NCBI GenBank assembly: GCA_017646555.1
Contig: JAGCMG010000151.1
Location: 1-32,162 of the forward strand
DNA length: 32,162 bases
Direction of reading: 5' to 3'
Source: Clostridia bacterium
GTDB lineage: Bacteria; Bacillota; Clostridia; Christensenellales; Borkfalkiaceae
The translations under genes were made by a program, and so were the position numbers. Every line of letters starts with the position of its first letter. The stretch's first letter is position 1. Below are positions 1 to 32,162 of the stretch, in pieces. The notes under the pieces were generated by a model. It had not been told where the DNA came from. It did no database searches and worked only from the letters and a program-made list of their open reading frames with translations.

Positions 1-253
1 GCTTATGCACGGTCTTACTAAATCTATCGCACAATACGGCGCTAAATACGGTGTTCGTTGCGTATGCGTTTCACCTGGGCCGGTGTTAACCCGCGCTAAT
101 ATGGCTGGTATGAAAACGCTTATGGGTAGAGCGGCAGACCCGCAGGAAATAGTAGATTTATGTTTATTTATAGCGTCTGATAAAGGGCAATTCATAAACG
201 GCGAAAATATTTTAATCGACGGCGGTAGAAACGCTATGGAAAGGGAAAAGTAA
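1..253 (+). CDS. short-chain dehydrogenase/reductase (SDR), C-terminal fragment; the 5' end lies outside the window
   Basis: Frame of ORF 5..253 is open to the window edge. SDR-type C-terminus (VSPGPV...INGENILIDGG). Stop TAA at 251-253. Confidence 0.7.
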   Translation, partial: LMHGLTKSIAQYGAKYGVRCVCVSPGPVLTRANMAGMKTLMGRAADPQEIVDLCLFIASDKGQFINGENILIDGGRNAMEREK

Positions 254-254
254 A

Positions 255-986
255 ATGGAAAATAAAGTAGCAATCGTAACGGGCGCATCAGTAGGTATAG
301 GTAGGGCAACGGCACTAAAAATGGCGCAAAACAAAGCAAAGCTAGTTTTAGTTGACGTAAATGAAGAAAAACTTAAAGAAGTAGAAAAAGAAGTAACGGC
401 TTTAGGTGCTCAATGCTTGTCTATCACTTTAGACGTATCTAACGAAAAGCAAGTGTATTCGGCAGTTGAAAAAGTAATAGAAAAATTCGGCAGGGTAGAT
501 ATCTTAGTAAACAACGCTGCATTATGGCGCAATTTTGAACCGTTTATTGAAATCCCGTTTGAAAAGTGGGAAAAGTTTTTACAAATCAACGTAATGGGCG
601 TGGTTTATTTTACTAAAGCCGTGCTTAAAGGTATGATTGAAAACGGCTATGGCAGAATAGTAAACGTAGCGTCGGTAGCAGGCGTATACGGTAACGCAAA
701 TATGAGTATGTATTCGGCAACCAAGGGCGCGGTAATTTCGTTTACAAAATCGCTCGCAAAAGAAGTGGCAGGTAGCGGTGTCATAGTTAACGCCGTTTCC
801 CCAGGTACAGTTAGCCCGTCCGATAATTTGGACACCGATTATTATGAAGAAACCGACCGTTGCTATCGTGGTAGAACGGGTACGGCAATGGAAAACGCCG
901 ACCTAATTTGTTTCTTATCAAGTGAAAAGAACGGGTACGTGGTAGGGCAAAACATACAAATTGACGGTAGCCGAAGAATGGTGTAA
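255..986 (+). CDS. SDR family oxidoreductase (FabG-like, 243 aa)
   Basis: N-terminal TGASVGIG Rossmann motif, NNAA, and YSATKGA (YxxxK catalytic motif). The ATG lies 1 nt after the upstream stop. Confidence 0.85.
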   Translation: MENKVAIVTGASVGIGRATALKMAQNKAKLVLVDVNEEKLKEVEKEVTALGAQCLSITLDVSNEKQVYSAVEKVIEKFGRVDILVNNAALWRNFEPFIEIPFEKWEKFLQINVMGVVYFTKAVLKGMIENGYGRIVNVASVAGVYGNANMSMYSATKGAVISFTKSLAKEVAGSGVIVNAVSPGTVSPSDNLDTDYYEETDRCYRGRTGTAMENADLICFLSSEKNGYVVGQNIQIDGSRRMV

Positions 987-988
987 TT

Positions 989-1747
989 ATGAAAAAGACA
1001 TTTTTAGTAGGCGCGCCTTTTGTAACGGAAATGGTGCAAGCGCCAACCGTTTTAGGTGCGGAATATAAAATAAGAAACGCAGTTGCTTTTGGCGCAACGG
1101 CAATCGGCTTACAACTACACGTTATGGATAGGGAAGTGTACGATAAGGAAACTTTAACTAACCTTTTATCTTGTGCGGAAGATAGGCCCGTATATATAAC
1201 CAACTACCGTGGTGATAAAAACCAAGGTAAATCCGACGAAACGTTGATGGAAGAGTTAATTAAAACGTTGGATTCGGGCGCAACTTTACTTGACGTAATG
1301 GGTGATACCTTCTGCCCGGCGGAAGACGAACTCACTATGGATGAAACGGCTATTAAAAAGCAAATGGAATTAATAAACCGTATTCATTCAAAAGGTGGGG
1401 AAGTTTTAATGTCTTCACACGTGCGTGTGTATAAAGAGCCTGAAACGGTATTAAAAATGGCGCTTGAACAACAACGCCGTGGGGCGGATATCGTTAAAAT
1501 CGTAACGGGTGCAAATTCTACGGAAGAAGAACTTAAAAACCTTGAAATTTGCAACCTATTAAAAAAAGAATTAAAAGTACCGTTCTTGTTTTTATCAAAC
1601 GGCACGCACAATTATTTGCATAGAACGATAGGCCCGTCTTTAGGGGTGTGTATGTGGTTGACTTTCAGCCAGTACGACGAAACCACCTATCTAGGTCCAC
1701 CATTATTAAGTAACGTGTTAAAAATAAAAAGCGGATTAAAAATTTAA
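989..1747 (+). CDS. type I 3-dehydroquinate dehydratase-like protein (divergent AroD fold)
   Basis: VLMSSH...GADIVKIVTGANS aligns by eye to the AroD SNH(His143) and IPKIA(Lys170) regions. The N-terminus is divergent. Confidence 0.6.
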   Translation: MKKTFLVGAPFVTEMVQAPTVLGAEYKIRNAVAFGATAIGLQLHVMDREVYDKETLTNLLSCAEDRPVYITNYRGDKNQGKSDETLMEELIKTLDSGATLLDVMGDTFCPAEDELTMDETAIKKQMELINRIHSKGGEVLMSSHVRVYKEPETVLKMALEQQRRGADIVKIVTGANSTEEELKNLEICNLLKKELKVPFLFLSNGTHNYLHRTIGPSLGVCMWLTFSQYDETTYLGPPLLSNVLKIKSGLKI

Positions 1748-1756
1748 GAGGAATAT

Positions 1757-2734
1757 ATGAAAGCGGTATTAATTAAGGAAGATAAAAGTTTATCGTATGA
1801 AGAAGTACCTAATCCTATTATAAAGGAAGGCGAAGTTTTAATAGAAGTTCACGCAAGTGCGTTAAATAGAGCGGATTTGCTTCAAAGGGAAGGTAATTAT
1901 CCACCCCCACCGGGCTGTCCTGAATGGCCGGGGCTTGAAGTAGCGGGCGTAATAAAGGAAGTAGCAAACGGCGTTACCGAATTTAAGGTAGGCGATAAAG
2001 TTTGCGCGTTACTTGGTGGTGGCGGTTATGCAGAATACGTTACCGTACCTGCGCAAATGGTTATGCCTATGCCAAAAGGCTTAAGTTTCGTTCAAGCATC
2101 CGCTATACCGGAAGTGTATATGACGGCGTACTTAAACTTATTTCACGTAGCCAATGCTAAAAAGGGCGAAACGTTGCTTGTAACGGCAGGCGGTAGTGGG
2201 TTAGCGTCGGCAATTATTCCTATGGCAAAAGCGTTTGGGTTAAGGGTAATAACTACCGTTCGTGGTAAGGAAAAGGCAAAGAAAATCGAATACCTTAATG
2301 CGGATTTAATTATTGAAACCACTTCCTGCGATTTAGCGGAAGAACTTAAAAAACAAGAAGAACAAGGACACCCCGTAGATATAGCAATTGACTGCTTGGG
2401 CGGTGCAGTTTTAGGCAAATGCTTAAAATACGTTGCAAGGGGTTGCAGATGGATACAAATTGCAACACTCGCTGGCGATATTTCCGAAGTGGATTTTAGA
2501 AATATCTTCGTTAAAAATATTCGCATTATAGGCAGTACTTTAAGGAGTAAAACGCCTGAAGAAAAGGGAAAACTCTTAAAAGAATTAACCGAAAAGTTAT
2601 GGCCTAAATTTGAAAGCGGAGAAATTGCACCGGAAATTTACAAAGTTTTACCAATAGAGCAAGCGGACGAAGCACAGCAAACTTTATACCGCGGTGAAAA
2701 TATCGGTAAAGTCGTAATGACGGTTAAAAACTAA
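1757..2734 (+). CDS. NAD(P)H:quinone oxidoreductase, MDR/zeta-crystallin (PIG3-type) family
   Basis: ALNRADLLQREGNYPPPPGCPEWPGLEVAG and the TAGGSGLASA nucleotide-binding motif. SD AAGAGGA lies upstream. Confidence 0.85.
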   Translation: MKAVLIKEDKSLSYEEVPNPIIKEGEVLIEVHASALNRADLLQREGNYPPPPGCPEWPGLEVAGVIKEVANGVTEFKVGDKVCALLGGGGYAEYVTVPAQMVMPMPKGLSFVQASAIPEVYMTAYLNLFHVANAKKGETLLVTAGGSGLASAIIPMAKAFGLRVITTVRGKEKAKKIEYLNADLIIETTSCDLAEELKKQEEQGHPVDIAIDCLGGAVLGKCLKYVARGCRWIQIATLAGDISEVDFRNIFVKNIRIIGSTLRSKTPEEKGKLLKELTEKLWPKFESGEIAPEIYKVLPIEQADEAQQTLYRGENIGKVVMTVKN

Positions 2735-2742
2735 AAAAAAAC

Positions 2743-2768
2743 AAAAAGCACCCACTTGGGTGCTTTTT
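2743..2768 (+). terminator. intrinsic terminator after the quinone oxidoreductase gene
   Basis: Stem AGCACCC/GGGTGCT with a 4-nt loop, followed by TTTTT. Confidence 0.85.
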
Positions 2769-2801
2769 ACGTATAACGGTGTTGTGAAAGTTAATCAAAA
2801 A

Positions 2802-2946
2802 AGATTGTTACGGCTACGCTTGCAATAGCAAAAGAGATACGTTCGGCTCGTTATATTGGCGATGTATAACAATGCGTGGTAAATAATAACTAGAATAAAC
2901 TACCGTTATACTGACCAAGCGTAGTGCGTGGAAGTATCTAAAATAA
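2802..2946. repeat. copy A of a paralogous structured non-coding element (candidate ncRNA)
   Basis: Starts AGATTGTTACGGCT and ends GGAAGTATCTAAAATAA, the same termini as copy B. A 9-bp closing helix CTACGCTTG(2814-2822)/CAAGCGTAG(2916-2924) and an internal GTTATA/TATAAC hairpin are present. Confidence 0.55.
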
Positions 2947-2990
2947 TAATGTTTTTTTAATATAATATAACTTCTTGCCAACAATATACA

Positions 2991-3029
2991 CTCCACCACC
3001 CACCACGCACCGCGTGGTGGGTGGTGGGG
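2991..3029. repeat. class I GC-rich perfect palindrome (16-18 bp stem, 3-nt loop)
   Basis: CCACCACCCACCACGC-acc-GCGTGGTGGGTGGTGG. It shares the 19-mer CCCACCACGCACCGCGTGG with 3365-3383. Confidence 0.9.
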
Positions 3030-3089
3030 AGAAAGATAAAAAATAAAGAGAGAACGGTGTAGGTAAAAGCGGGAATAAAAACAAAATAT

Positions 3090-3139
3090 TCCCCACCCCG
3101 CTGTACGGGGTGAGGGTGGAAAAGAGCCTTTTATAAAAC
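3090..3139. repeat. class II GC-rich hairpin plus conserved 3' flank
   Basis: CACCCCG-ctgta-CGGGGTG extended by CC/GG. The right arm plus flank, CGGGGTGAGGGTGGAAAAGAGCCTTTTATAAAAC, is homologous to 3296-3330. Confidence 0.8.
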
Positions 3140-3274
3140 AAAGAAAAATAGATGATAAATATACTAATCAAAAGCTACACCCCGCCACACAACGTAGGGT
3201 ATAAGAAAAAATAATTAAAATAAGAAAGAAAACAAAAATAAAAGAAAGAGAGTATAAAGATATAAACTGCTAAA

Positions 3275-3331
3275 CCCACTCTCACCTCCGCGTTGCGGGG
3301 TGAGAGTGGGGAAATGAGCTTTTATCAAAAT
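3275..3331. repeat. class II GC-rich hairpin plus conserved 3' flank (second copy)
   Basis: CCCACTCTCACC(t)CCGC-gtt-GCGGGGTGAGAGTGGG, a 16-bp stem with a 1-nt bulge. The flank is GGAAATGAGCTTTTATCAAAA. Confidence 0.85.
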
Positions 3332-3361
3332 ATAAAATTAGATAAGCAAAACGACGCTAAT

Positions 3362-3389
3362 CCCCCCACCACGCACCGCGTGGGGGGGG
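3362..3389. repeat. class I GC-rich palindrome (second copy, one bulge)
   Basis: CCCCCC(a)CCACGC-acc-GCGTGGGGGGGG, with the same core and loop as 2991-3029. Confidence 0.85.
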
Positions 3390-3485
3390 GTAAGAGAAAA
3401 AATATATTTGATTTAGTATGTGATATATGTGGTGTGTTATTTGGTAAAGAGTGTAAATAAAAAATTTATATTTAAATTTAAAAAG

Positions 3486-3603
3486 TAGATTGTTACGGCT
3501 CACTAGCGTTCGCTCACAATGACAAGGCGGTGTAAAGAAGGTAATAAAACAACTGTCATATTGAGCAAGGTCGTTTTGTGACCGCGGAACGTATCTAAAA
3601 ATA
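3486..3603. repeat. copy B of the paralogous structured non-coding element (candidate ncRNA)
   Basis: Starts AGATTGTTACGGCT and ends GGAACGTATCTAAAAATAA. Collinear internal similarity to copy A (CGTTCG.CTC, GGTAA.TAA.A.AAC, TGA.CAAG..CGT). Terminal helix TCAC/GTGA and internal ATGACA/TGTCAT stem. Confidence 0.55.
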
Positions 3604-3732
3604 ACCGCGTCATACAGACAAGGCAAAAGTAAGGCAATTATATAAAAAGAACAGTTTATTTAATATTCCATATGGCAAAAAATTGCTTTTTTGTAGTTAA
3701 GCAAAAAAAATTAAAAAAAGTATAACAAAATT

Positions 3733-3761
3733 CTTTACGCAATAAAAAAATAGTGGTAAAA
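3733..3761 (+). promoter_or_regulatory. putative sigma-A promoter of gdhA
   Basis: TTTACG, then a 17-nt spacer, then TAAAAT preceded by TGg (extended -10). It lies ~35 nt upstream of the SD GGAGG at 3784-3788. Confidence 0.5.
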
Positions 3762-3777
3762 TAGCAATAGAATTTAA

Positions 3778-5142
<1,365 letters not shown>

Positions 5143-5156
5143 AAACAATTTAAAAA

Positions 5157-5190
5157 ACAAAAAAGCAAGGGTACGTACCCTTGCTTTTTT
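5157..5190. terminator. bidirectional intrinsic terminator between convergent gdhA and the pncA-like gene
   Basis: Palindrome GCAAGGGTAC/GTACCCTTGC flanked by an A-run upstream and a T-run downstream. Confidence 0.85.
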
Positions 5191-5203
5191 ATATTTGTTA
5201 AAA

Positions 5204-5734
5204 TTATTTTACTATCATTTGGCAAGTTCTCATTGAAGATAGCGCCGTTTGTTTGCTTTCTTCACTAACGCCAGCCGTGGCGTTTTCTTCAATAATAATC
5301 GTTGTATCAGGCAAACTTGCTTTTATTAACATTGCGTTTGAAATGACGCAAATATCCGTGCAAAGCCCTATTAAAGTAACACTTTCGATTTTTTCAACTT
5401 CGTTAGCATTTTTTAGTAAAGTTGCTAACTTTTCACTACCGAAAGTTGGCTTATCTATCACGGCTGATTTAAGCGCGTAATATTTAAGTTCGTCAATAAT
5501 TTGATAGCCGAAAGTATCTTTTATACAATGTTTAATCGGTAAATTTTTGCCTTCTAACGTGTCAAGGTAATCTTCGTTATGCGTGTCGCGTGTAAAAATC
5601 ACCGTCTCTCCGTTTGAAAAAGCAAGTTTTACTCTATCTACAACGGCAGGAACAATATTTTTCGCCATTTCGCTACCGAGCGTGCCCGAAACGAAATCGT
5701 TTTGCATATCAACCACTATTAAAAAGTTTTGCAT
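5204..5734 (-). CDS. isochorismatase-family cysteine hydrolase, nicotinamidase/pyrazinamidase-like
   Basis: VVDMQNDF (catalytic Asp region), TRDTH, and LIGLCTDICV (catalytic Cys). Confidence 0.75.
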   Translation of the reverse strand: MQNFLIVVDMQNDFVSGTLGSEMAKNIVPAVVDRVKLAFSNGETVIFTRDTHNEDYLDTLEGKNLPIKHCIKDTFGYQIIDELKYYALKSAVIDKPTFGSEKLATLLKNANEVEKIESVTLIGLCTDICVISNAMLIKASLPDTTIIIEENATAGVSEESKQTALSSMRTCQMIVK

Positions 5735-5743
5735 AAAATCCTC

Positions 5744-6223
5744 CTATTTAGTCAAATCCACAAATTCGGCTTGTAAAAAATCTTTTAATTTTACGGGGTT
5801 TACAATAATTTGAACACCCCTAACGCCTGCGCTTATATAAATTTGTTCAAACAAAATAGCCGTTTCGTCAATAAAGGTCGGAAACTTTTTCTTCATACCG
5901 ATGGGCGAACACCCTCCACGAACATACCCAGTTAAGGGAAGAAGTTCTTTAACGGCTATAAGTTCAACGCGTTTTTCCTTGCTAACGGTAGCGCATTTTT
6001 TCAGGTCGAGTTCGTCGTTAACAGGTATAACGAATACTTTTATATCGCCTTTATCGGACTTTGTAACTAAAGTCTTAAACATAATTTCGGGCTCAATATT
6101 TAGCATTTTAGCAGCATGAACGCCCGACAAATCGCTTTCGTCAACTTCGTAAGAAGAAGTAGAGTATTCAATTTTAGCAACCTCAAGCGCGCGCATTGCG
6201 TTGGTTTTAGGTAATTTATTCAT
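5744..6223 (-). CDS. ybaK: Cys-tRNA(Pro)/Cys-tRNA(Cys) deacylase, YbaK/EbsC family
   Basis: 159 aa. Collinear by eye with E. coli YbaK (KTLV..., DLKK..., GY.RGGCSPIG.KKK.PT.ID, IY.SAG.RG). Confidence 0.85.
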   Translation of the reverse strand: MNKLPKTNAMRALEVAKIEYSTSSYEVDESDLSGVHAAKMLNIEPEIMFKTLVTKSDKGDIKVFVIPVNDELDLKKCATVSKEKRVELIAVKELLPLTGYVRGGCSPIGMKKKFPTFIDETAILFEQIYISAGVRGVQIIVNPVKLKDFLQAEFVDLTK

Positions 6224-6321
6224 ATTTGTATTTTATCAAAAAATCTTGAGATTTTCAAGTCAATATTGACATAAAAAAGGTAGTGTGTTATAATAATTGA
6301 GATAAAAAGGGGGAGAGTGTT

Positions 6322-7104
6322 ATGAAAAAAATCAGTTATAAAATTTATCCTAATCAAAAAACGACTTGCTTAACTTTTTCTTACGACGATGGCGAAACTA
6401 ACGATATACGCCTATCGGCATTACTTAAAAAGTATGGTTTTAAGGGGACGTTTAACTTAAATTCAAGCAATCTCGGCAAACCTAAATATATTACCGAAGA
6501 AGACGTAAAAAACTTGGTTAAAGACGGTTTCGAAATAGCCGTTCATAGTGTAACTCACCCGTTTTTAGAAACTTTGGCGATAGAACATATCACGGCAGAA
6601 GTTTTAGAAGATAAACGTGCGCTTGAAAGAATTACGGGCACTATTATAACGGGTATGGCGTATCCTTTCGGCACTTATGATGAACGCGTAAAAGAAGTGT
6701 TAAAAGCGTGTGGAATAAAATATGCAAGGACGGTTAAGTATAACGGATTTAATTTCCCAGCCGACTTTTTAGAGTGGCACGTAACTTGCCATCATAACGA
6801 TTTGGATAAGGTTTCAATAGATAACTTAAGGTACTCAAACATATTATACGTATGGGGGCATTCTTACGAATTTAGAACGGAAGAAGACTGGCAAAAGTTT
6901 GAAAACAACTTAAAACGCGTGCACGATAACGGAAGTTTTTGGTGTGCGACTAACGGTGAAATTTACGAATATATAACGGCGCAAAGAAATTTAATATTTA
7001 ATGCTGATTTAACGGCTGTATATAATCCGTCGGCAATAACTGTTTATATAATAGTTGACGGCACGGTAGTAGAACTCCCATCAGGGAAGACAGTTAGCAT
7101 TTAA
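6322..7104 (+). CDS. polysaccharide deacetylase (NodB-homology) family protein
   Basis: LTFSYDDGETNDIRL, FKGTFNL and AVHSVTHP motifs. SD GGGGGAG lies upstream. Confidence 0.75.
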   Translation: MKKISYKIYPNQKTTCLTFSYDDGETNDIRLSALLKKYGFKGTFNLNSSNLGKPKYITEEDVKNLVKDGFEIAVHSVTHPFLETLAIEHITAEVLEDKRALERITGTIITGMAYPFGTYDERVKEVLKACGIKYARTVKYNGFNFPADFLEWHVTCHHNDLDKVSIDNLRYSNILYVWGHSYEFRTEEDWQKFENNLKRVHDNGSFWCATNGEIYEYITAQRNLIFNADLTAVYNPSAITVYIIVDGTVVELPSGKTVSI

Positions 7105-7129
7105 TAGGAAAACTAAATAAATTTAAAAT

Positions 7130-7160
7130 AAAAAAGCAACCAAACGGTTGCTTTTATTTT
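7130..7160. terminator. intrinsic terminator between convergent genes
   Basis: GCAACC-aaac-GGTTGC flanked by A-run and T-run. Confidence 0.75.
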
Positions 7161-7163
7161 TCA

Positions 7164-7655
7164 TTAACCTGAAATGATGTGAGTAACTTCGCCTGCTTCT
7201 TGTTCCATATGGTAAGCAAGATAACTTCTCAATCTCTTTGGAAATTTGATTTTAGTAAGGTCAATATCCCAGTGGCCAATTACGTCAACGGTAACGGTGC
7301 CGTATTTTAAGATTCTTTGGAAGAAACTTTGGTGAATTTCAACTTGACGGATACCGATAAATACCGATTGTCTTTCGTGTCTTGCGAAAACACCTGATTT
7401 TTGAACTACTTTATCGTCATAAAATTCAACTTTATCACATTTAAGAACGATGATTTTGCAAATAACGATAATAAAATAGAGAGCAAGTACTGCTACTGCG
7501 CCGATAAGAGTATATGTATTGATTGCGCCTGTAATAATGATAGGAGCAACTGCTAAAGCAGCGGCTATAACTACCACGATTAAAGTCGGCCAAAATTTAA
7601 GTGCTGCCCAAGCGCTCTTTTTTGCTACGTAATTAGGTTTCATATTTTCCTCCAC
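7164..7655 (-). CDS. membrane protein with bacterial PH (YdbS/YdbT-like) domain
   Basis: Two N-terminal hydrophobic helices followed by a ~90 aa soluble domain. The family assignment is by architecture only. Confidence 0.5.
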   Translation of the reverse strand: MEENMKPNYVAKKSAWAALKFWPTLIVVVIAAALAVAPIIITGAINTYTLIGAVAVLALYFIIVICKIIVLKCDKVEFYDDKVVQKSGVFARHERQSVFIGIRQVEIHQSFFQRILKYGTVTVDVIGHWDIDLTKIKFPKRLRSYLAYHMEQEAGEVTHIISG

Positions 7656-7779
7656 AATGGAATATCTCTTGTATTATATACTACAAAAATAAATATGTCA
7701 ATGAAATTAGTTAATTTTTACGCTTTATTTTAATAAAATAAAGGAAATTTTAGGTAAAAATGTTGATTAAAAACTAATT

Positions 7780-8712
7780 TTACGCGTTTAGCAAGCCGTT
7801 TTTCGATAAAAATTCGTTTACAACTCGTTCGTATTTATCGGGCTCAGTTAAATAAGAAAGCGCGTGTCCGGCATCTTTAAATAAGCAAAGAGTAACTTTT
7901 TCGGGGTTAATTTGCGCTAATTTTTCACTCATTTTAACGGGAACAAACCCGTCCTTTTCGCCGTGGAAAATAAGAATAGGAATATCACATTTACTTATTT
8001 GCGTTAAAGGTGTAGGGGAAGAAAGATTAAATCTACCGAAAATTAAACCCGATAATTTAACCAAAAAATAGGTCGGATTAATCGGTAAGCGCATATTTTT
8101 AATAGTGTTTTTAATAACGTCTTCTGCGCTTGAAAAAGGACTATCTGCAATAATGGCTTTAACGTTTTTTGGCAAATTTTCGCCCGAAGCCATAAGTACC
8201 GTCGTTGCGCCCATTGATACGCCCGAAATTATGATTGGTACGGTTTCACCATACCGTTGTATAGCAAAATCGACCCATTTAAGCGCGTCAAAGCGTTCTT
8301 TAACGCCAAAAGTTATGGTATTTGAGCCACTTTCGCCGTGTGCACGTTGGTCGATTAAAATTACGTTATGCCCACTCTTTTTTGCTAAATAAAAGCCACC
8401 ACACATATCTCTAAAAGCACTGCCACGATAACCGTGGAAAAGTATTTGAACGGGTGCGTTTTTATAAAAATCGTAAACTTTCGCGTGTAGTTTGATTTTA
8501 TCGTGAGATAATATATAAACTTTTTCGCACGGTTCGTTTTTAATCTTTTCTGCAAGGTTTTTAGTTATTTCAATGCAGTCGTTAAAATGCGCTTCCTTAC
8601 TCATATCGTAAACTGCAAGTTTTTTAGAGCGCGCAAAAGTTTTAAGGTAAGAAAATAATAAAACGGCAAATATTAAAATGAAAACAGTTAATAAAATTAA
8701 AAAAATAATCAT
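7780..8712 (-). CDS. membrane-anchored alpha/beta-fold hydrolase
   Basis: N-terminal TM helix, HGYRGS oxyanion region, GVSMGA nucleophile elbow (GxSxG), and C-terminal D...GH. Confidence 0.8.
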   Translation of the reverse strand: MIIFLILLTVFILIFAVLLFSYLKTFARSKKLAVYDMSKEAHFNDCIEITKNLAEKIKNEPCEKVYILSHDKIKLHAKVYDFYKNAPVQILFHGYRGSAFRDMCGGFYLAKKSGHNVILIDQRAHGESGSNTITFGVKERFDALKWVDFAIQRYGETVPIIISGVSMGATTVLMASGENLPKNVKAIIADSPFSSAEDVIKNTIKNMRLPINPTYFLVKLSGLIFGRFNLSSPTPLTQISKCDIPILIFHGEKDGFVPVKMSEKLAQINPEKVTLCLFKDAGHALSYLTEPDKYERVVNEFLSKNGLLNA

Positions 8713-8782
8713 TGTAAATCCTTAATAAAAATTTTGCCTTTAAGTAAAAAGATTATACTATAAATCTATTAAAATTTCAATC

Positions 8783-8820
8783 AAAAAACAAAAAAGCCCA
8801 CTAACGTTAGTCGGCTTTTT
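8783..8820 (-). terminator. intrinsic terminator downstream of cysK
   Basis: Minus strand reads AGCCGACTAAC/GTTAGTGGGCT (one mismatch) followed by TTTTTTGTTTTTT. Confidence 0.75.
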
Positions 8821-8832
8821 AAGTTTAATCGT

Positions 8833-9762
8833 TTATTTTTCAAAAAGAGGGGTAGAGAAATATCTTTCAGCAGTATCAGGAAGTACCGTTAAAACGGTTT
8901 TGCCTTTGCCTAACTTTTTAGCAAGTTTAATCGCCGCTGCAACGTTAGTGCCACTGCTTATGCCACATAATATACCTTCTTTTGAGGCAAGGTCTTTTGA
9001 AGTTTGCAACGCTTCTTCGTCTTTGATAATGCAAACGTCGTTAAAAAGGGTTTGGTTTAAGATTGCTGGAATAATACCGTCGCCTATACCCATTTGAATA
9101 TGCGTACCGATAGAGCCACCCGATAAAATAGCGGCGTTTTCAGGTTCAACAGCCCAAATAACGATATTAGGATTTTTTTCTTTTAAAGTTTCGCCGATAC
9201 CCGTAATCGTGCCACCCGTACCGATGCCTGAGCAGAACCCGTGAATAGGTTTACCAACCTGCGCTAAAATTTCGGCACCAGTGCCTTTTCTTTGAATTTC
9301 AGGGTTAGCAGGGTTTTCAAATTGTTGTGGTACGAAAACGTTTTTATCTTCGGCTTTCATTTTAAGTGCAAGTTTAAGACACTCTTCAATACAAAGCCCG
9401 ATATTGCCGTTGTCGTGAACTAAAATAACTTCTGCCCCGTATTGATTGACTAACTTGCGTCTTTCTTCGCTAACGGAATCAGGCATAATAATTTTAACCT
9501 TATAGCCCTTAACAGCGCCAACCAACGCTAAACCGATACCTTGGTTACCACTAGTTGGTTCAACGATAACTGAATTTTCGTTAAGAAGTCCTTTTCTTTC
9601 TGCGTCTTCAATCATATTGAGTGCAGTACGCGTTTTGATAGACCCACCGACGTTAAGCCCTTCAAACTTAACTAAAATTTCAGCGTCGTTTTCACCTACC
9701 ATACGATTAAGTTTTATAATCGGTGTGTTACCGATTGCTTCAAGAATATTTTTACAAATCAT
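8833..9762 (-). CDS. cysK: cysteine synthase A (O-acetylserine sulfhydrylase)
   Basis: 309 aa. Contains the PLP-lysine region GGSIKTR, EPTSGNQGIGLA and GIGTGGTITG. Confidence 0.92.
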   Translation of the reverse strand: MICKNILEAIGNTPIIKLNRMVGENDAEILVKFEGLNVGGSIKTRTALNMIEDAERKGLLNENSVIVEPTSGNQGIGLALVGAVKGYKVKIIMPDSVSEERRKLVNQYGAEVILVHDNGNIGLCIEECLKLALKMKAEDKNVFVPQQFENPANPEIQRKGTGAEILAQVGKPIHGFCSGIGTGGTITGIGETLKEKNPNIVIWAVEPENAAILSGGSIGTHIQMGIGDGIIPAILNQTLFNDVCIIKDEEALQTSKDLASKEGILCGISSGTNVAAAIKLAKKLGKGKTVLTVLPDTAERYFSTPLFEK

Positions 9763-9814
9763 AACAAGCCTTTTTAGTAATATGCTAAAAATTGAGAAAA
9801 AGTTAAACGCTTTC

Positions 9815-9843
9815 TAAAAAATAAGTCCCCCGTGGGACTTATT
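9815..9843 (-). terminator. intrinsic terminator immediately after tRNA-Leu
   Basis: Minus strand reads AATAAGTCCC-acgg-GGGACTTATT followed by TTTTT. Confidence 0.8.
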
Positions 9844-9926
9844 TGGTGTGGGTAACAGGACTTGAACCTGCACGGTTGCCCATAAGCGTCTGAAACTTAC
9901 GCGTCTGCCAGTTCCGCCATACCCAC
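9844..9926 (-). tRNA. tRNA-Leu (anticodon CAG), class II with long variable arm, encoded CCA
   Basis: Hand-folded cloverleaf: acceptor GTGGGTA/TACCCAC, anticodon stem TAAGT/GCTTA with loop TTCAGAC, and T-loop TTCAAGT. Confidence 0.85.
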
Positions 9927-9936
9927 TTAAAGTAAA

Positions 9937-10010
9937 TGGAGCAGGTGAAGGGAATCGAACCCTCGAATGCTGCTTGGGAAGCAGCCATTTTACCATTAAA
10001 TTACACCTGC
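9937..10010 (-). tRNA. tRNA-Gly (anticodon CCC), encoded CCA
   Basis: Acceptor GCAGGTG/CACCTGC, anticodon stem GCTGC/GCAGC with loop TTCCCAA, and T-loop TTCGATT. Confidence 0.88.
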
Positions 10011-10089
10011 AAAATCACACGCTCATATAGTATAGCAATAAAATCGTCAAAAGTAAATTGAAATAGCGTAAAAAATTTTTTTTGAGTTA

Positions 10090-10118
10090 TTGCAAAACGG
10101 CAAATTATATTGTATAAT
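10090..10118 (+). promoter_or_regulatory. putative sigma-A promoter of the SPFH operon
   Basis: TTGCAA, then a 17-nt spacer, then TATAAT. It lies ~40 nt upstream of the start codon. Confidence 0.6.
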
Positions 10119-10159
10119 AGTTAAACGATAGTTAAATATTTTAAGGAAAGGGTATAGTT

Positions 10160-11200
10160 ATGGCTTTATTTTCCAAAATAATAGAATGGAGCGATAGTTC
10201 TAAAGATACGCTCGTTTACAAATATCCACTTGCAAAAGCAGGTAGGGAACTCAATAATAAAAGTAAACTTATCGTAAGGGAATCGCAAGAAGCAATTTTT
10301 GTTCACAAAGGTCAAATTTGCGATATTTTCCCTGCTGGCACTTACAATTTAGGGACGGAAATTTTTCCTATTTTAAGTAAACTTGCTGGCTGGCGTTACG
10401 GTTTTCAAACGCCTATCACTTGCGATATTTACTATATCAACACCAAACAATTCCCAGATATGAAGTGGGGTACGACCAACCCTATTATTATTCGCGACCC
10501 AGAGTTTGGTATGGTAAGGGTTAGGGGCTACGGTGCGTATTCGTTTAAGGTTGATAATTGTGAAATCTTCCTTAAAGAACTTTTCGGCACTAACTCGTCT
10601 TTTGAAACCGACGATATAACGGGTTGGCTTAAAACCACGCTCGTTAGTTATATTACCGACGCTATCGGCGAAAGCAAGGTTTCCGTTTTAGACCTTGCTG
10701 GAAACACGCTTGAATTTAACGAAATTATAAAAAGAAACGTTCAAGAAAAATTCAAAGAACTCGGCTTAAAACTCGTTAATTTCGTTATAGAAAATCTTTC
10801 ACTTCCACAAGAAGTTGAAAAGAGAATTGACGAACGCAGTGGTTACGGTATTTTGGCTGGCGCAACCGATACTATGATGAAAGTTGCCGCTGCTGAGGCT
10901 ATGAAAAACGCTGCTAAAAACGAAGGCGCTGGTGGTGCTTTTATGGGTGCTGGCGTTGGTGTTGGTGCAGGAGTTGGAATAGGTCAAATGTTTGCTGACG
11001 CTATGCGTACCACTAATGAAAAGCCACAAAAACAAGTGGATGAAACGACTTGTCCTTCTTGTGGGGCAAGCATTAGTAAAACGGCAAAATTCTGTCCTGA
11101 ATGTGGTCAAAAAATGGCCGTTCAAAAGTTTTGCGTAGAGTGTGGAAGTAAACTTTCAGTAAACGCAAAATTCTGTCCTGAATGTGGGGCAAAACAATAA
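10160..11200 (+). CDS. SPFH/band-7 domain protein with C-terminal double zinc ribbons (COG4260, YdjI-like)
   Basis: N-terminal SPFH-like domain, a Gly/Ala-rich linker, then CPSCG...CPECG and CVECG...CPECG. Confidence 0.75.
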   Translation: MALFSKIIEWSDSSKDTLVYKYPLAKAGRELNNKSKLIVRESQEAIFVHKGQICDIFPAGTYNLGTEIFPILSKLAGWRYGFQTPITCDIYYINTKQFPDMKWGTTNPIIIRDPEFGMVRVRGYGAYSFKVDNCEIFLKELFGTNSSFETDDITGWLKTTLVSYITDAIGESKVSVLDLAGNTLEFNEIIKRNVQEKFKELGLKLVNFVIENLSLPQEVEKRIDERSGYGILAGATDTMMKVAAAEAMKNAAKNEGAGGAFMGAGVGVGAGVGIGQMFADAMRTTNEKPQKQVDETTCPSCGASISKTAKFCPECGQKMAVQKFCVECGSKLSVNAKFCPECGAKQ

Positions 11201-11270
11201 AATGGAAGTATGCGTTATGCGCTATTTTGCGTATAACGGTTAAAAATTAAAGGTAAAAAAGGAGAAAATT

Positions 11271-11468
11271 ATGGAAAAGAAAATCACTGCTGAAACTAAA
11301 ATCTTCGACGCGCTTGAAATCAACCCAAACGCAGGTGAAATTTTAATGTCTTACGGTATGCATTGTTTAGGTTGCGCGCTCGCACACGGCGAAACCGTTG
11401 GTGAAGCGGCTGACGTTCACGGTGCTGACCTTGAAAAGATGCTTGAAGAACTTAACGATATCGAATAA
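11271..11468 (+). CDS. DUF1858 / hybrid-cluster-protein-associated redox disulfide domain protein
   Basis: 65 aa with an HCLGCA CxxC motif and GETVGEAA. SD AAGGAG lies upstream. Confidence 0.65.
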   Translation: MEKKITAETKIFDALEINPNAGEILMSYGMHCLGCALAHGETVGEAADVHGADLEKMLEELNDIE

Positions 11469-11476
11469 TTTTTGAG

Positions 11477-12556
11477 ATGGACGAAGTCAAAAACGGTGCT
11501 GAAAACAAACAAGTTTTAACCGAAAACGAACAATGCCCGAACTGTGGCAACAACTTAAAATTCGACCCAAAAACGCAAAGTTTATATTGTGAGTATTGTG
11601 AAACTTCGGTTGCAATAAATCAAAATTTCGCGTACGAAGAAAAGGACTTAAACTTAGGCGTTTTAGAAGAGTGCGACTGGCAAGAAGTTGCGCGTGCTTT
11701 TGAGTGCGAAAATTGTGGGGCAAGGGTAGTTCTTGATAAAAATGAAAGAGCGTCGAATTGCCCGTTTTGTAACACTCCACACGTAGTTGACGGCAAGGCT
11801 TACGCAGGGGTTAAACCGAACGTTGTCGTTCCGTTTTCCGTTTCGCAAGAGCAAGCGTCGGAAAGTTTGACTAAATGGGCGAAGAAAAAGTTTTTCGCTC
11901 CGTCCAAATTTAAAAAGAAATTTTCGCCTGAAAACTTAAAGGGCGTGTATATGCCGTGCTTTACTTTCGATAGCAATACTTTTTCGACTTATCACGGCAG
12001 AATAGGCAATCGCTACACGCGAACCGTTGGCTCGGGTAAAAATCGCCGTACCGAAAGTTATATCGTTTGGCGTACGATAAGTGGTAATTTTTCGTATTTT
12101 TTCGACGATATAACGATAACTGCCGGTGATAAACTTAGCGACGATAACCTTAAAAAGACGGGTGGATTTCCGTCTGAAAACAACCGCGTTTACGACGATA
12201 AGTATTTGTACGGATTTATGGCGTACGCAAAAACGCGTAGGGTAGACGATTGTTGGGCGCAAGCAAGGGGCGAAATGGATGCAAGGCTTAAAAGATTGAT
12301 TTTAAATCAGTATTCCTATGACGTGGTCGATTACGTAAGGGTTACTACTAAGCATTCTAACGCAAGATATAAGCATACGCTTGTTCCTGTGTACGTGGGG
12401 AATTTTAAATACGGCAAGAAAGATTACAATTTTATTTCTAACGGCGTAACTTCAAAGTGTGATGGCAAAACGCCCGTTTCACCGATAAAAGTTAGCGTAT
12501 TCAGTCTTTTTATTGCAGGAATTTTAGCGCTTTTGTATTTTTTATTGTTCACTTAA
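11477..12556 (+). CDS. membrane-anchored protein with two N-terminal zinc ribbons (YdjG-like architecture)
   Basis: CPNCG...CEYC and CENCG...CPFC, a ~230 aa beta-rich domain, and a C-terminal TM helix (VFSLFIAGILALLYFLLF). Confidence 0.55.
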   Translation: MDEVKNGAENKQVLTENEQCPNCGNNLKFDPKTQSLYCEYCETSVAINQNFAYEEKDLNLGVLEECDWQEVARAFECENCGARVVLDKNERASNCPFCNTPHVVDGKAYAGVKPNVVVPFSVSQEQASESLTKWAKKKFFAPSKFKKKFSPENLKGVYMPCFTFDSNTFSTYHGRIGNRYTRTVGSGKNRRTESYIVWRTISGNFSYFFDDITITAGDKLSDDNLKKTGGFPSENNRVYDDKYLYGFMAYAKTRRVDDCWAQARGEMDARLKRLILNQYSYDVVDYVRVTTKHSNARYKHTLVPVYVGNFKYGKKDYNFISNGVTSKCDGKTPVSPIKVSVFSLFIAGILALLYFLLFT

Positions 12557-12650
12557 AAGGCAAAAAACACAAGATATTGCTTATTTTTTAGGTCTTGACC
12601 ACAATCGCGAAAATATTTTTAAAATTTAATAAAAAACCGTTGAAAATTTG

Positions 12651-12679
12651 TTGACATAGTTTTGGATATTATGTATAAT
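12651..12679 (+). promoter_or_regulatory. consensus sigma-A promoter of the ribosomal S10 operon
   Basis: TTGACA (12651-12656), then exactly 17 nt, then TATAAT (12674-12679). An AT-rich UP-like tract lies upstream. Confidence 0.85.
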
Positions 12680-12920
12680 ATACGGGCTGTGTGAAATGGG
12701 ATTGACTTAGGAAGTTACTTAATCCGTTAACCCAAACGGAAGATAATTCCTAACGACAAATGTGGAAGCAAGACTTCTGCGACTAACTTCGGGTAAGAAT
12801 TAGCGGTCATTCGCAGCGACTTAAAATAGTTTAAGTATCGGCGAATGATTTTTTATTGCTTATTGCTCGACACACACGGCAAAGTATACACAAAAACGTT
12901 AGTATAAAAAGGAGAGAAAC
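12680..12920 (+). promoter_or_regulatory. ~235-nt structured 5' leader of rpsJ (candidate r-protein autoregulatory attenuator)
   Basis: Long hairpin at 12709-12751 (AGGAA.TTA...TCCGTT-aaccca-AACGGA...TAATTCCT) plus the terminator hairpin listed below. Confidence 0.6.
12807..12854 (+). terminator. intrinsic terminator inside the rpsJ leader (attenuator)
   Basis: TCATTCGC...ACTTAAA-atag-TTTAAGT...GCGAATGA followed by TTTTTT. It lies 66 nt upstream of the rpsJ ATG. Confidence 0.7.
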
Positions 12921-13220
12921 ATGGCAAGTCAAAAAATCAGAATTAAACTCGTGTCTTACGACCACGAAATGGTAGACCAAGCAGCAACAAGAATTGTTGA
13001 AACGATGAAGAAAGCCGGCGCAAAGATTTCCGGTCCTATTCCACTTCCTACCGAAAAAGAAGTAGTAACTATCTTACGCTCACCACACAAGTATAAAGAT
13101 AGTAGAGAACAATTCGAAATCAGAACGCACAAGCGTTTAATCGATATCTACTCACCAAACGTTAAGTTATTAGACAGCATTCACTTACCAGCAGGTGTAG
13201 ATATTAAAATTAAACTCTAA
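12921..13220 (+). CDS. rpsJ: 30S ribosomal protein S10
   Basis: [15 protein letters not shown]...; SD AAAGGAGAG; first gene of the cluster. Confidence 0.97.
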
Positions 13221-13378
13221 TTTGTAGGGTTTAAACATTATTTAAATAATAGGCAGTAATTCGCGACGCCGTAACACAGCAAATCCCACGGCAAAGCGGT
13301 TAACAAAAAAGGCTGGCGCTTACCTTAAAAGCGCAAAATAAGAACAAAGGTAAATATTTTTGGAGGTGAACTTTATCT

Positions 13379-14008
13379 ATGAATAAAGCAATCATTGGTA
13401 GAAAGTTGGGAATGACTCAATTATTTGCACAAGACGGCAAAGTTATTCCTGTAACGGTAGTGGAAGCAGGTCCGTGCCCAATCGTACAAGTTAAGACGGC
13501 AGAAAAGGACGGCTACACGGCAGTAAAACTCGGTTTTGACGAAGTGAACGAAAAAGTTCTTTCAAAACCTGCACTTGGTCAATTCAAGAAAGCAGGCGTA
13601 AAACCACAAAGAGAACTCAAGGAGTTCAGAGTAGAAGACGCAAGCGCATACGCAGTAGGTCAAGAAGTAAAGGCTGACGTGTTTGCAGTAGGCGACAAGG
13701 TAGACGTAACTGGTTTAACCAAAGGTCACGGTTATACCGGCGCAATCAAAAGATGGAATACCCACAGACTTAAAGAAACGCACGGTGTAGGCCCTGTACA
13801 CAGATCAGTAGGTTCTATGGGCGCAAACAGCACCCCATCCCGCGTATTCAAGGGTAAAAAGATGGCAGGTCAATATGGTCACGAACAAGTAACCATACAA
13901 AATCTCGAAATAGTAAAAGTCGACGTTGAAAGAAACGCAATCTTAATCAAAGGTGCGGTTCCAGGCCCAGTTAAAGGCATCGTAACGATTAAAGCAACCG
14001 TTAAATAA
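13379..14008 (+). CDS. rplC: 50S ribosomal protein L3
   Basis: ...GRKLGMTQLF...GHGYTGAIKRWN...; SD GGAGG. Confidence 0.97.
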   Translation: MNKAIIGRKLGMTQLFAQDGKVIPVTVVEAGPCPIVQVKTAEKDGYTAVKLGFDEVNEKVLSKPALGQFKKAGVKPQRELKEFRVEDASAYAVGQEVKADVFAVGDKVDVTGLTKGHGYTGAIKRWNTHRLKETHGVGPVHRSVGSMGANSTPSRVFKGKKMAGQYGHEQVTIQNLEIVKVDVERNAILIKGAVPGPVKGIVTIKATVK

Positions 14009-14019
14009 GGAGAAAAATC

Positions 14020-14643
14020 ATGCAAGTTAAATTATTTGATATGACCGCTAAGGAAGTTGGCGAATTAACCTTAAACGACCAGTTGTTCGATATCGAATAC
14101 AACGAAGCCGTTATTCACCAAGCAATCGTAACCCGTCTTGCAAACGAAAGACAAGGTACGAAGAGCACTCTTACCAGAAGTGAAGTAAGAGGCGGTGGCA
14201 TTAAGCCTTGGAGACAAAAAGGTACTGGTAGAGCAAGACAAGGTTCAATCCGTTCACCACAATGGATTCACGGTGGCGTGGTATTTGCACCAAAGCCAAG
14301 AGACTTCTCAAAGAAGATGAACCTCACCGCTAAAAGAGTAGCAATGTTCTCTGCTTTATCACAAAAAATCCGTGATAACGAAGTTATTTTCGTTGACGCA
14401 CTCGTAAGCGAAAATGGTAAAACCAAAGAAGTTGTAAGTTTCTTAAAAGCATTTGGTCTTGAAAAGACGGTACTTTTCGTAATGGATAACTCTGACGAAA
14501 AGGTATTAAGAGCAAGCGCAAACATTAAAGCAGTAAGCACTATCCCAGCAGAACAAATCAACACTTACGACATCGTAAAGAACGCTAAAGTAGTAATCAC
14601 TGCAGGCGCAATTGCAAAAATCCAGGAGGCTTATGAAGTATGA
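14020..14643 (+). CDS. rplD: 50S ribosomal protein L4
   Basis: ...GGGIKPWRQKGTGRARQGSIRSPQW... Confidence 0.97.
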   Translation: MQVKLFDMTAKEVGELTLNDQLFDIEYNEAVIHQAIVTRLANERQGTKSTLTRSEVRGGGIKPWRQKGTGRARQGSIRSPQWIHGGVVFAPKPRDFSKKMNLTAKRVAMFSALSQKIRDNEVIFVDALVSENGKTKEVVSFLKAFGLEKTVLFVMDNSDEKVLRASANIKAVSTIPAEQINTYDIVKNAKVVITAGAIAKIQEAYEV

Positions 14644-14930
14644 GAGCACACGATATAATCATTAAACCTATCCTTTCGGAAAAAAGCTACGCAGGTATTG
14701 CTGATAAAAAATACACTTTCGTAGTTGCAAAAAACGCTAACAAAACCGAAATCAAACTCGCTGTTGAAGAAATCTTCGGCGTAAAGGTAGAAAAGGTAAA
14801 CACCGCAAACGTAGACGGTAAAATGAGAAGAATGGGCGCGCACCAAGGTCTTACCCCGTCTTACAAGAAGGCTGTCGTTCAACTTAAGAAAGACAGCAAA
14901 TCAATCGAATTCTTCGATTCCTTATCTTAA
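14640..14930 (+). CDS. rplW: 50S ribosomal protein L23
   Basis: ATGA overlap with rplD; ...DIIIKPILSEKS... Confidence 0.95.
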   Translation: MRAHDIIIKPILSEKSYAGIADKKYTFVVAKNANKTEIKLAVEEIFGVKVEKVNTANVDGKMRRMGAHQGLTPSYKKAVVQLKKDSKSIEFFDSLS

Positions 14931-14947
14931 TTAGGAGGAATTAAATC

Positions 14948-15775
14948 ATGGCAGTTAAAAGATATAAGCCGACGTCGCCTGCTCGCCGTTTCATGACGGT
15001 TCACTCGTACGACGAAATCACGGCTAAAAAACCAGAAAGATCTCTTATCGAAGATCAAAGAAAGAGCGGTGGTAGAAACGCTACCGGCCGTATCACCGTA
15101 AGACATATCGGTGGCGGTAATAGACGTAAATACCGTATTATTGACTTTAAGAGAGATAAAGTTGATATTCCGGCAACCGTAAAAACTATCGAATACGACC
15201 CAAATAGAAGCGCTAATATCGCACTCGTATGCTATGCAGACGGCGCAAAGAGATACATCCTTGCACCAGTAGGTCTTAACGTAGGCGATAAGATTATCAG
15301 CAGTACTACTGCAGATATCAAAGCAGGTAACGCATTACCACTTGAAAACATCCCAGTTGGTACCATGGTTCACAACATTGAAATGCAACCGGGTAAAGGC
15401 GGTCAAATCGCGCGTTCAGCAGGTATGGCAGCACAACTTATGGCTAAAGAAGGTAAATACGCAACCATCAAAATGCCATCAGGCGAAATGAGATATATTC
15501 TCGCAACCTGTAAGGCAACTATTGGTCAAGTAGGTAACTTAGAACACGAAATCATCAGAATCGGTAAAGCAGGTAAAACTCGTCATATGGGTATCCGTCC
15601 TACCGTTCGTGGTGTGGTAATGAACCCTTGCGATCACCCTCACGGTGGTGGTGAAGGTAAATCACCTATCGGTCACCCAGGTCCACTTACTCCATGGGGT
15701 AAGCCAGCACTTGGTTACAAGACAAGAAAACGCAAGAAATCTTCTTCGAAGATGATTGTTACGAGAATAAATTAA
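14948..15775 (+). CDS. rplB: 50S ribosomal protein L2
   Basis: [15 protein letters not shown]...[13 protein letters not shown]... Confidence 0.98.
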
Positions 15776-15790
15776 GGAGGATAGCAGAAC

Positions 15791-16069
15791 ATGTCAAGAA
15801 GTGTCAAGAAAGGACCTTACGTGGAAGCAAGATTGCTTAAAAGAGTACAGGAACTTAATGAAAAGAACGATAAGAAAGTTTTAAAGACTTGGTCAAGAGC
15901 GTCTACTATTTTCCCTGAAATGGTAGGTCATACTATCGCCGTATACGACGGTAGAAAACACGTTCCCGTATACGTTACTGAAGATATGGTAGGTTGCAAA
16001 CTCGGTGAGTTCGCGCCAACCAGAACGTTCAAAGGACACGCCGGTGAAAAATCGACGGGTGCTAGATAA
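15791..16069 (+). CDS. rpsS: 30S ribosomal protein S19
   Basis: [11 protein letters not shown]...[17 protein letters not shown]... Confidence 0.97.
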
Positions 16070-16081
16070 TGGAGGTCTATT

Positions 16082-16468
16082 ATGGCTAAGAATATGAAAG
16101 AAAAAGCGATTAAACGCGAAGAAAATAGAGATAAAAGACCTATGGCAATCGCTAAACACGTAAGAATTTCACCTTACAAGGTAAGAATCGTTCTTAACCT
16201 TATTAGAGGTAAGAGTTACGCTGAAGCGGTAGCAATTTTAACCTACACACCGAAATCTGCATCTGAACCAATTAAGAAAGTTCTTATGTCGGCAGCAGCA
16301 AATGCAGAACACAATCTCGGTATGAGCAAAGACAATTTATACGTAGCAGCATGCTTTGCTGACCAAGGTTCAACCTTAAAAAGAGTTCAACCGGTTTCAA
16401 AGGGCAGAGCGTACAGAATCTTAAAGCGCACCAGTCACATCACCGTGATTTTGGATGCAAAAGCGTAA
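16082..16468 (+). CDS. rplV: 50S ribosomal protein L22 (with ~18-20 aa basic N-terminal extension)
   Basis: SD GGAGG lies 6 nt upstream of 16082; ...[21 protein letters not shown]... Confidence 0.9.
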
Positions 16469-16478
16469 GGAGGACGAT

Positions 16479-17144
16479 ATGGGACAAAAAGTTAATCCAC
16501 ACGGCTTAAGAGTCGGCATCATTAAAGATTGGGACACCCAATGGTACGCTCCTAAAAAAGATATTGCTAAATATCTTAAAGAAGATAACGTTATTCGTAC
16601 CGCTTTAAAGAAAAAGTATTATCAAGCTGCAATCAGCAAAATCGTTATCGAACGTGCTGCACAAAGACTTATCGTAACCATGCACACTGGTAGACCAGGC
16701 GTACTTATCGGTAAAGCAGGCGCAGAAATCGAAATTATCAAAGCAACCATCGCAAAACTCACTGGTAGCAAGCAAATTTCTATCAATATCGTAGAAGTTA
16801 AACGCCCAGATTGCGACGCACAATTAGTTGCTGAATCAATCGCTGCTCAACTTGAAAAGAGAGTATCTTTCAGAAGAGCAATGAAACAATCCATTTCCCG
16901 TTCAATGAGAAGCGGTGTAAAGGGTATCAAAGTAATGATTAGCGGTAGACTTGACGGCGCAGAAATCGCGCGTTCGGAAAGCCACCACGAAGGTTCTATT
17001 CCGCTTCAAACCTTAAGAGCGGATATTGATTACGGCTTTGCAGAAGCACACACCACCTTCGGTGTTATCGGTATCAAAACCTGGATTTATAAGGGTGAAG
17101 TTATCGGCCGTAGCAAAAAAGCTGTAGAAGGAGGCCAAGCATAA
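16479..17144 (+). CDS. rpsC: 30S ribosomal protein S3
   Basis: True start is [13 protein letters not shown] at 16479, preceded by AAGGAGG. The ORF-track start 16455 overlaps the end of rplV. Confidence 0.95.
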
Positions 17145-17146
17145 TT

Positions 17147-17590
17147 ATGTTAATGCCTAAAAGAGTAAAAAGAAGAAGAGTTCACCGCGGTAGAATGACT
17201 GGTAAATGCACCAAGGGTAATACTATTGCATACGGTGAATACGCACTCGTAGCAATGGAACCGGCTTGGATTAAGTCAAACCAAATCGAAGCAGCCCGTG
17301 TTGCTATGACAAGATTTATCAAGAGAGGCGGTAAAGTATGGATTGATATTTTCCCGCACAAACCAATTACCAAAAAGCCAGCGGATAGCCGTATGGGTAG
17401 TGGTAAAGGTTCGGTAGAATACTGGGTAGCAGTAGTTAAACCAGGCAGAGTAATGTTCGAAATGTCAGGTATTGACGAAGCAATCGCTAAAGAAGCAATG
17501 CGACTTGCTGCTCACAAGTTACCAATTAAAACCAAGTTCGTTAAAAAGAGCGATATGGTTAAAAATACTACGGAAGGAGATGCAGAATAA
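17147..17590 (+). CDS. rplP: 50S ribosomal protein L16
   Basis: [17 protein letters not shown]... Confidence 0.97.
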
Positions 17591-17784
17591 TGAAAGCGAA
17601 AGAACTTCAAGGTTTATCAGTTGCTGAACTCAACACAAAACTTGCGGAACTCAAAGAAGAATTATTCAATCTTCGTTTCCGTCATGCAACCGGACAGCTT
17701 GAAAATCCGGTGTCTTTAAGAAACTGCCGTCGTGAAATCGCAAGAGTACAAACGATTATCCGTCAGAAAGAATTAAAGGCGTAA
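17590..17784 (+). CDS. rpmC: 50S ribosomal protein L29
   Basis: 1-nt overlap with the rplP stop; ...ELFNLRFRHATGQLENP... Confidence 0.95.
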   Translation: MKAKELQGLSVAELNTKLAELKEELFNLRFRHATGQLENPVSLRNCRREIARVQTIIRQKELKA

Positions 17785-17796
17785 GGAAGGTGCAAT

Positions 17797-18051
17797 ATGG
17801 AAAGAAATCTCAGAAAAGAAAGAATCGGTATTGTAGTATCGGATAAAATGGATAAAACGGTAGTAGTTGCTATCGAAGAAAGATTCAAGCATCCGCTTTA
17901 CAAAAAGACAGTAAAAAAGACTCACAAATTTAAAGCACACGATGAACTCAACGCATGTGGCGTAGGCGATAAAGTATTAATCGTTGAAACCAGAAAACTC
18001 TCTAAGGACAAGAATTGGAGAGTAGCCGAAATCATCGAAAAGGCGAAGTAA
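17797..18051 (+). CDS. rpsQ: 30S ribosomal protein S17
   Basis: ...[17 protein letters not shown]...HPLYKK... Confidence 0.96.
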
Positions 18052-18063
18052 TAGGAGGACGAC

Positions 18064-18432
18064 ATGATACAACCACAGACTATATTAAAAGCTGCTGATA
18101 ACTCAGGCGCTAAAGAACTCATGTGCATCAGAGTCCTCGGTGGCTCGTTCAGAAGAACAGGCAACATTGGCGACGTTATCGTATGTAGCGTAAAGAGCGC
18201 AACCCCAGGTGGCGCTGCTAAAAAAGGTAAAGTATACAGAGCGGTAATCGTAAGAAGCAAGAACGGCATCAGACGTCCGGACGGCACTTACATCAGATTT
18301 GATGAAAATGCAGCGGTAATTATCGACGGCAACAAACAACCTATCGGTACCCGTATCTTTGGACCTATCGCAAGAGAACTTCGTGACAAGGATTATATGA
18401 AAATTATTTCCCTTGCACCGGAAGTTTTATAA
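18064..18432 (+). CDS. rplN: 50S ribosomal protein L14
   Basis: [18 protein letters not shown]... Confidence 0.98.
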
Positions 18433-18443
18433 GGAGAAGCGTT

Positions 18444-18893
18444 ATGAAGATTAAGAAGAACGATAAAGTTTTAGTAATCACGGGCAAAGACGCAGGTAAG
18501 ACCGCAAAGGTTTTAGTTGCAATGCCTAAAGCAAATAAAGTAGTAGTAGACGGCGTAAACGTACAAAAGAAACACGCTAAGGCAAGAAGCGCTAACCAAG
18601 TAAGCGAAATCAAATCACAATCAGGCGCTATCGACGTATCAAACGTAATGGTAGTATGCCCAACTTGTGACAAAGCAACCAGAGTAGCATACAAGGTTGA
18701 AGGCGACAAGAAAGTTAGAGTTTGCAAGAAGTGTGGCGCTCTCTTAGACGTAGCCGAAGTTAAAGAAGTTAAAAAGGCTGCTAAAAAGGCTACTAAAAAA
18801 GCAGATGCTACCGAAGCAACTGAAAAGAAACCAACTACCAGAAAGAGAACTACCAAAAAGGTAGAAGCGCCAGCAGAAGATGCTAACGCTTAA
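18444..18893 (+). CDS. rplX: 50S ribosomal protein L24, Cys4 zinc-ribbon variant with ~45 aa Lys/Ala/Thr-rich C-terminal tail
   Basis: KOW motif [16 protein letters not shown]; CPTC...CKKC in the C-terminal beta-hairpins. It is 149 aa, versus ~100-105 aa for typical L24. Confidence 0.93.
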
Positions 18894-18913
18894 TAACGGG
18901 AGGAGAAATAATT

Positions 18914-19471
18914 ATGGCAGAAAAAACTGTGAATAGAGTAAAAGCCCGTTATCAAAACGAGGTAATGGCTTACTTAAAAGAAAAATTCAATTACAACAAC
19001 GTAAATGAAATTCCTAAACTTGTAAAGATTACCATCAACACTGGTTTAGGCGACGTAAAAGATAATGCAAAGAGCGTTCAACAAGCGGTTGAAGAACTTA
19101 AGACTATTGCAGGTCAAAAGCCTTATCAAACCCAAGCAAGAAAATCTATCGCAAACTTCAAAGTAAGAGAAGGTATGGTAGTAGGCGCTAAAGTTACTTT
19201 AAGAAGTGACAGAATGTACGAATTCTTTGATAAACTCGTATCAATCGCACTTCCAAGAGTTAGAGACTTTAGAGGCGTTCCTACCAAATCATTCGACGGT
19301 AGAGGCAACTATGCGCTCGGTATTAAAGAACAACTTATTTTCCCAGAAATTTCATACGACCAAGTAGAAAAAGTAAGGGGTTACGACGTTTGTTTCACCA
19401 CGACCGCTAAAACGGACGAAGAAGCATACGAACTCTTAAAGGCACTCGGTATGCCTTTTGCAGCGAAGTAA
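18914..19471 (+). CDS. rplE: 50S ribosomal protein L5
   Basis: ...[14 protein letters not shown]...[19 protein letters not shown]... Confidence 0.97.
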
Positions 19472-19488
19472 GGTAGGAGGATATAACA

Positions 19489-19674
19489 ATGGCTAAAAAA
19501 GCAATGATAAATAAACAACAAAAGCCTGCGAAGTTTTCTACCAGAGCGTACACTAGATGCAGCATTTGTGGTAGACCACACGCTGTATTAAGAAAATACG
19601 GTATTTGCCGTATATGTTTTAGAAACTTGGCGTATAAGGGTGAAATCCCTGGCGTTAAAAAGGCAAGTTGGTAA
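19489..19674 (+). CDS. rpsN: 30S ribosomal protein S14, zinc-binding type Z (61 aa)
   Basis: [21 protein letters not shown] (CxxC...CxxC). Confidence 0.96.
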
Positions 19675-19691
19675 TAAGGGAGGAATTAAAA

Positions 19692-20081
19692 ATGACAGAC
19701 GTTATAGCAGATATGCTTACCAGAATCCGTAACGGACTTATGGCAAAACACGAAACGGTAGAAATCCCCGCATCCAACACCAAAAAAGCTATCGCAGATA
19801 TTCTTTTAAGAGAAGGCTACGTAGCTGACGTTAAGATTGTGGAAGGCGTTCAAGGCACCATAGTAATCACTCTTAAATACACCGCTAACGGCGCAAAAGT
19901 TATTAGTGGCTTAAAGAGAGTAAGTAAACCGGGTCTTCGCGTATACGTAGGTTGCGACGAAATCCCAAGCGTTTTAGGTGGTTTAGGTATTGCAATCCTT
20001 TCTACCTCAAACGGCATTATGACAGATAAAGAAGCAAGAAAAGCACACCAAGGTGGCGAAGTTCTTGCGTACATTTGGTAA
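19692..20081 (+). CDS. rpsH: 30S ribosomal protein S8
   Basis: True start is [15 protein letters not shown] at 19692, preceded by GGGAGG. The ORF-track start 19668 overlaps the rpsN stop. Confidence 0.95.
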
Positions 20082-20096
20082 GGAGGTAATCGGTAT

Positions 20097-20639
20097 ATGT
20101 CAAGAATAGGTAAATTACCGGTTGCAATCCCTGCCGGTGTAACGGTTGAAGCAAAAGACAGCGTAATCACCGTAAAAGGCCCAAAAGGCACTTTAACCCA
20201 AGATTACGATGCAGCAAACATCACCGTTAAAGTTGAAGGCGCAGTAGCAACCGTTACTCGTGCTAACGACGACAAAGAAATTAGAGCAAAGCACGGCTTA
20301 TATAGAGCGTTGCTTCAAAACATGATAATCGGCGTTACTGACGGCTACAAGAAAACCTTAGTAGTAGCAGGCGTTGGTTATAAAGTTGCAAAACAAGGCA
20401 ATAAAGTAGTTCTTAACGTAGGTTATTCACACCCAGTTGAAATTTTTGAAACTGCAGACGTTAAACTCGAATGCCCAACTGCAACCGAAATCGTAGTAAG
20501 CTGTATTAACAAGGCTGTAGTAGGTCAATACGCTGCAACGGTTAGAAGCATTAGAAAACCTGAACCTTACCACGGTTACGGTATTCACTACAGTGATGAA
20601 GTGATTGAACGTAAAGAAGGTAAGACAGCAGGTAAGTAA
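20097..20639 (+). CDS. rplF: 50S ribosomal protein L6
   Basis: MSRIGKLPVAIPAGV... Confidence 0.97.
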   Translation: MSRIGKLPVAIPAGVTVEAKDSVITVKGPKGTLTQDYDAANITVKVEGAVATVTRANDDKEIRAKHGLYRALLQNMIIGVTDGYKKTLVVAGVGYKVAKQGNKVVLNVGYSHPVEIFETADVKLECPTATEIVVSCINKAVVGQYAATVRSIRKPEPYHGYGIHYSDEVIERKEGKTAGK

Positions 20640-20738
20640 TAGTTAGTTACTTTTGGTGGGGCACGGCAACGGTTATCGGCCGTAGTCCTGCTGAGTGCTG
20701 TTAATAAAAGCGAAAAGTATTAAATCAGGAGAAGCGAA

Positions 20739-21107
20739 ATGATTACCAAAATCGACAAAAACGCAGACAGAAAGAAAAGACACGTCAGAGTTAGAGGTAA
20801 GGTAAAGGGTACTGCAAACGCTCCAAGATTATGTGTTTACAGAAGTTTAAATAACATCTACGCACAATTAATCGACGACGTAGCAGGCAACACTTTAGTT
20901 ACTGCATCAACGCTTGACAAGGCAATAAAAGGCACGTTCGACGGCAAAACCAAAACTGAAGTAGCAAAAGCAGTAGGTGAACTTTTAGCGAAAAAAGCGC
21001 TTGAAAAGGGTATCGAATGTGCAGTATTTGACAGAGGCGGTTACCTTTACATCGGTAGAGTAGCAGCTTTGGCAGACGGCGCAAGAGAGGGTGGCTTAAA
21101 ATTCTAA
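20739..21107 (+). CDS. rplR: 50S ribosomal protein L18
   Basis: ...[14 protein letters not shown]...[19 protein letters not shown]... Confidence 0.96.
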
Positions 21108-21137
21108 GCCCGTAAAAAATAAGGAGAAATTATAATT

Positions 21138-21656
21138 ATGGCAAGAGATAATAATAGAGCACCTCGTAGAGTAGAAGACGACGGATTAGTAAAGAAACTT
21201 ATCGCCGTTAACCGTGTAACCAAGGTTGTTAAGGGTGGTAGAAATATGAGATTTGCCGCTTTAGTTGTAGTAGGCGACGGCGCAGGTAAAGTAGGCTATG
21301 CAATGGGCAAAGCAAACGAAGTTCCTGAAGCAATCGAAAAAGCAACTCAAAGAGCAAAGAGAAGTATGGTTAAAATTTCCGTACTTGGCACTACGATTCC
21401 ACACGAAGTAATCGGTAAATTCAATAGGGGTTCAATCCTTATGATGCCAGCTTCTGAAGGTACTGGTGTTATCGCAGGTGGTCCGGTTCGTTCGGTAATG
21501 GCTGCGGTAGGTATTAAGGATATCAGAACCAAATCACACGGTTCAAACAACCCAATCAATATGGTAAAAGCAGCAGTTGAAGGTCTTAAAGAACTTCGTA
21601 CGGCTGAAGAAGTTGCTGCAGTTCGCGGTAAAACCGTGGACGAAATTAAGGCTTAA
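21138..21656 (+). CDS. rpsE: 30S ribosomal protein S5
   Basis: ...[24 protein letters not shown]... Confidence 0.97.
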
Positions 21657-21670
21657 GGAGGTAACTTGAA

Positions 21671-21874
21671 ATGGCTAAGAAGAAAGAAGTAGTAAAAGAA
21701 ATTAAAGTTACTTTAGTAAAGAGTACTATTGCTTGCACACCTAACCAAAAGAAAGTAGTTGCTGCTTTAGGTCTTAAGAAAATCCGTTCGTTCAAGATTC
21801 ACAAAGCGAACGCATGTATTCTCGGTATGATTGCGAAAGTATCGCATCTCGTATCAGTAGAAGACGTTCAGTAA
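21671..21874 (+). CDS. rpmD: 50S ribosomal protein L30
   Basis: ...IKVTLVKSTIACTPNQKKVVAALGLKK... Confidence 0.93.
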   Translation: MAKKKEVVKEIKVTLVKSTIACTPNQKKVVAALGLKKIRSFKIHKANACILGMIAKVSHLVSVEDVQ

Positions 21875-21898
21875 TCTGACGGAAAAAGGAGTAATAAT

Positions 21899-22345
21899 AT
21901 GAGAATAGATACTATACAACCGGCAATCGGTGCAACCACTACCGCAAAAAGACTTGGTAGAGGTATCGGTTCAGGCTTAGGTAAAACGTCTGGTAAAGGT
22001 CACAAAGGTCAATGGGCTAGAAGTGGCGGTGGCGTAAGACCTGGCTTTGAAGGTGGTCAAATGCCTTTAACCCGTAGAGTTCCGAAGCGTGGTTTCAACA
22101 ACAATTTTAAAAAGGTTTATTCTGTCGTTAACCTTTCTGCTTTCAATTCATTTGAAGCAGGTAGCGTAATTGATAAGGCTGCACTTTTAGAAAAAGGTCT
22201 TATCAAAGAAGTTAAAAACGACGTAGGTCTTAAAGTTCTTGGTAACGGCGAATTAACCGTTGCAGTAACTGTAAAGGCTGCAAAATTCTCGGCTACGGCT
22301 AAAGAAGCAATCGAAAAGGTTGGCGGCAAGGCTGAGATTGAATAA
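21899..22345 (+). CDS. rplO: 50S ribosomal protein L15
   Basis: ...[27 protein letters not shown]... Confidence 0.96.
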
Positions 22346-22362
22346 ACCCATGGAGGGCGAAA

Positions 22363-23643
22363 ATGTTTCAAACTTTAGTAAAAGCATTTAAAATCAAGGA
22401 AATCAGAAGCAAGATTTTAATCACTATTGCTTTACTTTTCGTGTATAGACTTGGCTGTTATATCCCTGTTCCAGGTGTAGGTATAATGAGCGATATGGGT
22501 CAATACAATTACTTACAAATCATGAGTGCCGTAACGGGTGGCGCGTTACAATACGGTAGTTTATTCGCAATGGGTATCGGTCCGTACATCAACGCATCAA
22601 TTATCGTGCAACTCTTATCAGTAGGTATTCCTGCGCTTGCAAATCTTTCAAAACAAGGTGAAGAAGGCAGAAAGAAACTTTCAAACATCACCAGATACGT
22701 AACGCTTATTTTAGCAATCGTACAATCAGTAGGTATTTTAGTAGGTTTCTCTGCTGCTGTTGATACTACTAAGATTTTCAACGTAGGTGCAGAACACAGC
22801 ACGTTCTTACACGTATTAAGTTATATTTTCCTTGTATTCGTATATACCGCAGGCGCGGCTATTACGATGTGGCTCGGCGAAAGAATTACCGACTACGGCG
22901 TAAGCAATGGTATTTCGATGCTCATCTTTGCTGGTATTTTAGCAACGGCAGGCACCGCAATCACCAATATGTTTATGAACTTTAACCTTGTTTCTTTATG
23001 GAAGATTTTAGGTTTTGCAGTAGCAGCAGTGGTAATTTTCGGCGCAATCGTAACTGTAGATAATGCTGAAAGAAAAATTCCCGTTCAATACGCTAAACAA
23101 GTTAAAGGTAGAAAGATGTACGGTGGTTCTTCAACGAACATCCCAATCAAGTTAAACGCATCAGGCGTTATGCCACTTATTTTTGCGTTTGCAATTCTTT
23201 CTTTCCCAGACCTTATCATTAACCTTGTTGGTATAAAAGATAGTTGGTGGACGAGAAATATGGGCGCAGGTTCAGTACCGTACACAATCGTTATGTGCGT
23301 ACTTATCGTATTCTTCGCTTATTTCTATCAATCAATGCAGTTCAATCCAGACGATATCAGTAAGAGTATCCAAGGAAACGGTGGTTTTATCCCAGGTATT
23401 AGACCTGGTAAGCCGACAGCAGACCACTTAAAGAAAATTTCAAATAGAATAACCCTTTTCGGTGCAATCTATCTTGCACTCGTAGCGCTTATTCCATCAC
23501 TCGTATTTGGATTTATTAGTTCAAGTTTAACAGGTGTATTCAGCGCAACTGGGTTACTTATTATCGTATCTGTAGCACTTGAATTTAACCAAGCGCTTGA
23601 ATCACAGATAATGATGAAAAATTACAAAGGATTCTTAAAGTAA
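22363..23643 (+). CDS. secY: preprotein translocase subunit SecY
   Basis: 426 aa multi-pass membrane protein at the canonical position; ...ALGIxPYI-type segment GIGPYINASIIVQLL... Confidence 0.97.
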   Translation: MFQTLVKAFKIKEIRSKILITIALLFVYRLGCYIPVPGVGIMSDMGQYNYLQIMSAVTGGALQYGSLFAMGIGPYINASIIVQLLSVGIPALANLSKQGEEGRKKLSNITRYVTLILAIVQSVGILVGFSAAVDTTKIFNVGAEHSTFLHVLSYIFLVFVYTAGAAITMWLGERITDYGVSNGISMLIFAGILATAGTAITNMFMNFNLVSLWKILGFAVAAVVIFGAIVTVDNAERKIPVQYAKQVKGRKMYGGSSTNIPIKLNASGVMPLIFAFAILSFPDLIINLVGIKDSWWTRNMGAGSVPYTIVMCVLIVFFAYFYQSMQFNPDDISKSIQGNGGFIPGIRPGKPTADHLKKISNRITLFGAIYLALVALIPSLVFGFISSSLTGVFSATGLLIIVSVALEFNQALESQIMMKNYKGFLK

Positions 23644-23644
23644 G

Positions 23645-24268
23645 ATGAATATTGTATTGTTGGGCGCACCGGGCTCCGGTAAAGGAACCCAAGCGACCCG
23701 CATTTCGTCAAGATACGACGTTAAGCATATATCAACGGGTGATATCTTTCGTGAAAACATTAAAAACGGCACACCTCTTGGCGTAACGGCTAAAGGTTAC
23801 ATAGACCAAGGTCACTTATGTCCAGACGAATTGACTGTTGCAATGGTTAAAGAAAGAATTTCCCGTGATGATTGTGCTAAAGGCGTTCTTTTCGACGGTT
23901 TTCCAAGAACAATTTTCCAAGCGCAAGAACTTGATAAGTTCGCCAAAATCGACTGCGTAATCAACTTAAACGTTCCAAGCGAAAAGTTGATAAGACGAAT
24001 CGTAGGTAGACGTTCGTGTTTAGCGTGTGGTGGGACTTTCCACACGGATTTTATCGGGGAAACCAAAACTTGTCCGACTTGTGGTCAAGAACTTTACCAA
24101 AGAAAAGACGATAACGAAGAAACCGTTAAAGAAAGAATAGCGGTGTACGAAGAACAAACCAAACCGTTAGTTAACTACTACGAAGAAAAGGGCGTTCTCG
24201 TAAATATCGACGGCGATAATGACATTGAAAAAATTTTTACGGATATAGTAAAGGGCATTGAAAGATGA
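23645..24268 (+). CDS. adk: adenylate kinase (zinc-lid type)
   Basis: P-loop GAPGSGKGTQ; the lid has CLACG...CPTCG. Confidence 0.97.
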   Translation: MNIVLLGAPGSGKGTQATRISSRYDVKHISTGDIFRENIKNGTPLGVTAKGYIDQGHLCPDELTVAMVKERISRDDCAKGVLFDGFPRTIFQAQELDKFAKIDCVINLNVPSEKLIRRIVGRRSCLACGGTFHTDFIGETKTCPTCGQELYQRKDDNEETVKERIAVYEEQTKPLVNYYEEKGVLVNIDGDNDIEKIFTDIVKGIER

Positions 24269-25011
24269 TTTCCATTAAAACCCGTGAAGAAATAAACGCT
24301 ATGCGTGAATCCTCAAGAGTTGTTAAAGAAACGCTTGAGTATATCGGTTCGATAATTCGCGCAGGTATGAGCACGAAAGAAGTTGACGCAAAAGCGCACG
24401 AATTTATCTTAAAATGCGGTGCAATTCCATCGTGTTTAGGGTATTGCGGTTATCCCGCGGCAACTTGTATTTCGGTAGACGACATGGTAGTGCACGGTAT
24501 TCCGTCAGATGATATAATCATTAAAGAAGGTCAAATCGTAAGTGTAGATTTATGCGCGTACGCGAACGGCTTTCACGGCGACGGGGCAAGAACGTTTGCA
24601 ATCGGTCAAGTTTCACCGGAAAAAGAAAAACTCGTTAAAGTAACAAAAGAGTGCTTTTTTGAAGCCTTAAAAGTGGTAGGTGACGGCGTTTCACTAGGAA
24701 CGATAGGTAACGTAATCCAACGCCACGCTGAAGCCAACGGCTTTTCAGCAGTAAGAAAGTTGGTCGGCCACGGTATAGGTAGAGAAATGCACGAAGACCC
24801 GAACGTTCCTAACTTCGGAGTAAGAGGAACGGGCATAAGGCTTAAAACAGGTATGGTTATTTGTATAGAGCCTATGATAAACGCGGGCACTCACCAAGTA
24901 GATTTTTTATCTGACGGGTGGAGCGTCGTAACGCGTGATGGCAAGCCTTCCGCACACTACGAAAACACGGTGGCAATCACGGAAGACGGGGTAGAAATTT
25001 TAACGCTTTAA
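24265..25011 (+). CDS. map: type I methionine aminopeptidase
   Basis: ATGA overlap with adk; ...VDLCAYANGFHGD...GHGIGREMHE... Confidence 0.96.
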   Translation: MISIKTREEINAMRESSRVVKETLEYIGSIIRAGMSTKEVDAKAHEFILKCGAIPSCLGYCGYPAATCISVDDMVVHGIPSDDIIIKEGQIVSVDLCAYANGFHGDGARTFAIGQVSPEKEKLVKVTKECFFEALKVVGDGVSLGTIGNVIQRHAEANGFSAVRKLVGHGIGREMHEDPNVPNFGVRGTGIRLKTGMVICIEPMINAGTHQVDFLSDGWSVVTRDGKPSAHYENTVAITEDGVEILTL

Positions 25012-25063
25012 CGGAATAAAAATCGTAAAGCAAAGGATGGCTGATTAAATTAGCCGACCTATA

Positions 25064-25084
25064 AAAGCCGAACGGCTTTTGCAA
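25064..25084 (+). terminator. weak terminator-like hairpin between map and infA
   Basis: AAAAGCC-gaac-GGCTTTT followed by GCAAAAA. The stem is short, so it is probably a partial terminator or processing site. Confidence 0.4.
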
Positions 25085-25105
25085 AAATAAAATGGAGGAC
25101 GGTTT

Positions 25106-25327
25106 ATGTCAAAGGACGACGTAATAGAAGCCGAAGGCGTAATCGTAGAAGCGCTTCCCAATGCGGAATTCATGGTAAAACTTACCAACGGTTACGTAAT
25201 AAAAGCTTATATCTCGGGCAAGTTACGCATGAATTACATTAAAATAATCCCGGGCGACAGCGTTAAACTCGAAATGAGTCCGTACGATTTAACCAAGGGC
25301 AGAATAATTTGGCGTAGCAAAAACTAA
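25106..25327 (+). CDS. infA: translation initiation factor IF-1
   Basis: [27 protein letters not shown]... Confidence 0.97.
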
Positions 25328-25358
25328 CGCATAAACTTAAAAATTAAGGAGAACCAAA

Positions 25359-25475
25359 ATGAAAGTCAGACCATCAGTTAAACCTATGTGTGACAAGTGC
25401 AAAGTTATCAAAAGAAACGGTAAAGTTATGGTAATTTGCAGTAAAAATAAAAACCACAAACAAAGACAAGGTTAA
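25359..25475 (+). CDS. rpmJ: 50S ribosomal protein L36 (38 aa; absent from the ORF track because it is under 60 aa)
   Basis: Hand translation: [46 protein letters not shown] lies 8 nt upstream. C-C-C-H zinc motif. Confidence 0.93.
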
Positions 25476-25603
25476 TTTGCTTTAAGTTTTTATAAACTTA
25501 AAAACACTCTGCTTTTCGCGCGCTAAAACATTCCAAACGGCAATCGATAAGCAGTTACTATACAAAAAAATAAATTCAAAAAATTAAACGGAGGAATTAT
25601 CTA

Positions 25604-25981
25604 ATGGCACGTATAGCCGGTGTAGATTTACCTAACAACAAAAGGGTTGAAATAGGTATTACTTACATTTACGGTATCGGATTAGCAACCGCAAAGAAAA
25701 TTCTTGCGGAAACCGGTGTAGACCCAGACTTAAGAGTTAAGGACTTAACCGAAACCGATATCTCAAAACTCAGAGAATATATCGAACACAACTTGCGCGT
25801 AGAAGGTGACCTTAGAAGTGAAGTAAGTCTTAACATTAAAAGACTTATGGAAATCGGTTGCTACCGCGGGGTTAGACACAGAAAGGGCTTACCAGTAAGA
25901 GGTCAAAGCTCAAAGAGAAATGCGAGAACCAGAAAAGGTCCGCGTCGTACGGTCGCTAAGAAGAAGACCGCAGGCAAGTAA
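25604..25981 (+). CDS. rpsM: 30S ribosomal protein S13
   Basis: [26 protein letters not shown]... Confidence 0.97.
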
Positions 25982-25997
25982 GAGAAGGAGGTAGAAT

Positions 25998-26390
25998 ATG
26001 GCTGTAAAAAAGAAAATCGTCAAAAAACGTAAAGATACGAGAAAGGTCGATAAAGGTCAAGTACACATTCAGTCGTCCTTCAACAACACATTGGTAACCA
26101 TTACGGATATGCAAGGCAATGCTATTGCTTGGTCAAGTTCGGGTAGTTTGGGCTTCAAAGGTTCAAGAAAGAGCACCCCGTTCGCTGCACAAATGGCTGC
26201 TGAAACTGCTGCTAAAGCCGCTAAAGAATACGGTTTAAGAAGCGTTGAAGTATACGTAAAAGGTCCAGGCGCAGGTAGAGAATCTGCTATCAGAGCGCTT
26301 GCAAACTGCGAACTCGAAGTAACCTTAATTGAGGACGTATCACCGATTCCTCACAACGGTTGTCGTCCGCCGAAAAAGCGTAGAGTATAA
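25998..26390 (+). CDS. rpsK: 30S ribosomal protein S11
   Basis: ...[20 protein letters not shown]... Confidence 0.97.
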
Positions 26391-26401
26391 GGAGTAGAAA
26401 A

Positions 26402-27025
26402 ATGGCTAAATATACTGATTCTAAATGTCGTTTATGTAGAAGAGAAGGCGCTAAACTTTTCTTAAAAGGTGAAAGATGCTTTAAGGCAACTTGCGCTTTT
26501 GAAAAAAGACCTGTAGCACCTGGCCAACACGGCGCAGACAGAAAGAAAATTTCCGAATACGGCTTACAACTTCGTGAAAAACAAAAGTGTAAGAGAATTT
26601 ACGGTGTACTCGAAGGTCAATTCAGAAAGTACTATGAACACGCTGATAAGATGAAGGGTATTACCGGTGACAACATGCTTTCGTTACTTGAAAGAAGACT
26701 TGATAACGTTATTTACAGAATGGGTATCGGCGCTTCAAGAAGCCAAGCAAGACAACTTGTAACCCACGGTCACTTCACCGTTAACGGTAAGAAAGTAAAT
26801 ATCGCTTCTTACATTGTTAAAGCAGGTGATGAAATCGCTGTTAAGGAAAACAAGAAAGATAACAAGTATTTTACTGAAATCAAGCAAATGAAGGTTGCTA
26901 ATATGCCTAAATGGTTAGAATTCAACCCAGAAACGCTTGCAGGTAAAATTATCGCGCTCCCAGAAAGAGCAGATATCGACGCACAAATTAAGGAAAACTT
27001 AATCGTCGAATTATATTCGAAGTAA
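26402..27025 (+). CDS. rpsD: 30S ribosomal protein S4
   Basis: [25 protein letters not shown]...; C-terminal S4 RNA-binding domain. Confidence 0.96.
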
Positions 27026-27157
27026 TCCGTAAAAACGGGTTAAAATCGCATAAAACTTTGATGGAAAGCGTAAAGGGGAGTCGACGGTTACCACTACCCG
27101 TCGCGAGAATTCTTTTCGCTTTCTATATCAATAACTATTAAAGGAGGATTTTTCATT

Positions 27158-28111
27158 ATGATGGAAATAGAAATGCCCAAAATAGCAGTGGAAGAAAATG
27201 CGGAAAAAAGTTATGCAAAAATAACGGTAGAACCGTTGGAAAAAGGCTTTGGTCTTACCATCGGTAACGCTTTAAGAAGAATTTTATTATCGTCACTTCC
27301 AGGCGCGGCAATACAAAATATTAAATTTGAAGGTGGAATCGTTAAACACGAATTCCAAGCAGTACCAGGTATTAAAGAAGACGTAGCAGATATCATTTTG
27401 AACTTAAAAATGGTAATTGTAAAAACCGTTTCTTTAGATATGGACTTTAAGAAAGTTGTAAGACTTTACAAAGAAGGCCCTTGCGTAGTTACTGCAAAAG
27501 ATATCGAAATGGATGCCGAAATCGAAATTATGAACCCAGACCTTTACATTTGTACGGTTGGCGAAGGTCATAAACTCGATATGGAACTCACCATCGGTAG
27601 AGGTAGAGGCTATAAAGAAGCGAAGTTCAATAAAACTGACGACGCTTTAAGTATAGCAATCGACAGTATCTATACCCCAGTTAAGAAAGTTAGTTACGAC
27701 GTACAAAACTCTCGTGTAGGCGAAAGTGTTGACTACGATAAACTCGTATTAGAAGTATGGACTAACGGTGCTTTCGGTGGTAAAGATATCGTAAGTTTAT
27801 CAGCAAAGATTATGGATGAACACGTTAAAATGTTCGTTGACTTATCAGAAGTTGGTAGCAACGGTTTCGGTTTAGTTCCACCGGAAGAAGACAAAAAGAT
27901 GAAAATTCTTGAAATGCAGATTGAAGACCTTGAACTTTCAGTTAGGTCGTATCACTGCTTAAAGAGAGCGAATATTCATACCGTTGACGACTTAATCAAA
28001 AAGAACGAAGACGATATGCTTAAAGTGCGTAACTTAGGTAAAAAATCATTACTCGAAGTTATCGCTAAACTTGAAAGTTTAGGTTTAGGCTTAAAGGAAA
28101 AGGAGGACTAA
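27158..28111 (+). CDS. rpoA: DNA-directed RNA polymerase subunit alpha
   Basis: ...[22 protein letters not shown]...; C-terminal domain [25 protein letters not shown] lies 10 nt upstream. Confidence 0.96.
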
Positions 28112-28115
28112 TAAT

Positions 28116-28622
28116 ATGCCAAGAAAATTAGGTGTTACATCTTCTCAAAGAAAAGCAATGTTAAGAAATTTGGCGTCCGATTTACTTTGGTACGGTAAAA
28201 TCGAAACTACCGAAGCCAGAGCAAAGGAAACCCGTTCATATACTGAAAAACTTATCACTCTTGCAATCAATACTTATACTGACAACGTAGAAACCCAAAA
28301 AGTTGAAACCAACGAAAAGGGTAAAGAAGTTACCATCACCGTTGTTAAAGACGGCGTTAAGAAACTTGCTGCAAGAAGAAAGTTAATGAAATCTTTATTT
28401 GACTTACAAGAAGTAAGAGCATTCAAAGAAAAGAAAGCAGACTTCAAGAAAAGAACGGCTGACATCAACCATCCACTTATCGAAAAAATCTTCAATGAAA
28501 TCGCACCAAAGTATGCTGAAAGAAAAGAAGAACTCGGTCAAGGCGGTGGCTACACCAGAATCTTAAAGTGTGGTCCGAGAAAGGGTGATGCTGCAGAAGT
28601 AGCAATCATTGAACTTATCTAA
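28116..28622 (+). CDS. rplQ: 50S ribosomal protein L17 (168 aa, with a ~45 aa internal insertion)
   Basis: [19 protein letters not shown]...[26 protein letters not shown]. Confidence 0.94.
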
Positions 28623-28623
28623 C

Positions 28624-28662
28624 AAAAAAAAGCGTGGTAAATTACCACGCTTTTTGTTTTTT
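28624..28662 (+). terminator. intrinsic terminator of the alpha operon
   Basis: A-run, then AGCGTGGT-aaatt-ACCACGCT, then TTTTTGTTTTTT. Confidence 0.88.
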
Positions 28663-28702
28663 ATAAATTACTAATGATTATTTTTGGTCAATTTTCACGC
28701 AT

Positions 28703-28737
28703 AACGGTATGGTCAAATCATACCGTTTTTTATTTTT
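28703..28737 (+). terminator. second intrinsic terminator-like hairpin, 47 nt upstream of the feoB start
   Basis: AACGGTATG-gtcaaat-CATACCGTT followed by TTTTATTTTT. It lies inside the spurious N-terminal extension of ORF 28709. Confidence 0.7.
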
Positions 28738-28783
28738 ATACAAAACCAATCATTATTTTATTGTAAAACAAATACAATTTAAT

Positions 28784-30610
28784 ATGAATTATATTTTAGT
28801 TGGTACGCCAAATAGTGGAAAGACTACGCTATTTAATAAACTCACGGGGCTAAGTGAAAAAACAGGTAACTTTGCAGGCATAACAGTAGAAGTTAAAAAA
28901 GCAAAAATAAAAAATAGTAAAAACGATTTTTTATTCGATTTACCAGGGACTTATTCGTTAAAAGGTTATTCAAACGAAGAAAGCGTTGCGTTAAAATTTT
29001 TAAGCAGTCAACGGGATGCTAAAATTATTGCAATAATAGACGGTACTCAGCCGTTAAAAAGTTTACGGCTTGTTAGCGAACTTACCACTTTAAATATTCC
29101 AATTACGCTTGCCGTAAATTTTATAGACGAGTTAAGCGTAAAAATATCGGAATACTTAACCTTGCTTGAAAACATTTTTAAGGTTAAAGTTGTTGGAATT
29201 TCGGCAAAAAAAGGTAAAAATCTAAAAGAGTTGCTTTTAGCAGTAGCAAAAAACGACGAAATGCCTAAAAAAATAGAATATCAATCGGCTTTTAATGGTT
29301 TAGAAAAAATAGCCAAAAACTTAACAACGAAAAAATCGGTAAAAAGTGAAAAGATGGATAAATTTTTATCAAGTGGCGTCGTTTCGCTTTTAATACTGTT
29401 TTTCGTTTTACTGTCAACTTTTTTGATTTCTAACGAAGTCGGTGGTGCGTTGTCGAAAAAGTTAAACGGTTTATTTTCTTACTTTACTACCGTCGTAAAA
29501 AACTATTTGAGCAAGCAAAAAGTAAATACCACGCTTAATAATTTTATGGTGGACGGAGTTCTATCGGGCGTGTTTTCCGTTGTAGAATTTTTACCGCAAG
29601 TAGTTTTAACCTACTTTTTCTTATCGCTATTTGAACAAACGGGGTATTCGGCACGAATAGCGTTCATCTTGCATAAACCTTTCAAAAAAGCAAAACTATC
29701 GGGTAAAGCAGTCGTTCCAATGCTGTCGGCTTGTGGTTGTGGTGTCAACGGCGTGCTTGCAACGCGAATTATTCCAGACGAGTGTGCGCGCTGTAAAACG
29801 CTAACCCTAGTTACCAACTTGCCGTGTGGGGCAAAGGTTGCCGTAATTCAGTTTTTATCGCAAAAATTTTTTAAGTTTCCCGCGCTTGTTTCGGCGCTTT
29901 GCTATATAATATCGATTTTATCAGTACCTATTTTTTCTTTTATTTTAGATAAATTAGAGATTTTTGGGCAAAGCGAAAACGGTTTAATAATGGAAATGCC
30001 CGTTTTAAGAACTCCGTCCATAAAAGAAACGGTGGTCATATTAATAAAAAAAGTAAAAGAATTTATATTAAAAGCGGGCACTATAATCGTTTTAATATCA
30101 ATTCTCGTTTGGTTTTTATCAAACTTTGACTTTTTCATAAAGCCGTCAACCACGGGGGGAATACTCTTTTCAGTAGGAAAAGCGCGATCGTTTATCTTTT
30201 ATCCGTTAGGTTTTTTTGGCGAAATAGCATCAAGTGGACTAATTTTAGGCTTTTTAGCAAAAGAGGCTGTTATAACAGCGTTTTCGTCCACCACGCTAAA
30301 CGGTATGTTTTTAACACCGTTTTCAGCATTTTCATATATAGTGTTTATATTGCTTTCCCCGCCTTGCTTATCGGCGCTTTTAACGATGAAAAAAGAACTA
30401 AAAAGCAACAAAAAATTTCTTAAAAGTGTAGCCGTGCAATTTTTCTTTTCGTATAGCGTTTCGCTACTAATTAATTTATTAGGAATAATAGTATACTTTT
30501 TTTCTTTGACTTTAAAAATAATTATAATAATTTTGATAATTTTTTCAATAATGCTTAAATATTTGTTTAAAAATCATATAAAAAATAAAATTATTAAAAA
30601 AACGGAATAA
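28784..30610 (+). CDS. feoB: ferrous iron transporter FeoB (G domain plus membrane domain, 608 aa)
   Basis: Start chosen at MNYILVGTPNSGKTTLFN (G1 motif near the N-terminus). DLPGTYSL (G3), NFID (G4), polytopic C-terminal domain. No SD upstream. Confidence 0.85.
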   Translation: MNYILVGTPNSGKTTLFNKLTGLSEKTGNFAGITVEVKKAKIKNSKNDFLFDLPGTYSLKGYSNEESVALKFLSSQRDAKIIAIIDGTQPLKSLRLVSELTTLNIPITLAVNFIDELSVKISEYLTLLENIFKVKVVGISAKKGKNLKELLLAVAKNDEMPKKIEYQSAFNGLEKIAKNLTTKKSVKSEKMDKFLSSGVVSLLILFFVLLSTFLISNEVGGALSKKLNGLFSYFTTVVKNYLSKQKVNTTLNNFMVDGVLSGVFSVVEFLPQVVLTYFFLSLFEQTGYSARIAFILHKPFKKAKLSGKAVVPMLSACGCGVNGVLATRIIPDECARCKTLTLVTNLPCGAKVAVIQFLSQKFFKFPALVSALCYIISILSVPIFSFILDKLEIFGQSENGLIMEMPVLRTPSIKETVVILIKKVKEFILKAGTIIVLISILVWFLSNFDFFIKPSTTGGILFSVGKARSFIFYPLGFFGEIASSGLILGFLAKEAVITAFSSTTLNGMFLTPFSAFSYIVFILLSPPCLSALLTMKKELKSNKKFLKSVAVQFFFSYSVSLLINLLGIIVYFFSLTLKIIIIILIIFSIMLKYLFKNHIKNKIIKKTE

Positions 30611-30625
30611 ATTGTGGTCAAATCC

Positions 30626-30654
30626 TTGTCAGTTACTATATCTTGTGGTATAAT
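30626..30654 (+). promoter_or_regulatory. putative sigma-A promoter of pflA-pflB
   Basis: TTGTCA, then a 17-nt spacer, then TGgTATAAT (extended -10). Confidence 0.7.
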
Positions 30655-30674
30655 ACTTTTACTCGAGGTAAGAT

Positions 30675-31388
30675 ATGGTAGAAGGATACATACATTCAAC
30701 AGAATCTTTCGGCACGGTTGACGGGCCGGGAATACGCTTTGTTTTTTTTCTTCAAGGCTGTCCTATGCGCTGTCAATATTGCCATAATCCAGATACTTGG
30801 GAATTTAAAAAAAACAATGCTATTTCAGTTGACAACGCCGTCAAAGAAGTCTTAAAATATAAGAACTATTTAACGGGTGGTGGCGTAACTTTTTCGGGGG
30901 GCGAACCACTTTGTCAAATTGATTTTATAACCCAAACTGCAAAAAAGTTAAAGCAAAACGGAATACATATAGCGATAGATACTTCGGGCGTAACTTTTGA
31001 CGGCAGTAAAAAGTATGACGAACTTATAAAGTATGTGGATTTATTCTTGCTTGACATAAAGCATATTGATAGTGAAAAACATCGCGAAATAACGGGTTTT
31101 TCTAACGAAAATACACTTAATTTTGCTAAATACTTAAATAAATATAATAAAGAGGTTTGGATTCGCTACGTGTTATGTGAAAATCTTTCCGATAGCGAAA
31201 CGGATTTAATAGACTTAAAAGAATTTATAAAAAATTTAACTTGCGTTAGTAGGGTTGAAGTATTGCCATACCACACGCTCGGTGTAAAAAAATACGAAAA
31301 GTTAGGCATTGACTACAAATTAAAGGGTGTCAATCCACCGTCAAAAGAAAAAATTCTTTGGGCGAAAAACTTTTTTAACGAAAAATAA
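30675..31388 (+). CDS. pflA: pyruvate formate-lyase activating enzyme (radical SAM)
   Basis: GPGIRFVFFLQGCPMRCQYCHNPDTW (CxxxCxxC) and the GGVTFSGGEP motif. Confidence 0.93.
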   Translation: MVEGYIHSTESFGTVDGPGIRFVFFLQGCPMRCQYCHNPDTWEFKKNNAISVDNAVKEVLKYKNYLTGGGVTFSGGEPLCQIDFITQTAKKLKQNGIHIAIDTSGVTFDGSKKYDELIKYVDLFLLDIKHIDSEKHREITGFSNENTLNFAKYLNKYNKEVWIRYVLCENLSDSETDLIDLKEFIKNLTCVSRVEVLPYHTLGVKKYEKLGIDYKLKGVNPPSKEKILWAKNFFNEK

Positions 31389-31400
31389 AAGGAGACTGTT

Positions 31401-32162
31401 ATGTACGAAGGATGGAACGGATTTAATCCAGGTAGATGGAACGATGAAATAGACGTTCGTGATTTTATACAAAAGAACTATACCGTTTACGAAGGCGATT
31501 CTGATTTTTTAGCGCCGGTCACTGCAGACTCTGAAAAATTATGGAAAGAAATTTGTGAACTTTCTAAACTTGAAAGGGAAAGAGGTGGTGTTTATAAAGC
31601 CGATACGGAAATCGTATCGACAATTTCAAGTCACGCGCCAGGCTATATAGATAAATCAATCGAAAAAATCGTTGGTTTACAAACTGACGAACCATTTAAG
31701 CGCGCATTACAACCTTTCGGTGGGATTAGAATGTCCGAGCAAGCGCTTGAAATGTACGGTTATAAATTAAGCGATAAGGTAAAGGACGCGTTCAAGTTAT
31801 ATAGAAAAACTCATAACGACGGCGTTTACGACGCATACACGCCAGAAATGCGTTTAGCAAGAAGCGCACACTTATTAACGGGTTTACCAGATACTTACGG
31901 TAGGGGTAGAATAATCGGCGATTATCGTCGTATTGCGCTTTACGGCGTTGATAGACTTATCGAAGCAAAGGAAAACGATAGATTAGTATTAAACGGCGAA
32001 ATGACGGAAGATTTAATTCGTCGCCGTGAAGAAGTAGCCGAACAAATCAAAGCGCTTAAAGAACTTAAAGTAATGGCGTTAAGTTACGGCGTAGATATAT
32101 CAAAACCTGCAAAAACGGCAAGGGACGCTATACAATTTTTATATTTAGGCTATCTCGGTGCA
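31401..32162 (+). CDS. pflB: formate C-acetyltransferase (pyruvate formate-lyase), N-terminal 254 codons; continues beyond the window
   Basis: Hand translation: MYEGWNGFNPGRWNDEIDVRDFIQKNYT.YEGD..FL...TYGRGRIIGDYRRIALYG. SD AAGGAG. The frame is open to the window end. Confidence 0.92.
   Translation, partial: MYEGWNGFNPGRWNDEIDVRDFIQKNYTVYEGDSDFLAPVTADSEKLWKEICELSKLERERGGVYKADTEIVSTISSHAPGYIDKSIEKIVGLQTDEPFKRALQPFGGIRMSEQALEMYGYKLSDKVKDAFKLYRKTHNDGVYDAYTPEMRLARSAHLLTGLPDTYGRGRIIGDYRRIALYGVDRLIEAKENDRLVLNGEMTEDLIRRREEVAEQIKALKELKVMALSYGVDISKPAKTARDAIQFLYLGYLGA

Follow-up and report, generated by a model that had tools for sequence, protein, structure and literature searches.

Among described systems, the closest to the locus analysed here are the CGTC-tagged REP super-family (Di Nocera, De Gregorio and Rocco 2013, BMC Genomics 14:522; PMC3733652) and the NTS repeats (Chenal et al. 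2025, Nat Commun 16:2388; PMC11893778). CGTC-tagged REPs are described as having a CGTC tag, or TGTC or CCTC in its place, a stem starting with AT and a short tail, with uninterrupted stems of 8-9 bp and loops of 4-5 nt; they form dimers, mostly with the tags outside, are present in five phyla without a transposase, and include Neisseria dRS3 and Rickettsia RPE-4/-6 (PMC3733652). The NTS, CGTC-ATTCCCGC-loop-GCGGGAAT-C, is a longer form of dRS3 (CGTCATTCCCGCGMAVGCGGGAATCYRG), and NTS and the related SRM hairpins are binding sites of SsnA, a 94-aa single-domain GIY-YIG nuclease that cuts only ssDNA (PMC11893778). [quoted passage not shown] REPINs, as both papers summarise them, have a GTAG tag, and their RAYTs are Y1 (HUH) transposases (PMC3733652, PMC11893778).

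We investigated a 32,162-nt stretch of DNA from a Clostridia bacterium (hereafter the window), in which by far the longest intergenic region, the 1061 nt between an ADH_zinc-type gene (1757-2734) and gdh (3796-5142), holds two related elements, A (2802-2946) and B (3487-3603). An initial annotation had proposed these as a candidate new structured RNA family, and the sequence features on which it drew were confirmed. The 14-mer at both 5' ends, AGATTGTTACGGCT, occurs exactly twice in the 32 kb, at 2802 and 3487, so that B starts at 3487 and not at 3486 as first noted, with its 3' end at 3603 retained; the shared 3' motif GTATCTAAAA occurs twice, at 2934 and 3591; and the quoted collinear patches are all present in both copies, as are the pairings of the terminal segments (CTACGCTTG/CAAGCGTAG in A, TCAC/GTGA in B) and of the internal ones (GTTATA/TATAAC in A, ATGACA/TGTCAT in B). 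The global alignment of A to B scored 73, against 15.8 +/- 5.3 for shuffles (z approximately 10.9), indicating that the similarity is not due to chance, and the two are diverged homologues and not a recent duplication, as had been suggested. The part of A that aligns best with B is 2835-2946 (global score 67), which begins with a second, internal copy of the 5' motif, AGATACGTTCGGCT at 2835. Both copies are also non-coding, as annotated: ORFs over A, B and the region between them have no Pfam match, and there were no sigma-70 promoter or terminator calls inside either copy.

The reading of these features as a candidate new structured RNA family was not supported. What the copies share at their termini is the outer end of each of two inverted hairpin-repeat units, and A, B and a third copy, C, are probably decayed, lineage-specific inverted doublets of a known intergenic DNA hairpin repeat. 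The family unit, of approximately 35-45 nt, reads (R)GATTGY-CACG-[variable upper hairpin]-CTC-RCAATGAC on one strand and HGTC-ATTGY...RCAAT-C on the opposite strand, and A and B each consist of an inverted pair of such units. B-left, the left unit of B, fits exactly the pattern derived from it, GATTGTYACG-N8-20-YCACAATGAC, which retrieved at least 119 matching loci in more than ten phyla, including Bacteroidota, several proteobacterial classes, Campylobacterota, Clostridia, Spirochaetota, Nitrospirota, Omnitrophota, Dehalococcoidia and others. With a covariance model (R1) built on an alignment of 70 units, B-left scored 33.6 bits (E 1.5e-6) and was the only significant match in the window. The right unit of B was reached by R1 only at E 4.1 (3552-3598, minus strand) and the parts of A and C were undetected by it, so that the A and C units and B-right were assigned by homology (to B or C) and sequence inspection only.

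The flanks do not vary across the 70-unit alignment, the invariant columns being those of the core flanks and of the GAC in the tag region; the lower stem has 5 bp, the internal loop is conserved, and the upper hairpin varies in length. The hairpin covaries: the proposed pairing holds in 89% of cells, compared to 70% in shuffles, 172 cells show double changes, compared to 59 in shuffles, and the covariation score is 0.428, compared to no more than 0.116 for slid partners. Seven sequences, the last in the alignment, had been chosen by eye, a choice that tilts the result slightly towards upper-stem pairing. Compensatory variants of the lower stem include ATTGT/ACAAT, ATTGC/GCAAT, ATTCT/AGAAT, ATTAT/ATAAT and ATGCT/AGCAT. 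Among the non-canonical cells, the chief type is T.C on one strand, equivalent to G.A on the tag strand, where many units have GCGAAGC or GCGTAGC; these G.A cells point to the tag strand as the probable folded strand, and the counts of G.T show no strand bias (10 vs 6). The units are strongly biased to intergenic DNA, with 9% of 325 units lying in long ORFs that make up 80% of the bases. Neighbouring pairs among the 325 units are arranged with the tags outside in 65 cases, with the tags inside in 29 and in tandem in 55, and the family is found chiefly as lone units, in tandem arrays and as dimers of either kind.

B-left (3485-3526, minus strand), identified by R1 and by the exact pattern match, reads TGTC-ATTGT-GAG-CGAACGCTAGTGAGC-CGTA-ACAAT-C and is the only well-preserved unit, with the tag, the lower stem and the C after the palindrome all intact and a canonical DNA fold. 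A spacer, AGGCGGTGTAAAGAAGGTAATAAAACAAC (3525-3553), which has related counterparts in A and C, separates it from B-right (3554-3596, plus strand). On sequence reading, B-right is a decayed inverted unit, TGTC-ATATTGAGCAAGG...GCGGAACGTAT-C, of which the 5' arm is identical at 15/17 positions to the canonical TGTCATTCTGAGCAAGG of L007, a locus from a close relative, and it resembles the reverse complement of C-left.

Copy A has the same layout, with one additional unit. A-left (2802-2830, minus strand) was read from the sequence as a decayed minimal unit, TGCT-ATTGC-AA-GCGTAGC-CGTA-ACAAT-C, comparable to the canonical minimal unit TGTC-ATTCT-GA-GCGTAGC-GTG-AGAAT-C found in L007 and L008; its defects are a degenerate tag (TGCT for TGTC) and one mismatch in the lower stem. 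A second decayed unit in the same orientation, A-left2 (2835-2876, minus strand; AGATACGTTCGG...TAACAATGCG), emerges from the alignment of 2835-2946 with B and is the portion of A that aligns to B-left. The spacer (2877-2903) contains GGTAAATAATAAC and is related to those of B and C. It is followed by the inverted unit A-right (2904-2939, plus strand), CGTT-ATACT-GA-CCAAGCGTAGTGCGTGG-A-AGTAT-C, which was assigned on its DNA fold (-6.0 kcal/mol, z -2.6) and its similarity to C-right, and which contains a 5-bp lower stem, a CCA/TGG stem and GC..GC upper hairpin, the C after the palindrome, and a tag with one change. Across the three copies, B-left, B-right and C-left keep both the TGTC of the HGTC tag and the 3' C; in A-left, A-right and C-right the C is kept and the tag is changed.

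The third paralogue, C, lies beyond the window, 4 kb upstream on its source contig (L002 2662-2792), between a VIT1 gene and an AraC gene that are convergent. It shares the layout of A and B, and C-right is 86% identical to A-right over 36 nt (E 1.3e-6). The homology between the A and C loci starts already at the upstream terminator, AAAAAGCACCCAnnTGGGTGCTTTTT: a terminator-type hairpin, AAAAAGCACCCA-CT-TGGGTGCTTTTT, lies after the ADH_zinc gene (2743-2768, plus strand) at the start of a segment of approximately 200 nt that is common to both loci, and the same hairpin precedes C (L002 2608-2627). At these two loci, doublet and terminator hairpin seem to have been copied jointly, as one block. 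The window and the upstream contig (approximately 36 kb) of the source organism contain only these three decayed doublets.

Could A and B nevertheless be structured non-coding RNA genes, or parts of them, either as a small RNA or as a cis-regulatory element of gdh, whose shared termini close a multi-branched fold? A long terminal helix can be drawn in each copy, and its sequence is not the same in A as in B; there is no support for any ORF; and REP-type repeats are argued to be sometimes transcribed and to act as RNA hairpins (PMC3733652). However, the terminal helix is given by construction when two related units are inverted, and what had been described as a terminal stem with compensatory changes and as an internal ATGACA/TGTCAT hairpin is the automatic product of two such units placed head to head. 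At gathering thresholds over the whole window, Rfam matched nothing in A or B, in agreement with the initial annotation, which had recognised no known RNA family. In E-value mode it returned only chance hairpin matches to miRNA and sRNA models over 2700-3800, and the canonical units in relatives were likewise without Rfam match, tRNA and SRP being the only families matched, elsewhere in the DNA searched. The predicted folds of A and B are unexceptional on either strand (z -0.9 to -2.2), neither copy has a promoter or terminator call, copy A lies downstream of a strong terminator, the sequence is absent upstream of gdh in six relatives, and no homologous doublet was identified elsewhere. The partner protein of the characterised NTS members, moreover, acts on ssDNA and not on RNA (PMC11893778). 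We consider the RNA reading highly improbable, and the lead of a new RNA family is removed in favour of a decayed repeat relic.

The alternative of a dispersed repeat or MITE, which had been named as a possible outcome, came nearer the truth, although the copies are few and decayed instead of many and near-identical. As classical MITEs, A, B and C would derive from an IS, with terminal inverted repeats AGAT...ATCT, and would be moved by a transposase acting in trans. The inverted ends and the size of 115-145 nt agree with this, as do the presence of three intergenic copies within approximately 5 kb of one contig, all with an A-run before them and A-rich sequence after them, and the difference between samples directly past copy A: the window matches a ruminant-gut metagenome scaffold in ENA with 2 differences in 8.7 kb, and in a second sample copy A is identical and the sequence diverges 13 nt past it. 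We could not, however, identify a clear target-site duplication, or a parent IS or transposase in the 32-kb window; the copies are strongly diverged; the homology between A and C takes in the neighbouring terminator, which suggests segmental copying; and the inverted ends are complete hairpin units of a family with REP/BIME behaviour. We regard an origin as classical MITEs as very unlikely.

The doublets might also have been kept as gene-end elements, that is, as bidirectional terminators or stabilisers of mRNA 3' ends, a role that has been proposed for REPs (PMC3733652). A T-run follows each left unit on the minus strand (ATCTTTTTT, ATCTACTTTTT, ATCTCTTTT), and C is located between convergent genes. 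Against this, no minus-strand gene reads into A or B, the terminator scan made no call, the hairpins are weak as folded, and A already lies behind a canonical terminator; retention for such a role is very unlikely.

We obtained further support for the hairpin-repeat reading from close relatives, in which GDH homologues at 83-95% identity derive from uncultured Clostridia MAGs. In L007-L010 (GDH 94% identical), we identified arrays of 5-11 canonical units, in both orientations, just downstream of gdh, which R1 scored at 27-47 bits and which differ in copy number between samples. The units take the forms GGGGATTGTCACG...CTCACAATGACA and TGTCATTCTGAG...CGTGAGAATCCCC, two types that are reverse complements of each other, with a compensating change in the stem. 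B-left has exactly the form of an array unit, and B-right is an inverted, worn copy of it. Upstream of gdh, the A/B sequence is absent in six relatives (L004, L005, L007 and L172-L174; GDH 93-94% identical), where the neighbouring gene is rseP, the intergenic DNA has a different tandem repeat of approximately 120 nt, and conservation is limited to the last approximately 110 nt ahead of gdh. Synteny breaks at this locus, which is also a hotspot of repeats.

We found no doublets of the A/B/C type in the other genomes or metagenomes searched. The exact two-part A/B pattern had 0 matches in 185,579 species genomes, and a degenerate pattern of the A/B/C right arm had 42 matches in metagenome contigs, all attributable to chance, mostly in coding sequence and none with the left arm. 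The whole intergenic region had no match in a plasmid collection, and a full-text literature search with the repeat, or with the spurious translations that it yields, returned nothing relevant.

We additionally identified an association of the units with small nuclease genes in other lineages. In 7 of the 119 listed loci, a unit and a single-domain GIY-YIG gene of 95-99 aa (PF01541 confirmed) are 18-150 nt apart; this protein was singled out by unbiased clustering of the ORFs near those loci, before the Ssn paper was found. Units flank the gene on both sides in 4 of these 7 loci (L012, L044, L083 and L117), with the order X-Y-gene-Y-X-Y in L117, and GIY-YIG-adjacent units occur in Flavobacteriia, Nitrospirota, Coxiellaceae and Alphaproteobacteria. 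The other recurrent neighbours at the 119 listed loci are apparent housekeeping genes only, such as those for thioredoxin-like proteins, and no recurrent RAYT or IS transposase was found near these loci. No GIY-YIG gene was identified in the window and upstream contig (approximately 36 kb), at the loci of the relatives (L001-L010 and L172-L174), in the Clostridia loci fetched, or at the 42 chance-match metagenome loci. Searches of NCBIfam and PDB with the neighbouring GIY-YIG protein gave no placement that would confirm it as a member of the ssnA-like cd10448.

Compared to NTS and SRM, the units are alike in being directional hairpins with an unpaired HGTC just 5' of a palindrome starting with AT and a C directly 3' of it, in having hundreds of intergenic copies in diverse phyla, and, at the four loci L012, L044, L083 and L117, in lying on both sides of single-domain GIY-YIG genes of approximately 95 aa. 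They differ in having a 5-bp ATTGY/RCAAT stem, an internal loop and an upper hairpin of up to approximately 30 nt, where the NTS has ATTCCCGC and a 4-nt loop, and in their host here, a Clostridia-type anaerobe with no ssn-like gene within the approximately 36 kb examined. The SRM search sequence matched nothing in the window, nothing in L002, L007 or L008, and nothing at the GIY-YIG loci L012, L044, L071, L081, L083 and L117; in a control, the same regular expression matched the NTS.

With the CGTC-tagged REPs, the units share an unpaired terminal CGTC/TGTC tag, a stem whose first pairs are A-T and T-A, a short tail, a frequent arrangement as dimers, an intergenic location in several phyla and the lack of a dedicated transposase. 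This combination of tag, stem and tail is found in the family as a whole and, on the source contig, in B-left, B-right and C-left. In contrast, the stems are interrupted and the loops long, departing from the rule of an 8-9 bp stem and a 4-5 nt loop; the doublets in the window have their tags inside; and Firmicutes and Clostridia fall outside the five phyla listed. REPINs and BIMEs, as summarised in PMC3733652 and PMC11893778, are similar in that two inverted units and a spacer behave together as one larger hairpin-forming element, copied whole, and in clustering in long intergenic regions. Unlike them, no unit seen here has a RAYT nearby, and only one L007/L008 subtype ends in CTAC. The class 4 element of a paper on Geobacter "multicopy sequences", which we also considered, has a different motif. 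Its kinship with CGTC-tagged REPs and NTS/SRM is well supported, but two formal definitions (the SRM pattern and the CGTC stem and loop) do not capture the unit, and we treat it as a subtype of a known kind.

In the probable mechanism, an HGTC-tagged ssDNA hairpin repeat would spread in intergenic DNA, here in the form of inverted doublets copied as blocks. Each unit presents, on one strand, an unpaired HGTC tag, a 5-bp ATTGY/RCAAT stem, an internal loop, a variable upper hairpin and a C, and each doublet comprises two inverted units with their tags inward and a spacer of 27-50 nt, in a REPIN/BIME-like arrangement. In the characterised NTS members, the unit forms its hairpin on ssDNA and is bound by a small single-domain GIY-YIG nuclease (Ssn), which cuts a few nucleotides upstream, and the repeats build up between genes and around the nuclease's own gene. 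An Ssn-type enzyme presumably once acted on the A, B and C copies. As B-left alone keeps the tag, the stem and the 3' C, only this unit could still be recognised by such an enzyme, if the genome encodes one. The other units are presumably relics whose effects, if any, are incidental, such as those of a hotspot of recombination or rearrangement, or of 3'-end hairpins.

A more far-reaching reading, which we regard as unlikely, is that the doublet itself (approximately 115-145 nt, with a spacer that is conserved and a terminator that two copies have co-duplicated) is what replicates in a Clostridia-specific branch of the Ssn/SRM system, as a REPIN-like element driven by a GIY-YIG ssDNA nuclease in Gram-positive anaerobes, and that the hairpin subtype is a large class, extending over more than ten phyla, that the SRM pattern has missed. 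Were this the case, the abundance of SRMs and the diversity of Ssn targets would be substantially underestimated. What is new is more modest: a very widespread HGTC-tagged subtype escapes both the SRM pattern and the stem and loop rules of the CGTC-tagged REPs, and the range of this subtype extends to uncultured gut Clostridia, in which variable arrays of it lie beside gdh. These observations may be of use in cataloguing Ssn target sites, and in masking repeats ahead of non-coding RNA discovery.

Finally, the region between A and B has features of its own. A replication origin or terminus as the explanation for the long AT-rich intergenic region was rejected, there being no GC-skew switch. An array of four near-perfect, GC-rich hairpins of two types, separated by AT-rich spacers, occupies 2991-3390 (hairpins at 2991-3029, 3091-3119, 3275-3311 and 3362-3390). 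These hairpins are unique to this locus among all the related DNA examined and are not part of the hairpin-repeat family, and it is to them that the strong predicted folding of 2947-3486 (z = -10.4) is due.

In six of the six relatives compared (L004, L005, L007 and L172-L174), gdh is preceded by uppS-cdsA-dxr-rseP, whereas in the window (1-3795) it is preceded instead by a cluster of adh_short, adh_short, DHquinase and ADH_zinc. This is a synteny breakpoint relative to these relatives, and its junction is the repeat-filled gap before gdh.

Within this gap, between the decayed hairpin doublets A and B, we identified four GC-rich, near-perfect hairpins (2991-3029, 3091-3119, 3275-3311 and 3362-3390), with stems of 11-17 bp, loops of 3-5 nt and G-tracts in the 3' arm, spaced ~90-100 nt apart in AT-rich DNA. 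The hairpins resolve into two types, the first resembling the fourth and the second the third, and 3060-3262 is 72% identical to 3245-3440. The 540-nt stretch containing all four gave a folding z of -10.4, and no counterpart of the array was found elsewhere in the window or in the relatives examined. A second metagenome sample (L003) matches the window exactly over copy A and the gene upstream of it, and divergence begins 13 nt past copy A (L003 1540-1584, equivalent to window 2947 onwards; GGGGTTAGGGCAATTTTGTTGCGAG...), where the contig terminates. The A-B interval may be strain-variable or difficult to assemble.

The source contig also carries a third doublet, C, flanked by convergent VIT1 and AraC genes; it lies at L002 2600-2795, so that some 1.4-1.6 kb separate it from the first base of the window, on the upstream side. 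The terminator hairpin before C is nearly identical to the one before copy A, indicating that a block of roughly 200 nt, comprising terminator and doublet, was duplicated. Rfam matches at gathering level across the window were limited to two adjacent tRNA genes on the minus strand (9847-9926 and 9940-10010).

Close relatives carry a different, unrelated repeat of roughly 120 nt (AACTTCGCATAACGGCGTT...GAGCCTTGTTCTGCTCGTTTCTAAA) as 1.5-4 tandem copies in the rseP-gdh gap (L004 3600-3870; L005 3480-3870; upstream of gdh in L172-L174), and inverted downstream of gdh (L007/L008 5330-5560); its copy number differs from sample to sample. Also downstream of gdh are arrays of 5-11 canonical HGTC-tagged units in both orientations (L007 5610-6160; L008 5740-6030; L009 1940-2230; L010 1725-1975), which vary in unit number among samples despite an identical encoded GDH protein.

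Finally, in other genomes, units flank small single-domain GIY-YIG genes on both sides (L117 5300-6000, minus strand; L083 1969-2375; L044 5813-6794; L012 851-1631). None of these flanking units matched the published degenerate search pattern for Ssn-related motif hairpins (PMC11893778). The genes encode 95-99 aa, and their hosts are Flavobacteriia-like, Nitrospirota and Alphaproteobacteria genomes.
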